From NCBI RefSeq assembly GCF_006345805.1, contig NC_043003.1, positions 1,178,001 to 1,242,000 on the forward strand: a DNA stretch of 64,000 bases. Direction: 5' to 3'. Positions within the stretch are counted from its first letter, which is position 1, and the number at the start of each line of letters is the position of its first letter. The notes beneath the pieces are model-generated. The model saw only the letters and a program-made list of their open reading frames with translations, was not told the origin of the DNA and did not search any database. The position numbers and the translations under genes are program-made. This document shows positions 1 to 64,000 of the stretch, piece by piece. This stretch comes from Octopus sinensis (Eukaryota).

Positions 1-539
1 GGCTGAAAAAAAAAAGATTCAAACAATCCAAGCGAAATTTGAACTTAAAACTATGAGGTATACGGCTTGAGTTCGAATCCAGCCAAGGTCAACCAATCAA
101 CCGAGGTAAACCAAGGCACCCAGTCAAGTGTTGAAGTCGATTTAATATTCCTATAAAGCATCCTGTGAATTTTTGATACAAGCCTTAGGAAAGTAGATCT
201 CAAAGCAGGTTGCTGTCTCCATATTATTAGTTTGTGACTCTGGTGTATCTACTACCCTGTATTTTCTGAGTCACCCGCTAGCTTTTGTTAAAGCATGTCT
301 GTAGGAGAAGGCACCATTGTGTCCACAGCTATGCCAGCAGTATAAGTAGGTGAGTGACCTGGGTTTAACAGACTTGGGAGAAGGATCTGCGAAGAGTTGA
401 AGTAAATGAGGTCGGAAGAGAATTCGGAGCCCCATTCGCCCCGAAGAGAACTTGAAGACACGACGAATGGGTGGTGTGAGGCGCCCGATACAACCATGTG
501 AAGTAAAGGTAATCCTCAGGACATTAACTGTCTCGATTC

Positions 540-772
540 CCAGGACACCTTGGGCCGGTTACCCGGTTTCCATGGCATCGTTGAGATCACAACATTCCCC
601 TTGAATGGGGTGCGAGTCTGTTGCAGGGTTGTTTCTCATTTACAGCTGAATGGACTGGAGCAACGTGAAATGATGTGTTTTGCTCAAGAACTCAACGCAC
701 CGACCCGTCCGGGAATCGAAACTATAGTCTTATGTTCATGAGTCCAACACCCTAACCACCAGGCCACGCGCT
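540..772 (-). mobile_element. tRNA-derived SINE (family D)
   Basis: Minus strand begins GCGCGTGGCCTGGTGGTTAGGG (A box) and has TTCGATTCC (B box), then TTCTTGAGCAAAACAC..TTTCACGTTGCTCCAGT, shared with the copy at 21415-21722. Confidence 0.7.
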
Positions 773-844
773 TTCACACACACACACACCACACACCATG
801 AGTATGGGAATAAGCATTCATCGATTCATGCAGTCATTGAAAAC

Positions 845-970
845 TTGCGAGCCGCGGGTTTTCTGAACGGAAAATCACCTTGAATGTTTTTTTTTCTAGT
901 ACCGCGGCCCGCATAATGATGAGCCGTGTCTCATGCGGCCCGCTTCTCGAAAAACACGTTGCCCATTCCT
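845..970. mobile_element. hAT (Charlie-like) MITE right end
   Basis: Repeated GCGGCCCGC subterminal motifs, ending in GTTGCCCATTCCTG, typical of hAT termini. Confidence 0.5.
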
Positions 971-1521
971 GTATTCAGGGATAATTAGATTGAGCTTTTA
1001 ACCACAGTTAAAAGTCTCTTTGCAAGAAAGCAGAAAAGAGAACGGTATACGAACTTGCGCCATATTTAGCGGATAAACGGACATATTTTCAACTTGACTC
1101 AGATGTAGCAACGAAACAAAACAAAACAAAAAGTGTAGGTGAACTTAACTTTGAAATGAGTTTAAACACTGGGCAATCAATAAACTACAAACAAACCCTT
1201 TGCCGATGATGACAATAGGATTTCGTGTGGGAATATTTACAACTAGGACTGTTGTTGGAAACAGGACAATGCTGTGCATGTTGATATGGGAATATGTGTT
1301 ATTATTAAAGCTTTTATGAATCTGGCGAGAGGGAGAGTGGGGGGGGGGGGCGGTTGGTTGTAGAAGGAAAGGCAGATCGAATCTAAAGGAAAGACAGCGT
1401 TGACATTTATGCGCACATTTGTGTAGAAATATCAACATTGAAAGTGGAATACACTGAATGTGATTCTCTAGAATGAAATTATATTTGACGAAAATATACA
1501 ATGAATTAATATAGATATCAG

Positions 1522-1568
<47 letters not shown>

Positions 1569-1860
1569 ACTCACTCACTCTCTCACACGCACACAAACAC
1601 GCGCGCGTTCGTGTGTAGGAGGAATTCGTGTGTATCGCCACGGGTATATATATGCACGTTTGTATGTGTGTGTGTATATATATATAAAATTATGTATGTA
1701 TTTGTGTGTATATATGAACATTATTGCTAATACACCAATCTATAGGTGAAGATATATATTGTATGTATATATTAATATGTATATGTATGTATATACGTGT
1801 GTGCTTATGTGTGTATATCTATTTAAACGCACACATTTATGTATGTATGTATAACATATC

Positions 1861-1911
<51 letters not shown>

Positions 1912-2780
1912 TATATATATGTACTCATGTACATTTATGGATATAGACAGATAAGATCGATAATTCGATATACACCTGCGTATCTGTGTATGTATATATG
2001 TATGAATATATATGGATAAGCATTTATGTATATACGTTTATATGTAGACGTGTGTGTGTGCGCAAGCAAACTCACACACACACATCTAGAATATATATAT
2101 ATATATGAAGAGAACAACAGAAAATGGATGTCGTGAGACAATTCGATATAGAAGCGTACAAACAGGTAAACCAGCAACAGATAAATATACAGAGAAAGAA
2201 CTATATAGAGATAGGCAGACTTACTTCCTTGAACCGACCACACCATCGCTAAGAATAGCAGAAAATATGTAATATTCCTCTCTGCCATGTTTATGCAAAA
2301 GCGACGGCGATATTCTGTTTTCAGTTTTACTTAAAATAATTCTGTTTCAAAGTCTAAAAAAAAATCGTGTATTTCACGTTTGTTGTGCGGTGGTAGTTTG
2401 TTGTCTGGAAAATGCACCGCACATATGGATAGAGAAGTGAGAGAGAGAGAGAGAGAGAGAGAGTGGAAGACAGGTGCGAGAGAGAGAGGGGGAGATACAG
2501 ACGAGAGATGTAAGGCGACGGCGACAGCGGCGGCGGCGGCAACTTCGACAATACGCACAAAAGGAAGGTGAGATGAGGGGAGTTTTGTGGACGGGGTTTT
2601 CATATCCGCTTTGAATTTTCTATAGCGTTTCACCATGGCCCCTCTCTCCTTTTTATTCTTTGTCTCTATCAACATCTCTCTGTACCTTGTTGACCCCTTA
2701 TTATTATTATTTTTGTTAAGGGGTTCAATTGAGGCTCACCTGCATACCTCGCTCTTTCCTGTCGACGTACGCGTTTATTT

Positions 2781-2819
<39 letters not shown>

Positions 2820-2821
2820 TC

Positions 2822-2861
<40 letters not shown>

Positions 2862-2970
2862 TATATATATTTGTATTTATACAGAAATATCAATATCAAT
2901 ATTTACGTGTGTGTGTGTGTTTGTTTGTTTATGTATATACATATTTATAGTAATAAGTACAATTTATATG

Positions 2971-3021
<51 letters not shown>

Positions 3022-3321
3022 GTATGTATACTCGCACGCATGTGCATGAATATAATGATTACAAATTTGAATAATAAGTTTCTTTTATTTATTCGTGTGT
3101 GTGTGTGGTGTGTGTGTGTGTGTGTATAATATTATACATTTAGTACACAGATTGTGTATCATATTTATAATATAATTTATATAATTATATACATTATGTT
3201 ATATATCTTTATTCCATACAGTATATACATGTATACATATTTATATACATTCATCTACACAAACACACACACACATATACATAAATATATACACACACAC
3301 ATACATGTGTATATATGTATT

Positions 3322-3352
<31 letters not shown>

Positions 3353-3397
3353 GTATGTATACATACATACATACATACATACATAAGAATAGTAATA

Positions 3398-3471
3398 ACA
3401 GTGACTTCGAAGTTTCGGCCCGCTGGCCATCATCGATCCGATCGATGATGGCTTAACTTCGAAGTCACTGT
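3398..3471. repeat. Fold-back palindrome made from a truncated hammerhead motif
   Basis: Arms ACAGTGACTTCGAAGTT..GCCATCATCGATC / GATCGATGATGGC..AACTTCGAAGTCACTGT. Minus strand reads GATGA-T-GGCC-AGCG-GGCC-GAAAC-TTCGAA-GTC-ACTG. Confidence 0.7.
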
Positions 3472-3772
3472 CGTTGCTCTTCTTGATAAAAAAAAATAAT
3501 ACAACAAATTTTCAGTAATCCTTCAGTTGAATGCAAAATCGCATTTTATTATAACATATTATAAAAGCGGCGGGTAAGCTTCCAGAATCGTTACCCCGTT
3601 TCATCGTTTTAGGGTCCATAAAGCAGGTAACAGTCGGGTACCAGGATCGATATAATCGAATAGCAGCACTCACACAAAATTATGACTTGCCCCCCCCCCC
3701 ACATTATATATTAAATAAATAGTTATATACATATATACATATATATATAAATTATATAAAGGGAGCAGGGCA

Positions 3773-4000
3773 TACGAGGTAGGGGGTGGGGTGAAAAGGT
3801 TTCTCACTTTGAGTAAAGGAAAATACAGGAGGATCAGTAAACTAGGATTTTATTCAACACCCCCCCTCCCAGACTCACACGCTTATTGCAGACGTCCTTC
3901 AGATTTTCTAAGCCCTTTAAAAGAACTCGGAAGATTGGGCATCCAACTAAGCCCAATTGCGATACCCTTAAAGCGGGGAACATTTCAGCACCCCCTCGTG
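3773..4000 (-). mobile_element. Mariner-derived MITE
   Basis: Degenerate TIRs (TACGAGG..GGGGTG..TGAAAAG / TTTCAGCACCCCCTCG). Minus strand keeps a decayed mariner transposase C-terminus (GLENLKDVCNKRVSL..VE-stop, similar to GLEKL..RW.KCV...GEYVE). Confidence 0.65.
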
Positions 4001-4012
4001 TATGTATGTATG

Positions 4013-4051
<39 letters not shown>

Positions 4052-4055
4052 TATA

Positions 4056-4093
<38 letters not shown>

Positions 4094-4100
4094 TATATAT

Positions 4101-4305
4101 AACGGGAAGCTTTATGAAAATAAACAAAGACGAAGGCAGGTGGAAGACAAACGAACAATTGTATTAGTATGGCGCTCAGGAAATATAAATAAAACAAGTC
4201 TTTAACGTTTCGAGCCTACGCTCTTCAACAGAAAGATACACAGAGAGAGAAAAACACAGAGAAGGAGAGAAAAAAAATGCGTGCAGTAGCTAACGAATCA
4301 ACATG
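4101..4305 (-). mobile_element. PLE-like 3' terminal fragment between (TA)n arrays
   Basis: Short unique segment flanked by TA arrays, carrying a minimal HHR-like motif at 4199-4236. Confidence 0.55.
4199..4236 (-). ncRNA. Minimal type I hammerhead-like motif (variant core CUGUUGA)
   Basis: TCTTT-CTGTTGA-A-GAGC-GTAG-GCTC-GAAA-C-GTT-AAAGA: 5-bp stem I, 4-bp stem II, palindromic ACGT stem III (dimer type), with A6 changed to U. Confidence 0.6.
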
Positions 4306-4360
4306 ATACACACATAATATATATATATATAAGTATGTATGTATATATATTGTATGTATG

Positions 4361-4392
<32 letters not shown>

Positions 4393-4394
<2 letters not shown>

Positions 4395-4632
4395 TATATA
4401 AAAGGGCTTAGTAAAATAATTACTTTGCCGCATACTGAATCATTAGATAGCAGCTAAAAACTTTTTTTAGGCTATTTCTATTTCTATTTTGTGAGTTGAA
4501 TTAAGCAAACACTATATATGAGAGAGATTTTCTTTAAGTATTAGAAATAGCCTTAAAAAAGTTTTTTTAGCTGCTATTTCTAATGAGTTCAGTATGCGGC
4601 AAAGTATTTATTTACTAAGCCCTTTTTATAAT
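4393..4632. repeat. ~95-bp-arm inverted repeat adjoining a (TA)n array
   Basis: AAAGGGCTTAGTAAA..CTTTGCCGCATACTGAA..TAGCAGCTAAAAA (4400-4460) is the reverse complement of 4565-4625. Confidence 0.85.
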
Positions 4633-4835
4633 GTAATAATTTGAATCGCCTTGAATGGTCCCTTTGCATACTGAACACTTGGTGAAATTGATTAATAATT
4701 AATTAATTTTGCCCTCAATTGTTGAAATATCCTATGATATATATAGATATATTATATAATATATATATATATATACATGCATTGGAAACTTTATATAACA
4801 AGAGTCCAATCAACAGGTTACTGAAGATGCTTCCG

Positions 4836-4953
4836 AAGGCGGCGGCGAGGTGGCAGAGTGGTTAGGGCGTCGGGCGAAATGCTTAACGCCATTTTATCCG
4901 TCTTTAAGGTCTGAGTTCAAATTCCGCCGAGGTCGACTTTGCCTTTCATCCTT
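4836..4953 (+). mobile_element. tRNA-derived SINE (family B), partial
   Basis: GGCGGCGAG.TGGCAGA..GTTAG head, GAGTTCAAATTCC B box, and central GGTCGACTTTGCCTTTCATCCTTT domain repeated across the window. Confidence 0.75.
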
Positions 4954-5010
4954 TGAAGGATTTGTTAAATACATCCTCACATGTTGAGTGCTACATTCTT
5001 TCTTTTTCCT

Positions 5011-5042
<32 letters not shown>

Positions 5043-5103
5043 GCTTTTATTCTTTTAAACCTGTTTTCAGTCATTTACTGCGGGCCATGCTGGAGTACCC
5101 GCC

Positions 5104-5723
5104 TACAAGAAATTACAGTAAATGTTTTTTAAATTTTCTCCTGTTTACGGAATTAATCTTTATTGCGGTTGAAGCTTTGGCTGTTATTTCTAGTGGGTGA
5201 ATGGCCTATTATGCCGTTCCTTGATTGTTGATGTTGAACTTTAAAATGGTCTATGACTATTTAATTTTTCCCACTAGGCCGCTGGTGGCAAAAAAATTCT
5301 ACAATTCTACAAAATTTTTTGCCACCCTATATTGATTAATGATGAATTTTCTGGTTAATTCCGTAATGGAATCGACGGCTTATATTTATTTGCTGCCGAT
5401 AAATTTGGCGCGAGTGCGACGATTTGAAAATTTTAGGTCAGATATTACCTTGGCAGGGTCTGAATGCCTCGTGAAAATATCTGTTCCGACTTGGCTATTT
5501 CTTGCTGAAGAATCTGAGGGCCTATGGAAGATGGCTTGATTTAATTTAATCAGGTTAGTTTACCATTAAACAGCAGATGAAACGGTGCATCGTACAAGAA
5601 ATTACAGGGTAAATGTTTTTTAAATTTTCTCCTGTTTACGGAATTAATCTTTATTTGCGGTTGAAGCTTTGGCTGTTATTTCTAGTGGGTGAATGGCCTA
5701 TTATGGCCGTTCCTTGATTGTTG

Positions 5724-5725
<2 letters not shown>
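5104..5725 (+). mobile_element. Non-autonomous HHR-bearing retroelement (retrozyme or mini-PLE-like), ~489-nt unit plus ~130-nt terminal direct repeat
   Basis: Near-identical direct repeats at 5104-5232 and 5593-5725, intact HHR at 5497-5602, internal hairpin at 5284-5326, 3' end abutting (TA)n and 5' end truncating a family A SINE. Confidence 0.75.
5497..5602 (+). ncRNA. Type I hammerhead ribozyme with intact core, predicted cleavage after 5594 (GUA)
   Basis: Stem I ATTTCTTG/CAAGAAAT (8 bp), CTGAAGA core (5505-5511), stem II ATCTG/CAGAT with a structured insertion, GAAA, near-palindromic stem III ACGGT-GC-ATCGT, triplet GTA. Confidence 0.85.
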
Positions 5726-5760
<35 letters not shown>

Positions 5761-5900
5761 CATATATGCATACGCATATGTACATACATCTATACGTATA
5801 TGTATATATATATATATATTTATAAATATATATATATATGCATATGTGGGCACAGATATACAATATATATATATATATATTATATTATATATATATATAT

Positions 5901-6062
5901 ATGACGGGCTTCTTTCAGTTTCCATCTACCAAATCCACTCGCAAAGCTTTGGTCGTCCTGAGGCTATAGTAGAAGACACTTGCCCGAGGTGCCACGCAGT
6001 GGGACTGAACCCAGAACCATGTGGTTGGGGAACAAACTTCTTACCACACAGCCACGCCTATA
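5901..6062 (-). mobile_element. SINE family A, tRNA-like head half
   Basis: Minus strand GGCGTGGCTGTGTGGTAAG..GGTTCAGTCCCACTGCGTGGCACC..GAAACTGAAAGAAGCCCGTC, matching many other copies. Confidence 0.8.
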
Positions 6063-6652
6063 GGTTTGGTGAACAAGTTTGGTAAGTGCCAATGTACGAT
6101 AGTCTGGGCCTTTCAGTCACTCTGTTACTTCTGCTAAATATTGATTCCAAGTTTTGGCACAAGGCCAGCCAGTTCGGGGGTGGGGGTGGGCGGATAAGAC
6201 CTTTCCATCGACCCCCAATACTCAACTGGTACATATTTCATCAACTCCGAAAGGATGAAAGGCAAAGTAGGGCTCGGTGGGATTCGAACTCAGTTTCTTC
6301 TGCTAAATAGTAATCATACTTCTCTGCCGCCGACCAATAGTAAAACAGCTCACCTTTTCCCACCTTCTTTCAACTACTTATTCATTCTTGGTCCTCCTCC
6401 GCCCACGCCTCCTCGCCTCCTCCTCCCACCCACCCACGCCTCCTCGCCTCCTCCTCCCACCCACCCACTCACTCCCCCATGAACTTTCTATCACATCTTT
6501 CTGTCTCTTATTGACTCCTCGCCCTCCATCTTCCTCCCTCCCTCCCTCCCCCTCTCCATTTCTATTTTAATCGCTCAACACACATCTTTCGATCATAAGC
6601 ACTTCCTTCTCATTCCCAATCTCTCTCTCCTCATTTACACACACGCACACAC

Positions 6653-6736
<84 letters not shown>

Positions 6737-6917
6737 ACACACACACACGCAGCCATTTCAAACCAACGCTTTCCCATTATTTCCTCATACTTATTCGCTG
6801 TTTGCCTTCCATTATAAACATAATTATCCCTCTGCCTTCCTCTCTTTGTACCTGCCTTTGTCCCTCATTTGTTCATCACCTCTTCCTCTCCCGCTTTTCT
6901 TCGGACACTGCTTCACT

Positions 6918-6945
6918 CTATCTACCTATCTATCAATCTACCTAC

Positions 6946-7007
<62 letters not shown>

Positions 7008-7049
7008 CTCTCTCTATCTACCTGTCTATCTATCTCTCTCTATCTCTCA

Positions 7050-7081
<32 letters not shown>

Positions 7082-7110
7082 CTATTCATCTCTCTCTCTC
7101 TCCTCTCTCC

Positions 7111-7172
<62 letters not shown>

Positions 7173-7205
7173 CTATCTATCTACCTGTCTATCTATCTAT
7201 CTCTA

Positions 7206-7236
<31 letters not shown>

Positions 7237-7260
7237 CCATCTCTCTCTCTCCCTTTCTCC

Positions 7261-7309
<49 letters not shown>

Positions 7310-7334
7310 CATCTCTCTCTCTCTCTCTCTCTCC

Positions 7335-7402
<68 letters not shown>

Positions 7403-7419
7403 GTATCTATCTATCTATC

Positions 7420-7460
<41 letters not shown>

Positions 7461-7487
7461 ATCTATCTATCTATCTATCTATCTATC

Positions 7488-7522
<35 letters not shown>

Positions 7523-7632
7523 CTATCTATCTATCTATCTATCCATCTATCTATCTATCTATCTATCTCTCCATCGTCTACCTACCAACCTACCTATTTA
7601 TCTATCCATCTAACTATCTACCTGTCTGTCTA
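6918..7632. repeat. (TATC)n/(TC)n compound microsatellite, ~700 bp
   Basis: Direct reading. It is the source of the spurious LSIY ORFs. Confidence 0.95.
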
Positions 7633-8044
7633 TCGATTGCCCTCTTACATCCCTCCCCCCGCAACGAACACATTCTCTTCCTGTTGTTTTAAAACCCTAA
7701 TCCCTTTTGCGCATGTGTGAACCGACATACACACACTAACCCATCAGAAACACACACACACTTCCAACCCAATAACACAATACACACTGACACACACACA
7801 CACACACACACGGACACACACGGACACACACCGCGCATGCACACAAACTTGCACGTACACACATACACATCATCGTACCTGTATGTCCCATGGATGCGAG
7901 AAGGATTTACCAGGATTCAAGACTTTTTCAGCTTTCATAATAAAATAGTATATATATAAATATATCCCCCCTCTCTCTCTCACTCTCTCTCTCTCCCTCT
8001 GTGTGTGTGTATATATATATATATATTATATATAGTTTTATATA

Positions 8045-8420
8045 TTATTTACGTGATTCATTCATTTTGACTGTGGCCATGCTGGAGCACCGCCTTTAGT
8101 CGAACAAATTGACCCCAGGAGCTTTTCTTTGTAAGTCTAGTACTTATACTATCGGTCCCTTTTGACGAACCACCAAGTTACGGGGACGTAAACACACCAA
8201 CATAGTTGTCAAGTGATAGTGGAGGTACAAACACAGAAACACAAATATATATACACGACGGGCTTCTTTCAATTTCCGTCTACCAAATCCACTCACAAGG
8301 CTTTGGTCAGCCCGAGGCTATAGTAGAGATACACTTACCAAGGTACCACGCAGTGGGACTGAGCCCGGAACCATGTGATTGATAAGCAAGCTTCCTACCA
8401 AACAACCCGCCTGCGCCTAC
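8045..8420 (-). mobile_element. SINE family A, near full length
   Basis: Head, internal microsatellite and tail GGCGGTGCTCCAGCATGGCC.CAGTCAAA all present. Confidence 0.8.
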
Positions 8421-8471
8421 ACACACACACACACACACCACACGATATATATATATATATATATATATATT

Positions 8472-8525
<54 letters not shown>

Positions 8526-8532
8526 ATTAATG

Positions 8533-8567
<35 letters not shown>

Positions 8568-8763
8568 GACTTTTAGCTTTATTTGTTTCAGGCTATGCTG
8601 GGGCACTGCGGCCATGCTGGGGCACTGCGGCCATGCTGGGGCACTGCGGCCATGCGAGGTCACTGCCTTGAAGAATTTTAATCGAATCAATCTCAGCACT
8701 GAAATCAGATTTATGTACTTGCGGAACGAGCTTCTTACCACGGCCACGCCTCCGCCTCTGCGT

Positions 8764-8810
<47 letters not shown>

Positions 8811-9410
8811 GTCTGTGCATGTGGCTATATGTATAAATACATAACCATACATATATATATATATATATTATATATAATATATATTATATATGCAGGGACG
8901 TATATATATACTTATATATACATATGTGTGTGTGTGTTCCCAGCACAAATTAACTTTATTTTCATTTACTGAAACTGACACAATTCTCTATTCTTATCTC
9001 TCCCTCTCTCTCTCTCCACCCAGCACCCTCTCTATCTCTCCCTCTCTCTCTTTTCTCCCTCTCTTTCACTTTCTCATTAAAAGTGTATAAAGTGGTCCGG
9101 TGGGATACGATCATATACACCCGCCTACACACCTACACATATGCATACACACACATATATATATATATATATATACGAGTGAGAGGACAAACAAAACAAA
9201 AAAGGCACTCATTGCATTTAATAGGAGTTACCTATATATATAGACAGGTGTGTGTGTGTTTGTGTGACTTAAATTAGTTTTGCAAGCTTCTGATAGAAAC
9301 GTGGTTCAGTAAGGCTCAGATTATCAGTAATCTGTGCCTGAATAAGCCAGCAAAACCTCTAAGTCTCATGGAGCCAAACCATACGGTGAAAAAATAATTA
9401 TGCATACATG

Positions 9411-9459
<49 letters not shown>

Positions 9460-9609
9460 CACACACACACACATAATTCTGTGTTCGTTCATACCGAAGA
9501 GCGTAGGCTCGAAACGTACAAAACTTTCTCACTTCCCGACTGTAAAACATATATATATACGCAAAAAATTCTTATATTTATATATGTATATATAGATATA
9601 TATATATAT

Positions 9610-9865
9610 AAATAAATATAAGAATTTTTTGTGTAATGAGATAAAAAGAACCAAGGCTGTGTAGATATTAGATCAGTTATAGATAGAAGGTCTTACAGCT
9701 GTTTGCAGGATATTTATTAATTATATCCCTTCATGGGAGACGGTGTGAGAAGATGGTTAAGTAATAGTTAATTTAGATGTGATACAAAATAGAGAGTGAG
9801 GTGGAAGAAAGAAAATAGATGTGAGATATGTAGGGATATTGAATTTGTAGATCCAATTTTTTAAG
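9610..9865 (-). mobile_element. PLE-like terminal fragment with a degenerate HHR (9690-9741)
   Basis: Minus strand ..CATGAA-GGGATAT..ATATCC-TGCAAAC-AGCT-GTA-AGA: stem II, palindromic stem III and GUA remain, but the core is mutated. TA arrays on both sides. Confidence 0.45.
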
Positions 9866-10052
9866 ATGTATATATATATAATACGGGCTTCTTTCAGTTT
9901 CTGTCTACCAAATCCATTCACAAGACTTTGGTCGGCTCGAGGCTATAGTAGAAGAAGACACTAGCCAAAGGTGCCACGCAGTGAGACTGAACGTGGACCG
10001 TGTCGTTGGGAAGCAAGCTACTTACCACACAGCCACTCCTGCAACTATATAT

Positions 10053-10096
<44 letters not shown>

Positions 10097-10100
<4 letters not shown>

Positions 10101-10218
10101 AAATACAAACTGGACAAGAACGCAAAAACATTTAGAAGACGATACAAAAACACGGACGGGACATACGAAGCCTTCAATCTTCAGTCAAGAACCGGATCAT
10201 CCTCGCAATTTCGGCTGT
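10097..10218 (-). mobile_element. Truncated copy of the 27830-28235 module
   Basis: Minus strand CAGCCGAAATTGCGAGGATGATCCGGTTCTTGACTGAAGA matches 28099-28136. Confidence 0.7.
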
Positions 10219-10271
10219 ATGTATGTATGTTGTATATATAGATATATATATATCTATACATACATATATCT

Positions 10272-10361
<90 letters not shown>

Positions 10362-10429
10362 ATAAATATATACATAAAGTGAGAGAGATAGCGGCAGAGA
10401 TGTAGAAAGACAGATAATCAGCAGTCACC

Positions 10430-10599
10430 TTGCGATATATATTTACACGGAATACAAATTACAGATTATAGAATAAAAGAAAAAATAAAACAAACAGAGG
10501 AGAATAATTCTGCAAAGCCTTCGCTTTCTTCTATTCTCTTGTATTTTTCTCCTTATTCTATAATCTCTATTTTGTATTCCTTGTAAATACACATCGCAA
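10430..10599. repeat. Imperfect inverted repeat, ~60-bp arms
   Basis: TTGCGAT..TATTTACA.GGAATACAAA.TA.AGATTATAGAATAA versus TTATTCTATAATCT.TA.TTTGTATTCC.TGTAAATA..ATCGCAA. Confidence 0.75.
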
Positions 10600-10855
10600 A
10601 TCTACCGGTATTTAGCTGCCATTTTGCCTCCGTAATAGCTCAATGAGAATTGTTGTTACCGGTAACTTTCGACGCAGAGGCGCCGGTCCTCGACTTAGAG
10701 GCGTTGAAGTTTAAACTCCCATCCATTTCAGCAATGACCTGTGTTATATGCACTAAGCTTATTTTAGTTCCACCTACACACACACACACACATACACACA
10801 TATGCATTCACACATACACACACAAATAGATAGATAGATAGATAGATAGATAATA

Positions 10856-10906
<51 letters not shown>

Positions 10907-10907
<1 letters not shown>

Positions 10908-13900
10908 GTAAGGAAGGAGGCGTGACAATATTGACGATAGACTCAGCGGATAAACCGGTCGCCCCACACGTGACAGCAGTTGTTCGACACAAGCCCACAG
11001 GTCGGAAATTGTTGGACACTGCACGAGTGCGTGCAGAACGGTTTCGTCGCTCTGACCGCATCTCGGGCAGGTCGGCCCCGTGTTTCTCGAGCCATGCCTA
11101 TAGAGCTTATCCCGAACGGGTAGCGCTTCTCGGTAGCACCGCCAGGCCAGGGATCTCTGGAAGTTGTCCATAGGTCCCGGCCCGAAAGTCGCTTCAAACA
11201 GGCGGGTCAGGTATTCCTCGTCGACGCCCAGGTTTGCCCCAAGATCGTCGTCGTACCTCCCCTCCACTAATCCCCTATAGAATGCTTTGGTTGTGTTGAA
11301 GTCACTCAAGGTCGACCCGAGACGGCAGAGTTGCTTGAGAGCAACGCGACACTCGCGGTGCCATTCGCCCTTCCTCGGCCTCTTTTTGATCCACGACTGC
11401 AGTTCGGTCATGGAGACGAGTTGCGGGAATGCGTGCCTCACAAACGGCGACCACACCTGTTCACCGTCGTCTACATAGAGCCGGAGATGTCGCAGTCTCA
11501 GCGCGTGTCTGCGCATCATCAACCAAGGCATGCCCAGCCCTCCTTTTAACGGGTGTTGACAGCAAATGGATCGCTTGACCATCGGGACACATCCTTTCCA
11601 CAAGAAGCGGAAGAGAATGCGTTCTAGTTTGGTGATGGTAGGGTCGGGACAAGGTACGACGGTCAGACGGTAGTAGATGATGGACGCGATGTACGTGTTC
11701 GCCACCTCCGCCCGACCTTTTAGGGACAGTTTCCTCTCGGCCCATTGCCGGGCTAGAGTGACCACCCTACTCGTTATCTCGTTCCAGTTCTTCTCCATTT
11801 GGAGGTCCGGACCGAACCAAACCCCGAGCAACTCAACCGGGCCGTCCGTCCGGCGTCCAACGACGGAGGTACTGGTGGACGGCATGGGCTTGCTTCTCCA
11901 GGTGCCGAGCCGCAAGCCCACTGACTTTTCCCGGTTGATTTTCGCTCCTGTCACCGCTTTGTAGTTTTTCAGTGTCTCGCCGATCAGTTCGATGTGCTCG
12001 TGGCTTGACACTATGACGGTGACGTCGTCCGCGTGTGCAGACACGCTTGTCCCGCATCCCAATTCTCGCGGGATGCCCCTCAAAGTCGTCAGCTTCCGCA
12101 GTAGTGACTCGAGAGTCAATATGTATAGAAGCGACGAGAGGGGGCATCCCTGACGGACCGAACGTGCAATGTCGAAAGGTCTCGATGGATGTCCATTTCC
12201 GCAAACTACCGAACGGATGCCTCTGTACGAGGCAGCTATCCAGCCGCGGAGTACGGGACCGAAACCAGCCGCTCTCTGGACTGCCTCCAAGTATCAATGG
12301 TCTACCCTATCGAAGGCTTTCGATTGATCCAAGTTGATCAGGGCCCCACCCATGCCAGGTTCGTTAACTACCCTGTCTATGATGTAGCGCATCAGATGGA
12401 GGTTGTCATGGATGCTCCGGCCCGGCACGGCGCACGTTTGTGCCTTGTCGATCAGTTTCTCGATGACAAGCGGCAACCTCTTGGCTAACATCTTGGTCAA
12501 AATTTTCAGGTCTGCATTGAGCAGGGCGATTGGTCTAAAGTTATCTATAATGTCCCCCTTGTTTGGATCTGTCTTCAGCAGCGTTACGGCTCCTCGACTC
12601 ACAAAACCGGGTATGCTCCCGTTTTGCTGCCAGTTGCAGTATACCGCTGCCAAGACGTCTCCAAACAAGTCTGACATACATTTTAAAACTCGTAGGGCAG
12701 ACCATCCAAACCCGGGATTGTCTCTCGAGCATTCTGCCATTGCGTCCCGCACATCCGCCGCCGTGATGGCACCTTCGCAGCACTCTGCCTCTCTTGCCGA
12801 GAGTCGCGGTAGGCTGTGCAGGTAGGCACTGAAGTCCACCCTGCGTTGACGCTCGCCACTCGTCCCGTACATCTTGCCTCGCACATCTTGCTGGGCTCGA
12901 GCAATTCGCGCCCTTGTTCATCTACCAAAGACCGAATGGTGGCTTTGTTGCCCTGCTGCGCCTCCGCCACCCGGGCCTCCCTCACGGCTCCAATACCTTC
13001 CATCCTTAGAGCACGCATCCTAGCCCTGACAGCACACCCTTCGTGTTTGGCGTTGAAATGTTGGTCAAGGGCCAACCTCGCCGCTAAAACGTCGGATGTG
13101 TTGCCGCTTCTTATTGCCTCTTCTAACTTCTTAACTAACTCACCCTCTACTCTATTTCTATCTACGGTTAGTGCCTTGCTATATCTAGTTGTTTCCGCTT
13201 TTACTGCTCTCTTGAGGGCGAACCACCATTTGTTGTTGACAATGGCTCCCGTTAAAGCCCTTTTTACTAACGTGTTGATTCTGTCTCTGAAAACCTGTCT
13301 GGACGGGAAAGATGCGTTCAGTTTCCAGTAACCGGGACCCTGTCTATGTGCCTTATCTAAGTCTAGCGTACACGTCACGAATTTGTGATCCGTGTAGCTG
13401 ACTGTGTGGAATTGTGGACATCCTAAGTTATCCCTGTCTACTGTCCTACACAGTATCCTATCTAGATACGATCTCGACGACCCACTGCGGTTGCTCCATG
13501 TCCACGTTGGTGCATTTGGGTGGTCGATTCGGTACCTGTCAGACAGTTGGAATCGTCTGAGCAGGTCTCTGAGGCATTTGCACCCCCTTCTGTTTTTGTC
13601 TCTCCCCACATAGTCTAGATGCGTGTCCAAGGTAGCATTCCAATCCCCCACTAAAAGTAAAGGACGAGACGTTCCCAGGAATACTTCTAGACGTCGAAAG
13701 AAATCCGGCCGACCTGTTAAAGGCGTGCGTAGACTGATACTAGTCGAAAAGCGCACCCATTGCTGCCGTCGACATCCAGAACGACCAGTCTACCCTCCGG
13801 GTCTACGAATATCGTCTTGACTTCGAGATCCAGGCTCTTCTGAAAAAGTACCGCGGTGCCACTACCGCCCATCCTCGGCAGACAGGGAGAAAAATAAATG

Positions 13901-14006
13901 TTAAACTGTCCGCCAAACATGGACTTTAGGGCCCGTGGCTCGTGGAGTCTGGTCTCACTTATGGCTATGATTCCCAAATCGTGTGACTTGATGTCACACG
14001 CTTTGG

Positions 14007-14008
<2 letters not shown>
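10907..14008 (-). mobile_element. L1/Tx1-clade non-LTR retrotransposon ORF2 (APE endonuclease, RT, zinc knuckle), frameshifted and truncated at both ends
   Basis: APE motifs [27 protein letters not shown] motifs NFRPIALLNADLK, NLDQSKAFDRVDH, VRQGCPLS, HADD (mutated YADD). C-terminal CPRCGQSDETVLHALVQC. Split over ORFs 13717-13977, 12683-13756, 12294-12884 and 10764-12290. GC-rich island. Confidence 0.95.
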
Positions 14009-14104
<96 letters not shown>

Positions 14105-14148
14105 CAGACTGATAGATAGATAGATAGATAGATAGATTAGATAGATAG

Positions 14149-14205
<57 letters not shown>
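14008..14205. repeat. (GATA)n microsatellite
   Basis: Direct reading. A second GATA array (10827-10906) flanks the other end of the LINE. Confidence 0.95.
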
Positions 14206-14721
14206 GTGTAAATGTTATCTTGAGACAATAAACGTTATAATGAACACAAAAAGTACAGAGTGTGAGAAATATGATATTAGTTTAAAGCTAGAGAAGGAAG
14301 AAAATAATGTCTTAACGTTTCGGATATTAGTTAGTTGTCAGATAAAGGAGAAAGAGAAGCACAAAGAGAGAAAGTGAAACAGTGAGCGCATGAAATAAGA
14401 AGAGAGTGCACACACATGTGTATGTGTACATAAATTTATATATACATATAGATATATATCTAAACACACGCGCGCACACGCATACACACACACACATGCC
14501 TGTATATATATTCACACCCCAGTTTCTAAATTTTACAAAATTTTACTCACGAGGTTTATTGTTCAGCCCAAACCTACTCGAATGGGTCAGTGGCAGGAAT
14601 ACTATGAATTTGGACCAATAAATGATTGTATGTCCGTTCGTATTTCCGTAGACATGGTGAGGTAAGATTATAGGTGAGGAAAGCATTTAAGCTCTCTTCC
14701 ACAAATTAAACACTAAAGAAA

Positions 14722-14860
14722 TACGGTAAACCTTCAACGATCCCAGGTGTTGGGTTACAAAACCCACCGCGACAGGTGAAAATCCGCGAAGTAGAAACAG
14801 TGCTGTGCTGTATATTTTTTATTATTATTTTTATAATTTGTATATATTTTATTATACAAA
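14722..14860 (+). mobile_element. Tigger/pogo-like terminal fragment
   Basis: TACGGTAAACCTTC..CCGCGACAGGTGAAAATCCGCGAAGTAG resembles Tigger-type ends. Confidence 0.45.
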
Positions 14861-14899
14861 TTATAGGCTAGTCAATCATATTTGGTCTTTCATGAAAAT

Positions 14900-15406
14900 C
14901 CCTCTCTTGTCATTCCTTTGGTCCTACTCATTAATTATTCCCTGCATTTCTCAAATCAGAAAAGCTTGCACGTTTGAAAGCCAAAACACATGATAACTCG
15001 TCTTCGCAAAGCACAAAAATGCACCGAGTGATACAGACTGTCTGCAAATGCGCATGCGCATCCAACTGTCAAGGGTAAAATTATCTCCGTCCAATCAAAA
15101 AACAGCTGTAGTCTAATGGTGTATCTAACTGTAAGCACGCACCGCGTACAAATTTCTGTGTTTTAGCGATTTTGAATGGATATGCCCATAACTTATAGGC
15201 ATAAGGAATCGGTTTATTGAATTTTTTAATGGCTTTCTGGGGTGACTGGGGAAATGAAAAGACTTTCACGACCACCCTCAGACAGTTTTGAAAGCCCATG
15301 GAAAATGCGAGCCTTTTACGGGAAAAACTGTGGATTTGTATAAAGGACACACAGACAACAGACACACAGACACACAGACATTTTGCCGTTTAATAGATAT
15401 AGAGAT
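14900..15406 (+). mobile_element. Helentron/HINE (DINE-1-like) non-autonomous element, 3' part
   Basis: Ends with an ACAGAC repeat followed by TTTAATAGATATAGAGAT, the same terminal style as 45486-46000. Confidence 0.5.
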
Positions 15407-15412
15407 TACTTC

Positions 15413-15625
15413 AAGGCAGCGAGCTGGCAGAATCGTTAGCACGCCGGGCGAAATGCTTAGCGGTATCTCGTCTGTCTTTCCGTTCTGAGTTCAAATCCCC
15501 CCAAGGTCGACTTTGCCTTTCATCCTTTCGAGGTCGATAAATTAAGTACCAGTTGCGTACTGAGGTCAATATAATCGACTCGTTCATTTCCACAAAATTT
15601 CCGCCCCTGTGCTTAGAGTACAAAA
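15413..15625 (+). mobile_element. SINE family B
   Basis: AAGGCAGCGAGCTGGCAGAATCGTTAGCACGCCGGGCGAAATGC..GTCGACTTTGCCTTTCATCCTTTCGAGGTCGATAAATTAAGTACCAG. Confidence 0.85.
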
Positions 15626-16279
15626 GTATATTAGATATTACTTCTACTAATATATTCATAGGCGCAGACATGGCTGTGTGGTTAATAAGTTCGCTTCCCA
15701 GCCCCATGGTTTTAGGTTCAGTGCCACTGCGCGGCATCTTGGGTAGGTTCCTTCTACTACAGTCCCAAGCCGACCATTGCCTAATGAGTGAAGTTCGTAG
15801 AATGAAATAGTGGAAGCCGTCGTGTATGTATATATATATATATATAATATTATATATATAATATATATCTACCTCCTAAGATAAAGATTTCAATACTGAA
15901 GATTGACTGTAACCATAACTCGAATTATTACGAATTGGACAGCCATGAAACGATCGTAGTGTTTACTCATTATCTTTTATAAACTTTAATACTTTTGATA
16001 TATATTTAAAATAAATAATTAATTAATTTTATGTATTGGCTTAAGTTTTTCATGTTTGATTTGCCTAATAGTGGTTTTATCTCTAATTTAATATTTATAT
16101 AATATATATTATATTATATATATATATATATATACAGCGTTGCTCGATATACGAGTTAATTTGTTCTCAGAGATCGTTGTAAAGCAGAGCAATGATTTCC
16201 CATAGTAGCAATGTTATAAGTCGTAATTCATTCCCAGAAACATATTTAACCGGTAAAATTTATAAATAGTTGTAAATCA

Positions 16280-16645
16280 GGTGTGGCTGTGTGGTAAAAA
16301 GCTTGCTTACCAACCGCATGGTTCCGAGTTCAGTCTCACTACATGGCACCTTGGGCAAGTGTCTTCTACTATAGCCTCGGGCCAACCAAAGCCTTGTGAG
16401 TGGATTTGGTAGATGGAAACTGAAAGAAGCCCGTCGTATATGTGTGTGTTTCTTTGTGACTGTGCTTTCCCCGCACACACACCATCGCTTGACAACTGAT
16501 GTTGATATGTTTATTTCCCCGTAACTTAGCGGTTCCGCAAAAGAGACCGATAGAATAAGTACCAGGCCTACAAAGAATATGTCTTGAGGTGTATTTGTTC
16601 GACTAAAATGGCCGCAGTCAAATGACTGAAACGAATAAAAGAATA
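16280..16645 (+). mobile_element. SINE family A
   Basis: Head GTGGCTGTGTGGTAA through tail CAGTCAAATGACTGAAAC. Confidence 0.85.
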
Positions 16646-16874
16646 AATGGCAATAAAACAACAGCAGAATGTAAAGAATATTTTATGTTAAGTAAAAAGA
16701 ATTTCAAGATCCTTTATAATAAAAGAACATTATTATTATTATTTTCTCAATCACTTTCACTCGCACTAGACGCATGCGCACACCCTCACTTATAGACGCG
16801 ATCGCCGATTCACAAGCATTCGTAGACGGACTTATAGATTTCATTTTAAAAAACAAATTTACACTTCTATGTTT

Positions 16875-17155
16875 AAGAGATGAGGAATTATGTACATTAT
16901 TTACATTTAACGGATATTTGTCATCTTGTTTGTTGTTAATACAATGTTTCGTCTGATATACCCTCCAGCCTTCATCAGGTGTCTTGGGAAATTATTACTA
17001 CTATTCAGGTCACTGCCTGGAATTGAACTCGTAACCTTGGGGTTAGTAGACCGCGCTCTTAACCACTACGCCATATGCCCGTGGCCAATTATGGAGTGAA
17101 TTTTAGAGCGTATTAATCAAATATTCTCCTATCTTCCCTTAATACCGGTTCCCAT
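16875..17155 (-). mobile_element. Short element with a tRNA-like segment followed by a hammerhead-like motif
   Basis: tRNA-like 17008-17080 (A box TGGCGTAGTGG, B box GAGTTCAATTCC). About 25 nt downstream: GACAC-CTGATGA-A-GGCTG..CAGAC-GAAAC-ATT-GTATT (16938-16983). Confidence 0.65.
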
Positions 17156-17159
17156 ATTA

Positions 17160-17373
17160 CTCTTTTACTCTTTTACTTGTTTCAGTCATTTGACTGCGGC
17201 CATGCTGGAGCACCGCCTTGATTCGAGCAACTCGATCCAGGGACTTATTCTTTTGTAAGCCCAGTACTTATTCTATCGGTCTCTTTTGCCGAACCGCCAA
17301 GTAACGGGGACATAAACACACCAGCATCAGTTGTCAAGCAATGCTAGGGGCACACACACAAACACACACACGC

Positions 17374-17406
<33 letters not shown>

Positions 17407-17469
17407 TACGACGGGCTTCTTTCAGTTTCCGTCTACCAAATCCACTCACAAGGCTTTGGTCGGCCCGAG
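17160..17469 (-). mobile_element. SINE family A, interrupted at 17470 by a PLE fragment
   Basis: Tail (AAAAGAGT repeats) and body present. The head is replaced by the GIY-YIG fragment. Confidence 0.8.
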
Positions 17470-17895
17470 ATATGCTGTTCATATCTGCACTCAGTCTGCT
17501 TAGGAGGTTGTTGTGTCCTAGCATATGTGCTGCCTCTTTTAGTTTTCGTATTTTCTAGTGAATATCTCTGTCTATTATTTTAACTTCATCCCACAAGGGG
17601 AGGTGGTCTCCATTTTTCCATACATGATCAGCTAAATCTGATTTTTCGATATCTCCTCGTGTCACAGCTTTGCGATGTTCCTCTACCCTTATTTTGAGGG
17701 GCGGCATGTTTCGCCTTTGTATACTCTACCACAGCTGCATGGGATGGAGTACACGCAGTTTTTGGTCATATTCGAAGGAGATATTTGTGAAGTGTTGTAT
17801 TACTCTTGAATACTGACTGTCCTGATATCATATGGGCTGCATATCTTTTGTATCTCTTCGGAGAAGCCTTTCACATGAGGTAGACAGACTGTGAA
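17470..17895 (-). pseudogene. Penelope/Poseidon-type PLE fragment (RT linker plus GIY-YIG endonuclease), degenerate
   Basis: Manual translation: VCLPHVKGFSEEIQKICSPYDIRTV..KNCVYSIPCSCGRVYKGETCRPLKIRVEEHRKAV..LADHVWKNGDHLPLWDEVKIID..KLKEAAHM, with frameshifts and a stop. Confidence 0.85.
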
Positions 17896-18490
17896 AGGCC
17901 AAAAGGGACGATAGAATAAAACTTTAAAAAACATGTACTGAGTGCAATTTGTTCGATTAAACCCTTCGAGGTGGTGCTCCAGCATGGCCGCAGTCTGTGA
18001 CCTAAACAAGTAAACGATAAAAGATTTTACGCACAAAGTGTATTATATAAAATGAAACCCACACCAAGTACAGAACAGGCGAACTCATAATTGCAGGAAA
18101 CCTTTTGAGGGGACACAAAACGCGACAACCTAAAATGCAAGCTGATACTGGTAATACATTACCAGAATGATATAAGATAGCCTTTTATTTACCAACACAT
18201 CGCAGGCACGTCAACTAAGAAATATACTCAGCGTGAACCATGTAATTTATGAATTTTACTGTAAATGGGAGAGTTACAAACGTCAGTCCTCACTGTAACA
18301 TTGAACAGATTAGTATAACGCTATATCGTAGGCTCAGCAGGCTTTTAAAACAAGGATCAGTTACAGCGCTGAGGAAAGTATCGTAAAAAATAAGGCGAGA
18401 CATTAAAAGAGAATAACTTCCATACTTTACAAAACTTCCCACAGAAACTCAAGGCTGATTATGAAAACATACATACATACATTATATCAC

Positions 18491-18546
<56 letters not shown>

Positions 18547-18564
18547 TATATATATATATTAATA

Positions 18565-18642
<78 letters not shown>

Positions 18643-18683
18643 TATATATATATATATAGATAGATAGATAGATATATATTATA

Positions 18684-18744
<61 letters not shown>

Positions 18745-18755
18745 ATATATATATA

Positions 18756-18805
<50 letters not shown>

Positions 18806-21190
18806 CCGGAGTAAACACATAATGTGAACAAGGTGGAAAAAAGAGTACTCAAATACCAGTGGTAGAGTAATATGCTTTATTTTAAGCAGCAGAAAATTCA
18901 ACAAAATCTGTTACTCTGAGTTTCTCGTTGCCGTTCATATCAGACATTTTTTGCTAGAATGGAACTGATATATCAATTCAATCTATACTCTAACAAACGC
19001 TACACCTTAAAAAGAAATGGACTTGTTTGATTGCCCTTTAGAAAAACGGTCAATCTTCGAGCGATAAACAAAAAGGTCAAAATATATGTATATATATATA
19101 AAAAACTTATAAAAATTATAAAATCCGAGGAAAAAACCTATTGCCGTTAATGAAGACAGTACAAATTAATGCATAGAAATTAAACCTGTTATAAATACTG
19201 CAACCATATTTATATTAAAATCTACATATATATATCAACATACACAAAAGGATGCGCGTAAACGCCATACATACATATACAGACGTATGAATATAAATCT
19301 AAATATACACATAAAAGCATGTGTACATATATTCACGCAAACCGTCTCGCACGCAAGCTAAAATTCATCTATGTAGCAATTCTCATATACTGAGCAAGGA
19401 GGGGGAACGAAAGAAAGGGAGAGAGAGAAAAAGGAACGAGGAGGGGTGGGGAAAAAACGAATAAGAAAAAAATTATGTATACAAGCAGTGTAACGCTATT
19501 ATTGGCATATATAGAGACCAGTATACATACACAAGTTTGAATGGATACATATACATACAGTCGTGTATATGTGTGCTTAAGCACAACATACTTTCACTTA
19601 CACATACACAGATACGCATGCTTACAAATACATATGCTTTGCTATACACATACTTATATAACATTCTAATTTTGACAACATGCTTTTTTTAAAAAAAACA
19701 TTGCTTTTAAAAATGGGTGCATTAATAAAAATATATACGAAAGACATATAAAATAAAATATAACACCTATTTTGGGTCATTTATAAATAATCAAGGTAAT
19801 ATAGATAATCAAGGTAATCCTATGCAATACAATAACATGAAAACAAAGTTTGTAGGTTTTTCCTAATATATATGTAGAAACATAAGACTTTGCTATACGG
19901 ATTAAGATCCGCATAGCTTGGAAACAAAAACAAAATCCATCGTAGCGCTCATCGTTCAAGAGTCAAAATCAAAATCAAAATTACAAAATATATACTCTAT
20001 CCATATGGTATATTTATATTCGACATTTTAAATTTAGCCGCGTGCCTACATAAGTTCATTAGCTCACTTCTTTGATTCAAAGAATTATTGTATTTGAATA
20101 AGATATACATTTTTTCTAATAGACAAAGCTTGCACTTGAAATTATTTTTGTGTGCTCCATGCCTGTATGGTGCCGCCCTGTCCAGAATGCTCCATGTCAC
20201 GTTGAAAGGTGGGGCTTCCTTTTCTTTTAGTTCCCAGACATATTTTGCTAGCTGTTTTCTTCCTATCTCTGGGTATTTAAATGAATTTTTATGAGAATAA
20301 AATCTTTTTTAAATGAATTTCTGAAGCCCCTGTGTATGTCTTGTATTCCGATGAGCCTTCCACTTGCACCTTGGCTCTATAAACTACTCCTTTCACTAGA
20401 CATTTCTCTTCTAACGGACAGGAGCTTTCGTTTTTGAAATTACATTTCTTAATGGGCTCGGCACCATGTCTAATCTCAATTAGCTTCCTATTATGTTGGC
20501 TAATGTAAGAGGCGAAATTTCTGCAACAAGTAGCTAACCTTCAGGGTTCTTCTATTAAATATTCTATAGAATTTATGACCCTGCTTAAAATGCTTAGAGA
20601 CTAATCTCAAAAATTCCTTACCTATATTAGTCTTACGGCCAAATTGAAAGCCGGGTTGAACCACAAAACTTTCCTGGTCCTAGTTCTTCGTGCAGCATTA
20701 TTATCAGCATTAGCTGGTTGAACTGGATCTTCTCAGAGAATCCACTATTCTTTAATGCGCTATCGTAATAAGGTGCAGCATTATGGAATGCTGCCTCGTC
20801 CGAAGAATTGAAGATATTCTTCTACCTACATTGCTGACTAAGTTCCTAAGGATAACTGGTGGATGGTTCGAATCTTTGCTAATATACGATAGCTTTTCAT
20901 TGGGCTTACGGAAAGGTTTAAATCTATCCGATCTTACATTAAAATTTACGTCTAAAAAATCTACACTATTCAGGTTAGCATCTATCGTAACCCGTAAGCC
21001 CATCCTTTGAAAGAAAGCTATAAGGTCCTTCCTAAGTCTATCTGATTCATGGCCGTTTAGATTATGCGTGGCTATAAGGCCGTCATCCCTATATAAACCT
21101 GCATCTATAAATGGGAATTCTATTTTTAGATTATGGAGAATAAAGGCTCCTATGAGCATACATAATTCAGCCCCGTCGTATGCCCCCATT
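18806..21190 (-). mobile_element. Hydra-clade-like PLE, 5'-truncated (RT C-half, GIY-YIG, presumed 3' UTR with degenerate HHR)
   Basis: RT MGAYDGAELC, GLYRDDGL, VDFLDV, SNHPP (20752-21189). Linker KVLWFNP..IGKEFL..KHF. Endonuclease CPLEEKCLVKGVVYRA..YTG..WSIL..CKLCLLEK..LNQRSEL..CRH (to 19997). TA arrays at both ends. Linking 18806-19997 to the element is inferred. Confidence 0.85.
18908..18947 (-). ncRNA. Degenerate minimal hammerhead-like motif
   Basis: TGT-CTGAT(AT)GA-A-CG-GCAA-CG-A-GAAA-CTC-A-GAG-TA-ACA: 2-nt insertion in the core, near-palindromic stem III, AATAAA about 25 nt downstream. Confidence 0.5.
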
Positions 21191-21227
21191 AAATTATTTT
21201 GTCAGCATTTCTTTCATTTCCTTTATA

Positions 21228-21309
<82 letters not shown>

Positions 21310-21414
21310 ATAGATATATATATATCTATATATTATTTATTTAAAGTCACAATACATGTATTAAAGAGCTACTGATAGTTTCAAACGTTGAGAAAACTCA
21401 AACATATTCTCCAG

Positions 21415-21722
21415 GCGCCAGTGGTTAGAGCGTCGAGCTTACAATCGAGAGGTTGTGAGCTCGAATCCCGGACCGGACTGCGTGTTGTGTTCTTGAGCAA
21501 GACACTTTATTTCACGTTGCTCCAGTTAACTCAGTTGTAGAAATGAGTTGCAACATCACTGGTACCAAGCTGTATCGGCCCCTTTGCCTTTCCCTTGGAT
21601 AACATCAGTGGTGTGGAGAGGAGAAGCTGGTATGCATGGGCGACTGCTGGCCTTCCACAAACTACCTTGGCCGGACTTGTGCCTCGGAGGGTAACTTTCT
21701 AGGTGCAATCCCATGGTCAATT
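21415..21722 (+). mobile_element. tRNA-derived SINE (family D)
   Basis: AGTGGTTAGAGCG..GAGCTCGAATCCCG head and TTCTTGAGCAAGACACTT central motif. Confidence 0.75.
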
Positions 21723-22194
21723 CAAATATATTTGGGATATATTTCAACTTGTAAAAGCAATTTCCCTGCAGTTGACTGCGGAGTAAAAATTCTTGCTTAT
21801 CGTAAAAAGTGTAAAGACACTATCATCAGCTCAAAGCGCACTCTGGGAACCGCTAGATCCGTATTTCTTGCTCTTGTGACGTCAGTAACTGATAGCAAGA
21901 AGAGGTAACAGCGAGTCGTCCGAAAGCCTTGGCAGTAAATACTTATGACTGATTCGTGTTATTCGACCGCTTGGTTTCAACAAATATATAAAGAGTAGTG
22001 CAAAGCAGTGTTGGGGGAAATAAGGGAACTTTAGGTCAGTTCAAATATTGTGGGGGAAATATTTGATCTTCGAAAGGTAATTTCACTGTAGTTTGCCATG
22101 AAGACAAAAATTCTTACTTATGGCGGTAAAAGTGTTGAGACACCATAATCAGCTCACAGAGTCCGAGCGCGCACGCATGAGTGTGCGTGTGTGC

Positions 22195-22233
<39 letters not shown>

Positions 22234-22938
22234 TGGGTGTGCATACACATATATTCATATGCATGCATACACACACATGATCGTCTTCCAGACGACTGTT
22301 TCGCCCAGTGTTTGACCTCTGACCTTTAACTAGTAACAGCTGATAGAGCTGAATGTTATAAATGTTATTAGAACAAAGTCGAACGATGCCCTTGGCACAC
22401 TCCATCATTGGCTTCCCCCACCATCGACCTTTTCAATGCCAACCAAAAAGACATTAAGATCTCATTGAAAAATACCAGAATATGAATTCTGTTTGTTTAA
22501 ATTCTGCCTCGTTTTTCAGTCAAAGCATTCGGCGTCAGTTGTTCTGTTTGTTCCGAGGTAATGTGTTTCTCTCGACCCTTCGGACTTACAAGGCCTGTTA
22601 CCCGGTTCTCATGGCGTATGGCTTTTCACCTGAAAAGGAACACCGGTCCGTTGCAGGATACAACGCAAGCAATTTATGAAAGGAGGTCACTTGATTACAT
22701 CGACCCCAATATTTGCGACCACGAAGGGATAAAAGGTGAAGTTCACCTCGTCAGGGTTTGAACTCAGAACGTAAAGAGCCGGAATAAATGGCTCTGAGCA
22801 TTTTTGTCCAACGTGCTAATCCTTTTGGCAGCTTGCCGCTTTACCAAGATAAAAACTAAACTGGAAAACTCTGGGGCCGCGTTCCTATCTTAAAAAAGTG
22901 AGGCATTCGCTTGAAGGTTATCTTCTCTTTCGTAGGGT

Positions 22939-22970
<32 letters not shown>

Positions 22971-23629
22971 TCGTTTCATTGTTTGTGCGTGAGCGTATGA
23001 ATACTTGTGAGTGTGTATGCATGTGTGTATGCGCATGCGCATGTGCATGTCTCTGTGTGTGTATGTGCTCACGCGCATGTGAAATTGCGTGTGTTTCTAG
23101 CAAGGGGCGGATATAGAGCAAAATGTTTATATATGACTGTGTGAATGTTGAGCAGCTCAATAAAAAATTACCTGCTGGACTGCCAAAGACTCGATTAAAG
23201 GGCGTACGCGCGCACACCCTCCCTCCACGCACACACACACACTCACACTTTCACTGACTCATCTACACAGGTGTTAACTTAAAAATAGATGACCGGACAT
23301 ATTTTAAACCCAGGTGGTAATTGTCAAGTTAAAATGCGTGCGTAAATGTATGAACTCACGGATTTACAAACACACAGTCACACCGCATGCGCACACACGA
23401 AGCAAACATCCTACACGCAGACAGATACGCTCATACACATATTTTGAAATGTGTTACGCAAACTTACAGGCCGCCATTTCTGTTTTAATTCGTTAAATAC
23501 AAAAATGTCTGGCACAGGTGACTTTACGTATGTCTGCACATACAGGTATGCACACACGCATATATGTGGATAGGGTTATGCATGTATGTTACACAGGTAA
23601 CGAATTGTGTGTGTGTAGGTATGTGTATT

Positions 23630-24035
23630 CTTGTATTTGTTTCAGTCATTTTGACTGCGGCCATGCAGGAGCACCGCCTTTTAGTCGGACAAATTGACCC
23701 CGGGACTTATTTCTTTGTAAGCCTAGTACATATTCTATCGGTTCTCTTTTGCCGAACCACCAGGTTACGAGGACGTAAACACACCAACATCGGTTGTCAA
23801 GCTATGGTGGGGGAACAAACACACGCACAAACACACACACACACACACAACCATACACACACACACATATACACATATACACGACAGGCTTCTTTCATTT
23901 TCCGTCTACCAAATTCACTCACAAGACTTTGGTCGGCCCAAGGCTATAGTAGAAAACACTTGCCCAAGGTGTCACGCAGCGGAACTGAACCATGTGGTTG
24001 GGAAGCAAGCTACTTACCACACAGACACTCCTACA
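23630..24035 (-). mobile_element. SINE family A
   Basis: Full head-microsatellite-tail layout. Confidence 0.8.
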
Positions 24036-24699
24036 CCAATATATACTAGAGGAAAAAGGACAACAAAACAAAGGCAGGACGAGTATCGCAAATCCTTTAG
24101 TTGTCCTTTTTTCTCTTATATGTACCTACTAACCCAGAAACCTACAACTCATCCCTAGCTCCGGCCTCAACTGTGAACTTGGAACCTAAAGGATAACTAA
24201 TTATAGCACTTACACAGCGTGCCTATTCGTTTAGATCACCAGTGAGTTAAAGCCCATCGTATTCTTTATATATATATCCTGTCATTTATTTTCTCGGTCC
24301 GCTGTTCCAGAGAGTGTCGAAGGAGGAGAGTCCTCAGGCACCGCCTCCTTAATATCGAACAGAAGCAACCGTCGTTACCTCCTGTTTGTGAGTCGAGTTG
24401 TTATGAAAAGAATCTGGCATTAAACTGAAGGATTGCTCAGTGTTTTTGTCGAGTACATATTCATTGCACTTTAACAAGAATGGTGATGACAGTGACATCG
24501 AAGTTTCGACACTAAATCGGCTGAAACTCTGTATACACAATGTGCATTGCAGATGTTTTGAGAATTAACTGTCCTGGATACTCGTAATTTTAATATGACA
24601 TTACAATACATCTAAAAAGCTGACCGGCCAACTTTTGCTATTCCAGGTTGGAGGAGGCGGCGGCAGCAGTCGTTTGACCACAGCTGGCGAGTTTCCAGA

Positions 24700-24770
24700 A
24701 TGCCGTCAGGATGTGAAGACAACTTGGAAGCTCGATCTACGATAAAGTTTTGTCTTTAAACTAGACAAAT
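24700..24770 (+). pseudogene. Mariner transposase N-terminal remnant, cut by a SINE
   Basis: MPSGCEDNLEARSTIKFC/FKLDK resembles the mariner start E.R..IKFC.KLGK. Confidence 0.5.
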
Positions 24771-24927
24771 AGGCGCTGGAGTGGCTGTGTGGTAAGCAGC
24801 TTGCTTACGAACCACCTGGATCCGGGTTCAGTCTCACTGTGTGGCACCTTCAGCAAGTGTCTTCTACTATAACTTCGGGCCAACCAAAGCCTTGTGAGTG
24901 GATTTGGTAGACGAAAACTGAAAAAAA

Positions 24928-24975
<48 letters not shown>

Positions 24976-25295
24976 TTTGCGTCTGCGTTTGTCTTCCTGT
25001 CCCCGTAAGCTAGCGGTTCGGCAAAAGAAACCAATAGAATAAGTGCTTGGCTTACAAAGAATAAGTCCAGGGATCGATTTCTTCGACTAAAATCTTTTAA
25101 GGCAGTGCTCCAGCATGGCCGCAGTCAAATGACTGAAACAAGTAAAAGGATAAAAGAACAAATCTACCCCTGGACCTATTCTCTGTAAGCCTAGTACTTA
25201 TTCTATCGGTGTATTTAGCTGAACCGCTAAGTTACGGGGATGTGAGCACACCAACATCGGTTACCAAGCGATGGTAGGGGGACAAAGAGACACAC

Positions 25296-25347
<52 letters not shown>

Positions 25348-25358
25348 AGCCCGTCGTG

Positions 25359-25391
<33 letters not shown>

Positions 25392-25555
25392 CACGACGGG
25401 CTTCTTTCAGTTTCCATCTACCAAATCCACTCACAAGGCTTTGGTCGGCCCGAAGCTATAGTAGAAGACACTGGTCCAAGGTACCACGCAGTGGGACTGA
25501 ACCCGGAACCATGTGGTTGGTAAGCAAGCTCTACCACACAGCCACTCCTGTGCCT
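24771..25555. mobile_element. Two family A SINEs, tail to tail (+ 24771-25158, - 25165-25555)
   Basis: Opposite-orientation adjacent copies. Confidence 0.85.
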
Positions 25556-25563
25556 ATATATAT

Positions 25564-25620
<57 letters not shown>

Positions 25621-25651
25621 GATATATATAGTATAGATATGATATATAGAT

Positions 25652-25701
<50 letters not shown>

Positions 25702-26724
25702 TGAGAATATGTTGTCTATTGACTTTTTATACATGTTAGGCCACTTGTAGTGAAATTTCTAAAAATATTCGCTACCCTATATATTTTTACGTATATGAGT
25801 TTAGCATTTCGAAGATCGGTTCGGCGTTCTTCATCTACTTCCGACTGAAAATGCGCTTGCGCGGTGAATTTTGAAAAATTATAACATATAATGATGAGAC
25901 ACCTGCTATTTGTCTCTAAATTATATGTTAATTGTTAAGGCACGGTTACTGATGAGAATTTCGCCTGGCAAATTATTTTATTTGCTAAAAAAATTCGAAA
26001 CCTAGGCATAACCGTAAAAATATAACAAGGTAAAAGTTTTTATTTTTATTCCCTTCGAAAATTGCTCTTAAATGACGCTTTGGTCGTTTTGGCTGCCTCT
26101 TCTGTTACAGATAGTTTCTCTTTTGTTTAAATGTACACTATATATATATATAGATTGTTCTGTTTATCTAGTTAGCCTTGATATTAACTCTCACGCGACT
26201 CTGCATCTTTCTTTCTTTCTCTCCCATTCCCTTTTTCGTCTTTTTTCCCTCACTTAACTTGTCTCTTCCTCTCTCTCTCATTCTTCATTCTCTCTCTCCC
26301 TTTCACCATTCTTCATGGTCTCCTCGCACCATTCCCCTTCTTCTCTCTCTTCCTCTTGCTCCTCCTCCTCCCCCATTCCCGTCGTCCATCTGCGACGATA
26401 CTTCCGTCGTAACTGCTATCCTGTCTTTTCTCGCCCGCCTTCTAAGGCTACGGTCGACATTTTTTCTCTCTCGTCGTCACTTAATCCAGCGTTTGCAATA
26501 CTTTTTTCGTCTGGCGTTAACAGCCCCTCTATCTGTTCTCCTTGTCCTGTCTCTCACTGTATATATTTATTTTTCCACTGTTTATATATATATTTTTTAC
26601 TGTTTATATTTTTTGTACTGTCTTCCGTCTTGCTTTTTTTACCCCTCTGCGAAAAGATCTCAGAATTTTAATTGATTTGCTTTTCGCAGGAAGGAAGTTT
26701 CTTCGAAGTATACGTCTCGCTTTT

Positions 26725-26774
26725 ATCCTTCGAAACGTTTAGTAGATGAAACCTTAGCGACTGAAGAAGGGGAT
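26725..26774 (+). ncRNA. Type II-like hammerhead motif, degenerate
   Basis: ATCCTTC-GAAA-C-GTT-TAGT..GCGA-CTGAAGA-A-GGGGAT: GAAA precedes CUGANGA. Stems I and II are imperfect. Confidence 0.45.
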
Positions 26775-26964
26775 TTTTCGTTGTGCTTATTGTCCTGTAT
26801 CTCTTTTTTTGCTTGTCTTGTTCCTTGGTTTGTGTCTATGTTTTTCGTCTCTCTATGTGTTCGACGTCTTTTGGTGTCCTGTACACATATATGCGTGTAT
26901 ATGTACATGTAGTAGGTAGGTACGTACAGATATGTTTATATATATGCATATGTTCTATTTTATT

Positions 26965-27043
<79 letters not shown>

Positions 27044-27797
27044 ATACATACACTATATGGGTTTCCACTGTTTCCGTCTACCGAATTCCCTATTCGGCCC
27101 GAAACTGTAGTAGAAGAGAGGCGCTTGCCTAACGTACCGCACAGGAGGGCGGAAATCGATGCCACGTATATCCACAGAAGTGCAGACATACACAATCACA
27201 CAGAGACGCGCTCACGGACACACACACAAGCACTCCTTCGATTTAGAGAGAGCGAAAAAGATAAATAGAGTGAAAGAACGGAGAGAGAAAAGCTGCTTCT
27301 ATTCCTCCCGCTCCCCCTCTTCCTCCTCCTCCTTCTCCTCCTACTACCACCACCATCACCGCTACTACTACTGCTGCTGCTACGCTACAGCGATGTAAGG
27401 CTTGAAGCCAGATTTATCGCCTGCGCGCCGGAATAAACAGATGACATTTTCACGAAGGAAGCCAGCTTACGTGCTGCATTTCATCTAACTTTGCTGAGCA
27501 GCAGATTTCAATGTGACAAAGACAAACTATGAATGATACCCTGAGTATCAATTTCTCTCTATATTTCTTTTCTTTGTTCTCTAAGTTTTGAATACGGATT
27601 TTTTCCGCTGAAATACCAGCTTCAAGCTACGCATCATTGTATGAGTTTATTGGAGAAGATGGTGATACAATTGCACTGGACAGCATTGTGTTATTCCTTC
27701 AATCGTGTTGACGGGAAATATCCAACGATCTGTATATCGTATTTCATTTACATATATATTTATGTAAATGTGTGGGAGAAGGCTAAATCAAGCGTGG

Positions 27798-27829
<32 letters not shown>

Positions 27830-27830
<1 letters not shown>

Positions 27831-28232
27831 TACAGCCCCATACTCAACTCGTCCTGTCGAAAGACCCTTGTCCTACGTCCTGGTTTTGTTTTGTTGTTTT
27901 TTTTTATTTTTACCGTTATTGTTTTTTACGTTTTGTATTCTTATTGGTGTCACGTATTCTGTATTTGTTTCGTGTACTTCGTTTTCGTTTTCCGTCCTCG
28001 TGTTGTATACATTCGAAGCTTTCTTCCAGGGGATCTAATGCGCTTGGCTTAGATTTCCCTTGGCGGGCTGGCCATATCGGAGCAATCTCAAGATTAATCA
28101 GCCGAAATTGCTAATGATCTGGTTCTTGACTGATGACTGAGGGCTTCGAATGTCCCGGTCCTGTGGTTCTTGTGTCGTCTCTGTGGTGTTTTCATGTTCT
28201 TGTCCATGTCTGTAATTATTTTTTACTGTTTA

Positions 28233-28235
<3 letters not shown>
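27830..28235 (+). mobile_element. PLE-like 3' module between (TA)n arrays, with a structured ~145-nt core containing hammerhead strands
   Basis: Closing helix ACATTCGAAGC(28009)/GCTTCGAATGT(28153), GCAAT-C-TCAAGA, CAGCC-GAAA-TTGC, TCTTGA-CTGATGA. Related copies at 10097-10218 (-) and 56182-56365 (+). Confidence 0.65.
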
Positions 28236-28275
<40 letters not shown>

Positions 28276-28349
28276 TATATATATATTATATATATATATA
28301 TATAGTATATAATTACAAACATAAATACATACATACATACATGTTTTTT

Positions 28350-28680
28350 TGGCACTCCGTCGGTTACGACGACGAGGGTTCCAGTTAATCCAATCAACAG
28401 AACAGACTGCTCGTGAAATTAACGTGCAAGTGGCTGAGCACTCCACAGAGACGTGACACAGAGTGTGACAAGGCTGGCCCTTTTAAATACGGGGGCAACA
28501 GAAACAGAAAGAAAGAATGAGAGAAAGTTGTGGTGAAAGAGTAGAGCAGGGTTCGCCACCACCCACTGCCGGAGCCTCGTAGAGCTTTAGGTGTTTTCGC
28601 TCAATAAACACTCACAACACCTGGTGTGGAAATCGAAACCGCGAGTCCACTGCCCTTACCACTGGGCCATTGCGCCTCCA
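28350..28680 (-). mobile_element. tRNA-derived SINE (family C)
   Basis: GGAGGCGCAATGGCCCAGTGGTAAGGGC head and TTTCGATTTCC B box. Second copy at 63585-63955. Confidence 0.8.
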
Positions 28681-28684
28681 CACA

Positions 28685-28717
<33 letters not shown>

Positions 28718-28729
28718 GTGTGTGTATAG

Positions 28730-28823
<94 letters not shown>

Positions 28824-30748
28824 GGCGAGCTGGTAGAATCGTTAGCACACCGGGCGAAATGCTTAACGGTATTTCGTCCATCTTTACATTCTGAGTTCAA
28901 ATCCCGCCGAAGGTGACTTTCCCTTTCATCCTTTCGGTGTCGATAAATTAAGTACCAGTTAAGTACTGAGCTCGATCTATATCAATCATATATGAACAAT
29001 GTAAATTAAAATATGGCTTGGACTCTCATAAATATTCACTAGAAAACTGAAAACGCTACTTAGATGACTGCCTGATTTCGTGGACGCATACGGCAAAAGC
29101 CTTGTGAGTGGATTTGATAGAAGGAAATTAAAAGAAGCCCGTCGCATATACATATGTGAGTGGTGTGTGTCTGTATTTGCCCCTTACCCCACCAACATCA
29201 CTTAACAACCGATGTTGGTGTGTTCACGTCCCCGTAAATTAGCGGTTCGGCAAAATAGACCGATAGAATACGTACTAGGCTTGCAAAGAATAAGTCCTGG
29301 GGTAGATTTGTTCGACTAAAAGGCGGTGCTCCAGCATGGCCACAGTCAAATGACTGAAACTGGTAAAAGTAAAAGAATAAACTATATTCACCAACAACTA
29401 TTTGTGCGTCTATGTAGTCTGGTGGTCGGTTTTCGATGCAAAAATATTGTCTCACGTCAACGCACAGACTTCGCGGAGAACATTACAAAAATGTCTAAGA
29501 TCACTGGTAATCCTGAGATCTACTACATTTGACGGATAAAATTCAGACATCCCTGACTGCTAGAGATTGGAGCCAGTCATGTTCACTCAACCGTGACAGC
29601 CTTAACTAACGATACCAAACATATTGTCACCACATGACATTAAAGAACTGACAAAAAATTCTAAACCCGATCACCTGATCATCCTTGACGAATCAAAACG
29701 TATCTAAAGCATACTATTTTGAGATATGTTCGCACTATGAAAAAGAAGGCAATTTTTGAAATCCAGTCAGAAACAAGACAGTTGCAGCATATCTCGACGT
29801 CTTTCTGTCTCAACGTATGAAAATAACAGAGTCTGTGAAACCGGTTAAGTTTTTACTGTATTTTAGAATATAAAGTCTAAAACAAATCCCAGTGCATTTT
29901 CAATTTCTTTTATCTATATTTTTACCCGTGTGAGATAAAATAACTTTGTTATATATATATACTTTGTATTATATACAAACAAGCATCACGGTAGGCCAAC
30001 AACAGAGGGAGAAGCAGTTTGTCAAGTTTTACCTTCCTCTCTAAGCAACATAGAGATTTCAATTCAGCAGCCCATCTGTAACTTTTGCAGTGTGTTTGTG
30101 TGAGAGAGGGAGAGAGGGGGGGGAGAACATTGCAAACAATGAATGGAATAAATGTGAAATTAAAAAATCGTATAAATAAAAGAGCGTTACTACAGATGTG
30201 TACGCTCCGACTTTGTTGACTCAAGACATCCAGAAAAATGGATACTTTTTAGCAAAATTTTCTACAAATACCGCTTAGATGTTGTGGCTTCAGAGTATAC
30301 AGGGATTTATTAGAAAGAATTTTTCCGTGGGGGTGGAGAGAGGAGTTTTGGAAAATGCACACAATCTGACTGTTTTCCTACATAATTTTCAGGAAGATGG
30401 GTATTTTTTTAATGAAAATTTATACAAATCCCTTTCAAACAGCATAGATTACAATTATAAAGAAATTTGTGGGGAAATTTCTCGTGGATTTTCCCCATTT
30501 TTTTTAAAACCACAGCCTTTGAAATGATGGAGTGGGGATGGGATACATCTTTAACTGAAAAAAGTTTTGAAAACACTTTTTTGTACACAAACCCCTGGCG
30601 AGTAAAAGGTGTTTCTCTTGTTTATTATTGGAGAAATAAACCAGTTACTGATGTAGGCTGGAGAAGTCGGCATATTTCAAGTGGAAGGCGTTCAAACCAG
30701 ACTTTTTAAACGGTTCTCTACACCTGCACGTCCGATGTTGACGGTACC

Positions 30749-30792
30749 ATGTATGTATGTATGTATGTTATGTATGTATGTATGTATGTATG

Positions 30793-30826
<34 letters not shown>

Positions 30827-30828
30827 TG

Positions 30829-30861
<33 letters not shown>

Positions 30862-31214
30862 TTGTATACATACATACATACATGCATACATACATACATA
30901 CATACATACATACATGCATACACACACATACATGCATACATATATACATACATACATACATACATACATACGTACACACACACACATACATACATCCACA
31001 CACACATACATACACACACACACACATACATACACACACACAAACATACATACATACATACATACATACATACACACACATACATACATACACACACACA
31101 CACATACATACACACACACATACATACACACACACATACATACATACATACACACATACACACACACACATACATACATACATACACACATACATACATA
31201 CATACATACATACA

Positions 31215-31245
<31 letters not shown>
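30749..31245. repeat. (TATG)n switching to (TACA)n/(CA)n microsatellite
   Basis: Direct reading. The strand switch at ~30865 makes the array self-complementary. Confidence 0.95.
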
Positions 31246-31346
31246 GCAACTCGATAATAAACGATAAATCAACGAAATGCCGAAGGGTCATTAGCGGTGG
31301 GACATCCACAATATCAGTTTGACGCTAGTTGAAAGGTTATATATAT

Positions 31347-31752
31347 TTCTTTTATTCTTGTACTTGTTGCAGTCATTTGACTGCGGCCATGCTGGAGCAC
31401 CGCCTTTACTCGAGCAACTCGACCCCGGGACTTATTCTTTGTAAGCCCAGTACTTATTCTATCGGTCTCGTTTGCCGAACCGCTAAGTAACGGGGACATA
31501 AACACACCAGCATCGGTTGTCAAGCAATGCTAGGAGGACAAACACAGACACAAACACACACACGCATATATATATATATACATATATACGACAGGCTTCT
31601 TTTAGTTTCCGTCTACCAAATCCACTCACAAGGCTTTGGTCGGCCCGAGGCTATAGTAGAAGGCACTTGCCCAAGGTGCCACGTAGTGGGACTGAATCCG
31701 GAACCATGTGGTTGGTAAACAAGCTACTTACCACTCAGCCACTCCTGCGCCT
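31347..31752 (-). mobile_element. SINE family A, full length
   Basis: AGGCGCAGGAGTGGCTGAGTGGTAAG head through to the tail. Confidence 0.9.
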
Positions 31753-31770
31753 ATATATATATATATTATA

Positions 31771-31842
<72 letters not shown>

Positions 31843-31844
<2 letters not shown>

Positions 31845-32368
31845 TGGCAGATGTTAGGGGTGATGTGGTTGCAGAAATTGTTGACAGCTATGACAGGATT
31901 CTCTTGTTTGTGTGGCATGGTGCAGAGTCCTGTGGCCCGACAGAGGGCGTTCCAGCAGGCTCCGTCTTGACTCAGGGCAGCATTGCCTCCTCCAAGCATT
32001 TGATGTAGGCCTCCGTGCTGAGTCTGAAGCCGTGTGCGAAGATGAATGAAGGCATAACGTCTCCATCACTAGTGATCGCTCCAAACACCATGATATTGAC
32101 TGGATGTTTGATTTTATCACTCTTGGTACATGTTTTGGGTGTCAGATTGACACCCAAACACTGAAATGTTCGTATTGGACCTTCTGGTGCGAATACCAAG
32201 TAGTACAGAATGTCGTTTCCAAATTTCTGGCAGAATGAATTGCATTAGGGTGCTATTTTCTCACAGACGGTGCCCAACTGACCATACTATACTGTTTTAT
32301 CGACAAAATCAAGAACAAACAACGCGCATGCGCGAAATTAAAAATGACAATTATCCATCGCACCCTAT
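31843..32368 (-). mobile_element. Internally deleted Tc1/mariner (maT/DD37D-like) transposon
   Basis: IMVFGAITSDGDVMPSFIFAHGFRLSTEAYIKCLEE and QQDSAPCH..NFCNHITPNIC (catalytic-domain region), N-terminal EIWKRHSVLLGIR, and terminus TAGGGTGCG. Confidence 0.8.
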
Positions 32369-32408
32369 CTATCTATCTATCTATATATATAATATATATA
32401 TATATAAT

Positions 32409-32455
<47 letters not shown>

Positions 32456-33336
32456 CATACATACATACATACATACATACATACATACATACATACGACA
32501 ACATACATACATACATACATACATACATACATAATTACACGTATTAATATATACTTCCAAGCGGATATAAGTGGAGCGTAGTTTCGTATCTGTGTGTATG
32601 TGAATGCGTGTTTAAGTAGTACTTGTATAGTGTGTTACGGTATGCATATGTGTGTAGCGCGTGCGCGCGGTGTATGTGTGTGCCTGCATGTGTGCACAAG
32701 TGTGTGTGTGCCTGCATGTGTGCACATGTGTGTGTATGCACAAGTGCATATGTGTGCAAGATTACTCTTATATATCGACATATGTATATGAACGTCTCTC
32801 CTTCCTTCCCGAAATAAGTTCTACCAATCATATGTCATCTTCATTTTTAAATAAATCAAGTTGTCTCCCACCCCGGCCCTATTTTGTATGAAAATTAATG
32901 AAATCCTTTGGAAACCGATAATAGAAAACCAAACTAATCATATTTAACGGCAGCCATTCGCTGTCATTCGAAAAGACTATTGTCTCTATCACTCACACCT
33001 TAAGTTATCTTTCCAAAGTGTTGGCTTTTCAAAACTTAGTTATCTTTCGAACGCCACAAACCTTATTTATCCAGAGTCTTTATTTTATTGATGATATGAT
33101 TACAGTAATTTAGACTTTGTCACGGGATTAAGAAGATCGCCTTGCAACACCTGGATTCCGTTTCAGTCCCACAACGCGGCACTGAAGGCCGACCAATGCT
33201 TTGGGAATGAATTCGGTCGACGAAAAACTCTGAGGAGTCTGCTGTATATACATATATACATATACTTACTACTACATACATACATAGATACATACATACA
33301 TACATACATACCTACATACATACATACATAATATAT

Positions 33337-33410
<74 letters not shown>

Positions 33411-33449
33411 ATATATATATGGGTGTGTGTGATTGTGTATAGAAGAATA

Positions 33450-35315
33450 TATTAATAAAAGGAATTCCAACCTTGTCTGATTTTCACGTTTTATTTACAA
33501 TCTTATAATGATATATTATAAGATACTATATTATAATTGAATAAATAAAATGAAATAGTAGAATGTTAAATGTTCATTCTGATTGAACTAGTACTTTCAT
33601 GCATTAAATTCTGCAATCTTCGGGTTCATGTAGTAGTGTTGACAGTCATGCTTCACAATTTTTGACTGTAGCAAGATGATTGATTCTGTGCTATAAATAC
33701 AGCTGGGTAGGCTCCAGAGTGCTAGGTTTTGCAAACTGTATTCTGACCAATCAGTGTGTAGTGTCACTCAATTACTTAAGCTGATTGGTTGGTTGAGCTG
33801 ATTGGTTTAGGCATCACGCGTTGTTGGACATGTCAAGAGTCCTGTATCTTGACCCTGGCCGAAGCAGCAATTGTTGGGTTATTTTTAGAAATGTGTAAAT
33901 ATCCTTTGTCAGAGATTTTTATTTTTATATTTCAATTGTCATCATCATCATTGTCAGCACCTTAATTATTGTTGCTAGTGGTGATGGTGGTGGCAATAGA
34001 ACTTTTAACCCTAAGTAAGATAATTTTCCTGCTATCTTCATCTTGATCACCTTTAGTATTGTTGTTGTTGTTAGTGGTCATGGTCGTAGCAGTGGAAGTA
34101 ATACCTCTAAGTATTATTATTATTGCTTATTTAGCTTGGGTTCGAATTTATCAATAAAATTCTTTTCTCTGATTTTCCTCTCGATTTCACTTGGGCTGTG
34201 TAATTTGTAGAACGGAAATATTATATACATTTTCCGGCCACATGTTGCTAGGTGGTTACTCAAAGGTATCTGACGGACCTCTGGGTCTCTAATCTGTTGC
34301 CGGTGTACACGTGAGCGTTCTAATAGTGCGTTTCCCGTCTGACCTACATATATTTCTTCACAATTTGGGCATTTGATGCAGTAAATTAAATTTCTGCTTT
34401 TGCAGTTCATATTCGCGTTTGTGAATATTTTCCCGGTTTTTGTGTTTATATATTGACCGGTATGTATGAATTGGCATGTGCCACATCGGCTATCATTGCA
34501 TTTAGATACCGTGAATGTTTGGTCTTTGTTGCTAAGGTCAAATTTTGCCTTTGTTAGTAATGTTTTCAAGTTTTTAGGCTGTCTTTACTAAGTACCATAG
34601 CTCGATCCGTGATTATGTCTTTTAATTCATTACTTTGGGCAATGATTGGTAGGTTTGCTTTGGCAATGTTGAAGATATTCTGGTGACATGGGTTGTGTGT
34701 CACTATGAATGGTATGACTTGTTCTTGTTTTCCTCTTCCTTGGGTTGTCCTAAGTTGTTGTATGGGTATTTTATAGCCCGCTGTATGCCATTTTCTATAT
34801 GTAGAGATGGGTATTTTGTTTTTGAGCAAAAATTCTCTTAGTTCTATTAGGCGTTTGTTCCTGATATTTGCATCTTCTACAATGGTACAAATTCTTCTGG
34901 CTAGGCAGTATGGGATGTTACGTTTTGTATGTGGTGGATGGCACGACTTAAAATTTAGGTATTGATGTGTGTCTGTGTGTTTATAGTATATATCTGTGGT
35001 GATGGTGGTGTCTTTTTTAATTACCATTATATCTAGGAATGGTAATTTGGTACTACTCATCTCCTTTGTAAATTGGAGAGATGAGTGTAGGTTGTTCAGG
35101 AGGATATTAAACTCTTCCAGAGTATTTAGAGATTCTGTCCAGATTATGAAGAGTCGTCTCTTCCATGCCTTTTCAATATACTTTCTTTTAACATTTAACA
35201 TTCTACTATTTCATTTTATTTTATTCAATTATAATATATTATCTTATAATGTATCATTATAAGATTGTAAATAAAACGTGAAAATCAGACAAGGTTGGAA
35301 TTCCTTTTATTAATA
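33450..35315 (-). mobile_element. Naiad/Neptune-type PLE, 5'-truncated, with an inverted copy of its 3' terminus
   Basis: RT thumb LPFLDI..TDIYYKHTDTHQYL..SCHPPH..IPYCLARRI (34566-35160). CxxxRCxTC linker and GIY-YIG LIYCIKCPNCEEIYVGQT..PKLN (34120-34569). 33450-33574 is the reverse complement of ~35190-35315. Confidence 0.92.
33584..33628 (-). ncRNA. Minimal type I hammerhead in the PLE 3' UTR (U4 changed to C)
   Basis: TGAAC-CCGAAGA-T-TGCA-GAATTTAA-TGCA-T-GAAA-GTAC-TA-GTTCA, with palindromic stem III AGTACT. Confidence 0.75.
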
Positions 35316-38049
35316 TATATATATATATATTATATATGTGTGTGTGTGTGTGTGCGTGTTGGGAGTGTTAGGCGCAGGCTTGGTTTACTTCTCAACCGCA
35401 CAGCTTAGGGTTCAGTTCCACTGGGTGGTACCTTTGGCGTATGTCTTCTACTATAGCCACGAGTCGACCAAAGCCTTGTGTGTATGTTTGGTTGACTGAA
35501 ACTGAAAGAAGCTCATCACATATTTGTAGTGGATGAGTTTGTGTTAGCATCTGGTTGCTAATAAATATTTACTATTGACGAAGCTCAAAGATGCAGAAAT
35601 ACGTATTTGGCAATGCTACCCACCTTTGCAGTAATTCGAAATACTATCACCTCTGCCGTGAACACAAAGTCAGACACATACTTCCTAGTGATTCCACCAA
35701 CTGACAAATGATCGTCTTAATTCGATAGTAGCGTTGCCTAATAATTTCTTTGATATTTGTAACGATTGTGTCTTGGTACTTTGGAAATATTATATACTTT
35801 TACCGTTATTCCTATTGGAGAATATTATTGAGGTTTCTTGTTTAGAATGATGGCCCTAAATTAGGAAAGGTTGGTGTAGAGAAAGTCCACTGATGCATAT
35901 CAGGGAAATAGGAGATGCAGCTGGAGGAGAGGTGAGTCCAAATGTCAGATTGTATCATACGAGGAGAATATGGTACAACCTGACCGTAGCATCGTGTGCT
36001 GAGGTGATTTATCCGACTCACAATTTATCATTTTTGATTCAATAATATCTTTTATACACGTCCTTCTATAAACTGAAATACTTCCTGCTTCACGTGCTGT
36101 GGTGACCTTTAACAACACCTACGTCTATGTACACGGGTATCATCTGTATATTATTTAACTTCAACACTTTCTGCTTTCAGGAACGATGACGCGGAGAGCA
36201 TTCATTAATGAGGGCATGGTGTCCTAGTTTCTTCCAATAGCATAAACATTGAAACACTGAACAAAACAACAAAGCAGTCTGGCATCTTACTCACGCTCTA
36301 ATCATAAACATCATAACAAAAGACTTCAAAGCCTTCTACGAAAGCAAAATCTTGTCGCAGTCTCTGGCGATCTGTCATGGAGACCCTTACATACATAACT
36401 GTCAAAACTACAATCCTACAGGTTAACTTTCCTCTTCAATTCCCATCAATTATTGTTCCTCCACAACAGAGTAGTGGTGTCATACTAAGACCACTTTCGC
36501 TCTTAGACAAACAAACATTCCAGGTTCCATCCACAACAACATCTTTCAATTGATTCGCAATGATTCATTTTACCAACAAACTCCAGTCATTAACTCACAA
36601 ACGAACCATTTGTTCGTTTGTCTCATCTTTTATCTTTTACTTGTTTCAGTCATTAGACTGCAGCCATGCTGGGGCATCGGCCTGCAGAATTTGTGGTCGA
36701 ATGAATCCCCAGTACTTATTCTATCGTTCTCTTTTGCCGAACCGCTGGATTACGGGGACATAAACATACCAGCACCGGTTGTCAAGCAGTGGTGGGGGAC
36801 AAGCGCAGACACAAAGACACACGCATATGTGTGTGTGTGTGTGTGGGTATGCTCCTGCGTTGTTCGATCCACATCGATAAATGTTTATTTTTCGATTTCC
36901 TATTATTAGTTATGACTAGAAATTTTATGATCTTTGTAATGAGTAAGAAAAATCAAATAGATATGTATATTGTATCGATTTAAAACAAACTTTTAATCAC
37001 GTCATAATCAATCTAGAAATGATTATCCCCCTTTAAATAATTGGCCACCAGGAGACACCACACGTCTGAAGTATTGCTTACATACGAATAATAGCTGAAA
37101 TACTTTTGATCCTAGAAATACTTTTGTTCAAAGTTGTAACCGATGAGAAGGTAACCCCCGGGCCAGACACCAGCAAATTGTGTGTAGGCTGGTTGAATAG
37201 GTATCATTCGAATTGAATAAGACATAACAGAAGCAATATACTTCTACGAAAATTGAATATCAACACCAGATGCCGCCTCTAGCTTTGCTCGTAGTTTTAC
37301 AAGCCACATAAATGTATTTTATTTTAGATTTCTTTAGATGTTTGCAGACAACTGATTATATTGGAAACAAAGAAGTAAAAAAAATGATAATCCTCAGCTG
37401 CAGAACACGAACAAGAAATTACAGAGCGAGGCGTTTCACTAAGCAATTTTGAAAAAGTTTGGGAGGAAATTACACACAAGACGAGAGAATAAACTATTTA
37501 GAAAAGCAGAACGTTTCCCAATAATATCAGAGTCCGGTCTTGCAAATAAACTACTTTACACAAATCTTTCAATAATTCGATTATTGACATCATTTTTTTC
37601 TCAAGCCCTCAGACTTATAAAGCCGGTTGCTCGGCTTCCATGGCATATAAGAGACTAACATCATAACAGTTTTCCTAAACGGGACACAGGTCGGTTAAAG
37701 GGGTTCAAAGCCAGCAATTATGAAGGGAGAAACTGTCGAAGACGACATCGTCGTGACTTGTTGATATCGTCGCAAGAAATGCTGTTAAGTATTTGCCGGA
37801 TATGCTAACGATTCTGCCAGCTTTCCGCCCACAACAACACAATAACACCGGGGAAATTATGACAGGGATCAATGGCCGATGTATATGCAGAGGGGACACC
37901 GACTTTCCGGACAGTTTGGGCCCTGCACCTCGCATAACTTACAAGGAGAAACCCCAAATTCGCAAAGCCACCCACTGAGCGGTCCTCTTCCATAGCACCT
38001 CGCACGACAATTCGATCTCAGTATACGTGTCTCTGTATTTTGCTTAATT

Positions 38050-38416
38050 TATTCTTTTATTTGTTTCAGTCATGTGACTGCGGCCATGCTGGAGCACCGC
38101 CTTTAGTCGAACAAATCGACGCTAGGACTTATTCTTTGTACGCCTAGTACTTATTCTATCGGTTTCTTTTACCGAACCGCTAAGTTACGGGGTCATGAAC
38201 ACACCAACATCGGTTGTCAAGCGATGGTGGGGAGACAAACGCAGACACAAACATGATGGGCTTCTTTCAGTTTCTACCAATTCTACTTCGTGAGTGGATT
38301 AGGTCGGCCCGAGGCTACAGTAGAAGACACTTGCCCATGGCTCCATACAGTGAGACTGAACCGGGAACCATGTAGTTGTTAAGCAAGCTTCTTACCACAC
38401 AGCCACTCCTGCGCCT
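38050..38416 (-). mobile_element. SINE family A
   Basis: Head and tail match the other copies. Confidence 0.85.
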
Positions 38417-38530
38417 AATCATTTAAGTAAATTTTCTATGTTTAATTTAAGGTGCCCACCCCTGATCAGAAAAATCAGTAAACGGGAGAGGGTTTGAAAT
38501 TAAAGTTTCCGGAAAATCGATGTTGCGCAC

Positions 38531-38569
38531 CAGAGGTTCCTAACCGGTGGTCCGTGAACTAAATTCAAA

Positions 38570-38637
<68 letters not shown>

Positions 38638-38744
38638 ACACACGCACACACGCACACACAAAGATAAGCATATTATAAGGGGTCCGTGGGAAAACTCATT
38701 TAAATAAAAGGGGTCTTTAGTAGTGAAAAGGCTGGGAATAACTG
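38531..38744. mobile_element. hAT-type MITE with an internal TA/CA array
   Basis: Ends CAGAGGTTCCTAACC / GGCTGGGAATAACTG and GGTCCGTG subterminal motifs. Confidence 0.55.
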
Positions 38745-39239
38745 TTGTATACGGTTGTGTTCAAGTTTTAGCTTCTTTATTTTACCTTTTTTCTATTTTC
38801 ATATAAACTTTATACAGTTTGTTTGGAACAATGAAGTTCCTAAATTTATATTCGACGTTTCCAGACCTTCATACACTCAATATGAAGACTGTATTAAATT
38901 TAGCATCTGTGTTGTTTCTTATATATACCAGCTGAATTCGTATAGACTTTATCGCGAAAGGCTTTTTACTTGTCGCTGCATAGGTCAGCAGTCAAACGTT
39001 GATTTATTTGTTGCCGTCAAATTTTTGACAAATAATTTTTTTTATCTCTGTAGTCACCTGTTAAATTTTTTGATGTATGTGTTAACTGTGTTCTGATTTT
39101 GACACTAATTTTGAACCAACACCGCTTCCGTCGCTAATAAAGAAAAAACAAACAACTTTCCTAACACCGTTTCAAGGAAAATAAATAATTTTTACTCTTC
39201 GCAAATTCTAATTCGACTTTCGAAAACCATTTATCATTT

Positions 39240-39610
39240 ATCTACTTGTTTCAGTCAGTGGACTGCGGCCATGTTGGGGCACCGCCCTTGAGAATTTTAG
39301 TCGAATGAATCAATCCCAGTACATTTATTTTTCAAACCTGACACTTATTCTATTAGTCTCAGTCTCTTTTGACGAACCGCTAAGTTACGGGGACATAAAC
39401 ACACCAACACCAGTTGTCAAGCGGTGGTGGGTGGACAAACACAGTCGGAAAGACCTTAAACATACACACACACACACATATACACACACATATGACGGGA
39501 TTCTTTCAGTTTCCGTTTACCTAATCCACTCACAAAGCTTTGGTTAGCTCGATGTTATAGTAGAAGACATTTGCTCAAGGTGCCACGCAGTGGGATTGAA
39601 CCTGGAACCA
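39240..39610 (-). mobile_element. SINE family A
   Basis: Body and tail match the family. Confidence 0.8.
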
Positions 39611-40083
39611 AAACTTTATTTATGCTAATCACTTTACTTGAAACTTCTGTCATTATTCGTATATCAATGTTTTGTCGTTTATTTGTTTTCCTCGGTGGAC
39701 TGCGGCCATGCTGGGGCACCACTTGCAAAGGTTTTTAGTCGAGTAAGTCGACCCCAGGACTTATGTTATTTTAAAATCTGCTACTTATGCTATCGGTTTC
39801 TTTTGCCGAACCGCTACGTGTGCGGCATGGATGTGAATGTATATAAAAAGGGAGCTAATTAAAGATATTGAACTCCGTGAATATAATTGCATCGGTTTCT
39901 GCAACTCTAGCTATTTGTCTATCTTCCTCTCTGTAGCTGTCTGCACACACAAACACACACACACACACAATATTCTTTTCATACCTATGCCACAATGGGA
40001 ACCAACCCTGTATCGGATCTACGGTTTATATTGGATTTGGAACAAATATATATATACATACATATATATATATATATGTATGT

Positions 40084-40117
<34 letters not shown>

Positions 40118-40167
40118 ATATATATATATATATAATATATATATATATACATACATATATATATATA

Positions 40168-40324
40168 TAAACATCTTATAAGCAAGGGCTAAGAAGATTA
40201 TTCTAAAGCCAATATACTGATTATCCACTCAGTTCAATTTCCTGTAACAAGTGGTTTATAAGTGGATAATCAGTATATTGGTTTTAGAATAATCTTCTTT
40301 ACCCCTTGCTTATAAGATGTTTAT
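40168..40324. repeat. ~62-bp-arm inverted repeat adjoining (TA)n
   Basis: TAAACATCTTATAAGCAAGGG..AATATACTGATTATCCACT / AGTGGATAATCAGTATATT..CCCTTGCTTATAAGATGTTTA. Confidence 0.9.
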
Positions 40325-41142
40325 AATTTTGACCGTAAAGGTTTTTTTAATATACTGCCACGCTTCTTGATGGAATTCTTTTCTGTAGAGAAAGGGGCTT
40401 CATCCTATATTGCATATATATATATATATATATATATTCTTTCCTTCTTTTACTCGTTTCAGCCTTTCAGCCATGCGACTGCAGCCATGCTGGAGCACCA
40501 CCGTGGATATATATATATATATATCTGCATTACGCTACCCCATGGTTGTTTTACCTCACTATAAACTCGGTGTTATGGTACCGAGCTAATCCAAGCGTCC
40601 TGCGTGTTGATACACCTGGATTCTATATATGCGTGTGTGTGTTGTGTGTTTGTATATGTGTGTGTGTGTCTGTGTGTTGTGTGTTTGTATGTGTATGCGT
40701 GTACACGCAAATGCATATATACGTACGTGTACACAAACACACAGAGACGCAGCTATTTCTTGCTTAACATGAAAAATCCTTTCCCCACCGTCACCGATGC
40801 CTCCGCTTATATCGAACCACGTTAATAGAATTTAATGGTCATGGCGATAATCGTAATTAATCCTTGAATATGAAATACCAATTTGGAATGACATAAATTC
40901 GTTTAAAAAAGAAAAAACAATTTATGAAGAGTCATTCAAACAGTTATAGCTGCCACCATTTCTACGTTAATTTTCTACGTTAATTGTACAATAAACAAAT
41001 AATTTTAAAATTTTAATGTCGCTGAACGAGCGAATTTCTGTCAACATTCAGGAACGAATCAAGAAATTGTTGTTGGCTTCACTCTGTCCACCGTAAAATT
41101 TCATCAAGTTTTTTCGCTATCGTTTGAAACTCCTCCATGTTC

Positions 41143-41431
41143 CCTTCTTCTTCTTCTTCTCTTCTTCTTCTTCTTCTTCTTCTTCTTCTTCTTCTTCTTC
41201 TTCTTCTTCTTCTTCTTCTTCTTCTTCTCTTCTTCTTCTCTTCTTCTTTCTTCTTCTCTTCTTCTTTCTTCTCTTCTTCTTCTGCTTCTTCTTCTTCTTC
41301 TTCTCTCCTTCTTCTTCGTCTTCTTCTTCTTCTTCTTCTTCTTCTTCTTCTTCTTCTTCTTCTTCTTCTTCTTCTTCTTCTTCTCATCATCCTCCTCCTT
41401 CTTCTCCTCCTCCTCCTCCTCCTCCTTCTTC
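41143..41431. repeat. (CTT)n/(CCT)n trinucleotide array
   Basis: Direct reading. Confidence 0.95.
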
Positions 41432-42668
41432 ATTTTTCGCATCGCAGCAGCATTTCTTCCAATTCTTTACCTTCCAAGTTCAAATTCCAGTGATGTCTTC
41501 TTTGTCTTTCATCCTTTCGAGGTCGATAAATCAAGTACCAGTTGAGCACTGGGTGGGGAGCATTGTAATCGAATTTCCCCCAGCACCGAAATCGTTGGCC
41601 TTGTACCAAAAACTTTGAAACCATTATTATTAAGGCAGCGAGTTGCCAGGAATGTCTAGCGGCATTTCTTTCGGTTCTCTACATTATTATTCTAATTATC
41701 ATTCCTTCTTCCTCTCCTTCAATCTTTTCTTCTCCTCCTCTTCCTCCTTTATCTCTCCGTTTTCCTTCTTCATACGCTGCTTAAGCCAACGGCTCTTTCA
41801 GCGGTAACAATTTCAACGATGGTTTTTTTGAAGCCACTAAAATTCTTAGTATACTTATGGAAACCAGTATCACAGGCTACTCGCCCACAGCTGGTTGTCA
41901 CTTCTTCCAAAGACTCACGAATATCTTTCAATTGCTTCTTTAATGTGAATAATTAAAAGTAAAATTCCCAAATAGATCTTAATTGCCTGTGGGACAATTC
42001 TTTAAATAAAAGAGGCTTGAAATATAGCCGTTCCCTCAGTTCAGTGACTGCGACAATGAATATTGTATTTCGTGATAAAGAAAAAGAAAAAGAAAAAAAG
42101 CGGGCGGCACATTAGTACAAAAGTTACGGCGTCCAGAGACATTAACAGAGATCAAAAGAAATTTGATAAGTTATTTTATTTTATTTATTTATTTGTAATA
42201 ACATTGAAATTCCAGATGGCACGGCTGTGTGGAAACCCGTCGTCTATGTACACACACACAACACACACACACATTGTGAGACTAATCACTCGACGTAGAA
42301 CTCAACACGCTTAGGTTTCAGAACCAAGTGTTTGCTGGGTAGAGAGCGATGATAAGAAAGAGAAATGGAAAGGAAGGAATGATGTATCTTATGAAGTTCC
42401 TAAGATAATCTTTTCTGCTGTAGGTACAAGGTCTGACATTTGGTGGGAGGAGGTAAACCGATGACATCGACTCCAGTATTCAACTGGTATTTAATTTATC
42501 GTCCTCGAAAGGATGAAAGGCAAAGTCGACCTCAACGGAATTTGAACTCAGAACGTAGCGGTAGAGGAAATACTACTAAGCACTTCGCCCGGCGTGCTAA
42601 CGATTCTGCCAGCTCGTCGCCTTGGAGTTCATAAGATAATCGTTTAATCTTTTGTCATCTCTCTTTCT

Positions 42669-42713
<45 letters not shown>

Positions 42714-43609
42714 GAATAAGAAAAAGGAAGTCATTGCTACAGCATTCTATTAAAAATATAAATAGAAATGTCTTTTCTGATAATTTTTCCACTTTAATAA
42801 TTAGATTTTTAAAGTGGCTTTTCTGTTCATTTCTTCATGTGTGTGTGTGTGTGTTAATATTGCAACTTTAGAAACAAGCTATTTTAACACCGGCCAGTGT
42901 AGGCATTTCTCATGACACAACTCCATAAACTGTACACTTTTGAAAGTCTAACGCGAAACCAGTGAAATAATTCCTAAATTTTAAAATATATTTAAATCCT
43001 TTTTTTATTCTAACGGATTCTCTGTGCATTTTCAGCTTCGTTTTGCCCATTCCTTCACTTGTTTGGATTAATACTCGTAACAATTTCTCTCTCCCTCTCT
43101 CTCTCTCTCTTTCTCTTAAAACATGCAATACGATATAATATATATTCGCATATGAAGATATATTAAACACGTTATAATATAAGTGGATCGAGCAATTAAA
43201 ACCCCAAAAAGGTAAAGTTAATAAATGAGGGTGCAGAACAGCACCTGCAATTGCCAGAAATGAGAGCCAAAATTGCATTCGAACAGCAGCCACACAAAAG
43301 CTCTAACTTCATGGAATATTCGGGACTGCGAGCAGCAAGCGACGACATCTTTCTTTGGCGAGAGACACTCACAGAATGAAGTAGTTTGATAAAACCTTGT
43401 CATGTAATTTCGAAATTTGATCAACGTGATCTTGTTTCTCGTTAGAGGTTTCCACAATTACTCCGGGTTAAAGAGATTGCCTGCCTCTCATTCGTCTTTC
43501 GAATTTGACTGGAAAGACTATTTACATTTTGATTAGAGTCAACATTTGGTAAACTACAGCCGATGTTGTATCTGTCAAATGATGATCCTAAGTATTTTTA
43601 ATCCTATAC

Positions 43610-43616
<7 letters not shown>

Positions 43617-43654
<38 letters not shown>

Positions 43655-43704
43655 TAATAATAATAATATAATAATAATAATAATAATGATAAAATAATAA
43701 TAAT

Positions 43705-43779
<75 letters not shown>

Positions 43780-43791
43780 TATAATAATAAT
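43617..43791. repeat. (TAA)n array
   Basis: Direct reading. Confidence 0.95.
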
Positions 43792-43861
43792 TTGAGGGAA
43801 TATTATTCCTAACTTACAGGGAAAAAATTCAATTTAGAAATACTAAATCAAATTTCACAAA

Positions 43862-43905
<44 letters not shown>

Positions 43906-43944
43906 CATATATATATATATATATATATTATATATAATATATAT

Positions 43945-45292
43945 ATATAAATTATTAAAAAAAAACACCTTTTATCAATTCAAATGAACAATTAAATTAC
44001 ACCATCTAGAAAATTACATATAATAGAAATATTAAATATAAAATAACAATAATATACCGATGATTAAGTAATGTGCAAAATAATAAATAAAAAGTATATA
44101 TTTGGTAGAATAACAGCACGTGTTTCGTGGCTATATTTAAGAAATGATTATAGTAAAAAAATTAATAGTTGTAGTAAAATCACTAGCCACTCATCAGGTT
44201 AAAGATAAGCTACAATAATAAAATAATTAATTAATAAATGTACGTAAATAATCTTTTAAAATATAAATATATTCTTTTATATAAATATATTCTTTTATAT
44301 ATATTATATATATATATATATATGATACTAAATATACATTAAGTGAAAACTAAATACAATACTTAAATTATACAATATTTTAAAATTAATTAATATACAC
44401 AATGCTAGTGCAAGCCATTAATATTGGAATGAAAATAAGAAGTGGTTCAAATATAGACACAGTCCTTAAATAAACTAACAATATAATTAATATATAAGTG
44501 TAGTTTCTATAGATTTAATGTATCACTCAATAATATAGTTGACCAAAATATCAATTAATATAAAACCTAATTTACTTAAATTTAATACTACTTAATAAAT
44601 ATACCACCTAATTATTAAATAACATTATTGTCTAACAAAATTAATTCTCAAATTAAATTAAATGTAATACGTTAGATCCCTTTATAAAAATAATTATAAA
44701 TCATTCTAAATAAATAGCTATAATAATTAATAACTATCATAAATTATAACTATCAATATATATATGTAAATGATATAATGGCGAAAATTATTTACTAATG
44801 AAAAGTAAGAAAAACATCTAAGCCCCATAAATTAAAGAAAGGTGCAAAAAATATTAGAACAAATGAACAATACAATATGAAGACATTCAACTACAACCGA
44901 CAGTTCACTACAAATCCAACAAACAATGTTACGAGGTTTATCGATTAAATTAATCCATCTGGATTTTAAATGCATGAAAATAGGTTTTAGCGTCTTATGA
45001 ATATACGCAATTAATTATTTTATTAATGTAGTTTATTTTTAACCTGATGAGTGGCTATATTTATATTGAAGTGATTTTACTACTACTATTAATTTTTTTT
45101 ACTATAATCATTTCTTAAATATAGCCACGAAACACGTGCCGTTATTCTACCAAATATATATGTTTTATTTATTATTTTAATCATCGGTATATTATTGTTA
45201 TTTTATATTTAATATTTCTATTATATGTAATTTTCTAGATGGTGTAATTCAATTCTTCATTTTGAATTGATAAAAGGTGGTTTTTCTAATTT

Positions 45293-45300
<8 letters not shown>
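43945..45300. mobile_element. Non-coding PLE-like element with ~290-bp inverted termini, each carrying a hammerhead-like motif
   Basis: 43945-44232 is the reverse complement of 45009-45300. HHR-like motifs at 44111-44201 (-) and 45040-45144 (+): TAAC-CTGATGA-GTGGCTA..TAGCCAC-GAAAC-ACGT-GCY-GTTA. TA arrays on both sides. Confidence 0.8.
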
Positions 45301-45364
<64 letters not shown>

Positions 45365-45485
45365 TATCGATTTCATATATATATATAATATATATATATA
45401 TATCATATCGATTTCATAACGCCGGTGTTTACTCTATTAAGCTATGAAATATGAATCAACTCGGAGACCGACTGTTTTATAGATC

Positions 45486-46000
45486 ACTAGCAGTATCGCC
45501 CGGCGTTGCTCGGGTTTGTAAGGGAAATAACTATATAAGCATTTTTAGAGAGTTACTTCCCTTATAGATGCCAATTCGGGCTTTCTTAGCCATTTCTGTT
45601 TTGGTGTCTTCAAGCCATGAAGTCGTTGTTCTAAAAGAACACTGGTCTCCTTGACAACGCTTTACGACGTTGATTTCCTTACACTCCCTTCCCCACAGCT
45701 TCACGATGGAGGGAAGAAGGGGGAGAAGCAAACAGGTGCAGGTGTGACCATGGACGCCAACTCCGCCACCATCGACACACGCAAAATTATGCATTAAAAT
45801 GGAATAAAAAATTATGTTAAATTATTTTTAAAATCGTAGACTCATCGTAGACGCGCGCTAATACTCAAACGGGCTCGATATGAATCACGACTATAAGATA
45901 CCCGAATTTGGTTAAACTGCACCGCAAAATGTGGGAGTAGTTAGGAATCTAAATCGAAGGGGACAGACACTCACACAACTACAGTTTTATATATATAGAT
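45486..46000 (+). mobile_element. Helentron/HINE-like non-autonomous element
   Basis: 5' ACTAGCAGTATCGCCCGGCGTTGCTCGGG hairpin and 3' ACAGAC..TTTTATATATATAGAT. Confidence 0.7.
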
Positions 46001-47374
46001 ATTTCTGAAAATCCAGAAACATACGTTGAGTTTATATAATTATTCACAAGGACAATGCAGTGAGTAATTCATTTCATTACATAAATTTACAATTGTGTGT
46101 GTGTGTTTGTGTGTGTTTTGATTTTGTGTTTTACCACCTTACCGCTTGACAATCGACGTTCACTTATTTATGAGACAGTAGCCTAACGGTTCGGCGAAAG
46201 AGGCCTTCAGAAGTAACTATTGAGGTTGATATGTCTGACTAAATCCTTCAAGTGGTGTCCCAGAATGGCTGCAGTCCAGTGACTGAAGCAAGTAAAAGAT
46301 TAAAAACAGAATTTTGGTAACCAATACCTTTATTATTTTCTCACCAAAAGATTAAAAGCCCTTGGGATCATCGTTTGATAGATAAAATATCGGCTTTAGT
46401 TGACTAAGTGTTGGTTCTAATCAAAATGTTAAGAGTCTCTGCAGTCAAATTCGAAAGACCAAGTTTCGACAATCGTTTCCAACTGTACTTGAAAGTCTTA
46501 GATGTCTTTATGACAGAGATTATGGAAATGGCTTTCCCAAAACAGAATAAATGCTATTTGAAATTTTAGGCTTTTAAAAATGGGAAAAGTTCAAAAATTG
46601 AAAATCTGTCGGAAAGTCATCAAATCTTAAAGCAGCCATGAAAAATATTGGCTTAAGCTATGAGGCTGAAAGTTTCAGGGAATCTTTCTTTTGTAGAAAT
46701 AAACAATGCTGAAAATTTGAAAAAGATTTGAGAAGATTGCCGACAAATCTGTGTTGAATTTGATTGGAATACTTCTTAAGCGACTTTTGATGCTTTCTAA
46801 CAAGATTCAAGTGTTATGCTTTCGGCTACTAAAAAAATTTCTTGGTTGCGTTTTGTTCAAGAAAACACCGAATGCATTTGCGTCGAAGATAATAATATTC
46901 TTCAATTATTTTTATTAATTCAGGAAGAATATTCAACTACTGAATCTCCATCTGCTTGTGGCTAACGTGGCAAATGACAACCTTCTACTGTTATTTGCCA
47001 GATTTTTCAATCCTGTAAATTTTTTTGTTTTGATTTTCTTCGTTCTTCTTTTTCTTAAATTTCCAAAGCAACCATTACTGACCTAAAGTGTTAGTCATTT
47101 CTTGATATTTTGCTTGATTAAATCGAGTAAAAAAAAAGGCTAATGGATTCGATTATAACATTATTAGTATCAGCTGGAATTCATCTCTGATAATACAGCC
47201 TTCTCACTAAAGTGTATAACAAATCTTTCACTTGAACCAGCCATTACGGCACTTCTGTTCCGAGGACATTGCACAAATCATGTGGATGCCATTTTACTTT
47301 ATATCCAGTGTAGCGATTTCGAATTTCCCTATTCAGATTACTTCCCGGTAACTTGAAATCACATCCGGATTACC

Positions 47375-47441
47375 GGGGGTAGGATGAAATAGATCTTAAA
47401 TTACTCCCGGGAGTAATCTGAAATCGATTTCATCCTACCCC
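47375..47441. repeat. Spacerless imperfect palindrome centred on CCCGGG
   Basis: GGGGTAGGATGAAAT.GAT..ATTACTCCC|GGGAGTAAT..ATC.ATTTCATCCTACCCC. Confidence 0.85.
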
Positions 47442-47580
47442 TTATGATTTCAAATTACCCCCCTCAACCCCCCCCCAAATGTTCGTCGCCCTCATGGTAA
47501 ATAAAAGAATTATAATTTTTATTATTATAATTTTTTTTTGCTGTAACTTATAATTACAATAACTATCAATTCAACCCATC

Positions 47581-47649
47581 ATTTGCATATAAACACATAC
47601 CTCATTTGCATATGAGCAGATCTCATTTGCATTTAAGAATGTATAAATA
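47581..47649 (+). promoter_or_regulatory. Three octamer motifs plus a TATA box
   Basis: ATTTGCAT at 47581, 47604 and 47625, and TATAAATA at 47642. Confidence 0.5.
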
Positions 47650-49115
47650 CGTTTGGTTTCCGTTTCAAACGGATTGATATATCTTGCTTCATGCAGTAGA
47701 TACAGTTCGTTTGCATCTCAATGTCTATTCACGTATTTTGTTTAGTCTAAAAATATATTTTTGTAATTATATTTTATCTTTGATAAATCCGAACAGAAAT
47801 AACAGTTTTAAATTATCGAAAGTAATTTTTTTATTTTTAAATCCTGCAGACTCGGAATCTCTGATTTTCAAAGTGGTTCTTGTAAAGGTATCATTAAAAT
47901 GGTAGAGGATGTTTAAAATCCAATATTTTCTTCATTTTTCATCTTTTTTATCTTTCTTTTTTTCCACATCTTAAGAATTAGTCTGCAGTATTGAACGTTA
48001 CACGTGTTTGATAATACAAAAGTATGAGGCTGCACGCAGGCTGGCAAAATCGTTAGCTCGCCGAGCAAAATGCTAAGCGGCATTTCGTCTGTCTTCTGGG
48101 TTCAAATTCCGCCGATGTCGACTTTGCTTTTCATCCTTTTGGTGATTAATAAAATAAGTACCAGTGAAGCACTGGGGTCCATGTAACTGACTTACACCCT
48201 CTTCCGAAATTACTACCCTTGTACCAAAATTTGAAACCAACGAAACCAATGACGAGCCGGCAGAATCGTTGACACTCCGGACAAAATGCTTAGCGGCATT
48301 TCGTCCGTCTTTACTTCTGAGTTCAAATTCCACCGAGATCCACTTTGCCTTTCATCCTTTTCGGGGGTTAATAAAATAAGTACCAGTTGAGGACTGGGGT
48401 TGAGGTAATCGACTAGCCCCCACCTCCCTCAAAATTTCAGGCTTTGTCTCTATAGCAGTAAGGGTTATTACCAAAACATCGATAGTTTGTTAACGTTAGA
48501 ATTTATTATTTTAGCGAAATCAGACGCCTTCAGAAGTAACTACTGAGGTCGATATGTCTGACTAAATCCTTCAAGTCGTGTCCCAGAATGGCTGCAGTCC
48601 AATGACTGAAGCAAGTAAAGAATTCAAAATAAAGGTAAGTATGTGCTGCAAACGAATTTTGAAACAGAATTTTGGTAACCAATACCTTTATTATTTAATC
48701 ACCAAAATATTAAAAGCCCTTGGGATCATCGTTAGATAGATACAACATCAGCTGCAGTTTACCAAGTGTTGATTCTAATCAAAATGTTAAGAGTCATTGC
48801 AGTCAAATGACTCCTGCACTATGAACAGTGCAGGGGTAATTTGAAATCACGTTTAGGTTATTCCAGGGAGTAATTTGAAGCTGAAATGAGGTTGGGTGGA
48901 ATAACTTGAAGTTTTTACATCAGGTAATAACTCACTTTGCCGCAGACTCTTCGTATTGTTGGCTTAGCAATGCTTAACTCTCAGCCGATCTTAGCTACGT
49001 TTTCGCAGACTTGACAACTACATAAAATTCTCTGCATGAAACCAGTGGTTACCTTGTTAACTAATGAATAATATGTATGCGTATATATATATATATAGAT
49101 ATATGTTCGCAAGTT

Positions 49116-49178
<63 letters not shown>

Positions 49179-49182
49179 GATA

Positions 49183-49219
<37 letters not shown>

Positions 49220-49722
49220 AACATGCGAACATGTACGTACACATATATACATATATTTATATATGCATAGTCTGCTCCAAAACAATATTGCAACGAGAGG
49301 TTTAAGCATATTTCACATACAGGTACACACGACCCACCACCAGGTGGCATGATTGTACAGTTACGAAGGTCGCTTTGCCACCGTTTGATCGTGAGTTCAA
49401 TCCCCGTCCGTGGAACCGTCGCTTATACGCATGTGTGTACACCTTTGTGTTTGGGTTTGTCCGCCACCATCGCTTAACACTCAGTGTTGGTTTGAATGCA
49501 TCTCCATAACTTAGCGATTCGGTCAGAAGAGACCGACAGAATAAATACCTGATTTAAAAATTAAGCGCAGCTATTTGAGGGCAGTGCTCAAGCATGGCCG
49601 CAGTCGAATGACAAGAACAAGTAGAAGACAGTCACACACGCATGCACACATATACACGCCCACACACATAAACTACAAGGTTTATAATTTTAAATGTTTT
49701 GCCCGCATTTTATATGCACAAG

Positions 49723-49940
49723 AAGGCGGCGAACTGGCAGTGTGGTTAGCACGCCGGGCGAAATGCGTAGCCGTATTTCGTCTGCCGTTACGTTCTGAGT
49801 TCAAATTCCGCCGAGGTCGACTTTGCCTTTCAACCTTTCGGGGTCGATAAATTAAGTACCAGTTACGTACTGGGGTCGATCTAATCTACTGGCCCCGCCT
49901 CCCCCAAAAGTTAGGACCTTGTGCCTAGAGTAGAAAAGAT
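49723..49940 (+). mobile_element. SINE family B
   Basis: Full head, central domain and tail CCTTGTGCCTAGAGTAGAAAAG. Confidence 0.85.
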
Positions 49941-50650
49941 TGTATATGCAAAAGAGTATTTACCATGGCGAATTTACTCGCTCGTGTACGTTATTCTAAT
50001 TGCTGCTGATATTATTTTGTTAACACATTTAAACTTATTGGCATTTTTAAAATTATTTTGTACGTGTTAGTTTTGTAGTTGATTTTACTGGTCGATGATG
50101 ATACATAGAATCAAAATGTAGAATCTAGAAAGTCCAGTGGCAGAAAATGTAGAAATAACAGCTAAGTGGTGGTTTTCAGTCCCGTGGCATAGAGAAATAG
50201 ACGGACATAGCAATGACGTGAATAGCTCTAAGTCTAATCGACTAAGAATCGAAAAGCTGGGTTGTTAGCAAGCTGTTTTTATTAATGGAACGCTAGACAT
50301 TCTAGAAACTTCCAAGAGAAACACTAAGGTTCTTGAATAATTAAGAATCACGTCTCATGACACAGATGCTTCAAGAAACTTAGAAAGGGAAGTTACTCTA
50401 TAATCTTTATTGCAAGGGAGATCATTCAACTATTTAGCTACCGCTATGCTTTCATTTGTTTTGTGTTATTATATTTGCTATTCGATAGAGGGTTGTGTCC
50501 ACAATTCATAATAACACAACTTATGGTGTAAACAATCCACTTTCATTTCTAATTAGATCCGGGTCATTTTAGAACAACTAATGAAAACCAACACCTAGCG
50601 GGTAGCATTAAATCTAGCTAAATGGAATAATCTCACGTATTTAAGCTTAT

Positions 50651-50968
50651 TTCTAAAAGATAACGTGTATTGAATGGCACAACAGAGTGGACTATAAGAA
50701 CTGTTGTAATTTAATTAATCATAAACTGATATAATAATAATATTTCGGATTACAAAAATTCCTTCTTCAGATATTGCTAGGAATTTTGTAATCGTTGGAA
50801 AACCGATTGTAGCAGTGACTCGCTCAATTCCTAGCAATATCTGAAGAAGGAATTTTTTGTATTCCGAAATATTATTATCATATCAGACTATAGATAATTA
50901 AATTATAACAGTTATTTACAGTCCACTCTGCATTGTTGTGCCATTCAAGACACTTTATCATTTAGAAA
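50651..50968. mobile_element. Fold-back element (~135-bp arms) with an outward-reading HHR on each arm
   Basis: 50651-50785 is the reverse complement of 50826-50968. Confidence 0.8.
50837..50883 (+). ncRNA. Type I hammerhead motif with intact core (mirror copy at 50728-50774, -)
   Basis: ATAT-CTGAAGA-A-GGAAT-TTTTTGT-ATTCC-GAAA-TA-TTAT-TA-TC-ATAT, triplet AUC. Confidence 0.7.
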
Positions 50969-51399
50969 CAATATACAATGCTTCAAGCGAACTACAATAC
51001 TCTATTATCTTATTTCTCTTGCAACTATGCATATTTTTAATTAAAAGACATTATTAGACTCCCTGAGCTGGCACACCGGACAAAATGCTTAGCTTCAATA
51101 CATTGAGTTTGGTTGCAACAAAACCGTTAGGCTTGTGACAAGCATTGCTACGTTTCTGAAATGCTATTGCGCAATAATAAATCGTAATAAATCGTAATCA
51201 ATTATTTGGTTTTACATAACAATAATATTAACGCTATTAATAAATTAATGCATCGCTGGAGAAAATGTCTAGAATTGATGAAAATAAAAATAAAACATGA
51301 TCAGTCATCATTATGATAAATGAATCAAAGTTTAGAAATAAAATAGGATGGAAGATTCTCAAAGTTATTTCATTTACAAAGTTTGCTTTCTCATCTCAG

Positions 51400-52000
51400 C
51401 TCATATTCTTCGCCGCCCACTTATTCCTGGCAGAGTCATGGGGGTGGGGGAGTGTCCTCGAGCATCCCTTCCATCAGGTCCTGTCAGAAGCAACCATCTC
51501 CAGTTGATCTGTCTTGATCCCCAAGCTAGACCAATCGCGTTCATGCATGTTACCCAACCATCTCGTTCGCCGTCTACCCCTGAGTTACCTCCCAGTTGCT
51601 TTTTGTCTGTAAAACCTGTCCAGCGATTCTTTCCTGAGACATTCTTACCACATGTTCATAGTATAGGAATTGTGATCTCTCAATTCGGATAAGTTGCGGC
51701 CCTACCTGGAGTGCATCTCTGATCTCCGAGTTACCACTCGATCGAGTAACGTTACTCCAAAACCCCTTCAAAGGAACCCCATCTCGGCTGCTTGATTCGC
51801 GATCGTATTCTTGCAGCCAAGACTCATGAACATTGGTAAGTGTGGACACAAACACCGAATTGAAGTTAAGTTTGGCTTTTACACCTCTCCACCTTCTTCT
51901 GATGACCGAATACTGCAGCTGGGGCATTACTGCACCAGTTCCTGCAATTTTTGCACTTAATTCAGCCTCCTACCTTTCATCACTCTTGAAAACGGCCCCG
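51400..52000 (-). pseudogene. RTE-clade LINE 3' end, degraded
   Basis: IERSQFLYYEHVVRMSQERIAGQVL..GRRRTRW..DR..W resembles the RTE ORF C-terminus (QLRW.GHV.RM..R..GRPR.RW). Confidence 0.75.
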
Positions 52001-52497
52001 AAAGGGTTTCATAAAGCCTACGCGTAATAAATATTTTGCTCTTTCTGTACTCTTTAAGGAAACTTTACAAGTTATAGTAGCTATGCCAGGTTACTTTAAT
52101 AAAAATAAGGGAATAAGCTAAGGAATCCTAAATATTCGTGAGAAACACCAATTTTCTTCAGACACTGATTCAGAACAACGGTATGAGAATAATTCTTCGT
52201 ATCAAAATAGCATTTTTTAAAATCGATATTTGATTTTAGTGTCATAGTAATTCAGTTAAAAGATGTTTCCGTTGAGTAATTTGAAGGATAATTCTAGTTA
52301 TAAATCATAATTTATTTAGCTAAACAGCTTAACACTGTCGCACCGTATTCCCGGTGTATTCCGGGAATCATTTAGACGAAAACTCTACTGGACATCCGGT
52401 AAAGCGGCAATGAACAATACACACAGAAAAAGAAGATAAAATACTAAAACTAGACAACTAATCACATTGCAGCTTCGAAGTTAATTTACCCCTCGTT

Positions 52498-52570
52498 GTT
52501 AATGGTCTGTTAGTTTTAATGGTCTGTTAGATTTTATGGTCTGTTAATTTTAATGGTCTGTTAGTTTTAA
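52498..52570. repeat. ~17-bp minisatellite, 4 copies (TTAATGGTCTGTTAGTT)
   Basis: Direct reading. Confidence 0.9.
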
Positions 52571-52701
52571 TCGATAAAAAAAATTTAAATAACACCGACT
52601 TTGCGATGAAATGAGCATGTAATGAACCCAGCGGTTGTCTTGCAAAAGAGCAAGGCCCAGACATTTTGTAGTTGAGGAAAATATTGATGACGTTCCTTGG
52701 A

Positions 52702-53115
52702 AGGGCGGCGAGCTGGCAGAAACGTTAACACACCGGGCGAAATGCTTAGCGGTATTTCGTCTGCCGCTACGTTCTGAGTTCAAATTCCGCCGAGGTCGAC
52801 TTTGCCATTCATCCTTTCGGGGTCGATCAAATAAGTACCAGTTACGCACTGGGGTCGATATAATCGACTTAATCCCTTTGTCTGTCTTTGTTTATCCTCT
52901 CTGTGTGTAGCCCCTTGTGGGTAGTAAAGAAGTAGGTATTTCGTCTGCCGCTACGTTCTGAGTTCAAATTCCGCCGAGGTCGACTTTGCCATTCATCCTT
53001 TCGGGGTCGATCAAATAAGTACCAGTTACTCACTGGGGTCGATATAATCGACTTAATCCCTTTGTCTGTCCTTGTTTTTCTCCTCTATGTTTAGCCCTCA
53101 TGTGGGCAATAAAGA
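52702..53115 (+). mobile_element. SINE family B with a tandem head-less second unit
   Basis: 52751-52934 is repeated at 52935-53118. Confidence 0.85.
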
Positions 53116-53794
53116 AATAGATATTTATTCTTTGGATGAAGAGTTCACCCTTACGCCGACAATAAGAGTTATTCAGACATTCAAACTGTTGAAAGTGAAG
53201 AGGAAAGTAATGAGACGAATGAACGAATACGGTTGTTGAGCGATCAGCCAATTATTGATATTCTCACGGATTTTTTTTTTTTTTGTGAATCTGTCCACAA
53301 TCGATAATCTTGAACGGTATATGCAACTATTTATCTGTTTACTAAGGAGCCAAGGTGGAAGGTAAAGTTAGACACCGGTGCCCGAGTGTGAGAGGATTAA
53401 TTTTCATTTGGCAACAGTAATCTCATTATCAGCCAGTACCAGTCGCTCTGACAAGAAACCTCAAACAACAGAAACCAATGAAGTGATTGCAGTTTATTTG
53501 CTCACACAGCAATTATCATAAATGGAAAGAAACAACAATTGTCACGCTCTGGCCGAGGTCATCAGGTCCACCTTTTTTGTAGCCACCGCCAGAATCTACA
53601 ACCGTACAAAGAAACAGAGAGCTTCTATGTGGTCATCCGTTCTGCGAAAATAGCTGAATCGTCATCAAATTTCACCCTATTGTTTTTAAAAGAGAAGGGC
53701 ACATGAGATAAGATAGTCCCCAATATGCAAAATGCCAGGATAGGCTTTTATATGTAAGATATACATGAGTCGTGCACAAATTTTTTTAAAATAG

Positions 53795-54180
53795 ATGTGG
53801 CTGTGTGGTAAGAAGTTTACTTCCTAACCACACGGTTCCTGGTTCAGTCCCACTGTGTGGCACCTTGCGCAACTGTCTTCTATTATAGCTTTATGAGTGG
53901 ATTTGGTGAAGCCTTGTGAGTTGAATTGGTAGGCAGAAACTGAAAGAAGCCCATCATATGTGTGTTTTTGTGTCTTTGTTTATCCCTCACCACCGCTTGA
54001 CAACCACTGTTGGTGTGTTTACGTCCTCGTAACTTAGCGGCTTGGCAATACAACCGACGATAGAATAAACACCAGGCTTGAGAAAAAAAAAAGAAATCCT
54101 GGGGTTGATTTCCTCGACTAAAAATTCTTCAAGGTGGTGCCCCAGCATGGCCGCAGCCTAATGACTGAAATCAGTAAAAA
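53795..54180 (+). mobile_element. SINE family A
   Basis: Head through tail present. Confidence 0.8.
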
Positions 54181-54333
54181 CAAACAAAAAACAGAAGACC
54201 ATTCCAAAATGAAGTTACTGATCCTTTAGTATACAAGAGTGGGGAAGAACTTTCGAACTAGATTAACTGAATATTTTGTTTCGTTTTTGGATTTGGTTTG
54301 CAAGATTCTTTATTTGAGTTCGTGTGTTGAAGC

Positions 54334-54622
54334 ATATTCTCTTGTGTCTGGGGAGAGTCATTTTCTTTTTGTGCCTTATAATTTAACACACTCACCGGTA
54401 AAATTCCCACTTATTTTTTATTTTTATTTTCCTAAAATTTTCGCTGCGCCTTGCAACCTTTTCAACAGTTTTGACTCTCTTTCAAGACCATTGAAAAGGT
54501 TGCAAGGCGCAATGAAAATTTTAGGAAAATAAAAATAAGAAATAAGTGGGAATTTTACCGGTGAGTGTGTTAAATTATAAGGCACAAAAAGAAAATTACT
54601 CTCCCCAGACACAAGAGAATAT
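54334..54622. repeat. Near-perfect palindrome, ~140-bp arms, spacer under 10 bp
   Basis: ATATTCTCTTGTGTCTGGGGAGAGT..CCTTGCAACCTTTTCAA / TTGAAAAGGTTGCAAGG..ACTCTCCCCAGACACAAGAGAATAT. Confidence 0.95.
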
Positions 54623-55111
54623 TTTGTACTTAACTTTTACAACCGAAGCTACAAGTACACCGCGGAGTTTCAAATAAAAAGTGCTGAGAAAATGAACCAA
54701 AACCGTTACAACTCTCACCAAAAGTTCAACGAGAACAGGTGATTGCCGTTCGAGATTGCCATTGGATGCATAAATTTCACAGCAGTAGCATAATATTTAA
54801 TTCACGCAAGATTTTCCAGTACAAACTCGATACTTAATACATCAATTATAAATTATTATCAACTTGTCAAAGGAATCCTACTTTCTTTTTTCTGTCGTGA
54901 CAGAACTTAAAATATCGAAAATGTGTTGTGTGTGTGTGTGTGTGTGTGGTGTGTGTGTGTGTGTGTGTGTGGTGTGTGTATCTATGCGTGTGTGATGGTG
55001 CGAGGCCAAGTGATTGTGGTGTTCAGTTCACAGTCATAAGGCCGTGAGATTGATTTCCAGCAGCGGATTGTGCCCTTGAGCAAGACACTTTATTTCATTG
55101 TGCCCCAATGA

Positions 55112-55144
<33 letters not shown>

Positions 55145-55206
55145 GTGCACATATATATATGTGTATATATATATGTATGTATATATGTATATATATATAT
55201 ATATAT

Positions 55207-55295
<89 letters not shown>

Positions 55296-55308
55296 CATAT
55301 ATACATAC

Positions 55309-55340
<32 letters not shown>

Positions 55341-55350
55341 GTGCACATAT

Positions 55351-55404
<54 letters not shown>

Positions 55405-55450
55405 GTACTCGTACATACATATACACACACACACATATAATGTCTTTGTA

Positions 55451-55577
55451 AATTAAAGCTATCATTGGTTTCATGTTGAGAAGAGTAGGAGAAGATCCAA
55501 GTATCTTAACAAATTTTCAAGCCGATACTTGAATATTCTCACATTCTTTTAACATGAAACCAATGGTAGCCTTAATT
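55451..55577. repeat. Imperfect inverted repeat, ~55-bp arms
   Basis: AATTAA.GCTA.CATTGGTTTCATGTT..CAAGTATC / GATACTTG..AACATGAAACCAATG.TAGC.TTAATT. Confidence 0.8.
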
Positions 55578-55757
55578 CCCAAATAAAGAAATTATTCATC
55601 CACCAATGCAGTGTTGTGCACTCATTCCAACGTTCTACATTTACGTATATATATAATGCAATAATAATAACGATAGAGAATATGGAGACAGGTATATCCT
55701 CAGAATTTATCTCCTGCTATTTTACAACGTCACACAGCATACTTTTATGGTTACGAC

Positions 55758-55843
55758 AACCTACACGTGTTTCACCTGCACTGAGTATGAGCAATCCCAT
55801 ATGCAGCCTGGCATACTTTTCTGTGCCCCTTCATTCAGGATTT
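55758..55843 (-). ncRNA. Degenerate hammerhead-like motif in a PLE-like fragment
   Basis: AATC-CTGAATGA..GCAC..GTGC..GAAAC-ACGT-GTA-GGTT. The base of stem II is not paired. Confidence 0.4.
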
Positions 55844-56181
55844 TTCAACCAGCTTGGCTCGAAGCGAACTGAATTCAGATAGTTGTTTTATTGGTTAGGA
55901 TTTAGTGGGGAAGTGAGGGGAATGTGTTGTGAATCTGAAATCTGATCTGTTTGTAAACTTGTGTGTATAGGAAGTTAGTGAGATTCAGGCAATTAGATGG
56001 CTCGTGTAGGGAACAAAAAGGGAACGATATACGATAAAGGACATTTATTAACGTTGTCAGTTACACAATTCCTCCTACATCGAAGTTAAATGGAATTTCG
56101 ATAAGTTCCATACAGCTCAAAGCTGCAAACAATGCGAATAAAAATTCAAAACATTTTTGGAACATAGGTATGTATGTATGA

Positions 56182-56365
56182 TCAGATTGGAGCAATCTCA
56201 AGGATAATCAGCCGAAATTGCGGGGATAATCTGGTGCTTGACTGAGGAAAGAAAACTTCGAATGACCCGTCCTTGTTTCCTTGTATCGTCTATCTGGATG
56301 TTTTGTTGTCCCTTTTTGTATCACCTAGCTGGCCGGATGTTTTGCGTTCTTGTCCCATTTTGTAT
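56182..56365 (+). mobile_element. Third copy of the 27830-28235 module
   Basis: GGAGCAATCTCAAG..AATCAGCCGAAATTGC..ATCTGGT.CTTGACTGAGGA. Confidence 0.75.
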
Positions 56366-56371
56366 TATATA

Positions 56372-57200
56372 TACTAGCTTAAGGTGCCCCGCTCTACGCG
56401 CGGGTAAGAGTGTGGTTGTTGCTTTCTATTGCTTCCTTTCTGTTTTTTATCACCACATTCTCCCTCTTTGTTTCTCTCTCCTTTCTCTCTCACTTTCCCA
56501 CTCTTTTGCTCCTCCTTTCTCTCCGACTCTCCTTCGCTTTCTCTTACTCCCTATCTTTCTCTATCTATCTCTCTCCCATTTATAAACAACAAAAGATCTT
56601 GAGTAAGTTGAGAAAGAAATATTTTGAAAGATTAATCATAAATATCAGGCAGTGACAACGGAAAGGTCTGCTTCATGGCAGACAGAAAAACACTAACATT
56701 TAAAAGGGACAGACGAACTTGCGAGCTGAAAAAAAAAATTGGAAACCAAAGTTTGAAGGGATAGAATCTGAGGATAGTAGAGTCACCATGGCTGGCATTT
56801 CTTAACGACGGACAGCGACGTAGTGGCAGTTTAATGGCCGGCGTAAAATTGTTTAGCTTGATGTAACAGAGAATTCCTAAACACCCACTCCTGTAAATTT
56901 TAATCCCCTTCAAGCCCCATTTAGACCTCTTTTCACATTTTGGTTAATATAACCCGATTTCATTCGGGTCTACTCGGGTCACATTTTATAAGATGAGGAA
57001 TTTTGTCCTAGAGGTCACGCCTTTCATTTCAGGAAAAAAATAGTTGCCATGCAAACTCGCCAGCACTTTTAACATAGGTGTGCATATTTTCAGCTCAACC
57101 GACCACATAATGCACACATTATATATATATATATATATATATACGCATTAAATATATATATGTACACATATACGCATTATATATACAAATGTATACAAAT

Positions 57201-57231
<31 letters not shown>

Positions 57232-57828
57232 AATACAGATATATACACTGTGTATATACATTATATATACATTTATTTTATAAGAAACCACATATATATA
57301 AATTAACCCAATAATTATCTGGTTCATGATATTTGTTCTCATGATTGTGTGATGATGGTGACGATAATAATTCTCTCTATGAATGCAGACAGACGTAGAG
57401 AAAGAGAGAGAGAGAGAAAGATGCGGAAGAAAGAGTGAAGGCGGCGAGGGAAAGATAGTAGACACTGTCAAATGACATTATAGAGAGAAAGTGAAAGGAA
57501 GGGAGGAAAGAGCGAGAGATAGAGGAAGACAGACACATAAAAGTATGAGAGGAAACTTGTCAAAGTGTGCGTTTTTCGCCCTAGTAACGACACCTTTTAA
57601 GATGGGGATTTCTAACCTAGCCAACTCCTATCCTCACCTCATTTTACACGTGCCTGTAAATTTTGGAGTCAATCCGACGGGATCTAGTTCCCTTTAACAC
57701 GTTCCTATGCCAAAACCAGACAAACATATTTTCAGCTCAACCGACCACATAATGCACACATTATATATATTATGCATTAAATATATAAAGTACAATATAC
57801 GCGTGATATATATATATATATTTATATC

Positions 57829-57866
<38 letters not shown>

Positions 57867-59558
57867 ATATATATAGATATTGTGTGTGTGTGGTGTTGGG
57901 TGTGGTGTGTTTACGCATTATATATACAAATGTATACAAATTATATATATATAGTGAAGATCTCATTCTAATAAATTCAGTTTCTGTTCATTTTGGCGCC
58001 ATTCTGGCACAAAAACATCCGTAAAACAATGGTCAACATCATCGAAATGGTCAACGTCATCGAAATATGATATTAGTCTGTGAGGAAAAACCAATGGCGA
58101 AACAACTCGGCTTGTTTTCTTTTACGCTCTGCCATTTGGGAAAACCAGGCATATGGTGCTATATGTTGGAGTATCGGTTCAGTCAGCTAGCAATATATGC
58201 GGTTGCTTCTGTTGAGGTCTAAAGAAGACTGTTGTGTTTTTAAAGTTGTAGAGATATTTGATCCACTTGTATATTCGCTCAGGAGAGGTAGAAGACGGAG
58301 GAAGAAAAGGTCATATATGAAAGAGAGAAAACTTGTCAAAGTGTGCGTTTTGGCCTGTAACCACACCTTTTAAGATAGGGATTTCTAACCTAGCCCACTC
58401 GTATCCTCGCCTCATTTTACGTGTCCCTGTAAATTTTGGAAGAAAGAGTAACAGAGAGACGGCGAAGCTGTCGAACGTAGTTATAGAAAGAATGTGAAGG
58501 GAAGGGGGAAAGAGAGAGATCGAGGAAGAAATGGTGATATATGAAAGAGAGGACTGAAAAATGAAATATTTTGAAACCTAAAGATGATTTGGTTTACAAT
58601 GAGAAAACGAATGAAATAGTTAAGAAGTAAATATTTAAAAACTGGAAAATATTTCAAATTTACCGACAAATTTTGTTTAACGACGGTCGCCTTGAGCATA
58701 CAAATAAATTCTTTTAAAATCTTTTTCCATGCAAAATAATAACATATCTTCTGATAAATAATATCTTTATAATTGTGCGGTGGTTGGTGGGAGATAATAA
58801 TTCACCTTTCTGAAAGACCTGTGGTGGGAATATTTAAAACTTTTGCGGCTGTCACGTTTCGTCTTATAGATACAAACAGAAATACATTGAGAGACGCGTT
58901 GGAGAGAAAAAGAGAGACGGTGGGGTGTCAAACGTCGTTTATAGAGAGAAATTGGAGGGAAGGGGAAAAAGAGAGAGATCGAGGATGAAAAGGTGATATA
59001 TGAAAGAGAGGACTGAAAAATGAAATATTTTGAAACCTAAAGATGATTTGTTTTAAGAGAAAGATTCTCATGGTGGTGGTGGTGGTTGTGGCGATGATAA
59101 TTCTCTCTATGAATGCAGACAGACGTAGAGAGAGAGAGAGTGACAGCGCCCGCGAAGCGGCGGAGGAAAGATAGTAGACACTATCAAACGACGTTATAGA
59201 GAGAAAGTGAAAGGAAGAGAGAATAGAGAGAGAGATGGAGGAAGACAGGCAGATAATAGAATGCGATGGCGGCGGGGGAAAGATAATAGACGCTGTGAAA
59301 CGACGTTATAGAGAGAAGGTGAAAGGAAGCGAGGAAAGAGAGAGAGAGATGGAGAAAGACAAACACATAAAAGAATGAGAGGAGACTTGTCAAAGTGTGC
59401 GTTTTTGGCCCTAGCAACGACACCTTTTAAGATGGGGGTTTACATGTCCCTGTAAATTTTGGAGTCAATCCGACGGGATCTAGTTGCCTTTGACTCGTTC
59501 TCAATGCCAAAACCAGACAAAGAAAATTTTTGCATTTCAGAATTATAATATAGAGATA
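56372..59558 (+). mobile_element. Composite Helentron/HINE-like element with internal duplicated blocks
   Basis: 5' TACTAGC..CCCGCTCTACGCGCGGG hairpin. Recurring blocks ACTTGTCAAAGTGTGCGTTTT..CACCTTTTAAGAT (57555, 58330, 59385) and GTAAATTTTGGAGTCAATCCGACGGGATCTAG. 3' end CAGAC..ATTATAATATAGAGAT. Confidence 0.6.
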
Positions 59559-59700
59559 ATATACATATGTAAGTGTATGTATGTGAACGAACGTACGTAC
59601 GTATGCATGTATATATGAATATATATGAATGAATGTATGCATGTATGTATGTGTGCATGTATGTATGTATGTATGTATGTATGTATGTATGTATGTATGT

Positions 59701-59760
<60 letters not shown>

Positions 59761-61206
59761 GTGTATATATGTACAATTTTATGTATATCTTTTTAATTCT
59801 CTATTTTAATGATTTAGAATTTTGGAAACTAGAGAGCCAGAATCATAAACAAAAAAATTTTACATTATAAGAAAATGTTGAAATCTCCAACAACTGCAAA
59901 AAAAGATAAAAAATATTTCGGTCGGATCGATAATGTTGGTTGAAGAAAGATATATATTGTTACATATAACAGCTCTGTGACATTCACAGCACATTTACAA
60001 GAGTTAGCAAATAAAAGAGAAATACTTCGAATACTCGCGAGTACCACATTTGTCCAAGAGATAGAAAAAAAGACTGGCGTAAAAATGATACAATCGATCC
60101 ATCATGGAATTTGCTCGGCCAAGTGTGACTTCAATCTCTCTAGAACAAATTAGAAAGATTACAAACCCACTCAAACCCCTCTCCACATACACACACTCAC
60201 TCACCTGCATATTCATACACAATGAGAGCAAGGAAATCCGAGGTAAGAAGACGGCTTCAGTGTAGTTGTTCGGCCAAGAAGAAATTACAGACAATTATTT
60301 CTCAAATACCACCTTACCGTCCCAAAAAGGGGTTAAATATACAGCATAAACTAATCCAGGAATAACCGATATAACAGAAAGAATGGACAAGCCATCATGG
60401 CAAGAATGCTGGTTAAACTATAAATTTGTGATTCAGAAATGTTTCACACAGCTCGTGCAAAACGCCATCAAAAAAAGATAGGTAAAAATTTATGCAAAGC
60501 TGGCTCTAAAATACTTAAAAGTAGGTAAACAGCTTACAAAATATTTATACAAGCACTAAAACCCTAACAGATGGCACGACCATCAAATACTCCAGAAATT
60601 ACACGATATTACAGAAAAGTAACAATGTCATCATCTACAAGAAGAAATAGCAACAATGCAGACAGCAAGTATTGTTATCTCCCTTCCTAGTGTTATATGT
60701 TAGCACAGAATACACTTGATACTAAACGCTTCAGGAAAAAAAACAACAACTTATAAAACTTGACTAATGAATCTAAAAAATAGTCTGCATTAGAACGCTA
60801 ACAGCATTAAAAACACCATTATAGAACTAAACATTTAATGATCTCTTGTGATATCCATAGCGCAATAATTCAGGTATTATGCTTACTAGTTGAGCAAAGA
60901 CCTCCGAGAATTCAAAATTATATTAAAAGGGACAGTTGTAGAACGGAAGTGGTTTGATTTTCGTAAACACATATCGTTGCTATTAAACTGTCGTATGTCC
61001 AAATGCGTTTTTTTTTCAATATTTATTTTTGCTTGCAATAGCCAGTTCTTTTGGTCAAACTACAATGTCTCCAGCTGTTTCAGATTCCAAGATATCAAAA
61101 ATTGTCAAGGTGTAGTGTAACAGTTTTACTATGGAATGGTGAAACTAGTTTTTCGTTTTCTAAAAACAGCGTTTTGGACTTACGACACTTTTGCAGAATA
61201 ACAACG

Positions 61207-61248
<42 letters not shown>

Positions 61249-61273
61249 TATAATATATATATATATAGAGAGG

Positions 61274-61306
<33 letters not shown>

Positions 61307-61486
61307 CTAGTGCGTTTAACTGACTCGATAGGATTTCAACTGAGTGTGTTGCGAGGCGAAAGGAATACTACCATGTATTCTATTCGATGCTCCGACGATT
61401 CTGCCTATTTACTGCCTAAGATTCTTAGGCGACTGTTGTGCGTTCAATACCCAGATGTCACAAATATGCTGTTCGATACATTAAAC

Positions 61487-61772
61487 CAGTGGTTTCCAAA
61501 CTTTTCAGGCGGCCGTCCCCTCAGAACTCAGACCACATTCCTTGCCCTCTTCCCCTTCACTCACCACCACAAACATAGACCAGTTTCTGAAACAGATTCA
61601 AAACAATTGTATTTCACTAATAAAACTTAGCATAATTAACCCATTATTTTGTTGTTTTTACATCCATCGCCCCCGTTTGGCCGCCCTATTATCGCCACAC
61701 TTTTCTTCAATGCTTCCTGGATTTTTCCACTGCTCCCAGGGGTGGGGAGTACCGCCGATTTGGGTACAACTG
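61487..61772. mobile_element. hAT-type MITE
   Basis: Ends CAGTGGTTTCCAAA / TTTGGGTACAACTG. Confidence 0.55.
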
Positions 61773-62469
61773 TACTAATCGAAAAGTTCTGTTTCTGCTG
61801 TCGTGTCCACTCACCACGTTCCTTAGCTTTGGCATTTCCTAATTAACATCCCTGGGTTGCAGCATTGGGATGTTCATTTTCCTCACCGAAAAGCAGCATC
61901 TCCTTCGGCCGGTGCATTTGACAAGCCTCATGCTTAGATCTATGAGTTGGAAATGTTTGCTGTTTTCAGATCAACCAGAAGCAGATCGATTCTCTAAATG
62001 TCTCCACAGCATAACATAGCTATCGTCGTTGCTAGTGATGTAGCATGAAATAAATCTATCAATTGTTTAGCCAATGCGATGTGGGCAGAAAAAAGAATTA
62101 GCCAGACCAGTTTCACTCCTTCACATTGGAATCTCACCATTTATTATCCTGAACTGCAGGTCATACTGGAGCACCGCCTTAATTAATTCTATACCAGTTT
62201 TGTTGTCGCATTATGGCTGGGAGTTGGTCGATGACTGAGTTTGTAACAGCTGAGTGAATCCTTCCATGATCGTCACGTCCGGTAAAGTCGTTAGTTTATC
62301 CAATGTTTTTTTTTTAATGCTTCAGTAGAGTTTTCTTTTAAATGTCTTATTTCTTTAGCTAAGCACTGTTTAAAACAGGTGAGGACCTCCAGATATCAGA
62401 CTGGTACAAGAGGCTGTGGTTGCTCGTCCTAATACTTCGTCTACTTTTTCGTTATTACGTCCTATCAAC

Positions 62470-63100
62470 AAGGCGGCGAGCTGGCGGAAACGTTAGCACG
62501 CCGGGCGAAATGCGTAGCCGTATTTCGTTTGCTGTTACGTTCTGAGTTCAAATTCCACCAAGGTCGACTTTGCCTGTCATCCTTTCGGAGTCGATTAAAT
62601 AAGTACCAGTTACGCACTGAGGTCGATATAATCGACTTAATCCGTTTGTCTGTCCTTGTTTGTCCTCTCTGTGTTTAGGTCTTGTGGGTAGTAAAGAAAT
62701 TGGTATTCCGTCTGCCGCTACGTTCTGAGTTCAAATTCCGCCGAGGTCGACTTTGCTTTTCATCCTTTCGGGGTCGACAAATTACGTACCAGTTGCGTAC
62801 TGGGGTCGATCTAATTGACTGATCCCCTCCCCACAAAATTTCAGGCCTTGTGCCTAGAGTAGAAAAGAATATTTGCAGTTGTAAAGCAGTGAGCTGGCAG
62901 AAACGTTAGCACGCCGGGTGAAATGCTGAGCGGTATTTCGTCTGTCTTTACGTTCTGAGTTCAAATTCCGCCGAGGTCGACTTTGCCTTTCATTCTTTCG
63001 AGGCTGATACATTAAGTACCAGTTGTGTACTGAGGTTGATCTAATCGACTGGCCCCCTCCCCACAGAATTTCAGGCCTTGTGCCTAGAGTAGGAAAGATT
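62470..63100 (+). mobile_element. Three tandem family B SINE units
   Basis: Units start at ~62470, ~62702 (head-less) and ~62884. TCCTATCAAC occurs on both flanks (62460 and 63104), consistent with a target-site duplication. Confidence 0.85.
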
Positions 63101-63526
63101 ATGTCCTATCAACCTACGCTCACTTATTTCCCAGTGTTATGCAATAATCTTTCTCTGTTATTAACTTCTTTGCGTTGAATTAATGTTTATAATTATTAAC
63201 ATACTTATTAATTTAGCCGGCGTTATTGCTAATTTATTTGTAAAATTGTTTCTTTGATATAATTTTAAAATTATTGTTGTTGTTCTCATTTATTTGTCCA
63301 TTTATAAATATTTATAAATACAGAGTGATTATACCTAATTTGATTTTTTTAATTATTTCCGTAATTTTCTCTGCAATAAGATGATATTTTTTTATTTATC
63401 ATCTTAAAAACTCAGAGCTTTCCAATAATTTTCTCATAACAATAATAGAATCAGCGCTTATCCAATTTGTGTACCTACCTACATACATACATACAACATA
63501 CATACATACATACATACATACATACA

Positions 63527-63581
<55 letters not shown>

Positions 63582-63584
63582 CGA

Positions 63585-63955
63585 GGCACACCGCCAGTTA
63601 TGACGACGAGGGTTCCAGTTGATCCGATCAACGGAACAGCCTGCTCGGGAAATTAATGTGCAAGTGGTTGAGCACTCCACAGACACGTGTACCCTTAACG
63701 TAGTTCTCAAGGAGATTCAGCGTGACACAGAGTGTGACAAGACTGGCCCTTTGAAATATAGGTACAACAGGAAAAGGAAGAAAGAGTGAAAGTTGTGCTG
63801 AAAGAGTACAGCAGGGCTCTCCACCCCCACCCCCACCCCTGCCGGTGTCACGTGGAGCTTTTAGGTGTTTTCGCTCAATAAACACTCACAACGCCCGGTC
63901 TGGGAATCGAAACTACGATCCTATGACCGTGAGTCCGCTGCCCTAACCACTGGAC
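63585..63955 (-). mobile_element. tRNA-derived SINE (family C)
   Basis: Matches 28350-28680. Confidence 0.8.
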
Positions 63956-64000
63956 GATTACTCTTCCCATGTACGTACATGCATACCTATCTGTGTGTGT

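What the first reader, a model, noticed from the sequence alone, without database searches (positions are those of the whole stretch)
28009..28153. Repeated module with the three hammerhead core strands in non-canonical order
Seen: GCAAU-C-UCAAGA (stem III strand, AUC triplet, stem I strand), then UCAGCC-GAAA-UUGC, then UCUUGA-CUGAUGA. Stem III (GCAAU/AUUGC) and stem I (UCAAG/CUUGA) join the core in exact HHR register. The order is the reverse of types I, II and III, so folding would need a pseudoknot or an intermolecular dimer. The same arrangement recurs at 56190-56248, and in truncated form at 10170-10217 (-), with core N7 varying (U, G, A) as it does in real HHRs. Stem II is ambiguous: candidates are upstream GGCUG or downstream CUGA/GGCU, and the downstream ones fail in the 56 kb copy. 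An 11-bp helix closes the domain. Inference: a possibly new HHR topology.
Basis: partly seen in the sequence, partly recalled or inferred. Interest (0 to 1): 0.8.

Follow-up and report, generated by a model that had tools for sequence, protein, structure and literature searches.

The report
Scrambled self-cutting RNA in animal retroelement
A repeat family with over ten thousand copies in this animal genome carries all the parts of a hammerhead self-cutting RNA in a knotted order, with one helix strand moved off a backbone link that published hammerheads keep intact; it likely cuts its own transcript into the templates for new copies, and would be a layout our literature searches did not find.

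Summary
The three window copies belong to a non-coding repeat of 700-850-nt tandem units (10,541 genome matches, 105 in the control). The strand order site-GAAA-CUGANGA is not new: it is type SGC (Eckert et al. 2023), whose SGC examples came from no named organism. The ambiguous stem II is resolved, and this is the new part. Its 5' strand lies upstream (28066-28070), paired in 337 of 360 cells with three compensated pairs, against 38 of 288 directly after CUGANGA. The strand after A9 instead closes a long helix beside a hairpin, so the core is opened between A9 and G10.1 into a predicted four-way junction. Eckert assumed that link cannot be interrupted. Stems I, III and the SGC-type interaction helix also covary; 0 of 14 core columns differ between subfamilies (60 of 142 elsewhere). 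Insertions end in (TA)n, are 5'-truncated, tandem and sometimes inverted, like Penelope-driven retrozymes. Their 5' ends pile up in the 21 nt just after the predicted cut (24 of 80; replicated 22 of 119, 3.2-fold), an indirect sign of cleaved templates. Cleavage itself is untested. Verdict: new variant of a known kind.

The parts
27833..28234 (+). 5'-truncated copy (about 400 nt) of the 778-nt unit of young subfamily A, between (TA)n runs at 27798-27832 and 28235-28311
28009..28023 (+). 5' strand of closing helix P0
28026..28063 (+). Hairpin P5, abutting P0 and leading into G10.1
   Evidence: (3 of 7 outer pairs changed on both sides)
28066..28070 (+). Stem II 5' strand (G10.1 = 28066), displaced upstream of the cleavage block
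   Evidence: 337 of 360 cells paired, 3 of 5 pairs compensated in subfamily D
28072..28078 (+). Interaction helix P4, 5' strand (one U-C mismatch in subfamily A)
28082..28093 (+). Block S: stem III strand, AUC triplet, stem I strand; predicted cut between 28087 and 28088
   Evidence: 5'-end pile-up
28099..28111 (+). Block G: stem II 3' strand with C11.1, GAAA, stem III strand
28116..28122 (+). Interaction helix P4, 3' strand
28124..28136 (+). Block C without its stem II strand: stem I strand and CUGAUGA (A9 = 28136)
28139..28153 (+). 3' strand of closing helix P0, following A9 after 2 nt
56183..56365 (+). Subfamily B copy, truncated 5' of block S; predicted cut site after 56197
10100..10217 (-). 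Subfamily C copy starting about 12 nt 3' of the predicted cut

Best explanation
This is a hammerhead core in the knotted site-GAAA-CUGANGA order whose stem II 5' strand lies upstream, predicted to open the core between A9 and G10.1 into a four-way junction; it sits in every unit of a non-coding, (TA)n-inserting tandem repeat and likely cuts the transcript into unit-length RNAs that a Penelope-like element's enzymes likely copy back into the genome. Shown: core bases, strand order, covarying helices I, II, III, P4, P0 and P5, copy number, fixed 3' end at (TA)n, 5' truncations, tandems and inversions, and a pile-up of 5' ends just 3' of 28087. Inferred: the monomer folds with P0 and P5 stacked on each other and stem II stacked on the A9-G12 pair. 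P4 does the job of the SGC interaction helix. G12 and the G8 2'-OH catalyse cleavage after C17, as in other hammerheads. Reverse transcription primes at the unit's own UA tract on a genomic (TA)n target. Cleaved linear templates give short copies that stop near the cut, while re-ligated circles or uncut multimers give the copies that run through it and form tandems.
For: Stem II upstream: 40/40, 117/120, 48/50 and 132/150 cells paired in subfamilies A-D, with GGCUG/CAGCC changing to GGGCA/UGCCC; directly after A9: 38 of 288. Whole structure without P4 on 72 copies: 90.8% paired, shuffled 85.2% (0 of 500 reach it), slid partners 30-53%, 18 of 41 pairs changed on both sides. P4 is compensated in B and C and H. 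Subfamily H adds a base pair to stem III on both strands, changes two stem I pairs and has H17=A. Among 139 parsed copies H17 is C 123, A 10, U 5, G 1 and N7 takes all four bases. Core columns differing between subfamily modes: 0 of 14 against 60 of 142. Five natural units are 76.7% alike in the domain and 56.2% upstream of it. 5' ends in +1..+21: 24 of 80 (8.3-fold over -1..-100) and, out of sample, 22 of 119 (3.2-fold, p 1e-4); R2 junctions vary the same way at a ribozyme cut (PMC3774820, abstract). (TA)3 after the 3' end in 51 of 70 and 44 of 50 copies, background 18%. SGC and CSG forms with the same short links cleave in vitro (PMC10085705).
Against: No cleavage assay. Contigs of public runs show no pile-up of ends at the cut (contigs cannot show ends). 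No published hammerhead with helices between A9 and G10.1 was found to vouch for activity. Subfamilies are related, so compensations are a handful of events, mostly on the A-C versus D branch, and the p values are nominal. The +1..+21 window was picked on the discovery set; B/F alone is weak (p 0.03; 0.09 against the 21 nt upstream). Most ends lie 5-12 nt after the cut in a partly AT-rich linker, few exactly on it. 147 of 199 insertions run through the cut. A downstream GGCU can also pair 4 bp in A and C (194 of 288 cells overall). The nested fold of a D copy did not recover P5 as drawn, and only two of five folds had z below -2. No autonomous partner sharing sequence was found: 30 loci of one Penelope-like family carry an ordinary minimal hammerhead and no likeness to the unit.
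Confidence: 0.78

Rival explanations
1. Ordinary type-SGC hammerhead: stem II uses the strand after CUGANGA (CUGA, or GGCU five bases on), so block C is whole or merely bulged.
For: Both pairings are perfect in subfamily A (32/32 each) and nearly so in C (36/40, 39/40); 58 of 139 copies offer 4 bp at a 3-8 nt offset.
Against: They fail in B (46/96, 50/96) and D (33/120, 73/120); the CUGA register leaves C11.1 unpaired; that strand pairs into P0 in all subfamilies and in 5 of 5 folds; only 4 of 139 copies offer 4 bp within 2 nt of A9.
Confidence: 0.05
2. Same pairings, but formed between two units (domain-swapped dimer in a tandem transcript), as in dimeric Penelope and newt hammerheads; the monomer is inactive.
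For: Units occur in tandems of 2-4; dimeric activity is described for Penelope and axolotl hammerheads (PMC4209133, PMC7229834). Covariation cannot tell cis from trans.
Against: All links between blocks are short and match monomeric SGC/CSG forms; P0 clamps both ends of one domain; no palindromic swap helix is needed. Even in a dimer A9 and G10.1 stay unlinked.
Confidence: 0.08
3. The fold is real and selected but does not cleave, or does so rarely; it serves as the recognition or packaging signal for the helper reverse transcriptase, and the 5'-end pile-up comes from polymerase stalling at the knot, microhomology with TA, or a transcription start.
For: No direct sign of cleavage; 147 of 199 insertions pass the site; some ends at +12..+21 lie on stems II and III.
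Against: Every catalytic base, the UH rule and G10.1-C11.1 are kept while N7 drifts. The peak has an edge at the cut (46 ends in +1..+21, 8 in -1..-21), recurs in D where the linker is less TA-like (12 of 69), and the very AT-rich stretch at -101..-250 has a quarter of the rate.
Confidence: 0.08
4. Chance arrangement carried along by a repeat.
For: A loose scan finds one unrelated arrangement in the window.
Against: Compensated changes in all six helices, a two-sided insertion in stem III, invariant core.
Confidence: 0.01

Closest known systems
Type-SGC hammerhead (HRIMA-1 motif and variants), Eckert et al. 2023, PMC10085705
   Same: Order S, G, C; short link from stem I to stem II; an extra helix joining the far sides of stems I and II; pseudoknotted core.
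   Different: Stem II 5' strand and its interaction strand sit upstream, so block C is split at A9/G10.1 with helices P0 and P5 there; their search pattern demands CUGAUGA(U)G plus stem II and cannot match. Their SGC examples came from no genome of a known organism; this is a >10,000-copy animal repeat.
Type-CSG hammerhead (two sequences, same paper)
   Same: Stem II 5' strand runs into block S through a short link.
   Different: There stem I and CUGAnGA precede that strand; here they come last. This RNA has both the SGC and CSG links and opens the ring inside block C.
Pseudoknot (PK) hammerhead, Zhan et al. 2024, PMC11300833
   Same: Hammerhead core rebuilt with pseudoknot and an extra helix, catalysis kept.
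   Different: Described with A9-G12 and G10.1-C11.1 forming the short stem of one loop; different connectivity, pistol-like.
Non-LTR retrozymes of animals (Cervera and de la Pena 2020, PMC7229834; Li et al. 2026, 10.64898/2026.07.22.740005)
   Same: Non-coding tandem units with one hammerhead each, thousands of copies, alongside Penelope-like elements.
   Different: Defined and searched by type I hammerheads; units here are 690-870 nt with a permuted ribozyme those descriptors would miss. Circular RNA not shown here.
Penelope-like elements (Craig et al. 2021, 10.1101/2021.04.23.441226; Cervera and de la Pena 2014, PMC4209133)
   Same: 5' truncation, partial tandems, inverted truncated copies, (TA)n targets, ribozyme near the 3' end.
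   Different: No RT or GIY-YIG frame; the autonomous family checked here has a minimal type I hammerhead and unrelated sequence.

Membership tests
Hammerhead ribozyme | CUGANGA, GAAA and UH core | tested here: met
   0 of 14 core columns differ between subfamilies A-D; H17 and N7 counts
Hammerhead ribozyme | Stems I, II, III in register, with covariation; G10.1-C11.1 | tested here: met
Hammerhead ribozyme | A9 within 0-2 nt of stem II on one strand (Eckert's block C) | tested here: not met
   38 of 288 cells paired in strict register, 76 of 288 at +1 and 75 of 288 at +2
Hammerhead ribozyme | Self-cleavage after H17 | not testable with these tools
   indirect only: 5'-end pile-up
Hammerhead types I-III (Rfam models) | Circular block order; Rfam match | tested here: not met
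   order reversed; no match
Type-SGC hammerhead | Order S, G, C with S-G link up to 8 nt and G-C spacer up to 15 nt | tested here: met
   5 nt and 12 nt in the window copy; limits from the supplement pattern
Type-SGC hammerhead | Interaction helix joining far sides of stems I and II | tested here: met
   P4: 48/56, 165/168, 64/70, and 165/210 in D's own register; H
Type-SGC hammerhead | Stem II strand directly 3' of CUGAnGA | tested here: not met
Non-LTR retrozyme | Non-coding tandem units, one hammerhead each | tested here: met
Non-LTR retrozyme | Type I hammerhead | tested here: not met
   permuted form
Non-LTR retrozyme | Unit-length linear and circular RNA | tested here: inconclusive
   only contigs of runs guessed to be RNA were on hand
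Penelope-like element | 5' truncation, partial tandems, inverted copies, microsatellite target | tested here: met
Penelope-like element | RT and GIY-YIG reading frame | tested here: not met
   no such frame inside units; frames near copies belong to separate insertions with their own ends
Penelope-like element | Autonomous partner sharing the 3' end | tested here: inconclusive
   one family checked, 30 loci, no shared sequence

The most novel reading that the evidence does not exclude
A working monomeric hammerhead of a topology outside the six permutations thought possible: the catalytic strand ends at A9, stem II is supplied by a fourth strand, and a four-way junction sits in the core. It is the first non-circularly permuted ribozyme in an animal genome, it drives a retrozyme family of more than 10,000 copies, and the insertion junctions record its cut.
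Probability: 0.7. Interest if true: 0.87.

Novelty: new variant of a known kind. Interest (0 to 1): 0.78.

Why it matters
It breaks the stated assumption that the CUGANGA block and stem II cannot be separated, which set the count of possible hammerhead permutations at six and shaped the search patterns. Ribozymes opened at A9/G10.1 would have been missed in genome scans, so retroelements scored as ribozyme-free deserve a second scan. It moves non-circular RNA permutations from unnamed environmental RNAs into an animal genome with several natural subfamilies to test. The junction pile-up offers a genome-only way to ask whether retrozymes insert from cut linear RNA or from circles. A core that tolerates two helices at A9 is also a new insertion point for engineered switches.

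Tried and rejected
Rfam: nothing relevant. Downstream stem II registers: rejected. One search had off-by-one coordinates for stems I, II, P4 and the core; only its P0, P5 and stem III rows are used, the rest were redone. P4 was left out because MAFFT sets subfamily D one column off there. Sequencing runs: no holder on record as RNA was listed. Contigs of 7 distinct runs were laid: they cover the domain, no ends pile up, and one contig starts at 28088 among many other starts, which is no evidence. The depth rise near the cut is explained by other subfamilies aligning only in the core. Some loose ends in X5 look like template-switch adaptor (recalled label), none seen at the cut. Tandem spacing of 3-5 kb at L195-L198 was a local duplication of one truncated copy, not an autonomous element. 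Penelope-type frames near copies (L068, L074, L168) are separate insertions. The family pattern found 0 matches in metagenome and viral contigs; it is family-specific, so this says nothing of the topology elsewhere. PDB sequence search with a GIY-YIG piece: 0. Random sampling, 2 copies in 399,900 bases, agrees with the pattern count but is too thin to use. Weinberg 2015 and Lunse 2017 were not held, so hammerhead variants drawn there are known to me only through PMC11300833 and citations.

Full report
Observation. The window lies in a 2.7-Gb animal assembly; from the look of its SINEs I take it for an octopus, a recalled and untested label. Rfam has no match.

The repeat. The 28-kb copy belongs to a young subfamily A whose 40 best-scored matches are all 98% or more identical. 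It has a unit of about 778 nt, a fixed 3' end, variable 5' ends and partial tandems. Searches with the other copies and with divergent neighbours gave subfamilies B, C and D, E (1,088 matches, 0 in the control), F and H. A pattern spanning GAAA to CUGANGA matches 10,541 places against 105 for the reversed control. Units are homologous over their length, non-coding, about 690-870 nt, in arrays of up to four. (TA)3 follows the 3' end in 51 of 70 D and 44 of 50 B/F copies, against 18% of random windows. Inverted truncated pieces abut several copies. These are the insertion marks described for Penelope-like elements (Craig et al., passages read). Such elements are abundant here, but the one family checked carries an ordinary minimal type I hammerhead and shares no sequence with the unit (30 loci). 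The helper is therefore inferred, not found.

Structure. I aligned 72 of the 79 distinct full-length copies then held (two A, three B and two D rows left out, among them copies with deletions or insertions; two rows first classed C were counted with B). The strand before GAAA pairs with an upstream strand (28066-28070): 40/40, 117/120, 48/50 and 132/150 cells in A-D, with three of five pairs changed on both sides in D and G10.1-C11.1 kept. In the register directly after A9 only 38 of 288 cells pair. The two downstream candidates work in A and C but fail in B and D (147 and 194 of 288). The strand after A9 pairs instead with the 5' strand of P0, which abuts hairpin P5, whose 3' strand runs into G10.1 (P0 appears in 5 of 5 nested folds, P5 as drawn in 4 of 5). 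A further helix P4 joins the strand just 3' of the stem II strand to the strand just 5' of stem I and is compensated in B, C and H. For 41 pairs without P4, 90.8% of cells pair (shuffles 85.2%, 0 of 500 reach it; slid partners 30-53%), and 18 pairs have two-sided changes. Subfamily H has an extra base pair in stem III, two changed pairs in stem I and A at position 17. An alignment-free parse of all held loci gave 139 distinct copies, selected for stems I and III of 4 bp or more and including a few chance hits. It shows several compensated forms of stems I and III, H17 as G once only and N7 free. The upstream stem II is complete in 95 of 139 copies, against 4 of 139 with 4 bp within 2 nt of A9. 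No core column differs between the modes of A-D (0 of 14; 60 of 142 elsewhere; one-sided p 0.0008, nominal because the subfamilies are kin). The number of independent compensation events is small, about a dozen, many on one branch.

Indirect sign of cleavage. I took insertions anchored only downstream of the predicted cut (first 100 matches, 82 insertions, 81 held; one rearranged copy dropped; eight H ends set by hand) and mapped their 5' ends. 24 of 80 fall in +1..+21, 8.3 times the rate in -1..-100; that window was chosen after seeing these data. Out of sample (70 D and 50 B/F loci, one internal deletion dropped) 22 of 119 fall there, 3.2-fold, p 1e-4; D alone 12 of 69 (p 8e-4), B/F alone 10 of 50 (p 0.03). 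Overall 46 ends lie in the 21 nt after the cut, 8 in the 21 before and 6 in the next 23 nt downstream. This fits a reverse transcriptase running off a cleaved 5' end, with second-strand priming by microhomology, as proposed for R2 (PMC3774820, abstract only). Against it: most ends are 5-12 nt inside, part of that linker is AT-rich, stalling or a transcription start are not excluded, and 147 of 199 insertions run through the site, which requires circles or uncut multimers. Public contigs could not show ends.

Mechanism. Best reading: the transcript folds a monomeric, pseudoknotted hammerhead and cuts after C17 by the usual G12/G8 chemistry (as in PMC11300833, parts 1-3 of 6 read). In it A9 leaves into P0 and G10.1 arrives from P5, with 0-2 unpaired bases at each turn, giving a predicted four-way junction. 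Unit-length RNAs, linear or ligated, are copied in by a Penelope-type RT primed at (TA)n. Pairings and insertion anatomy are shown; fold geometry, cleavage, circles and helper are inferred.

Comparison. Eckert et al. 2023 (PMC10085705; abstract, introduction, methods, results and first part of the discussion read; supplement by term search only) describe order SGC, show cleavage and an interaction helix placed as P4 is here. [quoted passage not shown] Their patterns need CUGAUGA(U)G plus stem II; the supplement has no hit for Octopus, Eukaryota, Mollusca or Metazoa. This RNA works like SGC/CSG but fails SGC membership on that one feature: it opens the same ring at a new point. Animal retrozymes are described with type I hammerheads only (PMC7229834, passages; Li et al. 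2026, parts 1-2 of 5). A single extra base 5' of stem II is known (PMC4209133, part 1 of 4). Searches that found no report of this layout or of a permuted hammerhead in an animal. A 2026 paper mentions variants with additional helices (PMC13725137, passage and references). Of its three sources I read Eckert and passages of Forgia 2023 (nothing relevant), but Weinberg 2015 was not held, so a similar core insertion there cannot be excluded. An unchecked note of this scan reports a phage hammerhead opened at the same link (e1-5861566), a lead only.

Verdict. Real, conserved by selection on the source elements, probably catalytic; a new variant of a rare known kind. Interest 0.78.

Noticed in passing
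L231-L260 (e.g. L232); L168: A young, high-copy Penelope-like family with a Cys-rich linker before GIY-YIG (Neptune-type, recalled label); open frames up to about 790 aa. Its minimal type I hammerhead has the U3-A8 core swap reported for Schistosoma elements.
   Followed up: partly
window 33500-35210 (-): Penelope-like fragment: GIY-YIG (PF01541) with an upstream RT-like frame and a decayed canonical-order minimal hammerhead near 33600-33630.
   Followed up: partly
window about 4200-4231 (-): Canonical-order minimal hammerhead-like end of another Penelope-type element, similar to the end in L068.
   Followed up: no
window 20755-21201 (-); L095: RT fragment resembling Naiad-type Penelope elements (recalled motif; no Pfam hit for the window piece).
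   Followed up: no
window 10767-14136 (-): Frameshifted LINE with endonuclease, RT and zf-RVT domains.
   Followed up: no
window 52751-53126: Head-to-tail dimer of a 184-bp SINE-like unit.
   Followed up: no
L005, L162, L074, L083, L149 (mid-unit): A CACGTG/CATGTG box followed by GAC, and an GCCAG block further on, are kept in all five units while the surrounding sequence drifts; possible internal promoter.
   Followed up: no
L166, L167, L169, L171, L178-L180: A branch of subfamily E has a 20-nt duplication inside hairpin P5, suggesting P5 length is free.
   Followed up: no
G000:C1:5163000-5183000 (L195-L198, L211-L212): Four near-identical truncated copies 3-5 kb apart, from a local duplication.
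   Followed up: partly
tandem junctions in L005, L010, L074, L083: Each unit carries its own short TA run at the junction, so the RNA would hold the tract that matches the genomic target.
   Followed up: partly
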